A stretch of DNA of 64,000 nt from assembly GCA_903892035.1 (NCBI GenBank), contig CAITGV010000001.1, positions 419,310-483,309 on the forward strand, given 5' to 3'. This document shows, piece after piece, positions 1-64,000 of the stretch. How positions within the stretch are numbered: position 1 is the stretch's first letter; each line of letters opens with the position of its first letter. Under the pieces are notes generated by a model. That model was given only the letters and a program-made list of their open reading frames with translations, searched no databases and was not told where the DNA came from. Source of the stretch: an uncultured bacterium (lineage in GTDB: Bacteria > Patescibacteriota > Minisyncoccia > Phycocordibacterales > UBA9973). The translations under genes and the position numbers were made by a program.

Positions 1-1
1 A

Positions 2-793
2 TCTTTAGTTTTCAATGCAGATGGAGCAAAACTCTTTGAAGATATCACAAAAGCAAATATTGGAAAATCTGTAGCAATATTTTTAGATGGTTCACCAATT
101 TCTACTCCAGTTGTACGTGAAGCAATTTCTGGCGGTCAGGCACAAATTTCAGGAAGCTTCACTCCAGACGAAGCAAAACAACTTGTTGGTCGCCTAAACT
201 CAGGAGCTCTTCCAGTTCCAATATCTCTCATTTCAACTCAAACAATCGGTGCAACTCTTGGAGCAAAAGCAATCAATGCTGGCGTGAAAGCTGGAATCAT
301 TGGCCTTCTTGTTATCGCACTCTTTCTTATTTTTTGGTACCGTTTTCCTGGACTCATTGCTGTCATCGCACTTTCAATTTACATTGCAATAATGCTTGCA
401 TTGTTTAAGCTCTTCGGTGTCACTATCACAGCTCCTGGTATTGCTGGTTTTATTATTTCCATCGGTATTGCTGTGGATGCAAATGTTCTTATTTTCGAAC
501 GTATCAAAGAAGAAATTCGTTTGGGTCACAAAGTTGCAGATGGCGTTGCGCAAGGATTTTCTCGAGCGTGGTCATCTATTCGCGATTCCAACATTTCAAG
601 TTTCATTACAGCAATAATTCTTTTCTGGTTCGGAACATCTCTAATCAAAGGATTTGCTTTGACACTTATGATGGGAGTTTTGGTTTCAATGTTCTCAGCT
701 ATCACTGTCAGCCGAATATTTATTCGTGCAAGCAATTTCTGGAAAGAAGGTAAGGTCGCAAGATTTTTATTTAGTTCAGGTTTCAGCAAATAA
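2..793 (+). CDS. secD: Protein translocase subunit SecD, C-terminal part (5' end outside window)
   Basis: Frame open from the window edge. The translation (...FLDGSPISTPVVREAISGGQAQISGSFTPDEAKQLVGRLNSGALPVP...) and the C-terminal 6-TM bundle match SecD. secF follows immediately. Confidence 0.8.
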   Translation, partial: SLVFNADGAKLFEDITKANIGKSVAIFLDGSPISTPVVREAISGGQAQISGSFTPDEAKQLVGRLNSGALPVPISLISTQTIGATLGAKAINAGVKAGIIGLLVIALFLIFWYRFPGLIAVIALSIYIAIMLALFKLFGVTITAPGIAGFIISIGIAVDANVLIFERIKEEIRLGHKVADGVAQGFSRAWSSIRDSNISSFITAIILFWFGTSLIKGFALTLMMGVLVSMFSAITVSRIFIRASNFWKEGKVARFLFSSGFSK

Positions 794-798
794 ATTAT

Positions 799-1704
799 AT
801 GTTTATCATCAATCATAAAAAAATATTTATCGGAATTTCAGTTGCTCTTGTTTTGATTTCTGTAATTTTCATTTCAACTTTTGGTTTGAAATTGGGAATT
901 GATTTTAAGGGTGGAGCAATAATGGAAGTTGCTTATACTACCACAGCTCCAGATACAGTCACTTTACAAAATGCAATCAAGCCTCTTGACCTAGGTGGTG
1001 CATTGGTTCAGCCAACAGGGGACACAGGCTATATCATAAAGACTCGTGACCTTACAGAAACAGAAAGAAGTAATTTATTGAAAGCACTTTCTTTGGACAA
1101 TAAATATACGCTTGAAGAAAAGAGTTTTAACTCCATTGGTCCGTCAGTCGGAAGTGAATTAAAACGTAAAGCAATCATTGCTATCATTTTGGTTTCACTT
1201 GCTATCATTATTTTTATTGCTTTTGCTTTCCGAAAAGTTTCAAAACCAGTTTCATCTTGGAGATACGGTTTCATTGCTATTGTGACTTTGCTTCACGACG
1301 TAATGATTCCAATAGGAATTTTTACTGTGCTTTCGCATTTCTACGGCGCTGAAGTTGATACACTTTTCGTAGTCGCTGTGCTTACCGTACTTGGTCTCTC
1401 TGTTTCTGATACTATCGTTGTTTTCGATCGTATTCGAGAAAATTTGAAGAGCCACGTAGGAAAAGATTTTTCTGAAACAGTCGGAACAAGTATCAAACAA
1501 GTTTACACTCGATCAATAAATACATCTCTTACTGTTATTCTTGTACTCCTTTGTTTGTTCTTCTTTGGACCAGTAAGTACAAAATATTTCGCTCTTATGA
1601 TGACAGCCGGAATGTTTTTCGGAACGTATTCTTCAATTTTCCTAGCGAGTCCTTTACTCGTAGCTGTAGAAGGTTGGCAAAAAAATAAAACAAAAAAGAA
1701 GTAA
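799..1704 (+). CDS. secF: Protein translocase subunit SecF
   Basis: 301 aa with an N-terminal TM, the GIDFKGG motif and C-terminal TM bundle. Located directly downstream of secD. Confidence 0.85.
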   Translation: MFIINHKKIFIGISVALVLISVIFISTFGLKLGIDFKGGAIMEVAYTTTAPDTVTLQNAIKPLDLGGALVQPTGDTGYIIKTRDLTETERSNLLKALSLDNKYTLEEKSFNSIGPSVGSELKRKAIIAIILVSLAIIIFIAFAFRKVSKPVSSWRYGFIAIVTLLHDVMIPIGIFTVLSHFYGAEVDTLFVVAVLTVLGLSVSDTIVVFDRIRENLKSHVGKDFSETVGTSIKQVYTRSINTSLTVILVLLCLFFFGPVSTKYFALMMTAGMFFGTYSSIFLASPLLVAVEGWQKNKTKKK

Positions 1705-1725
1705 TTATTAATTAATAATTTATTT

Positions 1726-2721
1726 ATGAATAAAAAAAATTCGTTCATAGTGCTCGCAGTGGTTGTGGTAGCGCTTCTTGTGTGTGGAGTAACTGGTGTA
1801 TTTGCAAATTTTCAATCACCTAGTACAGTGCTTAAAAAAATGGCAGCAAATATGAGTAAGGTAAATGCCAAGACAGAAAATATCGATGCAGAACTTGCGA
1901 TGGATATTTCTACAGCTTCAAAAAAAGCTGGCGGAGCTCCAACGACAGTTAAACTTACTGGTTCATTTGTAGGCAAGGTTGATAGTAATGATGAAAAGAA
2001 TCCAAAAATGGATTCAGTACTTACTATAAATGTTACGAGTCCAGATTTTGGTGCAGTTAGCGGTACTTTTGATTTTAAAAGTATTGCTGATGCAACTTAT
2101 ATAAAAGTTGAAGATGCACATTTGCCAGCTTTTCTTCCAATAGATATTACTCCACTAAAAGGAGTATGGATGAAACTCGATACTGCAGATTTAAAGAAAT
2201 TACCTAGTGGAGCTGATTCGTTGGCAAGTAAAATTACACCAGAAGAAAAACAACAAGTTCTAGATTTATTTAAGGATCAAAAAATATTTACAAATTTAAC
2301 TCGTCTTCCAAGTGAAAAAATTGATGGAATAAATACTTTCCATTTCCAATTTGGAATTGATAAAGAAGCTTTAAAGGCGTTAATTTTGAAAATTACGGAA
2401 TTACAAAAGGCACATGCAAGTGCTACAGATAAAACACCAATTCCTACTGCTGATGAAATGAATAAAACTTTCGACGGTGTAACATTCAACAAAGGAGAAT
2501 TTTGGATTGGGAAAAATGATTATATGCCGTACAAAGCATCAATCGACTTTTCTATCGCAGATCCAAAGTCACCAGGAGATAGTGGTCACTTTGTTGTAAG
2601 TCTTTCTATGAAAGATTTTGGAAAGCCAGTAACAATTGAAGCTCCTACTGATGCAAAAGATTTCAAGACAGTTTTTGGAAACTTTATGGCGGGACTTGGA
2701 ATGGGCGCACCAACTAGATAA
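1726..2721 (+). CDS. Hypothetical membrane-anchored/secreted protein
   Basis: 331 aa with an N-terminal hydrophobic signal/anchor (IVLAVVVVALLVCGV). No recognisable catalytic motifs. Confidence 0.5.
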   Translation: MNKKNSFIVLAVVVVALLVCGVTGVFANFQSPSTVLKKMAANMSKVNAKTENIDAELAMDISTASKKAGGAPTTVKLTGSFVGKVDSNDEKNPKMDSVLTINVTSPDFGAVSGTFDFKSIADATYIKVEDAHLPAFLPIDITPLKGVWMKLDTADLKKLPSGADSLASKITPEEKQQVLDLFKDQKIFTNLTRLPSEKIDGINTFHFQFGIDKEALKALILKITELQKAHASATDKTPIPTADEMNKTFDGVTFNKGEFWIGKNDYMPYKASIDFSIADPKSPGDSGHFVVSLSMKDFGKPVTIEAPTDAKDFKTVFGNFMAGLGMGAPTR

Positions 2722-2734
2722 TAAAATATTTTTG

Positions 2735-2743
2735 TGGTATAAT
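2735..2743 (+). promoter_or_regulatory. Extended -10 box TGgTATAAT upstream of LemA gene
   Basis: TGGTATAAT lies ~50 nt upstream of the 2795 start codon, in an AT-rich spacer. Confidence 0.3.
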
Positions 2744-2794
2744 AGTGACACTGCTGTAAAAGGTAGTGTTACTATTAATTTATACTAAAAATAT

Positions 2795-3370
2795 ATGATG
2801 ATTCCACTTATAATTCTCGCAGTCTTAGTTCTCTATGTTATTTTTTCTTTCAATGGTCTGGTCACACTTCGCAATCGCGCAAAAGAAGCATGGGCAGATA
2901 TAGATGTTCAGCTTAAGCGCCGTTATGATTTGATTCCAAATTTGGTGAATACAATCAAAGGTTCAACAAATTTTGAACAAGAAACACTTACTCGTGTCGT
3001 AGAAGCTCGCGCAAAAGCAACTTCAATACAAGTTGATCCAAGTAAAGTAGATGCAAATACAATGAAAATGCTCTCTGCTTCACAGGGTGAACTTTCTAGT
3101 GCCCTTGGTCGCCTTATGGTTGTGTCTGAACAATATCCAGATTTAAAATCAAGTGCAAATTTCTTGGCTCTTCAAAACGAACTTTCAGATACAGAAAATA
3201 AAATTCAAGCTGCTCGCCGTTTTTACAATGGCAATGTTCGTGACCTAAACACAAAGACAGAAGTTTTCCCTTCAAATGTAATTGCAAATATGTTTAATTT
3301 TACAAAAATGGAATTCTTTGACCTCGGCACCGACGACGCAGCAAAGAATCCTGTCGAAGTTAAATTCTAA
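2795..3370 (+). CDS. LemA family protein
   Basis: N-terminal TM followed by the LTLRNRAKEAWADIDVQLKRRYDLIPNLV signature typical of LemA. Confidence 0.85.
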   Translation: MMIPLIILAVLVLYVIFSFNGLVTLRNRAKEAWADIDVQLKRRYDLIPNLVNTIKGSTNFEQETLTRVVEARAKATSIQVDPSKVDANTMKMLSASQGELSSALGRLMVVSEQYPDLKSSANFLALQNELSDTENKIQAARRFYNGNVRDLNTKTEVFPSNVIANMFNFTKMEFFDLGTDDAAKNPVEVKF

Positions 3371-3382
3371 TTAAAAAATTTT

Positions 3383-4147
3383 ATGGATATATTAATGTAT
3401 GTAATCATAGCAGCCGTAGTTATATTATTTAGTTCACTTCGTATTTTAAAAGAATACGAAAGGGGAGTTGTTTTCTTTTTGGGAAAAGCAACAGGTGTTC
3501 GCGGTCCGGGTCTTATAATTCTCGTTCCAATTTTTGAAAAGATGACCAGAGTGATGCTTCGCACAGTCACAATGAACATTCCATCACAGAAAATTATTAC
3601 CAAAGACAATGTGTCTATCGACATCGCTGCTGTAGCTTACTATCACGTCGTGGATTCAATGAAAGCTGTTATTTCTATCGAAGACGTTTACAGTGCAGTA
3701 AATCAAATTAGTCAGACGACAGTGCGAAATATTGTCGGACAATTTAGTCTAGATCAATTGCTTTCACAAACATCTGATATCAATACTCAAATTAAAAATG
3801 TCATCGATGCGCACACAGAGCCATGGGGAGCAGAGGTGACTGCTGTAGAAATAAAAGACATTACTCTTCCAGACAATATGCAACGTGCAATGGCTAAAGA
3901 AGCCGAAGCAGAGCGTGAACGTCGCGCGAAGATAGTCGCAGCAGAAGGTGAATTTCAAGCTGCAGTGAAGCTTGGAGAGGCTGCAGACATCATCTCACAG
4001 CACCCTGTCGCTCTTCAGCTTCGCACACTTCAGACAATGTCTGAAATTGCTACAGAAAAAAATTCAACAATTATTTTCCCTGCGCAATTTATGACTACAG
4101 TTCAAGAAGCAATGAAGATGATTAAAACAGATAATATAAATAAATAA
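3383..4147 (+). CDS. SPFH/Band 7 (stomatin/prohibitin-like) membrane protein
   Basis: N-terminal TM, a Band 7 core ([23 protein letters not shown]) and a C-terminal AEAERER coiled coil. Confidence 0.8.
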
Positions 4148-4148
4148 T

Positions 4149-4640
4149 ATGAAAAATAATTCAAATAAAATAATAATAGGTTTGTTGGTTGTGGTAATAA
4201 TAATTCTTGCTTATGTGGCATTTAGTAGAAATGCGCAAGCACCAGAAAATGGTGAAAATAATGTGGCAATCACTCCACCAGTAAATGAAATAATGCCAAA
4301 AGATGGAGTGTTGGGAAATAAAGATGATTTAATTTCTTTTTCTACTTGGCCAGGTTCAAAAGTTTCAGGAATTTTGTCATACAGAGGAGTATTGCAAGGC
4401 GGGTACTTTTTTGAAGGAAATGTTGTAGTTAAAATATTAGATGCAAATAAAAATGTTTTAAAGACAAGCAATGCAGTTGCGAAAAGTGATTGGATGTCAT
4501 CTGGACCAGTAAATTTCGAAGGAAATATTGATTTTACAGGTCTTGCAAAAGGTCTAGGATTTATTGAAATTCATAATGACAATCCTTCTGGACTTCCACA
4601 AAATGATAAAAGTATTTTGATTCCAGTTGTTATACAGTAA
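4149..4640 (+). CDS. Hypothetical membrane-anchored protein (Ig-like/Gmad2-like C-terminal domain?)
   Basis: 163 aa with an N-terminal TM. The start codon abuts the stop of the upstream gene. Confidence 0.45.
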   Translation: MKNNSNKIIIGLLVVVIIILAYVAFSRNAQAPENGENNVAITPPVNEIMPKDGVLGNKDDLISFSTWPGSKVSGILSYRGVLQGGYFFEGNVVVKILDANKNVLKTSNAVAKSDWMSSGPVNFEGNIDFTGLAKGLGFIEIHNDNPSGLPQNDKSILIPVVIQ

Positions 4641-4644
4641 ATAA

Positions 4645-5538
4645 ATGGCGACGCTATATACTCACCAAAGTGAAAATGTGCACAAGACCTGGATGCTAAT
4701 GACCATGTTTTTTATCCTTACCATAGCGCTCGGTTGGGTATTTTCAATGTACTTTCATAATACTTTAATACTCGTCGTCTTTGTCGCAATTTCAGTAGTA
4801 ATGAATGTCGTATCGTATTGGTATTCAGACAAAGTTGTCATTAGTCTTTCTGGTGCGACTTCTGCCGATGGCGCTCAATATCTAGAGCTAAATCGTATTG
4901 TTGAAAATCTTTGCATTACTGCTGGACTTCCAAAACCAAAAGTCTATGTGATAGAGGATCCCGCTCCAAATGCTTTCGCAACAGGTAGAGATAAAAATCA
5001 CTCTGCTCTCGCTGTGACAACAGGGCTTCTTGAAATAATGGATAAAAATGAACTTGAGGGTGTCATTTCTCACGAGCTTTCGCATGTGGGAAATCGCGAT
5101 ATGCTTGTGTCCACTGTTGCCGTCGTTCTTGCAGGAACAATATCGATTGCTTCGCAATTTTTTCTTCGCTCTTTAATTTTTGGTGGTAGACGAAGTAATG
5201 ATAGGGAAGAAGGTGGTGGAGTTTTTATGATTGTCGGAATTGTTCTTGCAATTCTTGCGCCAATTTTTGCAATGCTTGCTCAGTTTGCAATTTCCCGCAA
5301 ACGTGAATTTCTCGCCGATGCTTCCGGCGCACTCCTTACTCGCTACCCCGAAGGCCTCGCTTCTGCTCTCGCGAAGCTCGGCAAATACAGCGCTCCAATG
5401 CAACGTCAGTCATCAGCCATCGCTCATCTCTACATCGCCGATCCCTCAGGTGGTGAAAAAATCCCATGGGCGACAAAACTTTTCATGACCCACCCGCCGA
5501 TAGCGGATAGAATTGCAGCATTGACTGGAAAACGGTAG
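4645..5538 (+). CDS. htpX: Zinc metalloprotease HtpX
   Basis: HEXXH motif (HELSHV) after two N-terminal TMs, plus C-terminal TMs. The architecture is typical of M48 HtpX. Confidence 0.85.
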   Translation: MATLYTHQSENVHKTWMLMTMFFILTIALGWVFSMYFHNTLILVVFVAISVVMNVVSYWYSDKVVISLSGATSADGAQYLELNRIVENLCITAGLPKPKVYVIEDPAPNAFATGRDKNHSALAVTTGLLEIMDKNELEGVISHELSHVGNRDMLVSTVAVVLAGTISIASQFFLRSLIFGGRRSNDREEGGGVFMIVGIVLAILAPIFAMLAQFAISRKREFLADASGALLTRYPEGLASALAKLGKYSAPMQRQSSAIAHLYIADPSGGEKIPWATKLFMTHPPIADRIAALTGKR

Positions 5539-5550
5539 TATAAAATATTT

Positions 5551-5638
5551 GGAGGATTCGCATAGCGGTCTAGTGCGCACGCTTGGAAAGCGTGTGTGGG
5601 TAAAACCACCAGGAGTTCGAATCTCCTATCCTCCGCCC
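5551..5638 (+). tRNA. tRNA-Ser (anticodon GGA)
   Basis: Acceptor stem GGAGGAT/ATCCTCC, anticodon loop cTTGGAaa, long variable arm, T-loop GGAGTTCGAATCTCC. Confidence 0.8.
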
Positions 5639-5671
5639 TCGCTTATAATAAGATATTGAACTAGAAAAATT

Positions 5672-6136
5672 ATGACCACATACAAACACACTCAAATTGG
5701 ATACCTGATGTTATTTATTACGCTAATTCTTTGTGTAATTTTTGGATGGATTTACATTTCTGCTTCAAATGAATTTCCGTCAATAAATTCGGGTCCAAAT
5801 TTTGTTTTTTCTACAATAATGGTATTGATATTATTTATTCTTATATCTTTCTCTACTCTCACTGTTTCACTCGATGAGAAAAATATCCGTATAAAATTTG
5901 GTTATGGAATTTTTAGCAGGAATTTTGAATTGAATCAAATAGCTTCAGCTCACGCAGTAAAAAATCATTGGTATTATGGATGGGGAATAAGATTTTGGCT
6001 TTGGCCAAAAATGTGGATTTATAATGTTTCAGGTTTTGATGCAGTTGAAATAATTATGAAAAACGGAAAAGTGTATCGCATAGGCATCGACACCCCAAAA
6101 GAACTCGAAACTGCACTTAAGAAATCTATACAATAA
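5672..6136 (+). CDS. Hypothetical integral membrane protein
   Basis: 154 aa with three predicted TM helices and no recognisable motifs. Confidence 0.45.
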   Translation: MTTYKHTQIGYLMLFITLILCVIFGWIYISASNEFPSINSGPNFVFSTIMVLILFILISFSTLTVSLDEKNIRIKFGYGIFSRNFELNQIASAHAVKNHWYYGWGIRFWLWPKMWIYNVSGFDAVEIIMKNGKVYRIGIDTPKELETALKKSIQ

Positions 6137-6176
6137 AAAAGAGCAAGCCATTTCTGACTTGCCCTTAATTTTTAAT

Positions 6177-6368
6177 TCAGTACCACCACATTAATGGAGT
6201 TCGATTTTGATTTTCAAGAAATGATTTCTTCTCCATCTCTTTTGTAAGTTTGATAAAGCAATATTTACAATATGGTAATGTTGCCTCTCTTTTTTTATCG
6301 ATACTGTCTTCCATTCTTGGGTAAACCCATTCATGTTTACTTGTTTGCGATTTTTTACATTCTTCCAT
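6177..6368 (-). CDS. Hypothetical small protein (63 aa)
   Basis: ORF only; contains a CKYC pair. Low coding confidence. Confidence 0.25.
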   Translation of the reverse strand: MEECKKSQTSKHEWVYPRMEDSIDKKREATLPYCKYCFIKLTKEMEKKSFLENQNRTPLMWWY

Positions 6369-6439
6369 TTTCTAATTTATTTAATTATTTATTTATATTT
6401 TTTTAAAGAACTTTTCCTACTAATGACGAAAAATAGTTT

Positions 6440-6475
6440 CTGAAGGTGAAAGTATTTCATTTCACCTTCAGTGCT
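6440..6475. terminator. Stem-loop terminator (12-bp stem CTGAAGGTGAAA/TTTCACCTTCAG)
   Basis: Perfect 12-bp inverted repeat with an 8-nt loop, located just downstream of the minus-strand ORF ending at 6485. Confidence 0.4.
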
Positions 6476-6484
6476 ATTTACCAC

Positions 6485-6718
6485 TTAGCAGTGATCACCG
6501 GAAGTATTTCCTAAATAAGGAACAACTTCTTTAATCACTACAACATTCATTTCTGAACCGGGACAAATTTTATCCCGTACATTTCTAAAATGAACATTTT
6601 CATCGCGATCTATAAAACTTGTTACTTTATGTTTAACAAATTTAAATAAACCACTTTTGTTTTCAGTTTCCTGAATTTCAACTCTTTGTCCACATTCTGG
6701 ACACTTATATTCCTTCAT
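6485..6718 (-). CDS. Small zinc-ribbon protein (77 aa)
   Basis: CPECG...CPG Cys pairs. Followed by a stem-loop. Confidence 0.4.
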   Translation of the reverse strand: MKEYKCPECGQRVEIQETENKSGLFKFVKHKVTSFIDRDENVHFRNVRDKICPGSEMNVVVIKEVVPYLGNTSGDHC

Positions 6719-6842
6719 TTTATTTTTTCCAGCGCTCGCGATAGCAAGCTTTCCCGTCCTTTGGCGGTTGATATACTGGATATTTTTTTAATGAACAAAT
6801 TAATTTTGTTTACGATTTTGAAATAGGTACGTAAACTTAAAA

Positions 6843-6874
6843 CCCCTTCGCCCGAGCGGGGAAGGGGTTTTCTT
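6843..6874. terminator. Bidirectional rho-independent terminator
   Basis: GC-rich hairpin AACCCCTTCGCCCGAGCGGGGAAGGGGTT flanked by an A-run on one side and a T-run on the other. Located immediately 3' of the minus-strand YerC-like gene. Confidence 0.6.
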
Positions 6875-6886
6875 CGAAATGTATAT

Positions 6887-7273
6887 TTACGAATACAAAG
6901 ACAACCCTTTCCCAGCTGGAGCGTGGATATGGGTATGATGCCCGCCTGCAGAAGTATTTCGGGCAGGTATGCGATTTAATACTAAGCGGTAGCCACCAAG
7001 AGGCCCTTTGAGCCACTTTGCAATGCGGGCGATAGTAGTAGAAGAAAGGCCAGTTTTGTCGCTTATAGAGCTGTATTGAGCGTCACGCGAGAGAAGGCGA
7101 GCGGCTTCGAGTCGATTGCCAAATTCATTGATTTCTTGGGGTGTCATAAGGTCGCGCATAAAAATCTTTGCTTCACCGGCATTTTTAAGAGAAAGAAGGG
7201 CGTCGACAAGTTGCCTTGCTTCTTTGCCATTCCAATTGATTTCTATAGTTTTTTTCTCGTTTTTATCTGACAT
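6887..7273 (-). CDS. TrpR-like YerC/YecD family DNA-binding protein
   Basis: 128 aa. The segment LLTPQEINEFGNRLEAARLL...GLSSTTIARIA has a Trp-repressor-like HTH characteristic of YerC/YecD. Confidence 0.7.
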   Translation of the reverse strand: MSDKNEKKTIEINWNGKEARQLVDALLSLKNAGEAKIFMRDLMTPQEINEFGNRLEAARLLSRDAQYSSISDKTGLSSTTIARIAKWLKGPLGGYRLVLNRIPARNTSAGGHHTHIHAPAGKGLSLYS

Positions 7274-7278
7274 ATCTC

Positions 7279-7306
7279 GACTTTAGCAAACTAAAGTACT
7301 TTAGTC
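7279..7306. promoter_or_regulatory. Candidate operator: perfect 16-bp palindrome ACTAAAGTACTTTAGT with an extra GACTTTAG half-site
   Basis: Lies in the divergent promoter region between the YerC/TrpR-like gene (-) and the GH18 gene (+). The perfect dyad is visible in the sequence. Confidence 0.4.
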
Positions 7307-7353
7307 AAGTAAAGTAGAAAGATACCTGTGGATAAATTGTTTTTAGCTAGTGA

Positions 7354-8457
7354 TTGGACTATAATATAAAGATGCCTCTACGTAAGACTTTTATCATATT
7401 TTCCCTAGTAATATTTTTTGCATTTGGGAATGTTGGATATACATTTGCAGATGTAAGTTTAAAGCCAGACGAAATGGTAAAGATTTTTTACTATGTGGAA
7501 ACAAATAGTGCTTATAAATCACTTAGAGATAATATTTCCAAGGTCTCAGTGGTGGCGCCTCAAGCATATTCAATAAATGCTTATGGTACTTTTTCTGGTT
7601 TACTTTCAAAACGATTGAAAAAACTTTTGGCCGACAATCCAAATGTGAAAGTGATGCCCCTAGTGATGAATAGCAATTTCAATCAAAACAGCGTTCATTT
7701 ATTTTTGAAAAATAATAAAGCAGAAGATTTGGCAATTAGTAAAATGGTGGCCTTTGCGCAAAAAAATAATTTTTCAGGTTTTCAATTAGACTTTGAACAT
7801 ATGAGTTTTTCAGATCGTGATGCTTATTCTACGTTTGTAGAAAAAGTTGGAAGTGCGTTTCATCAAAACAATCTTACTCTGTCTGTTGCCGTTGCTCCAA
7901 GGCAATCTGAAAAACCTGCAGATTATCCAAAAAATTCTTTTGCAAATTGGAGCGGAGTTTTTGATTATAAAAGAATAGGAGACGCGGCTGACTTCGTCAC
8001 GCTAATGGCTTACGATGAACCAAATGTAAATGGACCAGTGGCTTCAATTGGTTGGGTACGTCAGTCTGTGGATTATGTGCTCTCATTTATTGATGCAAAA
8101 AAAGTTTCTCTCGGGCTTCCGTTTTATGCGTGGACTTGGCATGAAAGTACAGGAAAACGAATCGCAATTTCTGGATGGAAAAATGTCGCAAATATTTTAG
8201 CAAAAAATAAAACAAAATCAGGTTGGGACAGTGAGCTTGGAACTTCATGGATTACTTACAATGGAGCACGAGGAAAATATAAAATTTGGTATGAAGATTA
8301 TAAAAGTTTTGATGCAAAATTGGCTTTAGTTCAAGAAAAAAAGTTGCAAGGTTTTTCGGCTTGGATGCTTGGTCTTGAGGATCCAAAAATTTGGACTGCG
8401 ATGGATTCTACAAATGTTGCGACATTTCCTATTGCACTCGCGGAAAACACTCGATAA
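7354..8457 (+). CDS. Glycoside hydrolase family 18 (chitinase/YaaH-like) secreted protein
   Basis: N-terminal signal/TM; a DxxDxDxE-type catalytic motif (FSGFQLDFEHM) and MAYDE motifs of GH18. Confidence 0.7.
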   Translation: MDYNIKMPLRKTFIIFSLVIFFAFGNVGYTFADVSLKPDEMVKIFYYVETNSAYKSLRDNISKVSVVAPQAYSINAYGTFSGLLSKRLKKLLADNPNVKVMPLVMNSNFNQNSVHLFLKNNKAEDLAISKMVAFAQKNNFSGFQLDFEHMSFSDRDAYSTFVEKVGSAFHQNNLTLSVAVAPRQSEKPADYPKNSFANWSGVFDYKRIGDAADFVTLMAYDEPNVNGPVASIGWVRQSVDYVLSFIDAKKVSLGLPFYAWTWHESTGKRIAISGWKNVANILAKNKTKSGWDSELGTSWITYNGARGKYKIWYEDYKSFDAKLALVQEKKLQGFSAWMLGLEDPKIWTAMDSTNVATFPIALAENTR

Positions 8458-8469
8458 TAGTATAATAGT

Positions 8470-9111
8470 TTGATGTATTTATTGGCCATTTTAAAAGGCA
8501 TTTTTGCAGGCTTTCTCATAAGCTTACCCACAGGTCCTGCTGCATTTCTTACAATAAAACGCACAATTTCAAGTGGTTTTAAGACCGGAATGGTTTCAGC
8601 TTTGGGTTGTATGGCATCGGATATGGCATACGGAAGTGTGGTTATTTTTGGACTTAGTTCAATAGCGCTTTTTATGTTGCATTGGCAACAACATATTCGT
8701 TTCGCTGGAGGAATATTATTGCTTTATGTCGGTATCACGACATATCACAGTATTAAAAGACAAGATTGGGGAAAGAAAATTCTCGGTAATAAAAATTTTG
8801 GAGATTTTGCTAGTGCTTTTTTTCTCACTGTTACAAATCCAATTCAAATTTTGACTTTCGCAATTGTCTTTGGAAGTGTCGGCGCAATTTCTGGAAGTCA
8901 TTTGATGTCTTCATTGTTTATCGGTGGATTACTTTTTGGTGCTTTGCTTTGGTGGATTATTACAAATGCTTTCATTTCAAAATATGCACGACACTGGAGT
9001 GAACATACTCAAACAATTATAAACAAAATTGCAGGAGCAGTAATAAGCATCACAGGTGTCGTGGCGCTTGTAAGTGTTATCTGTTACTTTATAAATACAC
9101 ATTGGAGATAA
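8470..9111 (+). CDS. LysE/RhtB family amino-acid exporter
   Basis: 213 aa with six TM helices and the N-terminal LxxGxFxGFLxSLPxGPA motif. Confidence 0.7.
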   Translation: MMYLLAILKGIFAGFLISLPTGPAAFLTIKRTISSGFKTGMVSALGCMASDMAYGSVVIFGLSSIALFMLHWQQHIRFAGGILLLYVGITTYHSIKRQDWGKKILGNKNFGDFASAFFLTVTNPIQILTFAIVFGSVGAISGSHLMSSLFIGGLLFGALLWWIITNAFISKYARHWSEHTQTIINKIAGAVISITGVVALVSVICYFINTHWR

Positions 9112-9112
9112 T

Positions 9113-9940
9113 ATGAAAAAACTAATAAATAATAAAGCAAAAATCGGAATATTTGATTCAGGGCTTGGGGGGCTTTTTACCATGAAGGCTATTGCAAAAG
9201 AATTGCCGGAATATGACTATGTGTATTTGGGAGATACAAAAAGACTTCCATACGGTTCTCGCTCTCACGAAGTCATTTACCAATTTCTCAAAGAAGGTGT
9301 AGATTTTCTTTTTTCAAAAGATTGCGCAATCATTATCGTTGCGTGCAATACGGCCTCAGCTGAAGCTTTGCGACAAATTCAAAAAGAATATTTACCAAAA
9401 GCGTATCCAGACAGAAAAGTTTTAGGTATGATCGTGCCAATGACAGAAGCATGTAATGAATTTAAAAATGTCGGTCTTGTGGCTACTGGTGCGACAATTG
9501 CTTCTGGTGCATACCCGCGCGAATTTAAAAAAAGAAATCCAAAAACAAAAATTATAGGTCTCGCTACTCCGCTTCTTGTACCAATAGTTGAATCAGGTGA
9601 GAAAAAATGGATTAAGCCAGTTCTTGCCGAATATATGAAATTTTTAAAAAATAAAAAAATTGATGCTTTACTTTTGGGTTGTACGCATTATGCAATTTTT
9701 AAAAAAGAATTTAGTGTATTGTTGCCCAAAGGTGTAACTATAATTTCTCAAGATGTTGTTGTTCCAAAAAAGGTAAAAAACTACCTTTCTCGCCATAAAG
9801 AAATTTCTGACATTCTTTCGTTTACTAAGCATGGCGGAAAAATGGAATTCTATGTTACAGACACAACTACAAATTTTCAAAAGATGGCAAACCTCTGGTT
9901 TGGCAAGAAAATATCTATAAAAAAAGTCGTTATCGAATAA
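9113..9940 (+). CDS. murI: Glutamate racemase MurI
   Basis: IGIFDSGLGGL, ACNTAS and GCTHY motifs (two catalytic Cys). Confidence 0.9.
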   Translation: MKKLINNKAKIGIFDSGLGGLFTMKAIAKELPEYDYVYLGDTKRLPYGSRSHEVIYQFLKEGVDFLFSKDCAIIIVACNTASAEALRQIQKEYLPKAYPDRKVLGMIVPMTEACNEFKNVGLVATGATIASGAYPREFKKRNPKTKIIGLATPLLVPIVESGEKKWIKPVLAEYMKFLKNKKIDALLLGCTHYAIFKKEFSVLLPKGVTIISQDVVVPKKVKNYLSRHKEISDILSFTKHGGKMEFYVTDTTTNFQKMANLWFGKKISIKKVVIE

Positions 9941-9965
9941 TTAACCCTTATGTTAAAATAGGCTT

Positions 9966-11264
9966 ATGAACAAGTACGCCCATATTTTTAAGGGTAAAAA
10001 GGTCACAATAATGGGTCTTGGGCTCCTCGGTAAAGGTTTGGGAGACGCTATTTTTCTAGCGAAAGCTGGTGCAATTTTGACTATTACAGATTTGAAAAAT
10101 GAAAAAGAATTGGCACCATCTTTGGATAAATTAAAAAAATATAAAAATATAAAGTATGTTTTAGGTAAACATGAAATTTCAGATTTTGAAAATTGCGATT
10201 TTGTTCTAAAAGCTCAAGGTGTACCGCTAAATTCTCCATACATTGAGCATGCAAGAAAAAGTAAAATTCCAATAAGAATGGATGATGAATTATTTATTTC
10301 TTTACTACCCAAAAATGTAAAAGTTGTCGGTGTGACTGGCACAAGAGGGAAGACAACTGTAGCATCTTTAATTTTTCACATTTTAAAAAGTTCAGGTAAA
10401 AAAGCTCATCTTGGTGGAAATATTCGTGGTCTCGCTACTCTTTCACTTTTGCCAAAAATAAAGTCTGGAGATATTGTTGTGCTCGAGCTTTCTTCGTGGC
10501 AACTGCAAGGTTTTCATGAGCAAAAAATTTCTCCAAATATTTCTGTGTTTACAAATTTTATGGATGATCATATGAATTATTATTCTTCACGAAAGGAATA
10601 TTATTACGACAAATCTGCAATTTATGCCTACCAGAAAAAAGGCGATATTTGCGTTGTTGGTAGTTCACTTGGTAGTTTCACTACCAAGTCGAAGAAAATT
10701 ATTGCAGAATCCAATGATGTGCCAAAAAATTGGAAATTACCTTTGGTTGGAGAACATAATTTAGAAAATATTTCTTTGTCTGTTGCAGTTGTGAAAGCGT
10801 TAAGAATACCAATAATAAAAATAAAAAAAGGAGTAGAGAGTTTTAAGGCTGTCGAAGGACGATTGCAATTAGTGAAAAAAATAAAAGGTGTGGGAATTTA
10901 CAATGACAACAATTCTACAACACCAGAAGCCACAGTCGCAGCGCTCAAAGCATTTCCAAATAAAAATATAATTTTAATTATGGGCGGAGCAGATAAAGGT
11001 CTTGATACAAAAGAATTAATAAAGACTATTTTAAAATATACAAAAAAAGTTATTTTGCTTCCAGGAACTGGCACTGAGACATTACCCACACTCACACGAA
11101 CCGTTCTTGCGAGTAGTTTACAAGATGCAGTAAAGAAAGCATTGGAATTTGCAGAAAAAGGAGATGTGATTTTATTTTCACCAGCTTTTGCTTCATTTGG
11201 TTTATTTAAAAATGAATATGATAGAAATGATCAATTTATGAATATTATTAAAAAATTAAAATAA
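9966..11264 (+). CDS. murD: UDP-N-acetylmuramoylalanine--D-glutamate ligase MurD
   Basis: Mur ligase P-loop VVGVTGTRGKTT; located between murI and murC. Confidence 0.9.
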   Translation: MNKYAHIFKGKKVTIMGLGLLGKGLGDAIFLAKAGAILTITDLKNEKELAPSLDKLKKYKNIKYVLGKHEISDFENCDFVLKAQGVPLNSPYIEHARKSKIPIRMDDELFISLLPKNVKVVGVTGTRGKTTVASLIFHILKSSGKKAHLGGNIRGLATLSLLPKIKSGDIVVLELSSWQLQGFHEQKISPNISVFTNFMDDHMNYYSSRKEYYYDKSAIYAYQKKGDICVVGSSLGSFTTKSKKIIAESNDVPKNWKLPLVGEHNLENISLSVAVVKALRIPIIKIKKGVESFKAVEGRLQLVKKIKGVGIYNDNNSTTPEATVAALKAFPNKNIILIMGGADKGLDTKELIKTILKYTKKVILLPGTGTETLPTLTRTVLASSLQDAVKKALEFAEKGDVILFSPAFASFGLFKNEYDRNDQFMNIIKKLK

Positions 11265-11265
11265 T

Positions 11266-12516
11266 ATGGAACTCGACCTTACTAAAATCAAAAAAGTATT
11301 TTTTATCGGTATTGGTGGTATTGGTATTTCAGCATTGGCAAAACTCGCAATTTCTAGAGGAATTGAGGTTGTTGGATTAAATGATGATGAAAGCAAGGAA
11401 ACACTTGAGCCTTTAAGACAGCAAGGTGTAGAAATATTTTTTTTGAAAGATTTTAAAGAATTACCCCAAGCAAATATGTATGTGTACAGTGATGCTTGGC
11501 TTTTTCGAGGACCAGAAATAATTGAAAATGCTAAAAAAACTGGTACGCCAGTACTTAGTTATTTTGAAGCGCTTGCAGAATTTGCAAAAAATTATAAAGT
11601 GCTTGCAATTTCTGGCACACACGGTAAGACGACTACTACTGCAATGGTTGCTGAAATTTTGGTGAGTGCTGGGCTCGACCCGACTGTTATTGTCGGCTCT
11701 TTTGTAAAAAGTTTTGGAAGTAATTTTAGGTCTGGCAAAGGTGAGTACTTAGTAGTGGAGGCAGATGAATTTGCACGTCATATGCTTTTCTTTAAGCCTT
11801 ATGTTGGTGCAGTTACAAATATTGAAGTAGATCACCTCGACACCTATAAGGATTTGGAAGATATTAAAAATACTTTTGCCAAGTTTCTTTCACAAAGCGA
11901 AATAAAAATTTCAGAAAATGATTATGAAAAATTTTTACCACTTGTACCTAAACTGCAAGTTCCTGGTGAGCACAATCGTAAAAATGCCGCGTGTGCATTT
12001 GCTGTCGCTCAAATCCTCGGCATCGACGATCACGTTACGAGCCTCGCGTTACACAACTTTGCCGGCACTTGGCGCCGTTTGGAAAATAGGGGAACTCTTG
12101 CATCTGGTACGATAGTCTATGATGATTATGCGCATCATCCAAGCGAGATACGCGCAAGCTTACAAGCTTTACGAGAACTGTATCCAAAAGGAGAGAAAAA
12201 AATTTACGTCCTTTTCCAACCGCATATGTACAACCGTACAAAAGCATTTTTCAAAGAGTTTTCTGAGAGCTTTGTGCTTGCAGACGAAGTAGGATTTCTG
12301 CCAATTTTTTATGCACGAGAAGCTCCCGATCCAGAAGTGTCGAGCGAAAAACTTTCAAACGAAGTGGAGAAATTTCAGGGTAATTCACATTATTTACCAG
12401 ATTTTGATTCTGCAGAAAAATATTTCCGTGAAGCAAATTTTGGTCCAGATGATATTTTCGTTACCATGGGTGCTGGTCTTGCCTATAAAGTGGGGGATAA
12501 TTTAATGAAAATATAA
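11266..12516 (+). CDS. murC: UDP-N-acetylmuramate--L-alanine ligase MurC
   Basis: N-terminal Rossmann GIGGIGISALA and P-loop ISGTHGKTTTT. Confidence 0.9.
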   Translation: MELDLTKIKKVFFIGIGGIGISALAKLAISRGIEVVGLNDDESKETLEPLRQQGVEIFFLKDFKELPQANMYVYSDAWLFRGPEIIENAKKTGTPVLSYFEALAEFAKNYKVLAISGTHGKTTTTAMVAEILVSAGLDPTVIVGSFVKSFGSNFRSGKGEYLVVEADEFARHMLFFKPYVGAVTNIEVDHLDTYKDLEDIKNTFAKFLSQSEIKISENDYEKFLPLVPKLQVPGEHNRKNAACAFAVAQILGIDDHVTSLALHNFAGTWRRLENRGTLASGTIVYDDYAHHPSEIRASLQALRELYPKGEKKIYVLFQPHMYNRTKAFFKEFSESFVLADEVGFLPIFYAREAPDPEVSSEKLSNEVEKFQGNSHYLPDFDSAEKYFREANFGPDDIFVTMGAGLAYKVGDNLMKI

Positions 12517-12519
12517 AAA

Positions 12520-12558
12520 TTCAGGCTTAAAAGATTTCTCTAATAAGCCTGAATGTTT
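12520..12558. terminator. Hairpin between convergent murC and the minus-strand gene
   Basis: Stem TTCAGGCTTA/TAAGCCTGAA with a large loop, then a T-run. Located between convergent genes. Confidence 0.35.
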
Positions 12559-13115
12559 TCTTTTACAAAAAATTTTTGAAGGGAGATTTTAATCTCGCTT
12601 TCGACTGATTCTTGGTCATCGGATACAATGAGTGTATATTTCCCAAGTGATAGATTTTCAAAAAAACCATTATCACTTGTTTGAAAATATTCATCGTCTC
12701 CAAATAATTCAAAATCATAGTCACCATTTCCTCCTTGCGCATTTACATAAAGTGCTACATAATTTATGCATTCATTTAAAGAATCATAAATAATATTGTT
12801 TAGAAAAACTTTAAAATAAATATGCTGGTGAATAGTTACTTTTACTATTTTGCTTTGATTTCCTAAGTCATCTTTTAAAATGACATAGTAGTTACCTGAA
12901 TCTAGATCATTGAAAAAAAGTTCAGGTGAGAAGTTTTTACCACTATCGATAGAGGTGAGATAGTGGGAGTAGTTGTCAGCAGGAGAAATTTGAATATAAC
13001 CCCTATTTCCATTTTTCATCAGATTGCCTGTTGCAATACTGAAGTTAATTTCTTGAGCCTTGGAAATGGTATTAAATAATACCAACATCAAAGCAATTTT
13101 TAGTACTTTTATCAT
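12540..13115 (-). CDS. Hypothetical secreted protein with two internal repeats
   Basis: Signal peptide (MIKVLKIALMLVLFNTISKAQE). Repeated GNYYVILKDDLGNQS / GKYTLIVSDDQES units. Confidence 0.5.
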   Translation of the reverse strand: MIKVLKIALMLVLFNTISKAQEINFSIATGNLMKNGNRGYIQISPADNYSHYLTSIDSGKNFSPELFFNDLDSGNYYVILKDDLGNQSKIVKVTIHQHIYFKVFLNNIIYDSLNECINYVALYVNAQGGNGDYDFELFGDDEYFQTSDNGFFENLSLGKYTLIVSDDQESVESEIKISLQKFFVKENIQAY

Positions 13116-13228
13116 TGGTTTATTTAATTGTTAATAGATAGTTCTTTTTTATAATTATACAAAATTTGAACTTTATATCATAGTTTCTGAAAGGTTGTCT
13201 TTATTCTAATATAAGTTAACATAAGTAT

Positions 13229-16219
13229 ATGAATTTTAATGAAGGATATAAAAAATTAAACAAAGCACAAAAGGAGGCAGTTGATACTATCGATGGTCCG
13301 GTCATGGTTGTGGCGGGGCCGGGGACGGGTAAGACTCAGATATTGGCACTGCGTATTGCAAATATTTTACAAAAAACTGATACACCAGCTTCGGGGATTT
13401 TGTGTCTGACTTTTACAAACTCTGGAGTGAAAGCAATGCGAAGTCGTCTCGAGGCATATATTGGCACGCGAGCAAGAGAAGTAAAGATAATGACATTTCA
13501 CAGCTTCGCACTTTCGCTTATTGAAAAATATTATATCTATCTAGATTTTCCTATTGAGCCGAAATTGCTCGATGACGGAGAAGCAGTTTTGATTGCCGAT
13601 GAATTGCTTCATGGCAATGATTGGGAATATTTGCGACCACGTAGCAATCCCACAATGTATTTCCGTGATATAAAAAATCTCATTTCAAATCTAAAAAGAG
13701 ATGGTGTTAAACCTTTGGACTTTTGTGCAATTATCGATGCAGAAATTGAAAATATAAAAAATGATGAAAATAGTATTTCAAGTCGTGGAGAGACAAAGGG
13801 ACAATTGAAAAAAGAAGTTGAGAAAAAAATAGAATCACTAATGCGTACTCGTGAGGTGGTGAGTTTTTATGAAAAATATGAAGAAATAAAAAAAGAGAAA
13901 TGTGTAATTGACTATGACGATGTTCTCGAACTTCTTGTTACTCTTGTTGAGACCTCAGAAGATGTACGTTCAGAAATGCAAGAAGAAAATTTATATGTGC
14001 TTGTAGACGAACATCAAGATTCATCTGGAATACAAAATAAGTTTTTGCAGGCAGTTTGGAAAGGCGAAGAACAGCCAAATATTTTTGTTGTGGGAGATGA
14101 TCGCCAGCTTATATATGGATTCTCAGGAGCATCTGTTTCGTATTTTGAAGAATTTGCGCATATGTTTGGTGATGCAAAATGTATAACACTCACTGAGAAT
14201 TATCGCTCAACTGGAAAAATTTTAGCTCTTGCGGATGACTTACTCACAAGTACTGTGGCAAAAGCGAAATTGCATAGCAATAAAATGGGGGACATTGCAC
14301 CCGAGCTTTCAGAATACACTTATCCTCGTGATGAAATAATTGGCGCTGGTTTGTATTTTAAAAAGAAAATAGCGGAAGGTGTATCGCCATCTGAATGTGC
14401 AATACTTTTGCCAAAAAATAAACACGTACGTACAGCTTCAAATATTTTACGAGATATGGGCATACCAGTATTGTCTGAAAAAAATACAGCACTTTTTTCT
14501 TGCCCTGAAACTCAAAGTGTTTTGAAAGTTTTGCGAATAATGATTTCACCTTATGATGATATTTTAATTTCAAATATCATTCTCGATGATGCAAGTGGTA
14601 TACCATCTTTGATTGCACATAAATTTTTGAAAAGTCTTGGTTATGAAAAATGTACTCTCGAGCATTTAGTAAAAGCAGGAAGTGGTGACGGACTTTTTGT
14701 GGAATCAAATCCAATTGCAAATTTTGGCAAAAAAATAATGTCGTGGACAGAGCTTTTGTCACATGAAAGAATTTCAGCAATTGTGGCAACAGTAGGAAAT
14801 GAGCTCTTGATTGATACAGTAAAAGATCATGAGCAACTAATTCGCAGAGTTGAAATAGTTCGCAGTCTTATTCACGCAGGTATTTCTTGGGAAGAAAAAA
14901 ATCCGCGAGGAACCCTTGCTGAATTTTTGGAATATTTTTCGCGCCTCGAAGTTTATGACAATATTATAGAGCTTGCGAGTCTCGGTGGTGCAAAGGGTGT
15001 TTCTGTAATGACTCTTCATAAATCAAAAGGTCTCGAATTTGAGTACGTTTGGGTAGCGCATATGAATGAAGAGATTGTAATGTCTGAAAAGAAAAATAAT
15101 TTTACTCTTCCAGAAAAGATAAAAGGAATGGTTGAAAAAAGAGATGAGCTCACAGCCAAAAGGGAATTATACGTTGCTATTACTCGCGCAAAGAGTGAGT
15201 GTACGGTATCGTATGCAGAAAAAGGTTACAATGGAAGTGAAATGACCCTCGCTAGTATTGTTGAAGATATACCAAAAGAACATTTTGTAAAAGTGTCTTC
15301 TAGTGAAAACGAAGAGTTAATACTTTCTGATACTCCAGTGCACTATATTGCCAAGCCAGTAGAAAATGTTTCGACTGATAATATGGAGAAAGTAAAAGAA
15401 TTTGTATGTGAACGTTATGGCGAGACAAAAGTTTCTGTTACACTTTTGAATAATTTTTTTGAATGTCCATGGAAGTGGTATTTTAGGAATTTCTTGCGAT
15501 TACCTGATATGAAAACCGTTTCTCTTTCACTCGGTTCTGCTGTGCATGCAACTCTAGAATTTATTCTCAAAGACCTGTCTGCGCAGGCAGGAAAAGAACT
15601 TCCTAGTGAAGAAAAGATAAATGAAAAAATTGTAGAAGAATTGATAAAAAATCAAGTAAAAGACGATAAAGAAATAACACGTCTTACAAAAGATGGTTTG
15701 AAAGCAGTAATGAATTGGGTGGATGTTTATTACAAAAATTTGGCAAAAGAATATTTCACCGAACGCTCTATTTCATATAGAGATCAAGTTTTTCCAAATC
15801 TGACAATGTATGGAAAAATTGACCTTACTGAAAAATATCCAGACGGCACATATATGGTGACAGATTTTAAAACTGGTTCATCGAAAACTACAGGAATGAT
15901 AGAGAAAATTTCTGAAGAGGGAAGACTTTCAGATTTAATGCGTCAGCTCGCAATGTATTCATATCTCATAGCTGGTGCCGAGAAAGGCAAACACGTGAGT
16001 GTATCGCGCCTGCTTTTCCTTGAAGCACCCAAGACTGATAAAAATGCTGTATATGGCACTCACGTAGACAATGAGAAAATAGACTTACTAAAAAAAGATA
16101 TTAGTGAATACGATGAATTACTTAAATCTGGTGAGTGGACAAATCGACCTTGTAACTTTAATTCTTACGGAAAAAATACTGAATGCGAATATTGTGCACT
16201 GGCTAGTAAAATATATTAG
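13229..16219 (+). CDS. UvrD/PcrA-family helicase fused to a C-terminal PD-(D/E)XK nuclease with a 4-Cys (Fe-S, AddB/Cas4-like) module
   Basis: Walker A VVAGPGTGKTQ and UvrD motifs (DEHQD, VGDDRQLIYGFSGA, TLHKSKGLEF). C-terminal nuclease motifs: CPWKWYF..., D...VTDFKTG (D-x-K), and the C-terminal CNFNSYGKNTECEYC. Confidence 0.8.
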   Translation: MNFNEGYKKLNKAQKEAVDTIDGPVMVVAGPGTGKTQILALRIANILQKTDTPASGILCLTFTNSGVKAMRSRLEAYIGTRAREVKIMTFHSFALSLIEKYYIYLDFPIEPKLLDDGEAVLIADELLHGNDWEYLRPRSNPTMYFRDIKNLISNLKRDGVKPLDFCAIIDAEIENIKNDENSISSRGETKGQLKKEVEKKIESLMRTREVVSFYEKYEEIKKEKCVIDYDDVLELLVTLVETSEDVRSEMQEENLYVLVDEHQDSSGIQNKFLQAVWKGEEQPNIFVVGDDRQLIYGFSGASVSYFEEFAHMFGDAKCITLTENYRSTGKILALADDLLTSTVAKAKLHSNKMGDIAPELSEYTYPRDEIIGAGLYFKKKIAEGVSPSECAILLPKNKHVRTASNILRDMGIPVLSEKNTALFSCPETQSVLKVLRIMISPYDDILISNIILDDASGIPSLIAHKFLKSLGYEKCTLEHLVKAGSGDGLFVESNPIANFGKKIMSWTELLSHERISAIVATVGNELLIDTVKDHEQLIRRVEIVRSLIHAGISWEEKNPRGTLAEFLEYFSRLEVYDNIIELASLGGAKGVSVMTLHKSKGLEFEYVWVAHMNEEIVMSEKKNNFTLPEKIKGMVEKRDELTAKRELYVAITRAKSECTVSYAEKGYNGSEMTLASIVEDIPKEHFVKVSSSENEELILSDTPVHYIAKPVENVSTDNMEKVKEFVCERYGETKVSVTLLNNFFECPWKWYFRNFLRLPDMKTVSLSLGSAVHATLEFILKDLSAQAGKELPSEEKINEKIVEELIKNQVKDDKEITRLTKDGLKAVMNWVDVYYKNLAKEYFTERSISYRDQVFPNLTMYGKIDLTEKYPDGTYMVTDFKTGSSKTTGMIEKISEEGRLSDLMRQLAMYSYLIAGAEKGKHVSVSRLLFLEAPKTDKNAVYGTHVDNEKIDLLKKDISEYDELLKSGEWTNRPCNFNSYGKNTECEYCALASKIY

Positions 16220-16256
16220 TTTATTCACATATTTTTTCTGTTTTAAGTATAAAAAA

Positions 16257-16265
16257 TGCTATAAT
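16257..16265 (+). promoter_or_regulatory. Extended -10 box TGCTATAAT
   Basis: The same TGCTATAAT nonamer occurs upstream of gyrB (25782) and of the acyl-AMP ligase (62652). It lies ~80 nt upstream of the AAGAGG RBS and ATG at 16345. Confidence 0.35.
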
Positions 16266-16344
16266 ATTAGTGCGTTTTCTACCAAAACCACTTTAAATGA
16301 AAGATTTTTTTATCAAAACAATTAAATTAATTAAGAGGCATAAA

Positions 16345-19300
16345 ATGTTGCTAGGTTCTCTTGTTTTTTTGATGATTTTTTCTGTTGCTACTTATGCTCT
16401 TGCCACTCCACTTTATAATCCAGGTCAGACACTAAATCCTAGTTGTGTTCCTGGTAGCACAGATTGTACTGTGAATCTCGGTGCAGTAGATTTGGTGACC
16501 CGCACTATCACGAGTAATTTTACAATTGATTCTCTTGGCCATGACGACATTATTTATGCAGATACAAGTGCAGCAAATGATATTACAATTTCTCTTCCAG
16601 CAATTTCATCGATTAAGCGTGATTTATATTTTATTAAAACTGCCGCATCTCATACTGTGGTGATTTCACCAAATGGTATTGAGACTATAAATGGCGGAAC
16701 GTCTATTCAACTTACAGATATAAATCAATCAGTACATTTAGAAAGTTTGCAGACAGGTGGCTGGAGTGCGACTTACAATTTTCTTGATAATAATCGAGTT
16801 TCACCGATTGATGTAAAGGCTACAACGACAGCAGATCTTGGTACGGTGACTTATTACAATGGAATTTCTGACGATGGTGTTGGTGCTACAATTACAAATG
16901 CAGGTACTCTTCAAGCTTTTCCAAATCAAGATGGAATACCATTGAGTATAAACAATCGTGTATTGGTTCAGTATCAAACAGATCAAAGACAAAATGGCGT
17001 ATATGAACTTTCAACAGTTGGAGATGGTGCGACCCCCTGGGTTTTAACTCGTACAACTGACTCTGATCAAACTTCCGAACTTGATCCACAAATTGTAATT
17101 CCAACTCTTGGAACACAAGCCGGTGTTCAATTTACTCAGACGACGTTGCAACCAAGTATCGGTCCAGATGCAAATGGAATTGGTGATAATATTATTTACA
17201 CTGTTACAGTTGCGGCTTCACCAAATTTAAATGTTACCCAATCTTCAGCGGGTACTCAAGTTGCAAATCAAATTCCCGTATGGAATAGCACCACAAGGCA
17301 ACTAACAAAAGGAAGTGCAAATTTTACATTCAACGAAGCAGCACCAGCAAAAGTTTTGACAATTGGTGGCACTGACAATGGCGCGGGGCAAATAAATCTT
17401 GCAGGCCGAGTTTTTGCAAGACAGTGGGGTACAAAAGGAAATATTGCGGTAGGTCCTCTTTCTGGAAATCCAGCATATGGTCTCGACAATACTTTTATGG
17501 GTTATGGATCTGGAAATTCAGCTGCTACTTCAAATTCAATGAATTACAATAGTTTTTACGGAGCTCTTACTGGGCAAAATATTACATCAGGGACAAATAA
17601 TGTTTTAATTGGTTATCATTCTGGTACAAATGTTGCGTATGGAAATACAAATACATTTACTACGGCAAATAATAATACATTGATTGGATCTAGTACAACG
17701 TCTTGTTCAAATAATATGGTGTTGGGAGGAGAGTCATTTGATTATTATGCCACCGATCTACCTTATCCTCATGGGCTCGGTCAGACGTCATCAAGTAATT
17801 GTTTTATTCAAGATCATCAACCAAAATATTCTATAGCTTTAGGTTCGGGTGCAAATATTACCGATAGTAATGAATTAGTTATTGGTTCAAATACAAATTC
17901 TACAACAACAAATTCTGTACCATCAAATAAAAATGGACAAATTATTGAAGCGTATCTTGGTGCAGGTGTAGCAGCTCCAAATATTCAAGTTGGTGACTAT
18001 GTGCGCCTTCAGTCATCTAGTGGGCTAACTGATGATAGTGGTTTTGGTCCTGGAATATTAAGTTCAGATCAAAACGGTGAAGATTTCTATTTAGCTGCTG
18101 GTAGATCGACTGGTGCAGGAACGGGTGGAAAATTGGTTTTTCAAACTAGTAATCAAATGAATATTCATCCGATGCCAAATCCATTGGTTAATAGATTTAT
18201 TATTTACCCAAACAATAGTGGCAATACAGCTACCAGTGGACAAGTTGCCGTAACAGGAAGCAAATTTGGAATAAACGGATTGAATTATATTTGGCCATCA
18301 TCACAAGGTACTGATCTTACTTCTTTGTTTGATGACGGGTCCGGAAATTTATCATGGGTAAGTGCTTCTACGGCACGATCAAATCTATCTTTGGGTAGTA
18401 TAGCTTTATATAATGTTTTACCGATTGCCCAAGGTGGCACTGGAACATCAAGTTTTAGTAATTTTGGCGATAGCGGATCTTTTTTGGGAAGTAGTGGAGA
18501 GCGAATGAATAGCGTAGGAAGTGTTGTAAGTTCTGCTATCTACTCTGTTGATCCTAGTACTAATTCTTGCGCTGTGATTTCTGGAAATGGTATCGGTAGT
18601 CCACTATCAATAAGTACTTCTTCTCAAACATTTGCACTAAATAGTGGGGTTTCTATTACTTTTGGAGCAAATACTGGACATACCAAGGGAGATTCCTGGA
18701 CCTTTTCTGCTACTTCAAGTATTGGTTCTACAACTTTTACTGGAAGTGGTCTTAATGATATGACTACAAGTGGAACTTATACTGGAACTGGAACAACAAC
18801 TTATATAGTAAATATTCTTACAACAGGAGTGAATGATACTTTTAGTGTAAGCATTAGCAATAATGGTCTTATTTATGGTTCAGGGGCAACATGCCAATTG
18901 GTTATAACGAGCCACCAGATTAGTGCTGTAAATATTTTTGATTCAGTAGCTACTGGAGGTAATGGTTACTCATCTTTACATCCGCCGATTATATTAGTTA
19001 CTTCAGGTACAGTAAGTTCTGGTACAACTAACCTAGTTCCAATTTTTGGTTCTAGTGTTGCAAGTGTCAATGTCAATAGCTCAGCAACATATTCTGTCGA
19101 CCCAACAACTTGTTCTATTACTGCTGGTCAATCAGGACAAGGTGCAACTTGTACAGTTTCTGTTGCTAACCATAAGATTATTGCAATCAATGTAACAAAT
19201 GGTGGTAGTGGATATTCAAATAACAGTATCGATTCAGTTACAATATCTGACGGAACTATTAGTTCTGGGACAAATAGTTTTACTATATATTATGGATCTG

Positions 19301-20997
19301 GTGTAATGGTAAATCGATTATTAACGTTTACAAATGCAAATGGATTAGCAACAAATGTCGGTGGAACTTTAACTGCTCCCAATCTTGGTATCATTTCAAC
19401 AAATACTAAGCTTGATTTCAATATTCCAATGGCTGGTGCTAGTTTAACTTTTAATGCTGATGCAGGTAGTGGTGGTAGTTCAACATCGACAGTATTTCCA
19501 GTTGCTACAGCAGGATTGATTAGTACTGGAACTCAAACATTTGTCGGAAATAAATATTTCTGTGCAGCAAATGGATTGAATTCAAATGGTACTGCTTGTT
19601 CTACAAATTTCAATGGTGATGTGAACTTTAACTTCGGAGGTGGAAATTCAAGTGTGAATATGTCACATTCAGCAGTAGCCACAAACAATGGTGTAACTTT
19701 AGCTTGGGGTGCGACGACAGGCCACACTGCAGGCGACTCATGGACATTTACAGCTTCGTCTGGAGGAATCAATACTGCTACTGCAAATGGAAGTAATTTA
19801 GGTCCAGATGATTTGACGACAGGGGGAACTTTTTCTGGGTCAGGAACTGTGAGCTATGTTGTCACTGTTGTGTGTACGGCGGGTCATTCACCTTGTTCTG
19901 GTGTAGATAAATTTAGTTGGGCAACAAATGGAAGTAATGTTGTAAACTTTGCTGGAGCCACAGTAAACTTTTCTGCAAGTACGGTAAACTATACTGGTGC
20001 ATCACTAAATCTTTTGAGTACAAATCTTAATTTTGGTGATGGAAGTCACATTAACAATTTAACTGTAAATGATAGTGCGACATTCAGTGGACCTTCGTTT
20101 ATACTACAATCAGCAGTTACTAATTTTAATGGAGGGGGTATTAGTTTTGGAAATAGCGCTGATATTACTTTTGCAAATAATGGATTTAATGTAGTTTTTG
20201 GAACTCCATCTTTTTTCAATAATCAAATGTTTGCGACAAATTTGACGCCATCGTCGGCGGGGCAGTCGGCGCTTTGTTTGGATCCTGGGACATTTGAAGT
20301 CACACAGGATGCTTCTGGAATTTGTACGCCATCATCAGAGCGATTTAAACATGATATAAATTCTTTGACTGGTGCAAATGGGGGAACAAGCCTCGATACT
20401 ATTTTAGCTCTTCGACCAGTTTCATATCGTTACAACAATCTTGATCCAAACAATACAAAAAATCCTCGCCTTGGTTTAATTGCAGAAGAAGTAATAAATG
20501 TTGATCCACGTTTAGTTTCTTTTGAAGAAGATGGCACTACACCTCACGGAGTAAATTATTTTGATTTGACTGCAGTGCTTACAAAAGCGCTTCAGGAAGA
20601 AGATGTGAAAGTAAATAGTATTAGTGACTTGAGTCTTACAGATGGAAATTCATTTGGTGGAAAATTGCGAGCGTGGTTGGGAAGTGCGACAAATGGAATC
20701 ACATCACTTTTTGCTGACAAAGTTACAACAAAACAATTATGTTTGGAAGATGTCTGTGTGACAAAATCTCAATTACAAACATTGTTGCAAAATTCTGGCG
20801 GTGGGAACAGTGGGGGAGGAAATGTAAATCCTGCACCTACTCCAGATCCTACACCAGTTCCAGACCCAGTACTAACACCAACTCCAGACCCAACTCCGAC
20901 ACCAGATCCAGTGCCAAGCCCAAATCCTACTCCGGATCCGTCTCCAAATCCTTCACCTTCGCCAGACCCAACTCCTGACCCAATACCAGCTCCTTAG
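16345..20997 (+). CDS. Giant cell-surface protein (about 1550 aa) with a C-terminal peptidase S74 intramolecular-chaperone (phage tail-fibre-type) domain and a Pro/Thr-rich tail
   Basis: AAGAGG RBS 8 nt before the ATG at 16345; the ORF track start 16297 lies upstream in frame. Signal/anchor [19 protein letters not shown]. Ser/Thr/Gly/Asn-rich beta-rich body. S74 motif [20 protein letters not shown]...GLIAEEV near the C-terminus. Terminal (PTPDP)n low-complexity tail. Confidence 0.75.
20824..20994 (+). repeat. Low-complexity Pro-Thr/Asp codon repeat (PTPDP units) at the 3' end of the giant surface protein gene
   Basis: Tandem degenerate CCAACTCCAGACCCA-type units are visible in the sequence. 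Confidence 0.7.
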
Positions 20998-21166
20998 TTA
21001 TCAAAGGTTTATCCACAATTGCTATTGACCTAAAATAGAAAATAGGGTATATTTAAATTAGACTGATAAGTCTGCCCTTTGTCAAATATTATTTGTTTAA
21101 CCTTGGAAATTAAAGGTGGTTTTTGAGGTTAAACAAATAATAATAAAAAATAAATACTTACAGAAA

Positions 21167-23011
21167 ATGGAAAAAATCTTGAAACTAGTAAGAACACTCC
21201 TGCTGGTTGCAGGATTATGTTCAGCGCATTTATCTGCGCAAACCCTGAGCGTGAATTCTCACGCTTATGGAACTTCTGCGAATGATGTAATTGGTTCGCC
21301 ATTGTTTACATCTACATCGTCGGTAATTAAAACTGCTGATGATAATGTTGTCATCGTTGGTACGATGGGAACCAAAGCATTTCTAAAAAAAATTGATACA
21401 AGTGGAAATGTTTTATTTACTACCCTAATTGGGGGTAATTCAAGTACTACATTTGGTACCAGTATTGTTCAAACGTCAGATAGTGGTTATGTAATCTCTG
21501 GTTACACATTGTGTGGTGACGGAGATTTTACAGGAAGTGGTTATCACTCAGGTAACTACGACGCGTTTCTTGCACGTTTTGATGTAAATGGAAGTTTGTT
21601 GTGGACGAAGTGTTATGGAGCAAGCCTTGACGACAAGGCAATAAAGCTTATAAAAACTTCAGATGGTGGTTTTGCCTTTGTTGGTGAAACAAACGATACA
21701 ACAAATATTTCAGGACCTGCTTGGTCTGGTGCTTTGTATCCAAATTATGATTTCTATGTGGTTAAAACTGACAGTACTGGAAATTTGGTTTGGCAAAAAC
21801 GTTTTGGAAGTAAAGGTGTCGATATTGCATTTGATATGACACAACGATCAGACGGTGGTTATGTATTGACTGGAAATACTGGAAGCAACACAACGAACTC
21901 TGGCAATATGACTGGATGTCATGGCGGTGGAGATGGTTGGGCTGTTTGGATTGATTCAGTTGGGACATTTGAGCAGCAGCAATGTTATGGTAGTAATTTA
22001 GCGGATGCAACCAATGGAATGTTTATACTTCCAATGGCTGGCAACAGATATGCACTACTAACAGACGCAACAAATTCAAATACTGGAACTTTTGGAAGTT
22101 TTACGCAATATGGTATGAAAAATATCATTTATTGCGTAATAGACAACACGGGTGCTGTTTTGAATGGACGTAGTTTTGGAAGCGATAGTATCGATGTTGC
22201 TTCCTCATTTCAAATGCTCAGTGATAGTAGTATGATTATTGCTGGAAAAACAAAAGCAGTGAACAGTCAACAGTTTACGGGAGGTCATGGGTTATATGAT
22301 GCATTTATAATGAATGTTAATAAAGCATTTACTCTTTCCTGGCAGAGACTAATTGGAGGAAGTGGTGATGATATTGGGGTTTCACTTATTCCTTATGGTG
22401 ACAGTGTGTATTTCCTTGTAGGGAATACATGGAGTCAGGATTATGATATTCCTCCAAATCAAGGTACTTCAATTAATTCGCTTGATATCTTTTTATCAAG
22501 AATCGAATTAATGCCTGATCATTCTCTTCCAGTCGAACTTACTAATTTTACAGCTTATGTTGTAAATGAAAAAAAAGTTCAGTGCAATTGGACAACTACA
22601 AGTGAAATCAATAATGATCATTTTACAATTCAAAGAACTGTAGATGGTATTCATTATGAAGATCTTGGGAAAATAGCTGGAGCTGGGAACAGTAACAGTT
22701 ATCGCAACTATGTTTTTTATGACGATGCGCCACTTTACGGAGTGTCATATTATCGTTTAAAGCAAACCGATTTTAATGGGCAATCAGAAATATTTAATCT
22801 GGTGCCCGTTGAAATTGGTTCTACTGCCACTACATTTAATGTTTGGCAGACCAATGGAGAACTTCATTGTTCTCCCGATGCGCACATAATCTTGATTACC
22901 GATATTCTAGGTAATCAGATTGATAATTTAACGGTACCAGGAATATACTTCATTACGTTGGAGTCTTCTGATACTAAGATCACAAAGCACATTAAGTTGC
23001 TTTGTAGATAA
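21167..23011 (+). CDS. Secreted beta-propeller (SBBP-like repeat) protein with a Bacteroidetes-type C-terminal domain
   Basis: Signal peptide MEKILKLVRTLLLVAGLCSAHLSAQ; the ORF track start 21116 lies upstream in frame. About 8 repeats of T.SDGGYV..G propeller blades. C-terminal domain carries LTNF..., FTIQRTVDG and YYRLKQTDFNG motifs. Confidence 0.65.
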   Translation: MEKILKLVRTLLLVAGLCSAHLSAQTLSVNSHAYGTSANDVIGSPLFTSTSSVIKTADDNVVIVGTMGTKAFLKKIDTSGNVLFTTLIGGNSSTTFGTSIVQTSDSGYVISGYTLCGDGDFTGSGYHSGNYDAFLARFDVNGSLLWTKCYGASLDDKAIKLIKTSDGGFAFVGETNDTTNISGPAWSGALYPNYDFYVVKTDSTGNLVWQKRFGSKGVDIAFDMTQRSDGGYVLTGNTGSNTTNSGNMTGCHGGGDGWAVWIDSVGTFEQQQCYGSNLADATNGMFILPMAGNRYALLTDATNSNTGTFGSFTQYGMKNIIYCVIDNTGAVLNGRSFGSDSIDVASSFQMLSDSSMIIAGKTKAVNSQQFTGGHGLYDAFIMNVNKAFTLSWQRLIGGSGDDIGVSLIPYGDSVYFLVGNTWSQDYDIPPNQGTSINSLDIFLSRIELMPDHSLPVELTNFTAYVVNEKKVQCNWTTTSEINNDHFTIQRTVDGIHYEDLGKIAGAGNSNSYRNYVFYDDAPLYGVSYYRLKQTDFNGQSEIFNLVPVEIGSTATTFNVWQTNGELHCSPDAHIILITDILGNQIDNLTVPGIYFITLESSDTKITKHIKLLCR

Positions 23012-23082
23012 CACATTGCAGTCCGCTTTTTCGAAAGAGAAAGTGGGCTGTTTTTTTATGTATTTTAGTGTAATATGGTTAT

Positions 23083-23814
23083 ATGGAACAAGAACAAAAA
23101 GGACAATTACACCCGCTTACAATCCTTGCAAATGAGGCCATGGAAGTATTTTCTGAGATGGGCTTTGAGGTGGCTACGGGGCCTGAGCTTGAAACCGAGT
23201 GGTACAACTTCGACGTATTAAATGTTTCAAAAAATCATCCTGCTCGTGATATGCAAGATACATTTTGGATTAAACCCTCTCCTTTACAAGGAGAGGGTGA
23301 AGGGAGAGGTGAATTCGTTCTCCGTACTCACACAACTAGTGTTACGGCTCGAGCAATAGAGCAAGCCGGAAAAGATGGACGTATTCCTTGCGCTTTTATT
23401 TCTATCGGAAAAGTTTTTCGTAATGAATCGACAGATGCAACACATGAAATGCAATTTTTTCAGATTGATGGTGCGATGATTGGCGAAAATATAAATCTCG
23501 CAAATATGAAAGCAGTATTAATTAAATTTTATAAAAAAGCTCTTGGTGAAGATATTGAAATAGAATTTCGACCAAGTTTTTTTCCTTTTACAGAACCATC
23601 AGTCGAAGTCCATGCCAAATTTAATGGTAAATGGCTCGAGATGATGGGTGGAGGAATGATTCATCCACAAGTTTTAAAAAATCTTGGAATTGATTCAGAA
23701 AAATATCAAGGCTTTGCTTTTGGTGGAGGACTCGACCGTATCGCAATGATTCGCTGGAATATTCCCGATGTCCGTCTTTTTTATCAAGGTGATCTTCGTC
23801 TTAATCAATTTTAA
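23083..23814 (+). CDS. pheS: Phenylalanine--tRNA ligase alpha subunit (minimal form)
   Basis: Class II core motifs HPARDMQDTFW, FRNESTDATHEMQFFQIDG and GFAFGGGLDRIAM. Lacks the N-terminal extension. Contains a 13-aa palindromic-element insertion (PSPLQGEGEGRGE). Confidence 0.9.
   Translation: MEQEQKGQLHPLTILANEAMEVFSEMGFEVATGPELETEWYNFDVLNVSKNHPARDMQDTFWIKPSPLQGEGEGRGEFVLRTHTTSVTARAIEQAGKDGRIPCAFISIGKVFRNESTDATHEMQFFQIDGAMIGENINLANMKAVLIKFYKKALGEDIEIEFRPSFFPFTEPSVEVHAKFNGKWLEMMGGGMIHPQVLKNLGIDSEKYQGFAFGGGLDRIAMIRWNIPDVRLFYQGDLRLNQF
23275..23313 (+). repeat. In-frame intragenic palindromic element (copy in pheS): CCCTCTCC-TTTACAA-GGAGAGGG-tgaa-GGGAGAGGTGAA
   Basis: 8-bp perfect stem with a 7-nt loop, then a third GGGAGAGG repeat. 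39 bp (13 codons), encoding PSPLQGEGEGRGE between the conserved DTFWIK and FVLRTHTT segments. Confidence 0.8.
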
Positions 23815-23817
23815 CTT

Positions 23818-25743
23818 ATGAAAATTTCTTACAATTGGCTCAAATGGTATACACCCGACGCACCTACTCCAGAAAAACTGGCGGATATTTTTACATATCA
23901 TTTGACGGAAGTCGAGTCCGTCACCCCCTCGCCTTTACAAGGAGAGGCCGTAGACAGGAGTCTATCAATTTCAGATAGACGGGCAGGGGGAGAGGTAATT
24001 TTTGATTTAAATATTTTACCAAACCGAGCTCACGATTTGCTTTCACATCAGGGCATAGCACGTGAACTTGCAGGACAATTGGAAATTCCTTTCAATGACC
24101 CAACTTCTAAATACAAGATCCCCGCCGTCGCTAAAGCTTTGGTGGGCAAGCAAGAATTAAATATTAATATTCAAACTCCAAATTGTCGCCGTTATATGGG
24201 GCGTATTGTTCGTGGAATAAAAGTCGGTCCTTCACCAGACTGGGTTGTAAAACATCTGGAATCAATTGGCCAGCGAAGTATAAACAACATCGTCGATGCG
24301 ACAAATATTGTAATGTTTGACTGCGGACAGCCATGTCATGCTTTTGATTTGCGCAAAATAAAAGATTCAAAAATTGAAGTTGGACCTGCTCAAGATGGAA
24401 AAGAATTGGAATTACTTGGTTCAGAGAAAATTGTTGCGAAACTAAAAAATACCGATACGGTGATTGCAACTCCCTCGCCTTTACAAGGAGAGGGTCGGGG
24501 AGAGGTGCTTGCTCTTGCTGGTGTGAAGGGTGGTACAAATTCTGGTATTGCCCTAGATACAACTGAAATAGTTCTTGAAGTCGCAAATTTTGATTCGACA
24601 GCAGTGCGCAAGACTGCACGTAGGCTTGGAATTCTTTCTGATGCAGCAAAAAGATTTGAAAATGATTTATCTCCAGAGCTTTGTGATTTTGCAATGCTTG
24701 AACTTTCAGCTTTGATCGCGGAAGTTGCCTGTCCTGAGCGACCGGAGGGAGTCGAATGGGAAGAAATTATAGATGAGTATCCTGTAAAACAAACAGAAAG
24801 AAAAATAGAAATTTCTACAGAATTAATAAATAAAAAACTTGGTACAGATTTTAGTATAGATGAAATTGAAAATGTTTGGAAGAGATATAATTTTAAATAT
24901 GAAAAAAATGAAAGTTCTTTTACTATCACTCCATCAGCGTTACGCCTTGATTTAGTAATTCCAGAAGATTTAGTCGAAGAAGTGGGAAGAATTTTAGGCT
25001 ATGACAAAGTTGTGCCAGTACTTCCTAAAATTAATTTTACCCCTAAAATAAATGAAACTTGGACAAAGATTGCAAGTGCTCGCAACAAACTTATCGCTGA
25101 CGGATATAGAGAAGTGATGACTTATGCTTTTACTGACAAAGGTGATGTACAAGTACTTGCAAGTGCGAGTGATAAAAAATATTTGAGAACAAATATTTCT
25201 GAAGGTTTGAAAAAAAGTATTGCACTCAATCAGATCAACGCACCTTTGCTTGGTATAGATAAAGTAAAAGTTTTTGAAATTGGAACAGTTTTTTCTAAAG
25301 GTAAAGAAATTGTAAATTTAGCATATGGAGATAAAAAAAATGTGACTGAAGTTACCCTAGATGAATATATAAATACAACCCCACCTAACCTCCCCTTGTC
25401 AGGGAAGGAAACTGCTGTGCATTCTATTCCCCCTGATAAGAGGGATAAAGGGGGTTTTTTCAAAATGTGGAGCGCCTTCCCATTCATTTCTCGAGACATT
25501 GCTCTCTGGGTTCCAGCAGACACGAGTGCAGAAAGTGTTGCTGAAGTTATCAATAAAGATATTGGCGACTTGCTCGTAAAAGGTCCCGACATGTTTGACC
25601 AGTTCAAAAAGGAAGACAAGCAAAGCTATGCTTTTCGTCTCGTTTTCCAATCCTTCGACCGCACGCTGACCGACGAAGAAATCAATCCTATAATGGAATC
25701 TATTACCAAAAGAATAGGGGAAAATGGTTGGATGGTGCGCTAA
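23818..25743 (+). CDS. pheT: Phenylalanine--tRNA ligase beta subunit (short form)
   Basis: Position immediately after pheS. B3/4 and B5 domains and a C-terminal FDX-ACB-like region are present. Carries three palindromic-element insertions. Confidence 0.85.
   Translation: MKISYNWLKWYTPDAPTPEKLADIFTYHLTEVESVTPSPLQGEAVDRSLSISDRRAGGEVIFDLNILPNRAHDLLSHQGIARELAGQLEIPFNDPTSKYKIPAVAKALVGKQELNINIQTPNCRRYMGRIVRGIKVGPSPDWVVKHLESIGQRSINNIVDATNIVMFDCGQPCHAFDLRKIKDSKIEVGPAQDGKELELLGSEKIVAKLKNTDTVIATPSPLQGEGRGEVLALAGVKGGTNSGIALDTTEIVLEVANFDSTAVRKTARRLGILSDAAKRFENDLSPELCDFAMLELSALIAEVACPERPEGVEWEEIIDEYPVKQTERKIEISTELINKKLGTDFSIDEIENVWKRYNFKYEKNESSFTITPSALRLDLVIPEDLVEEVGRILGYDKVVPVLPKINFTPKINETWTKIASARNKLIADGYREVMTYAFTDKGDVQVLASASDKKYLRTNISEGLKKSIALNQINAPLLGIDKVKVFEIGTVFSKGKEIVNLAYGDKKNVTEVTLDEYINTTPPNLPLSGKETAVHSIPPDKRDKGGFFKMWSAFPFISRDIALWVPADTSAESVAEVINKDIGDLLVKGPDMFDQFKKEDKQSYAFRLVFQSFDRTLTDEEINPIMESITKRIGENGWMVR
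23924..23998 (+). repeat. In-frame palindromic element, composite copy (pheT copy 1)
   Basis: CCCTCGCC-TTTACAA-GGAGAGG, then a nested TAGAC/GTCTA and TCTATC/GATAGA hairpin spacer, then GGGGGAGAGGTAA. Encodes PSPLQGEAVDRSLSISDRRAGGEV. Confidence 0.7.
24473..24511 (+). repeat. In-frame palindromic element (pheT copy 2)
   Basis: CCCTCGCCTTTACAAGGAGAGGGTCGGGGAGAGGTGCTT, 39 bp, encodes PSPLQGEGRGEVL. The tail is read in a different frame from the pheS copy. Confidence 0.8.
25388..25460 (+). repeat. Variant in-frame palindromic elements (pheT copy 3, two hairpins)
   Basis: CCTCCCC-TTGTCA-GGGAAGG, then CCCCC-TGATAAGAGGGATAAA-GGGGG followed by a T-run. Encodes LPLSGKET...PPDKRDKGGFF. The loop TGATAAG is shared with the purD copy. 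Confidence 0.6.
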
Positions 25744-25781
25744 AATAAGTTATTTTAGCCCTTTCTTTACGTACATTTTTT

Positions 25782-25790
25782 TGCTATAAT
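25782..25790 (+). promoter_or_regulatory. Extended -10 box TGCTATAAT, 10 nt upstream of the gyrB start (possibly leaderless)
   Basis: TTTTTTTGCTATAATAGACACATAA ATG. The spacing implies a transcription start within a few nt of the ATG. Confidence 0.35.
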
Positions 25791-25800
25791 AGACACATAA

Positions 25801-27936
25801 ATGGCTAAAGATAATTCAAAAAACGACACTAAAAAAGCCCCTAAGAAAGAGGGCTCTTATGGTGCAGATGAGATTTCAGTTTTGGAAGGCTTGGAGCCGG
25901 TGCGCAAGCGCCCTGGAATGTATATTGGTTCTACTGGTCCAGATGGTTTGCACCATTTGATATGGGAAATTTTCGACAACTCGCGCGATGAAGCGATGGG
26001 AGGTTTTTGTGATCGTATAGAAGTCACAATTCTTCCAGGTGACACTGTACGCGTCGTGGACAACGGTCGCGGTATTCCAGTAGATATTCATTCAAAAACA
26101 AAAGTTTCTGCCCTCGAAACTGTCATGACGACACTGCACGCAGGAGGAAAATTTGGTGGTGAGGGTTCTGGTTATAAAGTTTCAGGAGGACTTCATGGCG
26201 TGGGAGCATCTGTTGTAAATGCACTTTCAATTTATACAAAAGCAGAAATTCATCGTGATGGTGGAAAATTTATTCAAGAATATTCTCAAGGAAAAAAGAA
26301 AGCAAATGTGAAAAAAATTGGTTCATCGAAACTTCACGGTACTATCATTACTTTCAAACCAGATGCAGAAATTTTTAAAGAGGGAACAACTTTCAATTGG
26401 AATACTATTGTTGGTCATTTGCGACAACAAGCATATTTGGTAAAAGGTTTGAAAATTACAATAATTGATGCTCGTGAAATTGATCCAAAAGTTTTACTAG
26501 GGGGCAAAGGTATGGAGAGTCTCGATGAAGTATTTTATTTTTCAGAAATGAATCTCGAAGTTCCTTCATATTCATTTTATTTTGAAGGGGGACTCGTATC
26601 TCTAGTAGCTTTTTACAATAAAGGACAAAAGGCAGTTCAAGATACAATTTTTTATGTTGAAAAAGAAGTCGATGGTGTTGGTGTAGAAGTCGCACTTCAA
26701 TATATAGATGATATTTCTACAAAGATAGTTCCATTTGCAAACAATATTTACAATCCCGAAGGTGGTACACACGTCACAGGTTTCAAGACTGCGCTCACTC
26801 GTCTTCTAAATACTTACGGCAAGAAAAATAATTTTATAAAAGAATCCGACGGTGGTTTTACTGGAGATGATGTGCTCGAAGGACTCACTGCTGTTATTTC
26901 TGTGAAGCTTCGTGAAATTCAATTTGAAGGCCAGACAAAAGCAAAATTGGGTTCTATGGAAGCGCAGGGTGCAACAGCTACAGCATTTGGTGATGCTTTC
27001 GCATCATTCCTAGAAGAGAATCCAGATGAAGCAAAACAAATTGTAAACAAAGCAATTCTTGCAGTGCGTGCTCGCAAAGCCGCAAAGGCTGCAAAGGATT
27101 CAATACTACGCAAAGGAGCGCTAGAAGGAATGACTCTTCCTGGAAAGCTTGCCGACTGTCAAACAAAAAATGCTGAAGAATCTGAAGTCTTCATCGTTGA
27201 GGGAGATTCTGCTGGAGGTACTGCAAAGACTGGGCGTGATCGTCGCACACAAGCGATACTTCCACTTCGTGGAAAAATTCTAAACATTGAGCGCGCGCGT
27301 CTAGACAAAATGCTCGCTTCAGAACAAATTAAAAATTTGGTTATTGCAATGGGAACAGCAATAGGCGACACTTTTGATATTTCAAAACTCCGCTATCATA
27401 AAATAATAATAGCGACAGATGCCGACGTGGACGGAGCGCACATTCGTACTCTTATTTTGACTTTGCTTTACAGATATTTCAAACCAATTATCGATGGCGG
27501 ATATATCTACATTGCCCAACCACCACTTTATAAAATAAAGAAAGGTAAAGAAATTATGTACGCTTACTCTGATGAAGAGCGTGACAAATTTATAGGTAAA
27601 GATGGTCCAAGTTTGGAAGAATTACTTTCACAATCTGAAGAAGACGAAATAGAAGCTGAAAATACTGACGAACCCGCCTCCGCTAAAGCTTCGACGGGCG
27701 AAGGAAAAGCAAAGACTGCAAAGATTCACATTCAACGTTACAAAGGTCTCGGAGAAATGAATGCCGAAGAACTTTGGGAAACAACAATGGACCCTGCTCG
27801 CCGAATTCTCAAGCAAGTCAACATAGATGACGCTGTTGAAGCCGACAAAGTTTTTGATATGCTAATGGGCTCCGACGTCGCTCCTCGTAAATCTTTCATT
27901 CAAACTCACGCTAAGATGGCAGAGATTGATATCTAG
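25801..27936 (+). CDS. gyrB: DNA gyrase subunit B
   Basis: GHKL ATPase motifs (GLHHLIWEIFDNSRDEAM, GGKFGG...GLHGVGASVVNALS), Toprim EGDSAGG, and the C-terminal QRYKGLGEMNAEELWETTMDP. Confidence 0.95.
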   Translation: MAKDNSKNDTKKAPKKEGSYGADEISVLEGLEPVRKRPGMYIGSTGPDGLHHLIWEIFDNSRDEAMGGFCDRIEVTILPGDTVRVVDNGRGIPVDIHSKTKVSALETVMTTLHAGGKFGGEGSGYKVSGGLHGVGASVVNALSIYTKAEIHRDGGKFIQEYSQGKKKANVKKIGSSKLHGTIITFKPDAEIFKEGTTFNWNTIVGHLRQQAYLVKGLKITIIDAREIDPKVLLGGKGMESLDEVFYFSEMNLEVPSYSFYFEGGLVSLVAFYNKGQKAVQDTIFYVEKEVDGVGVEVALQYIDDISTKIVPFANNIYNPEGGTHVTGFKTALTRLLNTYGKKNNFIKESDGGFTGDDVLEGLTAVISVKLREIQFEGQTKAKLGSMEAQGATATAFGDAFASFLEENPDEAKQIVNKAILAVRARKAAKAAKDSILRKGALEGMTLPGKLADCQTKNAEESEVFIVEGDSAGGTAKTGRDRRTQAILPLRGKILNIERARLDKMLASEQIKNLVIAMGTAIGDTFDISKLRYHKIIIATDADVDGAHIRTLILTLLYRYFKPIIDGGYIYIAQPPLYKIKKGKEIMYAYSDEERDKFIGKDGPSLEELLSQSEEDEIEAENTDEPASAKASTGEGKAKTAKIHIQRYKGLGEMNAEELWETTMDPARRILKQVNIDDAVEADKVFDMLMGSDVAPRKSFIQTHAKMAEIDI

Positions 27937-27954
27937 GTTTTTAGTTAATTTTTT

Positions 27955-27981
27955 CCCACAGGCCTTGCCTGTGGTTTTGTG
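27955..27981 (+). terminator. Rho-independent terminator after gyrB
   Basis: Stem CCACAGG/CCTGTGG with loop CCTTG, followed by TTTTGTG. Confidence 0.6.
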
Positions 27982-28000
27982 TATGTAATATAATATCATT

Positions 28001-28678
28001 ATGAGTATTCGAAATACACCTTTTGTTTCAGGTGAGTATTATCATATATATAATCGTGGTAATGGAAAACACGAAATATTTTTAGATGATGAAGATTATG
28101 ATCGATTTATAAAATTACTTTATGTTTGTAACTCTGAAAAGAAATTTGTGTTTAGAGATTCAATAACAGATATTGGTATTGATGCTTTTGATTTTGAAAG
28201 GGAAGAACCTCTTGTTTCGATTATATCTTGGGTACTCATGCCAAATCATTTCCATATATTTCTTATTTCCCATAGGTCCGACCTATGGGAAGAAGATTAT
28301 AATCCGATTACAGAATTTATGAGAAAGTTATCAACTGCGTATGCTATGTATTTTAATAAAAAATATGGGAGGTCGGGGTCTTTGTTTGAAGGGAAATTTA
28401 AATCGAAACATGTTGAACAGGATAGTTATTTTAATTATCTTTTTGCTTACATACATCTGAATCCAATAAAATTGATTCAGTCAGACTGGAAAGAAAAGGG
28501 TATTAAAAATCCACAACAGGCGAGAGAATATTTATCAGAATATAAATATTCTAGTTTTCAAGATTATTTTGGTAAAGAAAGAAAAGAAGGAAAAATAATT
28601 GACATGAAAAATATTACAAAAGAAATCCAAAATGCTCACATAAAAGAACTTTTTGAGTGGATTGCTATTTCCCCATAG
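28001..28678 (+). CDS. IS200/IS605-like HUH (Y1) transposase / REP-associated tyrosine transposase (RAYT)-like
   Basis: YHIYNRGNGKHEIF N-terminal motif, HUH motif MPNHFHIFL, and catalytic Tyr region YAMYFNKKYG...FAYIHLNPIK. A REP palindrome lies inside the gene and another at its 3' end. Confidence 0.75.
   Translation: MSIRNTPFVSGEYYHIYNRGNGKHEIFLDDEDYDRFIKLLYVCNSEKKFVFRDSITDIGIDAFDFEREEPLVSIISWVLMPNHFHIFLISHRSDLWEEDYNPITEFMRKLSTAYAMYFNKKYGRSGSLFEGKFKSKHVEQDSYFNYLFAYIHLNPIKLIQSDWKEKGIKNPQQAREYLSEYKYSSFQDYFGKERKEGKIIDMKNITKEIQNAHIKELFEWIAISP
28266..28289. repeat. REP-like palindrome TCCCATAGGTCCGACCTATGGGAA inside the transposase ORF (in-frame, 24 bp)
   Basis: Perfect 9-bp arms CCCATAGGT/ACCTATGGG. 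Encodes SHRSDLWE immediately after the HUH motif. Confidence 0.7.
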
Positions 28679-28690
28679 GTCCGACCTATG
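28666..28690. repeat. REP-like palindrome CCCCATAGGTCCGACCTATGGGAA at the 3' end of the transposase gene
   Basis: Second copy of the same palindrome, overlapping the stop codon. Lies between the transposase and convergent thrS. Confidence 0.7.
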
Positions 28691-28695
28691 GGAAT

Positions 28696-30432
28696 TTACA
28701 AACTTCTGTTTTTTATTTCAGTTTCAAGTCGTTCGATAAATTGTTCGATAGAGATATCGACGAGTTTTTCGGTGCGAGTTTCGACGGTGAGGGCACCGGA
28801 AGCAATTTCTTTGTCACCGAGCACGATGACGTAGGGGACTTTTTGCGCTTTTGCACCGTTGATGCGCTTGCCAAGAGAATCTTTGCCCGCGTCGAGTTTT
28901 GCGCGTATGCCTTTTTCCTTGAGAGCGGAAAGCATTTTTTGTCCGTAGTCTTCGTGATTCTCGCGAACCGGTACTATTGCAACCTGGGTCGGGCAAAGCC
29001 AAACAGGGAAAAGGCCGGCAAGGTGTTCAATGAGTGTCGACATGAAGCGCTCGATGGAGCCCATGATTGCGGCATGAATCATTACAACTTGTTCTTTCTC
29101 GCCCTTTTCATTTACACAGGTGAGCCCAAAGTTTTTTGGTTGATTGAAGTCGAGTTGAATAGTTGCAACTTGTAGAACTCTTCCAATTGAATCTTTTGCA
29201 ATGAAGTCTATCTTTGGTCCGTAAAATGCAGCTTCGCCGAGCCCATCGATCCATGTTACTCCTTTACCTTCCATTAGTTTTTGGAGCGCATATTCTGCTT
29301 TTTCCCAAGATGCGGGGTCACCCAAATATTTTTCCGGAGTTTTTGGATCATGGCGAGAAAAACGTACCTGAAGATTGAATCCAAATGTTCCATAAAATTT
29401 TTCAATTATATCCCAAATTGCAAGAGCCTCATTCTCAATTTGATTTTCACGACAGAAAACGTGAGCATCATCTTGTGTAATAGAAAGAACACGTGAAAGC
29501 CCAGAAAGTTCACCTGACTGTTCATCACGGTATACCATTGTGGTTTCCGCATAACGCTGTGGCATATCTCTATAACTTCGAAGTTCACTATCAAATATTT
29601 GTGTGTGGTGCGGGCAATTCATTGGCTTCATTGCGTAAAGATGGTCTTCACGTGTGTGAATTTTAAATAAATCATCAGCATATTTTGCCCAGTGTCCAGA
29701 TGTTTCGTAAAGTTCCTTTTTTGTTATATGAGGAATTGTAACTTTTTCATATCCGCGTTCACGACGAAGTTCCCAAACAAAATCATTTAGTGCTTCGCGA
29801 ATCATTGTTCCTTTTGGAGTCCAAAGTGGAAGTCCGGGACCAACGAGTTCAGAAAAAACAAAAAGACCAAGTTCTTTTCCAATTTTTCTATGGTCGCGTT
29901 TTTTTGCTTCTTCTTGTTGAGTGATATATGCGTCGAGTTCTGCTTGGGTGGGAAATGCAAGACCATAAACACGAGTCAGCATTTTATTTTTCTCACTTCC
30001 ACGCCAATATGCACCTGCGACACGTTCGAGTTTCCAACCAATATTTTTCAAATCTTCTGCAGGATTTTCACTGTGTCCACCTTTACATAAATCTGTAAAA
30101 TTTCCCGCGCTGTATGCTGTAAGACCCGAATCTTTGTGTTCATTAATTAATTCAAGTTTGTATTCATTTTCGGCAAACATTTTCTGTGCTTCTTCTAAGG
30201 AAATATCATTGCCAGACATACTAGTCCAACTAGTTAGCATTTCACGCATTTTTTTCTCGATTTTTACCAAGTCTTCATCTGTGATTTTTCCAGCAACATC
30301 GGTGTCATAGTAAAAACCATTATCAATTGCAGGACCTAGTGTGAGTTTTGAATTTGGGTAGAGCTCTAGAATGGCTGCACCTAAAAGATGGGCAAGAGTA
30401 TGGCGATTTGCTTGTAATTGTTCAGGGATCAT
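28696..30432 (-). CDS. thrS: Threonine--tRNA ligase (lacking N-terminal TGS domain)
   Basis: HTLAHLLGAAI...GFYYD second-additional-domain start; class II motifs; C-terminal anticodon-binding domain. The ORF track extends to 30555, but that extension overlaps a tRNA. The start is placed at the internal Met (ATG at 30432) and is uncertain. Confidence 0.85.
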   Translation of the reverse strand: MIPEQLQANRHTLAHLLGAAILELYPNSKLTLGPAIDNGFYYDTDVAGKITDEDLVKIEKKMREMLTSWTSMSGNDISLEEAQKMFAENEYKLELINEHKDSGLTAYSAGNFTDLCKGGHSENPAEDLKNIGWKLERVAGAYWRGSEKNKMLTRVYGLAFPTQAELDAYITQQEEAKKRDHRKIGKELGLFVFSELVGPGLPLWTPKGTMIREALNDFVWELRRERGYEKVTIPHITKKELYETSGHWAKYADDLFKIHTREDHLYAMKPMNCPHHTQIFDSELRSYRDMPQRYAETTMVYRDEQSGELSGLSRVLSITQDDAHVFCRENQIENEALAIWDIIEKFYGTFGFNLQVRFSRHDPKTPEKYLGDPASWEKAEYALQKLMEGKGVTWIDGLGEAAFYGPKIDFIAKDSIGRVLQVATIQLDFNQPKNFGLTCVNEKGEKEQVVMIHAAIMGSIERFMSTLIEHLAGLFPVWLCPTQVAIVPVRENHEDYGQKMLSALKEKGIRAKLDAGKDSLGKRINGAKAQKVPYVIVLGDKEIASGALTVETRTEKLVDISIEQFIERLETEIKNRSL

Positions 30433-30520
30433 AAGTCGTATCGTATCATAAAAGGCTTTTAAATTAAAGTCACGGACACCAATAAGCTTGCTTTTATCTA
30501 TATTTTTGGTATGGTAAGTG

Positions 30521-30592
30521 TGCGGGGAAGTGTACCGGTTGCACGCGAGGCTCATAACCTTGTAGTAGTAGGTTCGATTCCTACACCCGCAA
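30521..30592 (+). tRNA. tRNA with CAT anticodon (Met/fMet or Ile2), boundaries approximate
   Basis: Anticodon stem CGAGG/CCTTG with loop CTCATAA; T-arm GTAGG-TTCGATT-CCTAC; 3-bp D-stem. One acceptor mismatch and no encoded CCA. Confidence 0.5.
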
Positions 30593-30641
30593 CAATCGGC
30601 ATGTGACAGACGCCAAATCTGTCTTTAATGCCGAAATATAT

Positions 30642-30715
30642 GTCGGTGTAGTTCAATGGTAGAACGAAGGACTCATAAGCCTTAGACAGTGGTCCGATTC
30701 CACTCATCGACACCA
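30642..30715 (+). tRNA. tRNA with CAT anticodon (Met/fMet or Ile2)
   Basis: Acceptor GTCGGTG/CATCGAC, D-arm TAGTTCAATGGTAGAAC, anticodon loop CTCATAA, T-arm AGTGG-TCCGATT-CCACT, CCA encoded. Confidence 0.7.
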
Positions 30716-30761
30716 TCGGGTTCTACCCGATATGAAATGTGATAGTAGTCGCAATTAAATT

Positions 30762-30835
30762 GCGATCGTAGCTCAACTGGTTAGAGCACTCGCCTGTCAC
30801 GCGAGAGGTTGCCGGTTCAAGTCCGGTCGGTCGCG
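30762..30835 (+). tRNA. tRNA-Asp (anticodon GTC)
   Basis: Acceptor GCGATCG/CGGTCGC, D-arm TAGCTCAACTGGTTAGAGC, anticodon stem-loop CTCGC-CTGTCAC-GCGAG, T-arm GCCGG-TTCAAGT-CCGGT. Confidence 0.8.
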
Positions 30836-30887
30836 CATAAAGAAAAAGCCACAGTAATGTGGCTTTTTCTTTATGCGCGACCGACTA
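30824..30887. repeat. About 60-bp near-perfect palindrome spanning the tRNA-Asp 3' end and an intrinsic-terminator hairpin
   Basis: GTCGGTCGCGCATAAAGAAAAAGCCACAG-TAA-TGTGGCTTTTTCTTTATGCGCGACCGAC. The central AAAAAGCCACA/TGTGGCTTTTT is a classic terminator. Confidence 0.6.
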
Positions 30888-30941
30888 AAAGCGTAGCCGA
30901 TAAATATTCCGGTCGGGTAAAATAACTGATATAATACCTTT

Positions 30942-31598
30942 ATGCAAAAAACTATTTTTTATAATTTATTTAAAAATATTGCAAGTCTATATAAAGGAAA
31001 AAATCTGTTGTGGCAATTCTTTTTTATTTTTCTAACTTTTGTTTTGGTAATGAGAGGTTTTGATTGGTACTATTTCGAAGCGACGCGAGGCATCTCTGTT
31101 TCTGTCTGGATGTGGGCAGGAATTTTGGGTTTTATGGTTCCAGTTTTTTTACCACTTCTAATGCTTGCTTTTGGTTTTTATAAAAAAAATAAAAGGACGA
31201 TAAATAGTGCGTATGCAATAATTCAAGCTGGACTCTTGGGCTTAGGTGTATCTTCATTCTATAAAGTTTTTACAGGACGAGTCGGACTTCCTCACATAGC
31301 ATTGAGTATTGATACTAGTAAAATTTTTCAATTTGGATTTTTGCGTGGCGGTGCTTTTCAGGGCTGGCCATCATCACATACAAGTGTGGCTTTTGCTATA
31401 AGTATTGCTTTGTTTACTTTATATCCTGAGAATAAAATCATACGCTATGGAGCAGTTATTTATGCTCTATATATTGGTATCGGAGCTTCTGTCGGTTTTC
31501 ATTGGTTTTCTGATTTTGTATCAGGAATTGTACTTGGAAGCATGATAGGTATTGTGGTAGGTAAAAGTTTCTTGGAAAGATACAAGATGCTGGTATAA
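30942..31598 (+). CDS. PAP2-superfamily membrane phosphatase
   Basis: Multi-TM protein with the PSGH-type motif (GWPSSHTSVAF) and a downstream SDxxxG-like motif. Confidence 0.6.
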   Translation: MQKTIFYNLFKNIASLYKGKNLLWQFFFIFLTFVLVMRGFDWYYFEATRGISVSVWMWAGILGFMVPVFLPLLMLAFGFYKKNKRTINSAYAIIQAGLLGLGVSSFYKVFTGRVGLPHIALSIDTSKIFQFGFLRGGAFQGWPSSHTSVAFAISIALFTLYPENKIIRYGAVIYALYIGIGASVGFHWFSDFVSGIVLGSMIGIVVGKSFLERYKMLV

Positions 31599-31605
31599 TA
31601 TCTGT

Positions 31606-32106
31606 ATGGAAACATCATTTCAAAATGGAGTCTATTATAAACCAGGAAATAAAGTTTTTGTTTATTTTTTGGGCAAAAGAATTTCTATTATTATCGTCGT
31701 ATTTGTCGCACTCGCTATCGGAATTAATTATTTAGAAAAATTATTGCCGAAGATAAATATTGGTTTGCATTTAATTATCGGAATAGGATTAATTTTCTGT
31801 ATTATAAGTTTTCTTTTTTCTTGGATTAAATACGGAAGTATAAAATTTATGCTTGATGAATTTGCCTTTCATATTCAAAAAGGAATTATGGCAAAATCTG
31901 ACATTGCAATTCCATATAGACAAATTCGCAGTGTGAATCACTCACAAAGTATGAATGAAAAAATGTTTGGTATTATGCATCTTACTGTTCAGACTGTGAG
32001 CGAGACAGAAGACAAAGATGCAAGTTGGGGAATACTGCCAATTTTAGATATTCAAATTGCAATGTCACTGGAGCAAGAGATTCTAAAGAGAACAGTTGAT
32101 AAATAA
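31606..32106 (+). CDS. Membrane protein with bacterial PH (YdbS/YdbT-like) domain
   Basis: Two TM helices, then GIMAKSDIAIPYRQIRSVNHSQSMNEKMFGIMHLTVQT typical of bPH_2. Confidence 0.5.
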   Translation: METSFQNGVYYKPGNKVFVYFLGKRISIIIVVFVALAIGINYLEKLLPKINIGLHLIIGIGLIFCIISFLFSWIKYGSIKFMLDEFAFHIQKGIMAKSDIAIPYRQIRSVNHSQSMNEKMFGIMHLTVQTVSETEDKDASWGILPILDIQIAMSLEQEILKRTVDK

Positions 32107-32107
32107 T

Positions 32108-32878
32108 TTATTTAATTTTTTGAGCCAAGAAATAAATACTTGGGCCGAACCACGCACTAGCTAGAGGTTTTTGAAGATGCTTTTCAACGCCTGCCAAGAA
32201 TTTTGCTGGGAATATTTTTTTCAATGTTTGTGAACGGAAATTTGAAACACTTAAAATATTTATTATTTTGAAATTATTTTTCTCTAAAAGTTTTTTTATT
32301 GTAGCAGGGTGGTGATTTACGAAAGTCACATCCTTATGAAGCTCTGCAATGTCCACTGGATTTTCTGATGTAATATTTTTTGTATTTTTTTTGAAAATTG
32401 AAAGTATTCTGTTTTTGAAATGAAATTTATTTGGAATTTCTAAAACCAAATATCCACCCGGTGCAAGTACACGATTCATTTCGTGAATCACATCATCAGG
32501 ATTTTTTATATAGTGGAAAAGTCGCACAGAAAGCATCGCATCACAAGTACCGTCTTCGATATTCATATGATCTGCAAGACTGTGTATTGTTGTAATATTT
32601 TCTTTTAAATATTCAGCTTTAATGTCGTCGAGTTGTTTTTTTGAAGAATCAAGAATAACAAATTCTTTCCAAAGATTTTTATACATTGGAATCATTCGGC
32701 CCATTCCTCCGCCGACGTCGATTATTTTTTTGTGTGGACCATCTATCTGAGCAAAAAGTCTTTTGACTGCAATTTCATCAGCATAATTTTCATAATTTCT
32801 TTCTTCCCAAAATTTTGAGTAATCGTATTTGTCGTAGCCTGTAGGTGGAACTGGATGTGCACTTTCTTTGTGTTGCAT
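32108..32878 (-). CDS. Class I SAM-dependent methyltransferase
   Basis: Motif I IIDVGGGMGRM and the post-I acidic residue; LAPGGYLVLE motif. Confidence 0.7.
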   Translation of the reverse strand: MQHKESAHPVPPTGYDKYDYSKFWEERNYENYADEIAVKRLFAQIDGPHKKIIDVGGGMGRMIPMYKNLWKEFVILDSSKKQLDDIKAEYLKENITTIHSLADHMNIEDGTCDAMLSVRLFHYIKNPDDVIHEMNRVLAPGGYLVLEIPNKFHFKNRILSIFKKNTKNITSENPVDIAELHKDVTFVNHHPATIKKLLEKNNFKIINILSVSNFRSQTLKKIFPAKFLAGVEKHLQKPLASAWFGPSIYFLAQKIK

Positions 32879-33037
32879 AATTAATTTAAATTTTATTTTT
32901 TAATATTTAGTATTGTTTCAGTGTAGACTACAGAGAACTTGCTGTCAAATTTTGCCTTATTTTACTGACTTTTTGCACTTTTGCGAGGTGCAGGTCTAAG
33001 TGCTATGATGAGGTAGTTAAACAATTTTTTATATATT

Positions 33038-34873
33038 ATGTGTGGAATTATTGGATACATTGGTAAAAAAGAGGCGAGTCCGATACTAATTTCGGGTTTA
33101 CGTCGTTTGGAATACCGCGGATATGACTCTGCGGGTGTTTCGGTGTGGAATGGAAGAGATTTGGTAAATGTAAAACGCACTGGGCGCATTTCTGTTCTCT
33201 CAGACGCAATTGACGAAAAAAGACCAGTAGGTTCTTTGGGTATAGCTCACACACGCTGGGCTACACACGGAGCGCCGTCTGAAGAAAATGCTCATCCACA
33301 TTCTGATTGTAGTGGAAAAGTAGCAGTGGTGCACAATGGTATTATTGAAAATTTCGTATCTTTAAAAAAATCTTTACTCTCTGAAGGTCATAAATTTATT
33401 TCTGAAACAGATACAGAGGTCATAGCTCATATGATTGAGAAATATATGAAAGTAGAAGATTTTGAATCTGCTGTCGTAAGTACGTTGAAACTTTTGGAAG
33501 GAGCATATGGACTCGTGGCAATTTCTGCTGATGAGCCAGATAAAATAATTGTTGCAAAAAAAGGAAGTCCATTGGTGATTGGTATCGGAGATGGAGAATA
33601 TTTTGTCGCATCAGACACGTCTGCAATTTTGGATCATACAAAAAATGTAATTTATCTCGACGATGGAGAAGTCGGAGTTGTGGAAAGTGGAGGATATAGA
33701 GTTTTCAATTTACACGACAACAGTGTTGCTGACAAAATGATCGAGGAAGTCAGCGCAAATATGGATGCTATTGAAAAAGGTGGCTTCGATACTTTTATGT
33801 TGAAAGAAATATTTGAACAACCAGAAAGTATTGTAAATGCAATGAGAGGTCACATCACCGAAGGAGGTAGTGTCGTGAAATTTGGCGGGCTCGAAGGTCA
33901 TGAAAAAAGATTATCCGAAATAAATAGAGTAATAATCGTCGCTTGCGGTACATCATTTCACGCAGGTCTTGTAGCAAGGTGGATGATGGAAGAACTTGTA
34001 AAAATTCCTGTAGAAGTTGAGTACGCATCTGAGTTTCGATATAGAAATCCTATTGTAGATGAAAATTGTTTTGTAATTGCAATTTCTCAATCTGGCGAAA
34101 CAGCTGACACTCTCGCTGCACTAAAACTTGCGAAAGAAAGAGGTGCTTTTACATACGGAGTTTGTAATGTCGTAGGATCTAGTATTGCGCGAGCAGTAGA
34201 CGCTGGAGCGTATCTTCACGCTGGACCTGAGATAAGTGTAGCATCGACAAAAGCATTTACCTCACAAATCACTGTCCTTGCTTTGCTTTCAGTATATTTT
34301 GCTCAACAATTTGGAAAAATAAATAAAAATGAGGCTCATAAAATCCTTTCACATTTGGAACAAATTCCAAATAAAGTAAAAGAGTATTTAGAAAATGTAA
34401 AAGATGTGGAAGAAATTGCGAAAGAATTTTATAATGCTACAAATATTTTATATTTAGGACGCGGTGCAAATTTCCCAGTTGCGCTCGAAGGTGCACTCAA
34501 AATGAAAGAACTCTCGTATATACACGCAGAGGGTTGCCCGGCGGCAGAAATGAAGCACGGTCCAATTGCTCTAATCGACAAAGAAATGCCGGTGATTTTT
34601 ATTGCCACAAAAGACAGTACTTACGACAAAATTGTCAGCAATATTCAAGAGGTGAAAGCTCGTGGTGGACGAGTGATAGCGATAGCAACAGTTGGTGACA
34701 ATTATCTGGAAACTTTAGTTGAGCATGTGATTTATGTTCCAGAGACTATTGAAATTTTCTCGCCACTTTTAAATGTAATTCCTATGCAACTTTTAGCATA
34801 TTATATAACCACGATGAAAGGCCACGATGTCGACAAGCCTAGAAATTTAGCAAAAAGTGTAACTGTTGAATAA
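33038..34873 (+). CDS. glmS: Glutamine--fructose-6-phosphate aminotransferase
   Basis: N-terminal MCGIIGYIG (Ntn Cys) and two SIS domains; C-terminal ...KPRNLAKSVTVE. Confidence 0.95.
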   Translation: MCGIIGYIGKKEASPILISGLRRLEYRGYDSAGVSVWNGRDLVNVKRTGRISVLSDAIDEKRPVGSLGIAHTRWATHGAPSEENAHPHSDCSGKVAVVHNGIIENFVSLKKSLLSEGHKFISETDTEVIAHMIEKYMKVEDFESAVVSTLKLLEGAYGLVAISADEPDKIIVAKKGSPLVIGIGDGEYFVASDTSAILDHTKNVIYLDDGEVGVVESGGYRVFNLHDNSVADKMIEEVSANMDAIEKGGFDTFMLKEIFEQPESIVNAMRGHITEGGSVVKFGGLEGHEKRLSEINRVIIVACGTSFHAGLVARWMMEELVKIPVEVEYASEFRYRNPIVDENCFVIAISQSGETADTLAALKLAKERGAFTYGVCNVVGSSIARAVDAGAYLHAGPEISVASTKAFTSQITVLALLSVYFAQQFGKINKNEAHKILSHLEQIPNKVKEYLENVKDVEEIAKEFYNATNILYLGRGANFPVALEGALKMKELSYIHAEGCPAAEMKHGPIALIDKEMPVIFIATKDSTYDKIVSNIQEVKARGGRVIAIATVGDNYLETLVEHVIYVPETIEIFSPLLNVIPMQLLAYYITTMKGHDVDKPRNLAKSVTVE

Positions 34874-35587
34874 ATGAAAAAAATAATTAAACAAAAAAAT
34901 GTTTTCGTAGGAAAAAATGTGACGGTTGAGCCAAATGTTTTTTTTGATACATCAAATGGAAAAATAGAAATTGGTGATGGGACAAAAATAAAAGCCAATG
35001 TCGCACTTCGTGGTCCACTTTCAATTGGAAAAAATTGCGTGATAAATACTTTTTCCGAAATCTCCGATTCTATAATTGGTGATGTATGTAAAATTGGAGG
35101 GGAGGTCGTGAGCTCAACTATTGGAAGTTATACAAATAAAGCGCATCATGGTTTTCTAGGTCACAGTCAAGTGGGCTCTTGGGTAAATATTGGTGGAGGC
35201 ACAAGTGTTTCAAATATGAAAAATACATATGGAAATATAAAAGTTCTAGGTGTTGATACTGGAAAAACTTTTGTCGGTTGTGTAATTGGTGACTACGTAA
35301 AGACGGCAGTAAATACAAGTATTTTTTGTGGAAAGGTTATAGGCACAGCGTCACACATTTACGGCACAGTGACAGAAGATGTACCACCATTTGTGAATCA
35401 CGTCGCTACAGGAAAACTTTTCGAGCTTCCTCTTGAAGTTGCAATAAAAGTTCAGAAAGCAATGAGTGCTCGACGAAATGTTCCATTTACAGAAGATGAT
35501 AAAAAAAATTTTGAAAAAATGTTTAAGGAAACTGCACTAGACAGAAAAAAATCTAAAGTAAAAAAAGGTAAATTATCATTTAAATAA
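34874..35587 (+). CDS. Left-handed beta-helix (hexapeptide-repeat) acyltransferase, GlmU C-terminal-domain-like
   Basis: Repeated [LIV]GxxxxI hexapeptides. Immediately downstream of glmS and overlapping its stop. The gene contains a 17-mer shared with the recombinase-element inverted repeats. Confidence 0.55.
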   Translation: MKKIIKQKNVFVGKNVTVEPNVFFDTSNGKIEIGDGTKIKANVALRGPLSIGKNCVINTFSEISDSIIGDVCKIGGEVVSSTIGSYTNKAHHGFLGHSQVGSWVNIGGGTSVSNMKNTYGNIKVLGVDTGKTFVGCVIGDYVKTAVNTSIFCGKVIGTASHIYGTVTEDVPPFVNHVATGKLFELPLEVAIKVQKAMSARRNVPFTEDDKKNFEKMFKETALDRKKSKVKKGKLSFK

Positions 35588-35605
35588 ATATAGTAAAAAT
35601 AAAAT

Positions 35606-36556
35606 ATGAAAGAAAAAATTTTAATTATTGGTGCATGTGGGCAGATCGGAGTGGAACTTACTTTGGCTTTGCGAAAAATTTATGGTGGAGAAAATGTCAT
35701 AGCGAGTGATATTCGCGATGAGCACCCACTACTTGCAGGCACTGGTCCTTATACAACTTTAAATGCAAATGATGCAGATAATACTCGTGCAATTGTTAAA
35801 AAAGAAGGCATAACACAGATTTATCTTCTTGCTGCACTTTTGTCAGCGACCGGCGAAAAAGACCCGAAACTTTGTTGGGATTTAAATATGGGTAGTCTTC
35901 GCCAGGTACTCGACCTCGCCGTGGAAATGAAAGATGAAAGAAAAATAAAAATTTTCTGGCCAAGTTCAATTGCCGTTTTTGGTGCAACTACTCCTCGACA
36001 AAATACTCCACAGCTCACAGTGATGGAGCCGACTACGATGTACGGCGTGACCAAGTATGCAGGTGAATTGCTTTGCCAATACTACAATCGTCGCTATGGC
36101 ACCGATGTGCGCTCTGTGCGCTATCCTGGGCTCATTAGTTGGAAGTCTGTGCCAGGTGGTGGAACTACAGACTATGCAGTGGATATTTATATTCAAGCAT
36201 TGAAAGCAGGGAAGTATGAATGTTTTCTTTCTGAAAATACATATCTACCGATGATGTATATGGATGATGCAATTCGCGCAACTATCGAGCTTATGCAAGC
36301 TCCAGTTGAAAATTTAAAAACTCACATGGCTTTCAATCTTTCCGCAATGAGTTTTTCTCCGAAAGAAGTTTATGAATCAATAAAAAAAATTATTTCAAAT
36401 TTTGAAATAACTTACGCTCCCGACCACCGCCAAGCTATAGCCGACAGTTGGCCTGCAAGTATCGACGACTCCACTGCCCGCGCCGAATGGAATTGGAAAC
36501 CCAAATTTGATCTCGAAAAAATGACGACTGCAATGCTTGAGAATTTGAAGAAATAA
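35606..36556 (+). CDS. tdh: NAD-dependent epimerase/dehydratase-family L-threonine 3-dehydrogenase
   Basis: Rossmann IGACGQIG. About 316 aa, the size of the SDR-type TDH family. Immediately upstream of kbl. Confidence 0.65.
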   Translation: MKEKILIIGACGQIGVELTLALRKIYGGENVIASDIRDEHPLLAGTGPYTTLNANDADNTRAIVKKEGITQIYLLAALLSATGEKDPKLCWDLNMGSLRQVLDLAVEMKDERKIKIFWPSSIAVFGATTPRQNTPQLTVMEPTTMYGVTKYAGELLCQYYNRRYGTDVRSVRYPGLISWKSVPGGGTTDYAVDIYIQALKAGKYECFLSENTYLPMMYMDDAIRATIELMQAPVENLKTHMAFNLSAMSFSPKEVYESIKKIISNFEITYAPDHRQAIADSWPASIDDSTARAEWNWKPKFDLEKMTTAMLENLKK

Positions 36557-36561
36557 AAATT

Positions 36562-37845
36562 ATGTATAGTAAAAAAATTATTGACGATATAAATAAAGAA
36601 CTTGAAAACTTGAAGGTGCAGGGGAAGTTTAAGGTGGAAAGGGAATTGGAAGGACCGCAGGGGCCGGAGGTTTTGATTGGGGGGAAGAAGGTTTTAATGT
36701 TCGGTTCAAATAATTATTTGGGACTTTCAAATCATCCTGCACTCGTTGAAGCTAGTAATGAATATCAAAAAAAATACGGCTACGGACTTTCGTCTGTACG
36801 TTTTATTTCTGGTACGCAAAATATTCACAGAGAATTGGAAAAAAAGTTGGCAGAATTTCTAGGCACAGAAGATGCGATTTTGTATTCGACAAATTTTATG
36901 TCGAACCTTGGATTTTTTGCGAGCATTGTAAATGAGCCATTTCAGAAATTGGTAGTCGGAGTACCAATTGGTACTCCGACTACCAATTATAAAGATGCAA
37001 TATATAGTGATGCACTGAACCACGCGAGTATTATCGATGCATTTAAACTTTGTAATCGCGAGCGTCTAGAAAAAAGAATTTATCCGCACAAAGATTTGAC
37101 GACGTTGCGCCAAATGCTTGAGGAAGACACTTCGACTTCGCTCAGTGCAGGCAATTCTAAAGATATTCGAAATAAAATAATAGTGACTGACGGAGTATTT
37201 TCAATGGAAGGCGATACTGCAGACCTCGCAGAGCTTGTAAAAATTGCAGAAGAATTTGGCGCAATGCTTTTTGTCGACGATGCACATGCGGTAGGAGTAT
37301 TGGGTGAAAATGGAACAGGTACGGCTGAACATTGTGGAGTTTTTGGGAAAGTAGATGTAATTTCTGGAACATTTGGAAAAGCACTTGGTGGTGCGGTCGG
37401 CGGGTATATTGCAGGTAAAAAAGAAATTGTAGAATTTTTAAGACAAAAATCTCGCACATATATGTTTTCAAATTCTGTGCCACCTGCTGTCATAGGTGCC
37501 ACACTTCGCGCACTCGAACTTTTGAAAGAAGATAATAATTTACTTATTGCAGTAAAAGATAATGCAAAATATTTTCGAGATGGTTTGGAAAAACTTGGTT
37601 TTAAAACTCTTCCAGGGAGCCATCCTATAGTTCCACTAATGATTGGTGATGCAAAGCTGACGCAAGAGATGAGTAAAAAACTTTTGGAAAATGGAATTTA
37701 CGTCGTGGGACTTTGGTTTCCTGTTGTTCCGGAAGGTCATGCACGTTTGCGTTTTCAAATTTCCGCCGCGCATACAAAAGCTCACATCGACCAAGCTCTC
37801 ACCGTCCTCGAAAAAATTGGAAAAGAAATGGGCGTCATAAATTAA
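36562..37845 (+). CDS. kbl: Glycine C-acetyltransferase (2-amino-3-ketobutyrate CoA ligase)
   Basis: PLP-dependent alpha-oxoamine synthase fold with the lysine motif SGTFGKALGG. Adjacent to tdh. Confidence 0.8.
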   Translation: MYSKKIIDDINKELENLKVQGKFKVERELEGPQGPEVLIGGKKVLMFGSNNYLGLSNHPALVEASNEYQKKYGYGLSSVRFISGTQNIHRELEKKLAEFLGTEDAILYSTNFMSNLGFFASIVNEPFQKLVVGVPIGTPTTNYKDAIYSDALNHASIIDAFKLCNRERLEKRIYPHKDLTTLRQMLEEDTSTSLSAGNSKDIRNKIIVTDGVFSMEGDTADLAELVKIAEEFGAMLFVDDAHAVGVLGENGTGTAEHCGVFGKVDVISGTFGKALGGAVGGYIAGKKEIVEFLRQKSRTYMFSNSVPPAVIGATLRALELLKEDNNLLIAVKDNAKYFRDGLEKLGFKTLPGSHPIVPLMIGDAKLTQEMSKKLLENGIYVVGLWFPVVPEGHARLRFQISAAHTKAHIDQALTVLEKIGKEMGVIN

Positions 37846-37849
37846 AAAA

Positions 37850-37890
37850 CACGGAAAACTGATGTTCGTCAGTTTTCCGTGTCTCTTTTT
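37850..37890. terminator. Bidirectional rho-independent terminator between kbl and a convergent gene
   Basis: 13-bp stem CACGGAAAACTGA/TCAGTTTTCCGTG with loop TGTTCG. A T-run follows on the + strand and an A-run on the - strand. Confidence 0.65.
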
Positions 37891-37894
37891 CTGT

Positions 37895-38323
37895 TTACTT
37901 AGTAATTAGATTGCCTGTTGTAGATAATCTAAAACCTGACGCATCATTTGACGCCCTGATACTTACTTGTGCCACATTTTCCGGTAAAGTACCTTTTTTA
38001 AGCCAAAAAAGATATTCGCCGAGTTTGTAAATTTCATAATCAGGGTCATATGGGTCAGGTTTTTTTGAAATAAAACCTAGATCCTGATTAATAAATTTAA
38101 TGAAATCTTTTTCTACGTACATTGTTTTAGGTTTTTTATACCATCCAAATATGAATGTCATAAAACCTACAAAAATTAAGCAAATAAATAAAAATGCTAA
38201 ACCTAATTGATTAGAAATGTTTGCATTAATAATTAGTATGCCAAGAATTCCGCTGGAATAAATAATTGAACCAGTCCAATATAAAATACTGGAAAATAGT
38301 TTTTTGATTAGATAATTTTGCAT
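37895..38323 (-). CDS. Hypothetical membrane protein
   Basis: 142 aa with two or three TM helices. Confidence 0.45.
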   Translation of the reverse strand: MQNYLIKKLFSSILYWTGSIIYSSGILGILIINANISNQLGLAFLFICLIFVGFMTFIFGWYKKPKTMYVEKDFIKFINQDLGFISKKPDPYDPDYEIYKLGEYLFWLKKGTLPENVAQVSIRASNDASGFRLSTTGNLITK

Positions 38324-38438
38324 GTTGTTTAAATTAAATGTTTATTAAATTGTTTAAAGAATAAGTTCATACTATAGTACAAAAATGGGGGTAAGTAAAG
38401 AGCTTTGCATTTGAGCATAAATATCATAAGATGTTTAT

Positions 38439-41333
38439 ATGATATCTCGCATTTATGTAATCCCCACAGCAAATAAGCACGTTTCAATTATTGATTCATA
38501 TACAATAGATGCGGATTTGAGTAGTGTGGAAATTGAAAAAATTGCGCAAGCTCTGAAAAATCCAGTAATTGAAAAATATTCTGTAAATAAATTTTCTTTA
38601 GATTCAAAATGTAATTTTATTATTGAAATTGGATATTTACCTGGAGTTACAGACAATGTAGCAAAGTCCGCGATGGAAATGATTGTAGATTTACTCGGCC
38701 GACCATTTAAAGATGGCGAAGCAGTTTATACTTCAAAAGTACATTTAACAAACATTAACAATGCTTCGGAACTTTACAACCCTTTAATTGAACGAGCCAG
38801 CATTTCACCCTCCCATTTACAAAGGGAGGGCAAGGGAGAGGTGAGTTTACCCCTAACTGTTCCGAAAGTTGTATTACCTAAAAAAATACCAGTAATAGAA
38901 GTTTCTTTAAATATTTCAGATGATGAATTGGTTCGTATTGGAAAAGCTGGAATTGTGGATGAGGGTGGTGCACGTGGACCTCTTGCCCTTGATTTAATGT
39001 CAATGAAAACAATTCAAGAGCATTTCAAAAAACTTGGCAGAAATCCTACAGACATCGAACTCGAATCTTTGGCGCAAACTTGGAGTGAACATTGTAAACA
39101 TACAATTTTTGCAAATCCAATAGATGAAATAAAAGATGGTTTGTATAAGACATATATAAAAGGTGCAACAAATGAAATAAGAAAAATGAAAGGCAAGAAT
39201 GATTTTTGTGTTTCAGTTTTTTCTGATAATGCTGGTGGAATAATTTTTGATGAAAAATATTTAATTACACACAAGGTTGAAACTCATAATAGTCCTTCAG
39301 CGCTTGATCCATTTGGCGGAGCCATTACAGGTATCGTCGGAGTAAATCGCGATACGATGGGTTTCGGCCTCGGTGCAAAACCAGTGGCAAATGTTTTTGG
39401 TTTTTGTTTTGGTTATCCAGACGATGTGCGCCCACTTTATCGTGATAAAAATAAAACTCAAAAAATGCTTCCACCGAAGCGTATTGTCGATGGTGTGATA
39501 AAAGGAATTAATGCGGGCGGAAATTGCTCTGGTATTCCTACTGTATCGGGTTTTATTCGCTACGATGAACGTTTTCGTGGAAAGCCTTTAGTTTTCGCTG
39601 GAACTGTCGGTCTTATTCCAAAAAAAGTTGGAGGAAGACTTTCTCATGAAAAATCTGCTCAACCGGGAGACTATATTGTAATGGCGGGTGGGCGAGTGGG
39701 TGCCGATGGAATTCATGGTGCAACATTTTCTTCTGTGGTGATGGATACTGCATCTCCTGCAACAGCTGTGCAAATTGGCGACCCAATCACTCAGAAAAAA
39801 ATGAGCGATGCAATAGTAAAAGAAGCACGCGACATGGGATTATATTCAAGCATTACTGACAACGGTGCAGGAGGAATTTCTTGTTCTGTGGCAGAGATGG
39901 CAAAAGAATGTGGTGGGCTTGTTGTAGATATTGAAAAAGTTCCACTTAAATATCCAGGGTTAACACCATGGCAAATTTGGATTTCAGAATCCCAAGAACG
40001 CATGACACTTTCTGTGCCAAAAGATAAATGGGAAAGTTTTAAAAAATTAATGGACAAACGTGGCGTAGAAGCGACAGTGATTGGCGAATTTACAAATTCT
40101 GGAAAATGCATCGTGCGGCAAAATGGAAAAATTATTATGGACTTAGCACTTTCATTTTTGCACGATGGTTTACCAAAGCGCCCATTGTTTACAAAAAAAG
40201 TTGCTCATCTTCACAAAGAACCAAAAATGCCAAATGGAATTTCTCGAACTTCTTCACTTTTGAGTTTATTGAGTGAAGGAAATATCGCAGGATTTGAATG
40301 GGTATCGGAACAATATGATCATGAAGTTCAAGCGGGCTCAGTTATAAAACCGCTCGTTGGTCGCGGAAAAATAAATTCTGAAGCTCAAGTTTTTAGACCA
40401 TTACTTTCTTCTCAAAAAGGTGTAGTGCTTTCGACTGGTGTATATCCTTCGTATTCTGACATCAGTACTTACGCAATGGCAATGTGTGCACTAGACACTG
40501 CTGTACGAAATTCTATTGCCACAGGAGGAACACTTTCACATCTCGCAATTCTTGATAATTTCTGTTGGTGTTCTTCGTATGATGAAGAACGTCTTGGTGA
40601 ACTTGTGGCATCTGTGCGAGCTTGTTACGACGGGGCTGTATTTTACGGTACTCCTTTTATTTCTGGAAAAGACAGTATGTTCAATGATTTCAAAGGTTAT
40701 GATGAAAAAGGAAATCCTGTCGCGATTTCAATTCCGCCAACGCTTCTCATTTCAGCAATTGGAGTCGTGCCAGATATAAAAAAAGTTGTAAGTCCAGATT
40801 TTAAAATTGCTGGGGATACAATATATTTAATTGGTGAGACAAATGATGAGCTTGGAGCGTCGGAATATAATAAGATGCTCGCAAAAGGTAGTGGTGCAAT
40901 AGGCAACAATGTTCCAGTTGTTAATTTAGAAAAAAATAAAAAAACATATCTCGCACTTGAAAATGCAATAAAAAAAGAATTAATTGCTTCGTCTACAGCA
41001 CTTACATCTGGTGGACTTGCTGTCGCACTTTCAAAATCTGCTGTTGCTGGCGGACTTGGTTTTTCAGTATCTCTAAAAAATATTGTGGGTAATGCAGAAA
41101 ATGTTGATGCACAGCTTTTCTCGGAAAGCCAAGGACGTATTCTAGTAACAGTTTCAAAGAAAAATATTTCAGCTTTTGAAAAGGCAATGAAAGGCGTCGC
41201 TCTTTCAAGATTGGGAACAGTATCAAAAACAAATATTTGCATCATCAGTGACAAGCAAGGCAAAAAAGCAGTAGATACAACAGTTCAAAAACTTTCAAAT
41301 TCATATCACAGTTTTAGTAAAAAAATGACATAA
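38439..41333 (+). CDS. purL: Phosphoribosylformylglycinamidine synthase subunit PurL (FGAM synthase II), with an N-terminal PurS-like extension
   Basis: PurM-like repeats (HNSPSALDPFGGAITG, DNGAGGIS) over 964 aa. Carries one palindromic-element insertion. Confidence 0.9.
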   Translation: MISRIYVIPTANKHVSIIDSYTIDADLSSVEIEKIAQALKNPVIEKYSVNKFSLDSKCNFIIEIGYLPGVTDNVAKSAMEMIVDLLGRPFKDGEAVYTSKVHLTNINNASELYNPLIERASISPSHLQREGKGEVSLPLTVPKVVLPKKIPVIEVSLNISDDELVRIGKAGIVDEGGARGPLALDLMSMKTIQEHFKKLGRNPTDIELESLAQTWSEHCKHTIFANPIDEIKDGLYKTYIKGATNEIRKMKGKNDFCVSVFSDNAGGIIFDEKYLITHKVETHNSPSALDPFGGAITGIVGVNRDTMGFGLGAKPVANVFGFCFGYPDDVRPLYRDKNKTQKMLPPKRIVDGVIKGINAGGNCSGIPTVSGFIRYDERFRGKPLVFAGTVGLIPKKVGGRLSHEKSAQPGDYIVMAGGRVGADGIHGATFSSVVMDTASPATAVQIGDPITQKKMSDAIVKEARDMGLYSSITDNGAGGISCSVAEMAKECGGLVVDIEKVPLKYPGLTPWQIWISESQERMTLSVPKDKWESFKKLMDKRGVEATVIGEFTNSGKCIVRQNGKIIMDLALSFLHDGLPKRPLFTKKVAHLHKEPKMPNGISRTSSLLSLLSEGNIAGFEWVSEQYDHEVQAGSVIKPLVGRGKINSEAQVFRPLLSSQKGVVLSTGVYPSYSDISTYAMAMCALDTAVRNSIATGGTLSHLAILDNFCWCSSYDEERLGELVASVRACYDGAVFYGTPFISGKDSMFNDFKGYDEKGNPVAISIPPTLLISAIGVVPDIKKVVSPDFKIAGDTIYLIGETNDELGASEYNKMLAKGSGAIGNNVPVVNLEKNKKTYLALENAIKKELIASSTALTSGGLAVALSKSAVAGGLGFSVSLKNIVGNAENVDAQLFSESQGRILVTVSKKNISAFEKAMKGVALSRLGTVSKTNICIISDKQGKKAVDTTVQKLSNSYHSFSKKMT
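38805..38846 (+). repeat. In-frame intragenic palindromic element (purL copy)
   Basis: CACCCTCCC-ATTTACAAA-GGGAGGG-CAA-GGGAGAGGTGAG. The 9-nt loop variant shifts the frame; encodes PSHLQREGKGEV. Confidence 0.75.
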
Positions 41334-41353
41334 AAATATGTTATATTTAAATT

Positions 41354-41710
41354 ATGGATACAAAAATCAAAATTTTAGATAAAAAGTGGAGTATTGATGA
41401 AGTGAAAACTCTTGCTGATTTATGGTATGGTTCTATGATTAAAGGTGCAGTGGATATAGAGGGTTCGCGTGTAGCTCTCGGTGGAGATTATCATATTGAA
41501 GATTCGGAGCTTTTAACTAACACTGGTTCAACATTTGAAAATGTTTGGGGTTTTAATATTCGTTTTGAAGAAAATCCTGAAGGTATTTTGGAATTTGATT
41601 CAATGGTCAACATAAAACCAAATTTTGGTAATCTTTCTAGATCAATAAATAATAAAGAAATTATCGAAAAAGCTACAGAAGTTATTTATAAATTTATAGA
41701 TTTAAAATAA
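41354..41710 (+). CDS. Hypothetical protein (118 aa)
   Basis: ORF between purL and the Cys-rich paralogs. Its stop abuts the next start. Confidence 0.45.
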   Translation: MDTKIKILDKKWSIDEVKTLADLWYGSMIKGAVDIEGSRVALGGDYHIEDSELLTNTGSTFENVWGFNIRFEENPEGILEFDSMVNIKPNFGNLSRSINNKEIIEKATEVIYKFIDLK

Positions 41711-41711
41711 T

Positions 41712-42005
41712 ATGGAAAAGAATTCACTTTTTTACATGGCAAATTTATATCCTGAAATAGGAAGACTTTTTACTTTTTACGATTCGGGAAAATTAGAAGC
41801 CGCAGAAAACGCAAAAATTCGAGCACTTTCAATAGTGGATAAAATACTTTCTTTTCGAGATATTATTCCGGCCGGTAGAGAAGAATGGTGTGTGATAAAA
41901 AATTTTATACTAGGATACGATAAATTAGACTCATATGAAAGAGAAATTTTAGAAAAATATAGTTACCCTTTTTCACTGAAATTTATGAAAGCATACAGTT
42001 CTTGA
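41712..42005 (+). CDS. Hypothetical protein (97 aa)
   Basis: ORF whose stop overlaps the start of the Cys-rich gene. Confidence 0.45.
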   Translation: MEKNSLFYMANLYPEIGRLFTFYDSGKLEAAENAKIRALSIVDKILSFRDIIPAGREEWCVIKNFILGYDKLDSYEREILEKYSYPFSLKFMKAYSS

Positions 42006-42093
42006 TTATGGAAACCAGGATCTGCCAAAATTGCAAAAATGATTTTACTATCGAGCCAGAAGATTTTTTGTTTTACGAAAAAATAAAAGTTCC
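42005..42093 (+). repeat. Near-identical ~90-bp 5' gene segment shared by the two Cys-rich paralogs (copy 1)
   Basis: ATTATGGAAACCAG(G/A)(A/G)TCTGCCAAAATTGCAAAAATGATTTTACTATCGAGCC(A/T)GAAGATTTTTTGTTTTACGAAAAAATAAAAGTTCC also occurs at 43711..43799. Confidence 0.8.
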
Positions 42094-43711
42094 TGCACCG
42101 ACATTTTGTCCGAAGTGTCGCTTGTATCGGCGTTCGGTGTGGCGCAATGAGCATTTTTTATTTAAGAAAAAAGATGACCTTACTGGAAACTTAATATTTT
42201 CTACATATTCTCCATCATCAAAAATTAAAATTTTTGAGCATTCCTATTGGTGGAGCGATGAGTGGGACCCAAAATCTTTTAGTAAGGAATATGATTTCAA
42301 TACAAACTTCTTTGAGCAATTTTATGATTTACTTTACTCAGTACCACTTTGCGATAGATCAATAAAAAGTTGTGTAGAAAGTGACTACTCAAACAATGCA
42401 ACTAATATTAAAAATGCATACCTTTGCTTTAATGCAAAAAATAGTGAGAATGTTTGTTACGGGTTTCATTTTAGCGGAAGTCATGACTGTGTGGATTTTT
42501 ATCAAACTAAAGACTCCCGTCTTTGCTATGAAACCTTTTCAGTTGTTGATTCTGAGCGTATGTTTTGGTGTAGTAACTGCTCGCAATGTTATAATTTATG
42601 GTTTTCAGATAATTGTAGAAACTGCACAGATTGTTTTGGTTGTGTAAACTTAAGAAATAAAAAATACTGTATTTTTAATAAACAATATACAAAAGAAGAA
42701 TATGAAAATGAAGTTAAAAAACTTTACGACGGATCTTTTTCTTGTTTACAGGAAATACTAAAAAAGGTAAAAATTTTTGAAAAACAATTTCCTGTACAGT
42801 ATTATCATGGGAAACACAATGTCAATGTGACTGGTGATTATATTTTTAAATCAAACAATACTTTTGATTGTTTTGAAATCCACAATGTAGATAATGCAAA
42901 ATTTTCTCAATTTATTAGACACTCTAAAGATGTTTATGATTTTAGTTGTTGGGGTATTTCATCGGAATTAATTTATGAGTCTGTAAGTTGTGGAGAAAGT
43001 TCACAAAATCTAAAATTTTGTTATGAATGTTGGCCAACATCTCATGATTTAGAATACTGTGTTGATTGTCACTCATCTTCGTATTGTTTTGGTTGCGTGA
43101 GTTTAAAAAAGGGAAAATACTGTATTTTCAATAAACAATATTCTAAAGATGAGTACTTTGAGCTAAGGTCTAGAATAATTGAACAAATGAATAAAATGCC
43201 TTATATTTCAAAAAATAAACAGATATATAAATATGGTGAATTTTTTCCGACTGAATTGTCACCATTTAATTACGAAGAATGTTCAGCTTCTGATTATTTT
43301 CCAAGTAATGAATTAATAAAAGTGCCGACAAATTATAAAATTGAAATAACACCTCAAGAATTACCAGAAATTTCTATTCAGGCAGATGATTCAATTGTTT
43401 ATAAAGTAATTGAATGCCAAGATAAACAATCCTGCAATCATCGTTGTGTTGGAGCTTTTAAAATAACAGATATTGAATTAAATTTTTATAAGCGTTTCAG
43501 TATACCGATACCTAGAATATGTCCAAACTGTAGATTTTATAATAGAATGGAAAAGTTAAATTCAGTGTTATCTCGTATTGATAATTGTATGTGTATCAAT
43601 GATTTACATGGGCATATGGGTAAATGTGGCCAAGAGTTTAAAACTAATTACCCTAAAAATAAGTCTAGAATATTATATTGTGAAGGTTGTTATCAAAAAG
43701 AAGTTATTTAA
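42008..43711 (+). CDS. Cys-rich repeat protein with N- and C-terminal zinc-ribbon motifs (paralog A)
   Basis: N-terminal CQNCKNDFTIEPEDFLFYEKIKVPAPTFCPKCR. About 20-aa Cys-spaced repeats, twice ending in CFGCVxL(R/K)xxKYCIFNKQY(T/S)K(E/D)EY. C-terminal LNFYKRFSIPIPRICPNCR plus a CxxC/HxH cluster. Confidence 0.7.
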   Translation: METRICQNCKNDFTIEPEDFLFYEKIKVPAPTFCPKCRLYRRSVWRNEHFLFKKKDDLTGNLIFSTYSPSSKIKIFEHSYWWSDEWDPKSFSKEYDFNTNFFEQFYDLLYSVPLCDRSIKSCVESDYSNNATNIKNAYLCFNAKNSENVCYGFHFSGSHDCVDFYQTKDSRLCYETFSVVDSERMFWCSNCSQCYNLWFSDNCRNCTDCFGCVNLRNKKYCIFNKQYTKEEYENEVKKLYDGSFSCLQEILKKVKIFEKQFPVQYYHGKHNVNVTGDYIFKSNNTFDCFEIHNVDNAKFSQFIRHSKDVYDFSCWGISSELIYESVSCGESSQNLKFCYECWPTSHDLEYCVDCHSSSYCFGCVSLKKGKYCIFNKQYSKDEYFELRSRIIEQMNKMPYISKNKQIYKYGEFFPTELSPFNYEECSASDYFPSNELIKVPTNYKIEITPQELPEISIQADDSIVYKVIECQDKQSCNHRCVGAFKITDIELNFYKRFSIPIPRICPNCRFYNRMEKLNSVLSRIDNCMCINDLHGHMGKCGQEFKTNYPKNKSRILYCEGCYQKEVI

Positions 43712-43799
43712 TTATGGAAACCAGAGTCTGCCAAAATTGCAAAAATGATTTTACTATCGAGCCTGAAGATTTTTTGTTTTACGAAAAAATAAAAGTTCC
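43711..43799 (+). repeat. Near-identical ~90-bp 5' gene segment shared by the two Cys-rich paralogs (copy 2)
   Basis: See copy 1. About 3 mismatches in 89 nt, far higher identity than the rest of the genes. Confidence 0.8.
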
Positions 43800-45456
43800 A
43801 CCTCCGACTTGGTGTGCTTACTGTAGGTTTATAAGAAAAATGACTTTCGTCAATGAGAGGTCTTTGTACAAAAGACAATGTGGAAATTGTGGAACTTCCA
43901 TTATCACAATGTATAAAGATACCAATTTATTTCCAGTTTGGTGTGTGAAATGTTATTTAGCGGATTCTTGGGACCCCGTAGCCTATGGTATAGATTTGGA
44001 TTTTTCTAAAAATTTCTTTACTCAGTTTAAAGAATTGCGAGATACCGTCCCACATCGTTCACTTGATCAAAATGAGAAGAATGGTAGTGATACAGAATAT
44101 TCCAATTTTTGTTATAGCAGTAAGAATTCCTATCTTTCTTTTAATGTCACAAGTTCAGAAAATATAAAGTATAGTAAATATGTTTTAAAAAAGAATAAAA
44201 ATTGCATCGATTCTTTTATATTTGCCGACAACGATAAATGTTACGAATTAGTTCAGGCAAGCAAGAATTATAATTGCTCTTTTCTTTTAGAAAGCAGAGA
44301 GTCTATTGATTCACATTTTCTGTATGATTGTTCAAATTGTGTTAGTTGTTGCTTATCTTCAAATATCCGAAATAAAAGCTTTGTTTTTGCCAATCAACAG
44401 CTTTCGAAAGAAGATTACATGAATGCAATAAAAGGACTTGAGCTCGGGACTTATACCGGCCAAGTTCGAGCCAAGAATATTTTTAAGGAAATAGTGGAAG
44501 GCTCAATTCATAAATATGCGCATAATAAAAATGCAGTAAACGTCACGGGGGACTTTATCGAGAATTCTAAAAATATTAAATATAGTTATGGTGTTGTGGG
44601 TGGAGAAAATATGAAAAATATTTTTTTTAGCATGAATGTGGCAAAAGATTCTCATGATTTAATATTTACCGGACGAGGAGAAGAATGTTATGAACTTGCA
44701 TACGGAGGTAGGGGAATAAATAGAGTCTTTTTTTCTTTTAGTTGCGGAAGTGGTAGTAAAAATTTGTTTTATTGTGACAATTGCAAGGCTTGCATGGATT
44801 GTTTTGGGTGTGTAGGGTTGCGGAACAAACAGTATTGTATCTTTAATAAAGAGTATACAAAAGAAGAGTATTTTAAAATCACAGACAAACTAAAAAAAGT
44901 CATGACCGATATGCCGTACGTTGATAAGATCGGCAGAGTTTATGGTTTTGGAGAGTATTTTCCTACAGAAATTTCTCCATTTGCATATAATGAAACAGTA
45001 GCATTTGAAGAACTGCCATTAAGCGAAGAGGGTGTTATTAAAAATGGATTTACATGGCAGAAGGCTGAAGCGAAGTCTCACATGCCAACAATTAGCGTAG
45101 ATGATATTTTAAATAATATTGCAGATATAGATGATAGTATTTGCAATGAAATTATATCTTGTCCTAACAATGGTAGTCCAAAAACTAGTTGTTCAGGAGC
45201 TTATAAAATTTTAAAAGATGAACTTACTTTTTATAAGCAAATGCATTTACCTATACCAAGGTATTGTCCAAATTGCAGATATCACCATCGTTTGGTTTGG
45301 AAAAATCCATTTCGTTTTTATAAAAGGCAATGCATGTGTGAAAAGGAAAACCATGGGCATGAGGGATCATGTCCTAACAAGTTTGAAACCTCATATTCCC
45401 CAGAACGTCCAGAAGTGGTATATTGTGAGAAGTGTTATCAAAAAGAGGTTATATGA
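43714..45456 (+). CDS. Cys-rich repeat protein with N- and C-terminal zinc-ribbon motifs (paralog B)
   Basis: Same architecture as paralog A (ETRVCQNCKNDFTIEPEDFLFYEKIKVPPPTWCAYCR ... LTFYKQMHLPIPRYCPNCR). The first ~90 nt are nearly identical to paralog A. Confidence 0.7.
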   Translation: METRVCQNCKNDFTIEPEDFLFYEKIKVPPPTWCAYCRFIRKMTFVNERSLYKRQCGNCGTSIITMYKDTNLFPVWCVKCYLADSWDPVAYGIDLDFSKNFFTQFKELRDTVPHRSLDQNEKNGSDTEYSNFCYSSKNSYLSFNVTSSENIKYSKYVLKKNKNCIDSFIFADNDKCYELVQASKNYNCSFLLESRESIDSHFLYDCSNCVSCCLSSNIRNKSFVFANQQLSKEDYMNAIKGLELGTYTGQVRAKNIFKEIVEGSIHKYAHNKNAVNVTGDFIENSKNIKYSYGVVGGENMKNIFFSMNVAKDSHDLIFTGRGEECYELAYGGRGINRVFFSFSCGSGSKNLFYCDNCKACMDCFGCVGLRNKQYCIFNKEYTKEEYFKITDKLKKVMTDMPYVDKIGRVYGFGEYFPTEISPFAYNETVAFEELPLSEEGVIKNGFTWQKAEAKSHMPTISVDDILNNIADIDDSICNEIISCPNNGSPKTSCSGAYKILKDELTFYKQMHLPIPRYCPNCRYHHRLVWKNPFRFYKRQCMCEKENHGHEGSCPNKFETSYSPERPEVVYCEKCYQKEVI

Positions 45457-45510
45457 TTAAAATAAAGGCTGTAAAAAATGAGAACCCCGTAGTAGATTTT
45501 TGACTCGATT

Positions 45511-45777
45511 ATGTTCTATGTATATTGCCTAGAAAGTGAAAAATATGATGAACTTTATTTTGGTTATACCAATGATCTTAAACGTAGATTTAAAGAACAT
45601 AATCAGAAGTTAAATTTTTCAACAAAAAGATATGCACCATGGAAAATTATTTACTACGAAGCATGTTTAAACGAAAGTGATGCAAAAAGACGTGAGAAAT
45701 ATTTAAAAACTACGCAAGGTGGCAGAATGATAAAAATTAGATTAAAAGAATATTTTTATGAAAAAAGAAAAATTTAA
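45511..45777 (+). CDS. Stand-alone GIY-YIG nuclease-domain protein (88 aa, YhbQ/UPF0213-like)
   Basis: YVYCLESEKYDELYFGYTNDLKRRFKEHN gives GIY-YIG with the conserved Arg and Glu/His. Confidence 0.7.
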   Translation: MFYVYCLESEKYDELYFGYTNDLKRRFKEHNQKLNFSTKRYAPWKIIYYEACLNESDAKRREKYLKTTQGGRMIKIRLKEYFYEKRKI

Positions 45778-46606
45778 CAAGTCAAAAATTCACTACAGGG
45801 AGAAGCCCAAAGTAATTGTCCTTTCTGGATATGGTTTAAACTGCGAGGAGGAGACAAAATTCGCTTTTGAGCACGCAGGTGGAGTGGCGGATATTGTGCA
45901 TATAAATGATTTGATTGAAAATCCAAAACAACTTTTGAAATATAATATTTTGGCTTTTCCTGGCGGATTTTCTTATGGTGACGATATGGGAAGCGGAAAA
46001 GCTTTTGCGAGTAAGATAAAAAATCACTTAAAAAAAGAATTCGAGGAATTTTTGGCAGGAGATACTTTGGCAATAGGTATTTGTAATGGTTTTCAAATAA
46101 TGACGAGTTTGGGGATTTTACCCGGGGCTTTGGCGCACAATGAAGGTGGGCGATATATAGATAGGTGGGTGGATTTAGAAGTCCCACCCTCTTCCTTAAT
46201 AAGGAGAGGGCCGGGGAGAGGTTCTTCGCCATGGACCAAAGGCATTAAGAAAATTTCTCTTTCAATTGCGCATGGAGAAGGCAGATATATTACAACAGAA
46301 AAAGAATATAAAAATTTGTTGAAGGAAAATAGAATTGCATTTAAATACGTAGAAGGAGAGATGTGTAAATACCAAAATTTGAAAGCAAATCCAAATGGTG
46401 CAATGCATGCAACAGCGGGCGTTTTGGGTTATAATGGCAGAGTCCTCGGTATGATGCCTCACCCAGAGAGGGCGATGTTTTTCACACAGAGGCCAGATTG
46501 GGAATTGCAGAAGGAAGTATTGAAAAGAAAGGGTAAAAAAATTTCAGACGAAGGAGCTGGGATTTTATTGTTTAAAAATGCGGTTAGGTATTTTACAAAA
46601 GCATAA
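45758..46606 (+). CDS. purQ: Phosphoribosylformylglycinamidine synthase glutaminase subunit PurQ
   Basis: Class I GATase: GICNGFQIM (Cys nucleophile), HGEGRY, MMPHPER. Carries one palindromic-element insertion. The start overlaps the GIY-YIG gene by 20 nt, so the true start may be downstream or non-ATG. Confidence 0.85.
   Translation: MKKEKFNKSKIHYREKPKVIVLSGYGLNCEEETKFAFEHAGGVADIVHINDLIENPKQLLKYNILAFPGGFSYGDDMGSGKAFASKIKNHLKKEFEEFLAGDTLAIGICNGFQIMTSLGILPGALAHNEGGRYIDRWVDLEVPPSSLIRRGPGRGSSPWTKGIKKISLSIAHGEGRYITTEKEYKNLLKENRIAFKYVEGEMCKYQNLKANPNGAMHATAGVLGYNGRVLGMMPHPERAMFFTQRPDWELQKEVLKRKGKKISDEGAGILLFKNAVRYFTKA
46183..46224 (+). repeat. In-frame intragenic palindromic element (purQ copy)
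   Basis: CCCACCCTCTTCC-TTAATAA-GGAGAGGG-CC-GGGGAGAGGTTC encodes PPSSLIRRGPGRGSS, a third reading frame of the tail. Confidence 0.7.
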
Positions 46607-46758
46607 AGTATAGTTTTAGTAAAAAATTATAAATTATTATTTTTTACAGTCACATAATTTTCTGGTGAAAATTTGTTTAGTCTCGGCCCGTCGGCCTGCG
46701 AAACCTGTAAAAAACAACAATTCATAATTTTTTACCAACTGCTTACGATTTTATACAT

Positions 46759-48171
46759 ATGGAAGAACTTAAAGAAAAATGTGGAATATTTGGAATTTAC
46801 GGAAAAAGTGGTGCACAGGTTGCGCGCACGGCTTTTTACGGACTTTTTGCACTTCAACATCGCGGTCAAGAAGGCTCGGGTATTTGCGTTTCAGATGGTG
46901 AGAAACTTCATACACACAAAGGCACAGGCCTTGTATCACAAATTTATACAGAAGAAAGCATCGCAGGACTTAGCGGGCATATTGCAATTGGGCACAATCG
47001 TTATTCGACTTCACGTGGAGGGACAAATTCAAATTTAAATCACGTTCAACCTTTTATTTCAGAAGATGGAAATTTAGCTTTGGCACACAATGGAAATTTG
47101 CCATCTGTCGTCGCTCTGCAAAATTTTTTGAAAGGAAAAAATGTAAATACAGAAGGAGCAAATGATTCAAAATTAATGCATTTGGCAATCGAATATTATT
47201 TAAAAAATGGTTTTTCACTTTCAGATGCAGTTGAAAAAAGTTTTCCTCTTTTTACTGGAGCTTTTTCTGTTTTAGTAATGACAAAAGATACAGTCATCGC
47301 AGTGCGAGACAGCTTTGGTATGCGACCATTTTCGTATGGAAAAATAGGGGACGATACTTTTGTTTTTGCATCAGAGACTTGTGCTCTTGAAACGGTAGGA
47401 GTGACCGAACATATGGACGTAAACCCAGGAGAGATAATAATTGTTGAAAATGGAAATATGACAAAAAAACAAATTGTACAACCAACTCCGAAATTTGATA
47501 TTTTTGAATTGGTTTATTTTGCTCGACCAGATTCTGAAATTTTAAATGAGTCAGTTTACGAAGTTCGTTCAAATTTTGGTGCAGAACTTGCAAAAGAGGT
47601 AAATATTTCGGCAGACATCGTAGTGCCAGTTCCAGAGACTGCAATTCCTTGCGCAATACGATTTTCTCGCGAAACAGGAATTCCTCTTGAAATGGCTCTT
47701 ACAAAAAATCGATACATTCACCGCACGTTTATTCAACCCGATCAGCGTACACGCGAACTTGGAGTGAGATTGAAGCTCACAGCTCTTCGAGAATTAATAC
47801 AAGGCAAACGCGTCGTAGTGATAGATGACTCAATAGTGCGAGGAACTACTTCAAAAGAATTGGTAAAATTAATTTTTAACGCCGGTGCAAAAGAAGTTCA
47901 TTTTCTTGTTGCTTCTCCTCCAGTACGCTTCCCAGATTTTTATGGTATCGATACACCAAAACAAGAAGACCTTATTGCTGCACAAATGAAAGTGGAAGAT
48001 ATTGCAAAATATCTTGGTGCAACATCGCTACATTATCTTTCTGTCGATGGTATGGTGCGAGCTACAGGTGTTTCGCGAGATGTACTCTCACTTTCAGCTT
48101 TTACAGGCGAGTACCCAATTTCTCTTCTCGAGCGTGCTAGTGAAATTAATTATGATATTCCAAAAGAGTAA
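46759..48171 (+). CDS. purF: Amidophosphoribosyltransferase
   Basis: N-terminal CGIFGIYG (Ntn Cys), PRTase motif VVVIDDSIVRGTTS. Confidence 0.9.
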   Translation: MEELKEKCGIFGIYGKSGAQVARTAFYGLFALQHRGQEGSGICVSDGEKLHTHKGTGLVSQIYTEESIAGLSGHIAIGHNRYSTSRGGTNSNLNHVQPFISEDGNLALAHNGNLPSVVALQNFLKGKNVNTEGANDSKLMHLAIEYYLKNGFSLSDAVEKSFPLFTGAFSVLVMTKDTVIAVRDSFGMRPFSYGKIGDDTFVFASETCALETVGVTEHMDVNPGEIIIVENGNMTKKQIVQPTPKFDIFELVYFARPDSEILNESVYEVRSNFGAELAKEVNISADIVVPVPETAIPCAIRFSRETGIPLEMALTKNRYIHRTFIQPDQRTRELGVRLKLTALRELIQGKRVVVIDDSIVRGTTSKELVKLIFNAGAKEVHFLVASPPVRFPDFYGIDTPKQEDLIAAQMKVEDIAKYLGATSLHYLSVDGMVRATGVSRDVLSLSAFTGEYPISLLERASEINYDIPKE

Positions 48172-48172
48172 A

Positions 48173-48769
48173 ATGAGATTAGCAATTTTAATTTCAAATG
48201 CAGGTACGGGTACAAATTTGCAAGCAATTATAGATGCCATAGAGAGCGGAAAATTAAATGCTTCGATTTGTGCTGTTGTTTCTGATAAAACGGAAAGCCC
48301 TGGACTCGAAAGAGCAAAGAAGCACAACTTGCCGATAGAGATATGCGCCAAAAAAGAAGATTTGAAGTCCCTTTTAGAAAAATTAAATCCTGATTATATT
48401 TGCCTTGCAGGTTGGAAACAAATAATTTTAGACGAAGTAATTTTGGCTTTTCCGGATAAGATTTTGAATCTACATCCCGGACTTATTCCAAATACTTTAG
48501 ATACTGCCGTCCAAAATCCAGATGGTAGTTATGCTCTTTGGAATGAAGGAATGCTTACAGACAAAGCGATACAAAATTTCTTGGACAAAAAATCCACATA
48601 CGCCGGCTCTTCAGTTCATTTTTTAACTCTGCATTTTGATTTTGGTCCAGTCCTCGGTCACACATTTGAAAAAATTGAATCTGACGATACTGTCGAAACT
48701 CTCTACTCACGATTGAAAGTAAAAGAAAATGTACTCTACGTGAGTGTTTTGCAAAAATTAGCTAATTAA
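48173..48769 (+). CDS. purN: Phosphoribosylglycinamide formyltransferase
   Basis: MRLAILISNAGTGTNLQAIIDA..., HPGLIP, and a formyl-transferase fold. The ORF track's longer version (48002) overlaps purF and is an in-frame extension. Confidence 0.8.
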   Translation: MRLAILISNAGTGTNLQAIIDAIESGKLNASICAVVSDKTESPGLERAKKHNLPIEICAKKEDLKSLLEKLNPDYICLAGWKQIILDEVILAFPDKILNLHPGLIPNTLDTAVQNPDGSYALWNEGMLTDKAIQNFLDKKSTYAGSSVHFLTLHFDFGPVLGHTFEKIESDDTVETLYSRLKVKENVLYVSVLQKLAN

Positions 48770-48770
48770 T

Positions 48771-48926
48771 ATGAATGATAAAAAACAAAAAATTTTAGAT
48801 CTTAAAAAAGAAATGGATGCAAAACTACTAGTACTCCGCCTGAAAAGGAAAGATATTATTCTTAAATTTAAAAAAAAGCTTGAAGAGGTAAAAATAAATC
48901 AAATCAGAAATAAAATATCTAAATAG
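48771..48926 (+). CDS. Possible small coiled-coil protein (51 aa)
   Basis: ATG-initiated ORF MNDKKQKILDLKKEMDAKLLVLRLKRKD... fills the purN-to-giant-gene gap. Below the ORF-track cutoff; weak. Confidence 0.25.
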   Translation: MNDKKQKILDLKKEMDAKLLVLRLKRKDIILKFKKKLEEVKINQIRNKISK

Positions 48927-48933
48927 TAAATAT

Positions 48934-51900
48934 ATGGCATCAAGAGAAGAAAAAAAGAAAATTGAGAATAAAGAAACAAAAAAAGTTGTTGCTAGTAATA
49001 AGGAGGGGAAGGAAGTATCTCAAGAAGAATTTTTAAATATTGCGAATGCAGAGAAAAGTAAATTTGAAGAAGAGACTAAAAATGCTTTACAAAATCTCAA
49101 CTCAGTTGACCTAGATGAACATACTTTTAACGAGATAAAGAATGAAAATAAAATTGAAGAAGCGTTGGGTGAAAACTTAAAAGAGGCCAATGCGGTAATT
49201 GAGAACGCAAAGAAGAGCCTAGAGGGCGCTGAATTTAACAGAGATAAGTGCCTCTATGATTTGAAGGCCAAAATTGAAAATGCCAATAGTCTCGAGGAAA
49301 TTGTGAGTGCAGTGACGATCGTACTCGAAAGTCAAAAAGACAGAGAGGACTTAAAGATGTTATTTAATAATTTTAAGTTTAAGGCATCTGAATTGACGAG
49401 CGATGGCAAGGAGAGTCTTGTTAAAGACTATTTCGGTGACATAGTCAAAACAATTACTGAATCACTGAGCGATCCTCGAAACGTAGAACAAGTAAAGAAT
49501 ACAGACTTAGTGGACATAAAAAAACAATCCATAGAAGCACTGAGTGATATTGTTCCACCTACTTTACAGGGACAAGAAAGCCCGGAGTATCTTAAAATGC
49601 TAGAGAAAATTCAGTCTAAGATTGTTGTTCCAGAATACAATTTAAGCGAATTTGTGGATTTTTTAAACCAGTATAATGAAGTGTCAAAAGGCAGGGAGGG
49701 CACGTTTGATAAATTTATCTTTAAAGATTTTCCAAAGAAAAAAGATGACTTTTTCCATGTAAAAAATGAAATTAATTATTTATTGCAAGACCCGCTTGCG
49801 CTAGAAAAAATTGACTTTATTGATAAAAGTAGCCTAAATAAAACTCTCAATCTTTTTGACGGAGATGAATTTTATAGAACTGAATATGGTGGACCGGAGA
49901 AGGCAGAGTTTCTAGAAGACAGCAACATTCTCAAGATGCCCGATTATAAAAAAGGTGTAAATATTTTTAATACTGAATACGTTCAAACAGAAAGGGCGAA
50001 CAAATTACACGGACTGTCGTTAGGGTCACTGAAACTTGCCAAAAACAACGAGTATTTTGACATTAAAACTAAGTATTCATCTGGTGCTCCAACGATAAAT
50101 CTAATCACAGAGGAAGAACTAAAGAAAATTCACGATTTTGATAGTAATCTAAAAGAATTAGATCTATATCAAATGGAATATTTCAAAGAAAATGTTGAAA
50201 ACCTACCGCAAGACATCAAAGATTTTTACCAGAAAGTTTATAACGAGCAGAATTATTCAGGTAATTTTAGCGCAGTCGCAAATAAATCTTTTTTTGAACT
50301 GGCAAAAAGTCCTGAAAACCTGAATAAAATTAAGAAATGCTTTGAGTCCAGATTGATTAGCACTATATACGATAATAATTATATCGAAAGAGTTGCGGAG
50401 TTAGATGAAAAAATCATTGATTTGATGATAGAAACTGGAGAGGGCTTGAATGCAAACATAGAATTGTTGGAAAAAGTTGCCGGCTTAAACGATCCTGACA
50501 AGGAGAAGTACAAGGAAATTGTTGCGGGGTACAGTCTTTTATCAAATTACGATAAACTTGAAACAACAGAATATGTACAGCGTATAAAGGAAATACCTGC
50601 TGAAGAAATGGACTTTTTTCTGAAATGGCAGAATACTCAGGGTAATAAGTGCTATTTTGGAATCAAAAAACTTACAGGGCCGTTGGATGACGCACTGTAT
50701 AGGAAGGAAGATTTCTCTAAACTAGTAGAGTTCCATAATAGTAGCCCAGACGCGGACTCCTTGATTTTTGATTTTTTTGCCAAGAATGATCCATACGTTT
50801 CTGATATAGTAAGAAATATTGAAACATATGGAAAAAATCCAAAAAAGTTTTTTACAGATAACCCAAAGGATGTTATTAAAAATTTTGATGAGATTCAAAA
50901 GCTTTTGGCGAGTAGGGGCGAGTCTTTAAATCAAGAAGAACTTAACTCAATATTCAATTATACTTTGAAGAGTAGTCCTCAGATGTTTCTTGAAAAAATC
51001 AGCTTCCCACTCTCACCAGAACAGCAGAAAGTTATTGATATTTTCACGAAAATTTCAAACTCGCCATCAAGTGAAATGAAAAATATGGCGCTCGAGCTCT
51101 CACTGCAGATAGTGGAGGGTGGGGATCTTTCAACCATCGATGAACGATATGAAAAGATTGATAGCATTTTTGTGCGAAACAATATCCCGTTTGTGGGAAA
51201 GCAGGCAAAGATTTGTGAAGCGCTCCACCCTCAGATAGTTACACAAAATAATTCTAGCCCAGAACTGCAATCTCTACATAGCAACAATGCTAGGCGACTT
51301 TTGATTTTCAAAGATTTGATGCTCACAAACTTTAACAGTTTGAACTCAAACTTGGAACAATATCTTTTGGTTTTCAAAAGTGGTCAGGAGGTTTTGGATA
51401 AATATGAAAGTGGTGAGCAGTTGAGCGGAGACGAAGAAGAAAAACTGAAGTATTTCTTTAAAAAGATTAACGCTCTTTCCGAAAATACCAAAAAGACTGA
51501 CAAGTTCAACAAGTTTGATTTGGAAGATTTAAGTTTGACTGAAAACTTGCAAGCGCTGAAATCAAATTTTGGTGTTGGAGAAAATCAGACAATAATCGGC
51601 AAATTTGAAGATACTTTTTTGAAAAGAATTGGTATAAGTAATTTCTCTGAAGCCCTAAAACGTTATGATGATTTACGTGAAGCAGTAAGCAACCGTAATA
51701 AGCAACTAGCGGAGAGTGGGCAGATTAATTTAGGTGAAAATGATTTAGCTAAGGGTATTTCTATTGATTATTTTGATAAAAATCTTGATCGAGGTATTTA
51801 TGCACCTGAGTTTATTGGGGCAGAAACCATTGAAGCAAAAGGTAAATCAAAAGGCAGTGATTCTACGCCATGGGATACGGATTTAATTATGGTCGGAAAT

Positions 51901-53154
51901 AGGAATACTTCAGAAATTATAGAAAAATCTACAGCTTCAGGGTATGGCGAAGCAATAATAATCATCAGAGATAGAGGCCAATTTAATCGTACGGAAAAAG
52001 GACAACCCATAGAAAAAGGTCAAGATAAATTGGAGTTATTTAAGACTCGTGCTTTGGGCGAGGACCATTATGGTATCAGGACTGGTTTTGGTTCGACCGA
52101 GATTGATGCGTTGCTGGCCAAGGATAATGTAATACAAAATAGCAAACAGCTAGATTCGCTGAAGTTCTCAATAGCGCAAAAGGGCTTCTATATACCTATC
52201 TGCGATAAAACAGGCAAGGTTATTTTTACTGCCGATGAATATGAAGAATACAAGAAAATATTTGCTGGTGTTGATAAATATCATGGTGAGGAAATCAGCT
52301 TACGGGAAGACTGGAAAAATTCTAAATTCAGCGAAGACATTAGCAAGTTTTCTCAAACTAACGAAAATCTTGATAATATTAACAAGATTAAGGATGATAT
52401 TTATTCTGATATTGAAAGTGACCTGAAAACTTTTGGAATTGAGCTTCATAAAGGACGTTACGACGATAGCGTTGTGGGAGCAAAGATAATCGATACAGGC
52501 TCTACTGGTCGTGGTGCAGCCCTCGACGAAGGATATGATCTTGACTTTGTTATTAAGGTCGACGATCGGGATGCAGATAAGATTAGTCAAATGGCTGAAA
52601 ATTTGAAAAAGAAGTATCCATATGATCAAGATTATGAAAGAGATGGCATGAGAACGTATAGGTTTAAGAGTTTTGAAAAAGATGGAAACAAAATTGACTT
52701 GGATATTAGTTTTGTCAAAAAATCAGACAGTGAAGAACTTGATGCAAATGAAGCCGTCGCGCAGAAGTACGACTCTATCAAAAAATCTTCAGGAGAAGAT
52801 AAGTTACTTGATGTTCTAACAAATGTCAGATTTGCAAAAAAGGAGTTGAAGGAAGCAGGTTGCTATAAGAAAGGAATGACTGGTAATGGAGAACAACAAG
52901 GCGGAATGGGTGGCATTGGCGTTGAAAACTGGATATTGCAAAATGGTGGAGATGCGGTGGATGCATTTAGAGATTTCAATAAAAATGCTTACCAAGATGG
53001 TGAACTCGTATCATTTAATGACTTCAAGAAAAAATACAAGATCTTCAGCGCTGGTAGCAATATACGAGGCGGAGTCAAGGCAGAAAACTTCGTTTATAAT
53101 ATGGATGAAACAGGCTATAATAAAATGGCTGAACTTTCGAAGAAGTTTATTTAG
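48934..53154 (+). CDS. Giant (1406 aa) protein: long Lys/Glu/Asn-rich helical N-terminal region plus a C-terminal polymerase-beta-superfamily nucleotidyltransferase domain
   Basis: C-terminal motif IIDTGSTGRGAALDEGYDLDFVIKVDD (hG[GS]x9-13DhD) plus a downstream IDLDISF acidic strand. No signal peptide. Located inside the pur cluster. Confidence 0.75.
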   Translation: MASREEKKKIENKETKKVVASNKEGKEVSQEEFLNIANAEKSKFEEETKNALQNLNSVDLDEHTFNEIKNENKIEEALGENLKEANAVIENAKKSLEGAEFNRDKCLYDLKAKIENANSLEEIVSAVTIVLESQKDREDLKMLFNNFKFKASELTSDGKESLVKDYFGDIVKTITESLSDPRNVEQVKNTDLVDIKKQSIEALSDIVPPTLQGQESPEYLKMLEKIQSKIVVPEYNLSEFVDFLNQYNEVSKGREGTFDKFIFKDFPKKKDDFFHVKNEINYLLQDPLALEKIDFIDKSSLNKTLNLFDGDEFYRTEYGGPEKAEFLEDSNILKMPDYKKGVNIFNTEYVQTERANKLHGLSLGSLKLAKNNEYFDIKTKYSSGAPTINLITEEELKKIHDFDSNLKELDLYQMEYFKENVENLPQDIKDFYQKVYNEQNYSGNFSAVANKSFFELAKSPENLNKIKKCFESRLISTIYDNNYIERVAELDEKIIDLMIETGEGLNANIELLEKVAGLNDPDKEKYKEIVAGYSLLSNYDKLETTEYVQRIKEIPAEEMDFFLKWQNTQGNKCYFGIKKLTGPLDDALYRKEDFSKLVEFHNSSPDADSLIFDFFAKNDPYVSDIVRNIETYGKNPKKFFTDNPKDVIKNFDEIQKLLASRGESLNQEELNSIFNYTLKSSPQMFLEKISFPLSPEQQKVIDIFTKISNSPSSEMKNMALELSLQIVEGGDLSTIDERYEKIDSIFVRNNIPFVGKQAKICEALHPQIVTQNNSSPELQSLHSNNARRLLIFKDLMLTNFNSLNSNLEQYLLVFKSGQEVLDKYESGEQLSGDEEEKLKYFFKKINALSENTKKTDKFNKFDLEDLSLTENLQALKSNFGVGENQTIIGKFEDTFLKRIGISNFSEALKRYDDLREAVSNRNKQLAESGQINLGENDLAKGISIDYFDKNLDRGIYAPEFIGAETIEAKGKSKGSDSTPWDTDLIMVGNRNTSEIIEKSTASGYGEAIIIIRDRGQFNRTEKGQPIEKGQDKLELFKTRALGEDHYGIRTGFGSTEIDALLAKDNVIQNSKQLDSLKFSIAQKGFYIPICDKTGKVIFTADEYEEYKKIFAGVDKYHGEEISLREDWKNSKFSEDISKFSQTNENLDNINKIKDDIYSDIESDLKTFGIELHKGRYDDSVVGAKIIDTGSTGRGAALDEGYDLDFVIKVDDRDADKISQMAENLKKKYPYDQDYERDGMRTYRFKSFEKDGNKIDLDISFVKKSDSEELDANEAVAQKYDSIKKSSGEDKLLDVLTNVRFAKKELKEAGCYKKGMTGNGEQQGGMGGIGVENWILQNGGDAVDAFRDFNKNAYQDGELVSFNDFKKKYKIFSAGSNIRGGVKAENFVYNMDETGYNKMAELSKKFI

Positions 53155-53168
53155 ATTAACCAACATAT

Positions 53169-54479
53169 ATGCAAAAACAGAAAATTTTAATAATAGGTGG
53201 AGGAGGACGTGAGCATGCGGTCGGGTGGAAAGTGGCGCAGTCGCCGAGAGCGGGTGAGCTGTTTTTTGCGCCCGGCAATGCGGGTACTGCGACACTTGGT
53301 ACAAACGTACCTATTTCTGCTACAGATATTCCTGCACTTATTAATTTTGCAAAAAAAGAAAATATTGATTTAACCTTGGCTTTGCCGGATGATCCACTTT
53401 CACTCGGTATTGTTGATCAGTTTAATGCCGAAGGTCTACGAATCTGGGGACCAACAAAAGCTGCCGCTCAACTTGAATCTTCGAAAGCTTATGCAAAAGA
53501 TTTTATGAAAAGGCACAATTTGCCTACAGCAAAATTTGAAACATTTACTGATTTTGAAAAAGCAAAAGAATATGTAGCAAATGGGTCGTTGCCAGTCGTA
53601 ATCAAAGCAAGTGGTTTGGCGCTCGGGAAAGGTGTGGTTATTTGTGAGACTCTCAATCAAGCAAATGAAGCATTGGAAAATATGCTCGTGAAAAAAGTTT
53701 TTGGCGAATCTGGTGCGACTGTCGTGATTGAAGAGTTTTTATTAGGTCCAGAAATTTCCATTCATGCATTTTGTGACGGAGAAAATTATAAAATATTTCC
53801 TTCCGCTCAAGATCATAAAAGAGTAGGTGTTGGGGACACAGGACCCAATACTGGCGGAATGGGTACAGTTGCACCAGTGCCATTTGCATCCACTGAATTA
53901 ATGAAAAAAATTGAAGAGAGTATTGTCGCTCCGACTTTGCGCGCAATGGTTGCGGACGGAATCCCATTTCAAGGTGTTCTTTTTCCAGGACTGATGCTGA
54001 CAAAAGATGGTCCTAAGATTTTGGAATTTAATGCACGCTTTGGCGACCCAGAAACACAATCTTTTATGCGTTTACTCGACACTGACCTGATTGAAATTAT
54101 TGAAGCGACACTCGATCATAAACTTAATGAAATAGAAATAAAATGGAAACCTTTATTCGCCTGCAACATTGTACTTGCATCTCTAGGCTATCCAGGGAAT
54201 TATGAAAAGGGGAAAGTGATTACGGGACTTGAGAAGTTTCCTCCCCTTGATAAGGGGGAGGTGCCAGAGGCGGAGGGGGTTGTATTATTTCATGCTGGTA
54301 CAAAGGCAGAAAATGGAGAACTTTTAACCAATGGCGGGCGGGTGCTCGGTGTATCAGCCACAGGAAATACACTTCCTGAAGCCCTAGAGAAAGCTTATAA
54401 AGCAATTGAGAGCATTAATTTCGATGGTATGCAATATCGCAAAGATATTGGAAAAAATGCGATGAAAATGCTAGAGTAA
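53169..54479 (+). CDS. purD: Phosphoribosylamine--glycine ligase
   Basis: ILIIGGGGREHA N-terminus and an ATP-grasp core. Carries one palindromic-element insertion near the C-terminus. Confidence 0.9.
   Translation: MQKQKILIIGGGGREHAVGWKVAQSPRAGELFFAPGNAGTATLGTNVPISATDIPALINFAKKENIDLTLALPDDPLSLGIVDQFNAEGLRIWGPTKAAAQLESSKAYAKDFMKRHNLPTAKFETFTDFEKAKEYVANGSLPVVIKASGLALGKGVVICETLNQANEALENMLVKKVFGESGATVVIEEFLLGPEISIHAFCDGENYKIFPSAQDHKRVGVGDTGPNTGGMGTVAPVPFASTELMKKIEESIVAPTLRAMVADGIPFQGVLFPGLMLTKDGPKILEFNARFGDPETQSFMRLLDTDLIEIIEATLDHKLNEIEIKWKPLFACNIVLASLGYPGNYEKGKVITGLEKFPPLDKGEVPEAEGVVLFHAGTKAENGELLTNGGRVLGVSATGNTLPEALEKAYKAIESINFDGMQYRKDIGKNAMKMLE
54237..54284 (+). repeat. Variant in-frame palindromic element (purD copy)
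   Basis: CCTCCCC-TTGATAA-GGGGAGG, then TGCCAGAGGCGGAGGGGGTTG. Encodes PPLDKGEVPEAEGV immediately before the conserved VLFHAGT. Confidence 0.65.
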
Positions 54480-54483
54480 ACTT

Positions 54484-55005
54484 ATGAAAAAAATTAAAAC
54501 ACAAGTTAAAATATTGATGGGGTCAGATTCCGATTTAGAAGTAATGTCAGATGCAGCAAAGGTGTTTGAGGATTTTGGAGTAGCACACGAAATAATCGTT
54601 GCTTCTGCTCATCGAAGTCCAGAATTTGTGCATAAGCATATTTCAAATGCAAAAACCCAAGGTGTGCAAGTAATTATTGCGGGTGCTGGTGGAGCAGCGC
54701 ATTTGGCTGGAGTGTGTGCATCTCTCACAACTCTTCCCGTCATTGGTGTGCCAGTGAAAGCAAAAACTCTCGACGGTTTGGATTCACTTCTTTCAACTGT
54801 GGGAATGCCACCCGGAGTACCTGTTGCAACTGTCGGCATCAATTCTTCAAAAAATGCAGGCCTTCTTGCTGTACAAATTCTCGCGCTTTCTGATGTGATA
54901 CTTTCAAAAAAAATGATTGAATATAAAAAAAAGATGGCAATAGAAATTGAAAACAAAGCTGAAAAACTTTCAAAGTTGGGTTATAAAAAATATCTCGGAC
55001 AATAA
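54484..55005 (+). CDS. purE: N5-carboxyaminoimidazole ribonucleotide mutase / AIR carboxylase
   Basis: MGSDSD...ASAHRSP...IAGAGGAAHLAG motifs. Confidence 0.9.
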   Translation: MKKIKTQVKILMGSDSDLEVMSDAAKVFEDFGVAHEIIVASAHRSPEFVHKHISNAKTQGVQVIIAGAGGAAHLAGVCASLTTLPVIGVPVKAKTLDGLDSLLSTVGMPPGVPVATVGINSSKNAGLLAVQILALSDVILSKKMIEYKKKMAIEIENKAEKLSKLGYKKYLGQ

Positions 55006-55008
55006 TTT

Positions 55009-56046
55009 ATGTCTGATCTTTACAAACAATCTGGAGTTTCGATTGACGATGGAAATGCTGTCGTCGCAAATATAAAAGACGTCGTTGCCAAAACGCATTC
55101 TTCTTCTGTGCTTGTGGGTATCGGAAGTTTTGGCGCTTTGTATGATTTATCCGAAGTATTAAAAAAATATAAAAACCCTGTTCTTGTGCAAAGTGTGGAC
55201 GGTGTGGGTACAAAGCTTATGGTTGCGAAAATGGCAAATGACTATTCTAAAGTCGGTGCCGACATCGTGAACCACAGTGCAAATGACATCGTATGCATGG
55301 GTGCCGAACCGCTGACATTTCTAGATTATGTCGCTCATGAAAAATTGGAAAAAGATGTAATGAATGAAATTATTCGTGGCATGGCGGATGCTTGCGTGGA
55401 AGGAAAAATTTCTCTCATTGGTGGTGAGACTGCAGAAATGCCTGGTGTGTATGTGAAAGGTGAGCACGATATTGCAGGAGCTATCACTGGAGTTGTGGAG
55501 CGTGAAAAAATAATTACAGGAGAAAAAATTGAAGTCGGAGATGCTGTTATTGGACTTTCATCTTCGGGACTGCACACAAATGGTTATTCTCTTGCTCGTA
55601 AAGCATTTTTTGATATTGGAAAATTTGGTGTGAATGATACACCAGAAGGACTCGATGGCACAGTCGGTGAAGTTCTTCTTCGCGCACATTTAAATTATTC
55701 TCCAGCAGTTTTAAATTTAATTTCTCAAAATATACAAATCAACGGTATTGCACATTTGACTGGTGGAGGTTTTGTAGAAAATATTCCACGCATATTGCCA
55801 AAAAATGTAAATGTAAAAATAAACAAAGGCTCATGGCCTGTGCTTCCAGTGTTTTCTACAATTGCGCGTATTGCGAATGTTTCAGAAGATGAATGCTATC
55901 GTGCTTTTAACATGGGAATTGGTATGATTCTTGTCGTCCCTCAGTCTGAAAAAGCTCGCGTATTGGAAATCTTATCCTCAGAACAAAAGTTTAAAGCTTA
56001 CGAAATAGGGGAAATTATCTCTGGAAACGGTGTAGTTGTATTCTAA
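55009..56046 (+). CDS. purM: Phosphoribosylformylglycinamidine cyclo-ligase (AIR synthetase)
   Basis: PurM fold: VDGVGTK, GGETAEMPG, HLTGGG. Confidence 0.9.
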   Translation: MSDLYKQSGVSIDDGNAVVANIKDVVAKTHSSSVLVGIGSFGALYDLSEVLKKYKNPVLVQSVDGVGTKLMVAKMANDYSKVGADIVNHSANDIVCMGAEPLTFLDYVAHEKLEKDVMNEIIRGMADACVEGKISLIGGETAEMPGVYVKGEHDIAGAITGVVEREKIITGEKIEVGDAVIGLSSSGLHTNGYSLARKAFFDIGKFGVNDTPEGLDGTVGEVLLRAHLNYSPAVLNLISQNIQINGIAHLTGGGFVENIPRILPKNVNVKINKGSWPVLPVFSTIARIANVSEDECYRAFNMGIGMILVVPQSEKARVLEILSSEQKFKAYEIGEIISGNGVVVF

Positions 56047-56070
56047 TAAGTTTTGCCGTAATATTAGACT

Positions 56071-57039
56071 ATGTTAAACATACAAGAAATAAAAGACCAC
56101 ATGGACTACGTTATAAGTAGTACAGATTTTACTAATTTAGGTGAGAAAAAAGTCGGCAAGGTTCGAGATATTTATTTACAAAATGACAAGATAATTTTAG
56201 TAGCTACAGATCGCTACAGTGCTTTTGATCGCAACCTCGCCCTCGTGCCACACAAAGGAAGTGTGCTTACTGGTACAAGTTTATTTTGGTTTGAAAATAC
56301 AAAAGACATTGTTCAAAATCACATCATCAGTAGTCCTGACCCAAGTGTCGTAGTCGCAAAGAAATGTTCTGTGATTCCTATTGAGGTTGTCGTCCGCGGA
56401 TACATCACTGGTGTGACTGGTACTGCACTTTGGACACTTTATCAAAAAGGCGAGAGAGACTTCGGAAGCTTCACTCTTCCAGAAGGAATGAAGAAAAATC
56501 AAAAATTGGAAACTCCAGTTCTTACTCCTACTACAAAATCTGACGAACATGACAAACCTCTTACAGAAAAAGAAATTGTGGACGAAGGCCACGTGCGCGA
56601 AGATTTGTGGCAAGAAGTTCGCACGACAGCTTTAAAGCTTTTTGCTCGTGGACAGGAAATTGCATCACAGCGTGGACTAATACTTGTGGATACAAAATAT
56701 GAATTTGGTTTGGACGACAAAGGTAAACTTACATTGATTGATGAAATCCACACTCCCGACTCTTCTCGCTATTGGAAACTCGCAACATACAATGAACGTT
56801 TTGAAAAAGGCGAAGAACCAGAATATTTCGACAAAGAATTTGTCCGTATGTGGTTCAAAGGGCATTGCGATCCCTACAATGACGCCGTTCTACCCGAAGC
56901 TCCAGCTGACCTCATCGCCGAGCTTTCCCGCCGTTACATCGAAATCTACGAAACCATCACCGGCAAAACTTTCACCGCCGACTTCAACCAACCAATTGGT
57001 GAACGCATAGAAAATAACCTAAAAAGTTTTCAAATATAA
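56071..57039 (+). CDS. purC: Phosphoribosylaminoimidazole-succinocarboxamide synthase
   Basis: SAICAR synthetase motifs (GKVRDIY, VVRGYITG, LVDTKYEFG), long form. Confidence 0.85.
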   Translation: MLNIQEIKDHMDYVISSTDFTNLGEKKVGKVRDIYLQNDKIILVATDRYSAFDRNLALVPHKGSVLTGTSLFWFENTKDIVQNHIISSPDPSVVVAKKCSVIPIEVVVRGYITGVTGTALWTLYQKGERDFGSFTLPEGMKKNQKLETPVLTPTTKSDEHDKPLTEKEIVDEGHVREDLWQEVRTTALKLFARGQEIASQRGLILVDTKYEFGLDDKGKLTLIDEIHTPDSSRYWKLATYNERFEKGEEPEYFDKEFVRMWFKGHCDPYNDAVLPEAPADLIAELSRRYIEIYETITGKTFTADFNQPIGERIENNLKSFQI

Positions 57040-57078
57040 AACGTTGCAAAAAGGGGTTAAATCCACTATAATCTCCAC

Positions 57079-58446
57079 ATGATTGATGCGATAAATCCGC
57101 TGGATGGGAGATATAAAGATAAGGTTAAACCTTTGGCGGAATACTTCGGCGAGTACGCTCTGATGAAATATCGAGTGATGATGGAATGTGAATTTTTGGT
57201 ATGTTTGGCTGATTCTAAAATTACAACACTACGAAAATTAAGTACTGCAGAAATCGCTCTACTTCGAAACCTTTACAACAATTTTTCCGAGAAATCTTAC
57301 AACGCAATAAAGAAATTTGAAGCCACAACAAATCACGACGTAAAAGCCGTGGAATATTTCATAAAAGACGCACTTAAAGGTACGAGTTTAAAAGACGCTA
57401 TGGAATGGGTGCATTTCGGTTTGACTTCGGAAGACACGAATAACTGTGCAAATGCTCTGATGCTTTCGCTTGGTTCTCGCAATGTAATACTCCCCGCAAT
57501 AGTTGGCATTGAAAACATGCTCCGCACTTTTGCAAAAGAATATAAAAATCTTCCAATGCTTGCTCGCACGCACGGACAGAGCGCAAGCCCGACAACTCTC
57601 GGAAAAGAATTTGCAGTTTTCACAGCGCGCATAAAACGCCAGCGTGAGCAAATGGCAAAATATAAAATTTTGATAAAGTTAAATGGCGCGACGGGGAATT
57701 ACAATGCTTTTGTTTCCGCATATCCAAAAGCAGACTGGCTTGGTTTTACAAAAAAGTTTACAAAGCACCTCGCAGAAATTTCCGGAGCAGAACTTGAAGC
57801 GAATTTAATTACAACGCAAATTGAAAGTCACGACACATATGCCGAGCTTTTCGATATGATGCGCCGAGCAAATACGATAATGCTTGATTTGAATCAAGAT
57901 ATTTGGCGCTATATAAGTGATGGGTATTTGAGTCAGAAAACAAAAGCTGGGGAAGTTGGATCTTCGACGATGCCACACAAAGTGAACCCAATTGATTTTG
58001 AAAATAGTGAAGGCAACTTGGGAATCGCAAATTCTTTATTTGAATTCTTTGCACGAAAGCTTCCTATTTCTCGACTTCAGCGCGACCTTTCCGACTCGAC
58101 AGTCGAGCGTGCTTTCGGTACAGCATTTGGGCATTCATACTTGGCATATGTATCGCTGGAAAAAGGTTTGGGTAAAATCGGCGTGAATGAAAATAAAATA
58201 AAAGAAGATTTACTCGCTCACCCAGAAGTCGTCGCAGAAGCGATTCAGACAGTGCTTCGTCGTGAAGGCTATCCGATACCATATGAAGCACTGAAAGGCC
58301 TCACGCGTGGCAAGGTGGTGACAATGGAGGACTTCGCAGTATTTATCGACGGACTCGATGTAAATAAAAATATTAAAATAGAATTGAAAAAATTCACTCC
58401 ACAAAGTTATATCGGTCTCGCAGGAAAAATCGCCGGCATGGCGTAA
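57079..58446 (+). CDS. purB: Adenylosuccinate lyase
   Basis: Fumarate-lyase signature SSTMPHKVNP. Confidence 0.9.
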   Translation: MIDAINPLDGRYKDKVKPLAEYFGEYALMKYRVMMECEFLVCLADSKITTLRKLSTAEIALLRNLYNNFSEKSYNAIKKFEATTNHDVKAVEYFIKDALKGTSLKDAMEWVHFGLTSEDTNNCANALMLSLGSRNVILPAIVGIENMLRTFAKEYKNLPMLARTHGQSASPTTLGKEFAVFTARIKRQREQMAKYKILIKLNGATGNYNAFVSAYPKADWLGFTKKFTKHLAEISGAELEANLITTQIESHDTYAELFDMMRRANTIMLDLNQDIWRYISDGYLSQKTKAGEVGSSTMPHKVNPIDFENSEGNLGIANSLFEFFARKLPISRLQRDLSDSTVERAFGTAFGHSYLAYVSLEKGLGKIGVNENKIKEDLLAHPEVVAEAIQTVLRREGYPIPYEALKGLTRGKVVTMEDFAVFIDGLDVNKNIKIELKKFTPQSYIGLAGKIAGMA

Positions 58447-58453
58447 AATACAA

Positions 58454-58528
58454 GCCATCATAGCTTAGTGGCAAAGCACTCCCTTGGTAAGGGAGAGACC
58501 GTGAGTCCGATTCTCACTGATGGCTCCA
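58454..58528 (+). tRNA. tRNA-Thr (anticodon GGT)
   Basis: Acceptor GCCATCA/TGATGGC, discriminator T, CCA encoded. Anticodon loop CTTGGTAA; T-arm GAGTCCGATTCTC. Confidence 0.85.
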
Positions 58529-60035
58529 GAATCAAACAGGACGGGTTTTGAGAAAAATTTTGGCGGGCAGAGCGAAGCTCTGCCCAAGGATTTAAAGGGT
58601 TTCCGAATGCTTCTCGTTTTTGGAGGGTGAGGCTCGAGCCGAAGATTTTTTGGAGGGAGATTTTTTTGGAGGGGAGGTCGTTCGTATTGGCGATTTCATC
58701 CAGTATTAAAGCGTCTTTTATCCATTCTCGCGTCGGTTCGATCCATGCGGAGGGGGTTCGCAAAAGTCGCTGTATTTTTTCCTCAACAGACTTTTTATCG
58801 GACATGAAAGAACGACGCCTTTCGAGGTAGTCGTCTCGTTCGATATCTTGAGAAACATAGACATCTGTAAGTCTGGTGAGGTTTTTTGAAATGTTTTGTT
58901 CTTCTTCTCGCAATTCCAACACAGCTTCTGATGCAGTATGTTTATTTTTCTGTTCTTCAACATCCAACATTTCAAAAAGTTTTGTCGCCCATGCTTTAGG
59001 CATCATATATTCAACAAGTATTGCTGAAAGCTGGCGATCCAGTTCTTCGCCTCGCACGCAAGGCTCAAAACATTTTTGCGTTTTGGATTTCTTTGAGCAG
59101 TGATAATAGGTGTATAAATGTTTTGTGCCATTCTTTTGTCGTTTGATTTTTAGCTCTCCCGTTATTCCCATGCCACAATTCCCGCACGACATAAGCCCGC
59201 AAAATGGTCTCGGGTCAGTTTTCTTGTCGGGCGTTCGACCGCGACCTCGCAATACAGCGTTTGCTTTATCAAAAAGTTCTTTGGAAATAATCGGTTCATG
59301 TTTACCCTCGTATATTTCCCCTGCGTGGCGAAAATGTCCGTAGTAGATAGGGTTGCAAATAATATGCGATATTCTCGAAACATGGACACGATTATTATTT
59401 TTTGATTTTATTTCCGAGTTTTCCAAAATCACAGCGAGGTCTTCAAGTCGCACATTTCCTGTGGCGTAAAGTTCAAATATTTTCTTCACGAGTTTCGCAT
59501 TTTTTTGATGAAGTGCAATTTTCTTGATTGCGGGATTGTTGATATAGCCGAACGGAGCAAGACTGGGGAAGTCGCCATTTCGTGCCTTTTGTCGCAGTCC
59601 GCGAGCGGTATTTTCGCTGAGTTGTCGGACATATTCATTAGCCATTCCTAGCTCCACAGACATCATCAACACATTGTCATTTGGAAAATGACTTTGTCCG
59701 TGAGTTTGGATATGTTGGATTATGTTTTGCTGGAGCATCCATTGGATTTTTCCGCTATCTACTGGATTACGAGATAAGCGATCAATTTTCCAGCAAACAA
59801 TTCCTTGCGCTTCTTCATTCTGAACACGCGAAAGCATTTCATTAAAAATTGGTCTGCCTGGAATTTTCGCAGAACGCTTTTCTATAAACTCATCGGCGAT
59901 TGATAGATTTTCACGCTTGGCAAGCTCGCGCAATTCGGTGAGCTGTGCCTCGATAGATAGGATTTGTTTATCCTCCACATCTGTTGATTTGCGAGCGTAT
60001 AAAAAGTATTTAAGCATGGTTGTATTATACCACAA
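58458..60035 (-). CDS. Large serine recombinase (resolvase/invertase N-domain, recombinase domain, zinc ribbon, coiled coil)
   Basis: N-terminal YARKSTDVEDKQILSIEAQ (catalytic Ser), zinc-ribbon CGLMSCGNCG...HCSKKSKTQKC and a coiled-coil. The last ~75 codons read through the left inverted repeat and the tRNA-Thr antisense, so the true C-terminus is uncertain. Confidence 0.85.
   Translation of the reverse strand: MWYNTTMLKYFLYARKSTDVEDKQILSIEAQLTELRELAKRENLSIADEFIEKRSAKIPGRPIFNEMLSRVQNEEAQGIVCWKIDRLSRNPVDSGKIQWMLQQNIIQHIQTHGQSHFPNDNVLMMSVELGMANEYVRQLSENTARGLRQKARNGDFPSLAPFGYINNPAIKKIALHQKNAKLVKKIFELYATGNVRLEDLAVILENSEIKSKNNNRVHVSRISHIICNPIYYGHFRHAGEIYEGKHEPIISKELFDKANAVLRGRGRTPDKKTDPRPFCGLMSCGNCGMGITGELKIKRQKNGTKHLYTYYHCSKKSKTQKCFEPCVRGEELDRQLSAILVEYMMPKAWATKLFEMLDVEEQKNKHTASEAVLELREEEQNISKNLTRLTDVYVSQDIERDDYLERRRSFMSDKKSVEEKIQRLLRTPSAWIEPTREWIKDALILDEIANTNDLPSKKISLQKIFGSSLTLQKREAFGNPLNPWAELRSARQNFSQNPSCLILEPSVRIGLTVSPLPRECFATKL
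58522..58692. repeat. Left ~170-bp inverted repeat of the recombinase element (overlaps the tRNA-Thr 3' end)
   Basis: Near-identical to the reverse complement of 61060..61243. Contains internal palindrome GGGCAGAGC-GAA-GCTCTGCCC and three TTTTTGGAGGG sub-repeats. Inner end: TTGGAGGGGAGGTCGT. Confidence 0.8.
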
Positions 60036-60077
60036 CGGATGGCGTAAAATACAACCAAAGAGTATAATCCGTGGATA

Positions 60078-60281
60078 ATGAATGAATCAGAGAAACTGGG
60101 TGAAAATTTAAAGCGTATCAGGACAGCCAAAGAAATATCGCAAGGCGAGATTAGCCGTATTCTCGGCGTGGATAAAAGTTTTGTGAGTAATATAGAAAAT
60201 GGCAAGACAAACCCGACACTTGCAACGATTGCAAAAATTGCGAAAGCGATCGGAGTTTCGGTTGGGGAGTTAATGAAATAA
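60078..60281 (+). CDS. XRE-family helix-turn-helix transcriptional regulator
   Basis: 67 aa with a classic Cro/C1 HTH: LKRIRTAKEISQGEISRILGVDKSFVSNIENGKTNPTLATIAKIAKAIGVSVGEL. Confidence 0.75.
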   Translation: MNESEKLGENLKRIRTAKEISQGEISRILGVDKSFVSNIENGKTNPTLATIAKIAKAIGVSVGELMK

Positions 60282-60284
60282 AAT

Positions 60285-60980
60285 ATGACAAGAAAAAACG
60301 ACATAGAAGCTCTTTTAGAAAGAGTAGGAAAAGCAGAACCAAAGATTATTGAAGAATATAACAAATCACTTCACGATAAAACGATTGGAAATAATTTGAA
60401 AATTGATATTAAAGATTATTTTAGTCATCTTCGCTCTGTGTTGGATTATTTAGCTCATGATATTGTGGAAAAAAATTGCCCAAATGTTGACCCGAAAGAT
60501 AGGTTATATTTTCCTATTGGTTCAGACCAAAGTTCGTTTGAAGGAATAATGAAAAAATCATATCCTGATCTTAGTACAAATTCTATAAAAGTTTATAGTA
60601 TCCTAGAAAATATTCAACCATATAAGAAATCAGAAAATTTGTGGCTCAGTTCTTTCAATAAAATTAATAACGAAAATAAACACGAGCAGTTAACTCCTCA
60701 AAAAAGAACAGAAACAAAGAGGATAAATGTACAAGCTAATAACGGAGCTTCTGTTTCTTGGAATCCTTCTTCCGTTCGATTTGGTTCGGGTGTTTCAATT
60801 GCTGGAGTACCTGTAAATCCTAGTACGCAAATGCCAGTACCTTCAAATATTCAAACAGTAACGATTGAAACTTGGGTAGATTTTCAGTTTGAGGGTACGG
60901 GAGTATCAGCAATTTGGTTAGTAAAAGAAAGTCTCAAAAATGTAAAGGAAATTTTTAATGATTTGAAAAATTATATTTAA
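60285..60980 (+). CDS. Hypothetical protein (231 aa), cargo of the recombinase element
   Basis: ATG overlaps the XRE gene stop (ATAAAATATG). No recognisable motifs. The C-terminal half is predicted beta-rich. Confidence 0.5.
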   Translation: MTRKNDIEALLERVGKAEPKIIEEYNKSLHDKTIGNNLKIDIKDYFSHLRSVLDYLAHDIVEKNCPNVDPKDRLYFPIGSDQSSFEGIMKKSYPDLSTNSIKVYSILENIQPYKKSENLWLSSFNKINNENKHEQLTPQKRTETKRINVQANNGASVSWNPSSVRFGSGVSIAGVPVNPSTQMPVPSNIQTVTIETWVDFQFEGTGVSAIWLVKESLKNVKEIFNDLKNYI

Positions 60981-61059
60981 ATTAGGGAGTTTGACGATTT
61001 ACTAATCGGCAAAATTTTTAACACGCGCACGGGTGGGTGGGGCAAGTGTTATCTGAATT

Positions 61060-61243
61060 GCACGACCTCCCCTCCAAAAAAATCTTCCCTCCAAAAATCT
61101 TGGGCTTTTGAATTTTTGAACCTCACCCTCCAAAAACGAGAAGCATTCGGAAACCCTTTAAATCCTTGGGCAGAGCTTCGCTCTGCCCGCCAAAATTTTT
61201 CTCAAAACCCGCCCGTTTTAATTCTGGAGTCCCTCTTAAACAA
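61060..61243. repeat. Right ~180-bp inverted repeat of the recombinase element
   Basis: Reverse complement matches 58522..58692 (GGGCAGAGCGAAGCTCTGCCC, GAGAAAAATTTTGGCGGG, the TTTTTGGAGGG sub-repeats, and a copy of the last ~10 nt of tRNA-Thr). Confidence 0.8.
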
Positions 61244-61285
61244 GGCTCGAACCTACTTTAGCAAAAATTCGTAAGAGTACAAACA

Positions 61286-61500
61286 ATGCTAAGTGGTACG
61301 CTCCACGACCGTCGTTCATCCGAGTTACCACTACGCTCGCACTCTGTGCTAATTCTGTCGCCCGCTTCTCATCGGGAGTACCCTCACGATGTCCGCCCCT
61401 CTCCCGCATCGCTTTTCCATTCTTCTTTGAGTCGGCGGGGTTTCTTTTTGATTCGTATGGGCGATGCGGGAGGGGCGGGCGAGATCTAGAAAATTTTGAC
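61286..61500. other. GC-rich structured intergenic segment with a 19-bp perfect inverted repeat (CCGCCCCTCTCCCGCATCGC ... GCGATGCGGGAGGGGCGGG); candidate structured RNA or element remnant
   Basis: Sharp GC-rich island in an AT-rich genome. The long-range stem encloses a ~45-nt loop. Shares the CCCTCTCC/GGGAGGGG motif with the intragenic palindromic elements. No match to rRNA, tRNA, tmRNA, RNase P or SRP consensus that I can recognise. Confidence 0.3.
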
Positions 61501-61562
61501 TAAAATATATAATAATGTTATTATGTATAAAAATAAATTTGTTCACTTAAAACGTATTAAAA

Positions 61563-62588
61563 ATGGAAGATAAGAAATTAGATAAACAAGTCGCTGGCAT
61601 TTCTGCCGTAGCTCATTACGTTCCGCAGTTAATTAGAACTAGCGAGGATGTAGAAAAGTTGATTAATGCTCACTTAAAGCCAGAAATACAAACTGGCAGT
61701 ATTGAACGCCTTTCAGGTATTATCACTCGACACATTTCTCGTGAAGATGAATACAATTCTACCTTGGCGATAGGAGCATGTCGCATTCTTTTTGAAAAAG
61801 AAAAAATAAATCCAAGTGATATTGATTTATTGATTTTTGCTTCAACTGGTCAAGACATACTCGAACCTGCAACTGCACACATTGTGCAGGCAGAAATTGG
61901 CACGCATTGTAGAGTAATGGATATTAAAAATGCATGCAATGGATTTATTGATGCTTTTGATGTTGCGGTTTCTCTTATTGAAACGGGTAGACATAAAAAG
62001 GTACTAATTGCTACAGGTGAAGTGCCAAGCAAAGCTGCAAAGTTTGAAGTCCCCGATCGTGATTTACTACAGCAATATCTTGTAGGACACACCTTTGGTG
62101 ATTGCGGTACTGCGGTACTGATTACAGAAAAACCTAAGATTGCTACTGTAATAGATTCTTTCTTTTTTTCGGATAGTAGTAATTGGGATGTCGCAATGTT
62201 TCCAGGAGGTGGATCACGTTTTTTAAACCAACGAGATGCCTATTTCTTTAGAGGAGACGCAACTGCTCTCATGGAACCATTTTTCGTCCACACAAAAAGG
62301 CTACTTGAAGACTTTTTGAAACGAAACAATATTTCTCTGTCTAACATTGATCATATCTTCGTACACCAAGTTGCAGAATTTGTTTTAGATAGAATTTGTA
62401 ATGATTTACAAATTCCAAAAGCAAAGATACAGGTTACGATCAAAGAATATGGAAATGTAGCGGCAGCGAGTTTACCACTTGCCCTTGATTTACGCTTAAA
62501 AAGCCAGATTATTTTTTCTGGAACTTATGGGTTGTTTATCGGATTTGCAGGTGGCTTCAGTATTGGGTTTACGCTGGTTAAGTTTTAG
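61563..62588 (+). CDS. 3-oxoacyl-ACP synthase III (FabH/KAS III)-like condensing enzyme
   Basis: Thiolase-fold; active-site Cys in NACNGF; C-terminal HQVAEF/GNVAAASLPLAL (His/Asn region). Confidence 0.7.
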   Translation: MEDKKLDKQVAGISAVAHYVPQLIRTSEDVEKLINAHLKPEIQTGSIERLSGIITRHISREDEYNSTLAIGACRILFEKEKINPSDIDLLIFASTGQDILEPATAHIVQAEIGTHCRVMDIKNACNGFIDAFDVAVSLIETGRHKKVLIATGEVPSKAAKFEVPDRDLLQQYLVGHTFGDCGTAVLITEKPKIATVIDSFFFSDSSNWDVAMFPGGGSRFLNQRDAYFFRGDATALMEPFFVHTKRLLEDFLKRNNISLSNIDHIFVHQVAEFVLDRICNDLQIPKAKIQVTIKEYGNVAAASLPLALDLRLKSQIIFSGTYGLFIGFAGGFSIGFTLVKF

Positions 62589-62610
62589 TTGTCCTTCGGA
62601 AAAATTTTCA

Positions 62611-62642
62611 AAATCTGCACCAGAAATGGTGCAGATTTTTTT
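62611..62642 (+). terminator. Rho-independent terminator after the FabH-like gene
   Basis: Stem AAATCTGCACC/GGTGCAGATTT with loop AGAAAT, followed by a T-run. Confidence 0.6.
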
Positions 62643-62651
62643 ACGCAAAAT

Positions 62652-62660
62652 TGCTATAAT
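62652..62660 (+). promoter_or_regulatory. Extended -10 box TGCTATAAT upstream of the acyl-AMP ligase gene
   Basis: AAAATTGCTATAATCATACAGCACGAT ATG; the same nonamer occurs at 16257 and 25782. Confidence 0.35.
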
Positions 62661-62673
62661 CATACAGCACGAT

Positions 62674-64000
62674 ATGAAATACACTCTTTATTCGAACATT
62701 ATTTTAAATAGTTTAAAAACCACACTTTCAAGCACAGAAAGTGCTCTTATTTTTGATCATAAAAATCGGAACATTACGGGAGTACAAATTTTAGAATCTA
62801 TAGACAAAATTGCTCTAGAACTTATTGGCGAAGGAATAAAAAGAAATGATAGGATTATCTTTTTAGTTAGACCGTCTATAGAATCTATAATCTATTTTTT
62901 TGCTCTACTGCGTGCAGGAGTTGTTGTTGTTCTTGTTGACCCTGAAATGGGACAAGAGAATTTTGTCAGCCGAATCAAATTTTCAAAAGCTCATTTTATC
63001 TTACAAGATAAAATTTTAGAGAAAATTGAAAAGTATTCTTTTATTAAACCTTTACTTAGATTTTTAAATATATGGTTTCCTGATAATTTACCAATTCCTA
63101 CTCAAAATAGAATTACGGTAAAAAATCTTGAATTCATATTACAACGAAATACCGCAGGTATTATTGATGAAAAAGTAGTTGATGCAAGTGAAGATATGGT
63201 AATTATATTTACTTCTGGGACAGTCAATAAACCTAAAGGGGTTGTGCATTCTTACTCATCTTTATTTAATGCACTTAATATAATTTCTTCTGAAATATCA
63301 ATTTCAAAAAGCGATTTTCTATACGCTTCACAATTCTACTTCTTACTCATTGGACTTATGGTTTCTGCTCGGACTTACATTCCAAAAAATAAAACTTTTA
63401 GTCCTGAAAGTTTTTTAAAAATTGGTTTAAAATTCAAGATAACAAGTGCTTTTCTTTTGCCGTATGAGGGCGAGCTTATTTATAAATATTGCACAAAAAA
63501 TAAAATAATCCTTCCTAATTCTTTTAAAACGATCTTATTCGGCTCTGCTCCAGTTACAAAAGGTTTTTTGTCACGATTTTCAAATATATGTAATCTATCA
63601 TTAAAAGTTTACGGTGTTTACGGGGCAACTGAAATGTTGCCAATTTCACTAGTGGAAATGCAGGAAAAAATAAATTATAAAGGCAAGGGAGATTTACTTG
63701 GTAAGCCAACAAAAGGAGTGGAAATAAAAATTTCAGAAGATAAAGAAATTCTTGTTTCTGGCTCTCAATTATTTGTTAAGTATCTAGGCGACAATGAAAA
63801 AGCGAAATATTTTTACTCGGGAGATTTAGGTGAAATTGACAATGAGGGCAACATCATATTATTAGGACGGAAAAAAGATATGATTATTCGGAAAGGATTT
63901 AACATCTATCCAACTTTATTTGAAGTAAGTATTAGTAAAATGCCTGAAATTATTGAGTGTAGTATTGTTGGTGTATATGACGACAAAACAGAAGACGAAA
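62674..64000 (+). CDS. AMP-dependent synthetase/ligase (acyl-CoA/acyl-AMP ligase), 3' end outside window
   Basis: AMP-binding motif IFTSGTVNKPKGVVHSY and later YGVYGATE. The ORF runs off the window end, so it is absent from the ORF track. Confidence 0.75.
   Translation, partial: MKYTLYSNIILNSLKTTLSSTESALIFDHKNRNITGVQILESIDKIALELIGEGIKRNDRIIFLVRPSIESIIYFFALLRAGVVVVLVDPEMGQENFVSRIKFSKAHFILQDKILEKIEKYSFIKPLLRFLNIWFPDNLPIPTQNRITVKNLEFILQRNTAGIIDEKVVDASEDMVIIFTSGTVNKPKGVVHSYSSLFNALNIISSEISISKSDFLYASQFYFLLIGLMVSARTYIPKNKTFSPESFLKIGLKFKITSAFLLPYEGELIYKYCTKNKIILPNSFKTILFGSAPVTKGFLSRFSNICNLSLKVYGVYGATEMLPISLVEMQEKINYKGKGDLLGKPTKGVEIKISEDKEILVSGSQLFVKYLGDNEKAKYFYSGDLGEIDNEGNIILLGRKKDMIIRKGFNIYPTLFEVSISKMPEIIECSIVGVYDDKTEDE

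Follow-up and report, generated by a model that had tools for sequence, protein, structure and literature searches.

Why should an element that has inserted at the end of a tRNA gene carry its repeats in inverted rather than direct orientation, and where does such an element end? The question is raised by a 64,000-nucleotide stretch of DNA from an uncultured patescibacterium (hereafter the window), in which a preliminary description recognised, beside a tRNA-Thr gene, a segment encoding a large serine recombinase (LSR), an HTH regulator and a 231-aa protein between two near-identical repeats. The answer that we consider probable is that the locus is an LSR integrative island at the 3' end of tRNA-Thr(GGT), with a spare inverted attP inside it. 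The features of the window that bear on this are the following.

58454-58528, + strand: tRNA-Thr(GGT), the target gene (ARAGORN; Rfam tRNA, 67.7 bits).
58524-58531, + strand: attL core region (CTCCAGAA), from a four-site alignment.
58524-58681, no strand assigned: left arm a, recombinase-side, 158 nt; the inner attachment-site arm, which also encodes recombinase residues ~452-519.
58565-58585, no strand assigned: palindrome H1 (GGGCAGAGC-GAA-GCTCTGCCC), covarying family-wide.
58624-58677, no strand assigned: most conserved arm core (GAGGYTCGAGCCGAAGATTTTTTGGAGGGAG...GGAGGGGAGGTCG), from the arm alignment.
58458-60017, - strand: large serine recombinase, 519 aa from M7 (Pfam); the open frame reaches 60035.
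60078-60281, + strand: XRE/HTH_3 regulator (Pfam HTH_3, 9.7e-17), divergent from the recombinase.
60285-60980, + strand: 231-aa ORF, cargo.
61062-61229, no strand assigned: right arm a', cargo-side, 168 nt.
61222-61272, - strand: core (CTGGAG on the + strand) and P arm (reverse complement TTTTTGCTAAAGTAGGTTCGAGCCTTGTTTAAGAGGGA).
61273-61485, - strand: structured non-coding module 'str', conserved and covarying.
61486-64000, + strand: start of segment Z, which has the inverted str-P copy on its tRNA side and, at its other end, the direct str-P copy that belongs to attR.
61563-62588, + strand: FabH-like gene (Pfam), in segment Z.
From 62527, + strand: AMP-ligase gene, in segment Z.

The tRNA-Thr(GGT) gene is intact beside the island according to both ARAGORN and Rfam, and its T-arm together with the 3' strand of its acceptor is the B half-site of attL. 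The recombinase reading frame (58458-60035, - strand) crosses the left arm and then runs antisense through the tRNA, such that its stop codon lies inside the antisense tRNA; alignment of homologues places the real start at M7, with the ATG at 60015-60017. The protein contains the Resolvase (PF00239, 6.8e-22), Recombinase (PF07508, 3.8e-17) and Zn_ribbon_recom (PF13408, 8.2e-07) domains, has 3793 homologues at E<=1e-20, and the YARKSTDVEDKQ block with the serine nucleophile S17 is invariant among 27 homologues. The earlier proposal of a tRNA-adjacent serine-recombinase mobile element is borne out, as is the remark that the repeat encodes the C-terminus of the recombinase, the last ~68 codons of which lie within arm a. 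In an AF2 model a coiled coil at residues 347-443 (helices 347-396 and 400-443) is followed by a folded return segment (445-496), with a pLDDT of ~88-92 over residues 441-490, and the arm-encoded residues are predicted to form a folded part of the protein. The gene has a -10 element of its own, 6-10 nt from its ATG. The P arm was considered as a recombinase promoter with the distal arm as a 5' leader and was rejected, given that the cargo lies antisense between them, that the gene has this -10 beside its ATG and that a consensus scan is silent in P.

How general is this arrangement? Among GTDB species representatives the related loci number at least 573, nearly all of them in CPR bacteria, and 80 were fetched for a detailed survey, with a readable flank in 66. 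The 3' end of the recombinase gene overlaps a convergent tRNA in 54 of these 66. Relatives of at least 60% identity sit at tRNA-Thr, those further removed occupy 12 other tRNA types, and three further loci abut tmRNA-like 3' ends. The target is the 3' end of a tRNA or tmRNA, and the crossover is confined to the last tRNA bases. The HTH_3 gene, found by tblastn at the equivalent position in 37 of the 80 loci, belongs to the conserved core of the family. The 231-aa protein returned no Pfam match; a HEPN-type toxin, with a four-helix fold and an Rx4-6H catalytic motif, is a possible identity for it. The family cargo, which includes restriction-modification systems, Septu/PARIS/Gabija-like ATPases, AbiL and GmrSD, is mostly composed of anti-phage defence genes, so that the defence-like character proposed for the window's cargo is upheld by context. 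Virion, packaging and replication Pfam families are absent among 69 cargo proteins and IMG/VR (2.9 million contigs) contains no relatives of the family, observations on which an origin as a phage or phage satellite was rejected.

The repeats are inverted, as first described, and at 158 and 168 nt are close to the ~170 bp originally given, with an identity between a and a' of 96% over the outer 112 nt and 89% over the inner 45 nt. The tRNA sequence that each contains is shorter than the ~10 nt first reported, comprising the last 5-6 nt (CTCCA+G). The same inverted repeat, of 110-170 nt, accompanies the recombinase in 56 of the 80 loci, and one of its arms reaches 3-6 nt into the tRNA. Its recurrence in 56 independent assemblies, among them a chromosome closed with long reads (L074, OY970354.1), shows that it was not produced by misassembly. 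Nor does it behave as a genome-wide repeat unrelated to the recombinase, since within the window it is confined to this locus. Across the 64 kb, GGGCAGAGC-GAA-GCTCTGCCC occurs only at 58565-58585 and 61168-61188 (chance expectation 0), and exact copies of TTTTTGGAGGG number three per arm with none outside, which agrees with the palindrome and sub-repeats noted earlier. Two of the three TTTTTGGAGGG motifs fall within the arm core at 58624-58677, together with a AGGTTCGAGC-type motif that is also present in the P arm.

The arms also carry information at more than one level. Arm variation shows an excess at wobble positions in the recombinase frame, while H1, across 42 arms, has double changes at 8 of 9 pairs, with 85% of cells paired and a match in 0 of 500 shuffles; a second palindrome, H2, covaries too, and the arms are under a dual constraint of coding and palindrome. 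In the arm core, all three codon phases show low entropy. The two arms of one element have a median identity of 97.7%, compared with 84.5% for the best match in another element, and they evolve in concert. They differ in length in a consistent manner: right arm a' has a 10-bp insertion at ~61107-61117, and in at least 28 family loci the cargo-side arm is the longer by 7-11 bp, an insertion that breaks the frame, the reverse never being seen. No direct duplication was found at the arm ends.

What lies beyond the right arm is central to the question of where the element ends. The preliminary description took the repeats as its bounds, but the right arm is not a terminus, as conserved sequence continues for ~255 bp past it and stops at ~61485, at the base of a long hairpin. 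Whatever the target tRNA, the conserved flank beyond the distal arm consists of AAATAGGTTCGAGC...GTTTAA and the structured region, and in at least 39 loci the P arm is retained beyond that arm. Together, arm a', the core and the P arm make up S2, an attP-type site that is intact and lies in the opposite orientation to attL. The flank on the right, GGTTCGAGCC...CTCCA, was considered as a tRNA or tmRNA 3' end and rejected, with ARAGORN and Rfam blank and the putative T-stem unpaired in relatives; it is better read as a P half-site. The str module holds two GAGCGT motifs, small GC hairpins and the long hairpin (61390-61481), which covaries and bears CCCCGCC(G/A)A at its apex. It matches no Rfam family even at E<=10 and was therefore rejected as a known RNA. 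Per-locus folds were used for the long hairpin, its MAFFT alignment being poorly registered for pair counts. A promoter-like site for fabH lies at 61496-61524.

The true right end is seen in L094, a sister contig of the same population, where it lies ~7.5 kb past the right arm and outside the window. Here there is a second str/P copy, 97.3% identical over 260 bp and direct to the tRNA; after it come CTCCAG and unrelated DNA that contains a hairpin. This attR, at window-equivalent positions ~68794-68799, is direct to attL and has the CTCCAG core in common with it; its P arm is 97% identical to that of S2. The island is therefore ~10.3 kb long and the window holds its tRNA-proximal 5.5 kb. Four-site alignment shows that attL, attR and the internal attP have CTCCAG(AA) in common and that the arms are swapped there, so the crossover would have to fall in this common sequence, and other loci narrow the core down to the final bases of the acceptor, the discriminator and CCA. 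In L027, identical P arms are joined to different inner arms precisely at CACCA. Direct-orientation attL and attR with a common core, an integrase at one end and an intact tRNA are all found, as in tRNA islands generally. The same architecture is present in L074, L042, L085 and L046 as well as in the window's population; the second str/P copy is 100% identical over 204-206 nt in L042, L074 and L085, 97.5% over 161 nt in L046 and 83% over ~100 nt in L014. Solo attR-type sites occur in L036, L026 and L014.

The extent of the long form (attL-S2-attR) is a separate matter. Among 15 loci whose distal flank extends for 3.4-5.7 kb, none showed a second P copy, and the long form may not occur in every family member; some of these flanks contain housekeeping genes such as topA and dprA. 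Segment Z, which beyond the window continues with reductase, cyclase and AurF-like genes, could be host DNA caught between sites instead of cargo, given that the fabH cluster of relatives lies in other chromosomal contexts and without P arms. A reconstructed 24-mer of the empty site was unmatched in JGI metagenome contigs and exact-protein look-ups gave occupied sites only. A search for the empty site through fabH homologues was abandoned, their upstream regions being unrelated. With neither an empty site nor an excised circle found, we infer rather than observe the mobility of the window's copy. Separately, a 16-nt direct repeat (58438, 60039) was rejected as an att remnant, as it is missing from 54 other loci.

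These observations give the order of parts in the integrated island. From the tRNA outwards it comprises (i) attL, made up of the tRNA T-arm and acceptor (B), the CTCCAG core and arm a; (ii) the recombinase gene converging on the tRNA, and then the divergent HTH gene and 231-aa cargo gene; (iii) arm a', core, P arm and str, which together are a complete inverted copy of the island's own attP; and (iv) the fabH-type biosynthetic cluster, followed by a direct str and P arm, CTCCAG and the original tRNA-downstream DNA, representing attR. The inner attachment-site arm is thus present twice, in attL and in the internal attP, and these two copies are the ~160-nt inverted repeats. It follows that the right arm belongs to an intact attP-type site and not to attR, and the earlier idea of a past inversion between attL and attR fails on this point. 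Integration would proceed by attP x attB, with the LSR reading the GGTTCGA motif of the T-arm. This motif in P sits 4 bp further from the core than in the T-arm, a comparison of P-arm and attB half-sites that draws on LSR structural work. The inner arm is without a mirror GAACC motif, and this counts against the explanation. The excised circle would carry two inverted attP copies that separate a recombinase/defence segment from a cargo segment.

What, then, might the spare site do? It may well be functional, with selection maintaining it and gene conversion keeping the copies alike. Most probably it would serve as an alternative or exchange site, allowing an occasional flip or swap of the recombinase module (L034, L027, L035); a frequent switch it probably is not. 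To our knowledge attP is not recombined by canonical LSRs with attL, with attR or with a second attP, and we know of no precedent for a recombination role of an internal site in the integrated state. A stronger proposal, which we regard as unlikely, is that the internal inverted attP is active and that the family's mobile form is a circle with two inverted attP copies, a prokaryotic, serine-recombinase counterpart of the 2-micron layout, in which the recombinase/defence module is flipped, amplified or swapped between tRNA islands. If true, this would be a natural recombinase-mediated cassette exchange that operates without a directionality factor, and a new serine-integrase route to module rearrangement or exchange, with both the LSR mode and the defence-gene traffic previously undescribed.

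Could the locus instead be an invertible switch, in which the recombinase (or RecA) routinely flips the segment at 58.5-61.2 kb and so changes the genes that are exposed to read-through from the tRNA gene or from the distal flank? This part of the preliminary description survives in so far as two inverted att-like sites exist, with their cores at the outer arm edges. In L034 the module is reversed and L047 has a P arm attached to the recombinase arm; moreover, the recombinase frame would outlast a flip because the arms are identical, with ORF 61116-61274 duplicating the recombinase tail. Routine inversion is improbable, however, when orientations are counted. All contigs of the window's population that span an arm have a single orientation, and ~48 of 50 related loci agree. 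The recombinase-side flank carries a tRNA/tmRNA-like end in ~49 of 50 readable loci and a P arm in 1, whereas on the distal side at least 39 loci have a P arm and 1-2 a tRNA-like end, such that only ~1-2 loci per ~50 are flipped (L034 and perhaps L047) and frequent switching is unsupported. The frame-breaking insertion, moreover, is always on the cargo side. The enzyme is a 519-aa LSR and not a Hin/Gin-type invertase, its repeats measure 158/168 nt as against sites of ~26 bp, and neither a promoter nor an alternative coding end is placed for switching, the recombinase having its own -10.

A regulatory role for the repeats would make recombination competence irrelevant, the ~160-nt module serving either to end both divergent units and insulate them from the tRNA and from transcription outside or, as an internal attP, to act as a recombinase operator or decoy for self-regulation. 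Two covarying palindromes point to a nucleic acid that folds more than to a site read by a sequence-specific protein; on the tRNA-sense strand there are 50 G-U pairs against 27 A-C pairs; both operons read into one and the same sequence; the wobble positions of the arm core are more conserved than coding demands; and of the two strands the cargo-sense one gives the better fold of the far hairpin, with U-rich tracts following it in many loci. The consensus scan nevertheless called neither a terminator at H1 or H2 nor a promoter within the P arm, and an insulator needs no intact P arm with a tRNA-matched core, yet both are conserved. The duplication and inversion of str and the P arm are also left unaccounted for, and we judge this role hardly likely as the main explanation.

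An autonomous 2.7-kb transposon with terminal inverted repeats, lying between the tRNA and an unrelated flank, is extremely improbable: the near-identical arms are symmetric about the recombinase module and the module is often a separate 2-3.5 kb contig in short-read assemblies, but such contigs are the expected effect of assembly breaking at repeats, there is no target-site duplication, and the transposon-like unit suggested earlier fails because the flank beyond the right arm is itself conserved family sequence with attR 7.5 kb away. Such a unit would require a pre-existing landing pad, yet of 105 tRNAs not one is directly followed by an inverted P arm, and on this ground, together with misfitting junction dinucleotides, a perfectly palindromic attP with a mobile arm-to-arm unit was also rejected.

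We therefore return to the integrative island and to how it relates to known systems. With LSR elements and prophages such as Bxb1, phiC31, A118, TP901-1, SPbeta SprA and SCCmec Ccr it has in common a three-domain recombinase with a coiled coil, a short core common to attL and attR with otherwise unrelated arms, a target gene whose function is preserved and a recombinase gene adjoining attL. Unlike these, the CPR family targets tRNA/tmRNA 3' ends with a clade-to-tRNA correspondence, its recombinase ORF spans the inner arm up to the crossover region, the integrated island retains an intact inverted attP, the inverted repeats of 160 nt (arm) and 200-260 nt (str and P arm) evolve in concert, and no recombination directionality factor has been identified in the islands. 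Serine invertases (Hin/hix, Gin/gix, PinQ) and invertons likewise have inverted sites edging a segment next to, or containing, a serine recombinase; they differ in having small enzymes, 26-bp sites, a Fis enhancer, a recombinase usually outside the segment and both orientations common, none of which applies here. The yeast 2-micron plasmid (FLP/FRT, 599-bp inverted repeats) resembles the putative circle in having a target in each repeat and two unique segments, one with the recombinase. FLP is a tyrosine recombinase, however, acting on identical sites with frequent flipping for copy-number amplification, whereas the CPR island has no known replication function and an almost fixed orientation, and the likeness is one of analogy only. 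We know of no LSR that recombines two attP sites.

Tycheposons of Prochlorococcus and tRNA-associated genomic and defence islands are comparable as small cargo elements at the tRNA-proximal end of variable regions (bioRxiv 10.1101/2020.12.28.424599). Tycheposons mostly use tyrosine recombinases (910/937), are flanked by direct partial-tRNA repeats and often carry replication genes, and an internal inverted attachment site is undescribed there (bioRxiv 10.1101/2020.12.28.424599). They are also alike in their tRNA-specific integrase clades, arrays at neighbouring tRNAs and defence and niche cargo, and differ in host phylum. The literature searched holds no description of the CPR family, a search of incomplete coverage such that an earlier description is possible, and small tRNA-end islands of CPR/Patescibacteria with a spare inverted attP are apparently an undescribed family.

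The wider interest is that the CPR/Patescibacteria account for a large part of the diversity of bacteria while hardly anything is known of how genes pass between them, and that a family of this size, with thousands of protein clusters, is apparently a major vehicle of defence systems there. Each recombinase clade apparently keeps to a single tRNA. An integrated LSR element that keeps its own intact attP also departs from the textbook scheme, in which only attL and attR are present. Finally, the family provides a large natural LSR panel for genome engineering, in which attP, attL and attR are readable from genomes and the attB sites are universal tRNA ends. In the case of the window, the reconstructed attB reads GATGGCTCCAG followed by AAAAATTATCAG..., with its junction falling between …CACTGATGGCTCCAG and AAAAATTATCAGATACATAGG…, and the predicted attP circle junction falls between …GTTTAAGAGAGACTCCAG and AATCAAACAGGACGGG….

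The tRNA-Thr(GGT) gene is followed by a gene for a large serine recombinase (LSR), a helix-turn-helix (HTH) gene and an ORF of 231 aa, lying within a pair of inverted repeats. All of these parts, which the preliminary description had picked out, are present in the sequence, and their positions are as follows.

58454-58528, tRNA-Thr(GGT)
58524-58681, left inverted-repeat arm, 158 nt
58458-60035, minus strand, LSR ORF with Resolvase, Recombinase and Zn-ribbon domains
60078-60281, HTH_3 gene, between the arms
60285-60980, ORF of 231 aa, between the arms, without a Pfam match
61062-61229, right inverted-repeat arm, 168 nt

The arms are 96% identical over their outer 112 nt and 89% over the inner 45 nt; relative to the left arm, the right one has a 10-bp insertion. 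The palindrome (21 nt) and the three sub-repeats reported for each arm, exact copies of TTTTTGGAGGG, were found again and are confined to the arms within the 64 kb, but the tRNA end thought to be copied in each repeat shrinks from ~10 nt to the 5-6 nt (CTCCA plus G) common to both. The LSR frame does indeed cross the left arm and continue antisense through tRNA-Thr, and homologue comparison places its true start at M7, giving 519 aa. A -10 element of the TGGTATAAT or GGTATGAT type is found 6-10 nt ahead of the LSR ATG in the window (60018-60035) and in 12 of 12 relatives inspected, a proximity to the start codon that suggests a near-leaderless mRNA. An exact 16-nt direct repeat, ATGGCGTAAAATACAA, occurs at 58438-58453, where it reaches from the stop codon of purB into the 5' flank of tRNA-Thr, and at 60039-60054, inside the 60-bp divergent region between the LSR and HTH genes; no equivalent was seen in 54 related loci. 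Elsewhere in the window, the purine-biosynthesis operon holds between purN and purD a 1406-aa gene (~48934-53154) for which the gene tables record no Pfam hit.

Where, then, does the element end? It is not at the right arm. Regardless of the tRNA target, related loci share a conserved flank immediately outside the distal arm, the P arm (...TTTTTGCTAAAATAGGTTCGAGCnnnGTTTAAnAGnnn up to the arm), which is preceded by a structured region of ~210 nt (str), so that the conserved sequence outside the arm totals ~255 nt. Two GAGCGT motifs and small GC hairpins lie in str, together with one long hairpin whose stem sequence varies while its pairing is kept in every locus, with the apex CCCCGC(C/G)AA. 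Conservation ends at the base of this hairpin, ~61485 in the window, and a fabH promoter-like site lies just beyond (61496-61524). A contig from the same population, L094, overlaps the window from 61344, extends ~5.8 kb past its end and carries a second str and P copy, 97.3% identical over 260 bp. This copy runs opposite to the one at 61222-61481, hence in direct orientation to the tRNA; next come CTCCAG and then unrelated DNA with a terminator-like hairpin.

Alignment of the attachment sites of the island
attL: tRNA, CTCCAG, AATCAAAC...
internal site S2, at the right arm: P arm, CTCCAG, AATTAAAAC...
attR: P arm, CTCCAG, AAAAATTATC...

From this alignment S2 is an intact attP, inverted and inside the island, and precisely the product expected of attL x attR. 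The island extends from 58524 to the window-equivalent of ~68799, about 10.3 kb. The well-supported reading is of an LSR integrative island at a tRNA 3' end that retains a conserved internal inverted attP, the LSR presumably having inserted it there through attP x attB recombination. No empty site was found, either with a reconstructed 24-mer against JGI metagenome contigs or in the contexts of fabH-cluster relatives, nor was an excised circle; the circle that is inferred recalls the 2-micron plasmid by analogy only. Among known kinds the LSR integrative element comes closest, and as a concept the tycheposon or tRNA island. Within a literature search of incomplete coverage, we found no description of such an LSR-island family in CPR bacteria, nor of any LSR element that, once integrated, keeps an intact attP in inverted orientation.

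Comparison of attP-type with attR-type junctions narrows the crossover to a shared stretch of 4-8 bases at the tRNA extremity, namely GAGC in the related loci L046 and L085, GAGCA in L074, CTCCAGT in L042 and CTCCAGAA in the window. The T-loop motif of the tRNA, GGTTCGA, also occurs in the P arm, 4 bp farther from the core. At 8-14 bp from the core, P arm and inner arm carry mirrored versions of a GTTTAA/TCAAAC motif. Rutherford, Van Duyne and colleagues are said to have placed, in 2013, the zinc-ribbon contact ~5 bp further out in attP than in attB half-sites, a spacing that the 4-bp shift of GGTTCGA would fit. In locus L027 two P arms, 97% identical, are joined to differing inner arms precisely at CACCA, and in L035 the LSR module sits between two tRNA-like ends; exchange at the core therefore occurs in nature.

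The same architecture recurs. Second P copies are 100% identical over 204-206 nt in L074, L042 and L085, 97.5% over 161 nt in L046 and, more diverged, 83% over about 100 nt in L014, and attR-type sites stand solo in L036, L026 and L014. Many contigs terminate 40-140 nt outside S2, the pattern expected of assemblies broken at a repeat. A second P copy was not seen within 3.4-5.7 kb in 15 loci, some of these flanks being housekeeping genes. About 0.9 kb past attR on L094 lies a tRNA-Thr(CGT) bearing the arm of a second element, an arm that near the core is identical to that of S2 rather than that of attL. This second island of the family starts at L094 8316-8446, and a degenerate P-like remnant adjoins the 5' end of the tRNA gene. 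In L036 the occupied tRNA-Thr has, 700 bp upstream, a solo attR-type module made up of str, P and core (8290-8700), with a type I restriction HsdR gene farther out; several islands therefore abut around clustered tRNA genes.

How widespread is the family? LSR homologues number 3793 at E<=1e-20, typically ~516 aa and 60-88% identical, and the source names, given for few, are Parcubacteria, Paceibacterota and Patescibacteria. Their C-terminal tails all finish ...LILEPxxGIEPxTSxLPxxCSTN, which is the translation of antisense tRNA T-arms. At least 573 related loci turned up in a scan of species-representative genomes; 80 of them were fetched, and in 54 of the 66 with a readable flank the 3' end of the LSR and a convergent tRNA overlap. 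Relatives at least 60% identical sit at tRNA-Thr (GGT, CGT or TGT), and those 50-55% identical at Asn, Gln, Val, Ala, Leu, Ser, Arg, Tyr, Trp, Ile, Glu or Gly tRNAs; tmRNA-like 3' ends adjoin three further loci. Targets resembling a tmRNA 3' end (...GTAAGCGAAGGACGAGGTCnCCGGTTCAATCCCGG...) occur at L025 3912-4040, L031 2400-2530, L033 7495-7625 and L035 ~5600-5735, none called by ARAGORN or by Rfam at the gathering score, and current models may fail to detect tmRNAs of CPR bacteria. An inverted repeat of 110-173 nt is present in 56 of the 80 loci; one arm forms the LSR 3' end and stops 3-6 nt into the tRNA, and the second lies beyond variable cargo of 0.1-4.5 kb. Since L074 belongs to an assembly with a closed chromosome, this structure is no assembly artefact. 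No relatives were found among 2.9 million viral contigs. A LOOT RNA (RF03000, 80.6 bits) lies near a related island at L051 7985-8104.

The arms are constrained at two levels. Column entropy peaks at the wobble phase of the LSR frame across the whole arm, which shows that the left arm genuinely encodes protein. AF2 models the arm-encoded residues 445-496 as a confident helix, hairpin and helix following the 347-443 coiled coil (block pLDDT 87-92 for residues 441-490); disorder is limited to residues 497-525, which are encoded next to the core and by the antisense tRNA. In the 52-nt arm core wobble positions are conserved too, which implies a nucleic-acid-level constraint atop the coding one. 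Across 42 arms the palindrome H1 is 85% paired, with double changes in 8 of 9 pairs, and H2 70% paired, with double changes in 7 of 7, a covariation reached by none of 500 shuffles; G-U pair counts favour the tRNA-sense strand (50 vs 27). An RNA or regulatory role for the repeat, as a shared terminator or insulator, or as an operator, fits these covarying palindromes, but it leaves unexplained why the P arm and its core, matched to the tRNA, are conserved and why str and P arm are duplicated, and simple scans call neither terminator nor promoter there.

The arms of one element undergo concerted evolution: their outer 110 nt are a median 97.7% identical, against 84.5% for the best match in another element, the own-element arm being the better match in 37 of 42 cases. 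A frame-breaking insertion of 7-11 bp is found in the cargo-side arm of at least 28 loci, the window included, and never in the LSR-side arm. This asymmetry speaks against the invertible switch first proposed, as do the single orientation in the window's population, the tRNA or tmRNA-like end at the LSR-side flank of ~49 of 50 readable loci and the enzyme type, an LSR; rare flips or alternative site use do occur (L034, L047), and it is frequent switching that is disfavoured. The further suggestion of a transposon bounded by terminal inverted repeats is contradicted by the element boundaries, the right arm not being terminal.

Across the family the cargo is variable. The HTH gene is kept beside the LSR in 37 of 80 loci, and cargo lies almost always on the strand opposite to the LSR. 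Recurrent families among 69 cargo proteins are type II restriction-modification, PtuA/AriA/GajA/Old-type ATPases, AbiL, DUF4411 with Peptidase_M78, DUF3800, DUF4238 and KAP NTPase. Representative homologues of the 231-aa protein number 851; in L071 (tRNA-Arg) an 87% identical copy adjoins an LSR only 51% identical to that of the window, and cargo therefore moves between elements. Segment Z, the DNA between the two inverted str-P copies, holds a compact, biosynthetic cluster (window 61563-64000 and L094 220-6583), consisting of the following genes.

FabH-like KAS III, AMP-dependent ligase, NAD-dependent reductase/epimerase
proteins of 310 aa and 127 aa without assigned function, SRPBCC cyclase, AurF-like N-oxygenase

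Relatives of this cluster at 78-83% DNA identity lie in other genomic contexts without P arms, so segment Z may be trapped host DNA; Z segments of related loci carry GmrSD, or oxidase/PNPOx genes. Adjoining the attR-side str is a GC-rich non-coding stretch of ~550 nt (L094 6650-7190, window-equivalent ~67990-68530), with no Rfam match even at E<=1, a segment of which, CGAGGCGGATGCCGAGG, is also found at the equivalent position in L071, L016 and L008.
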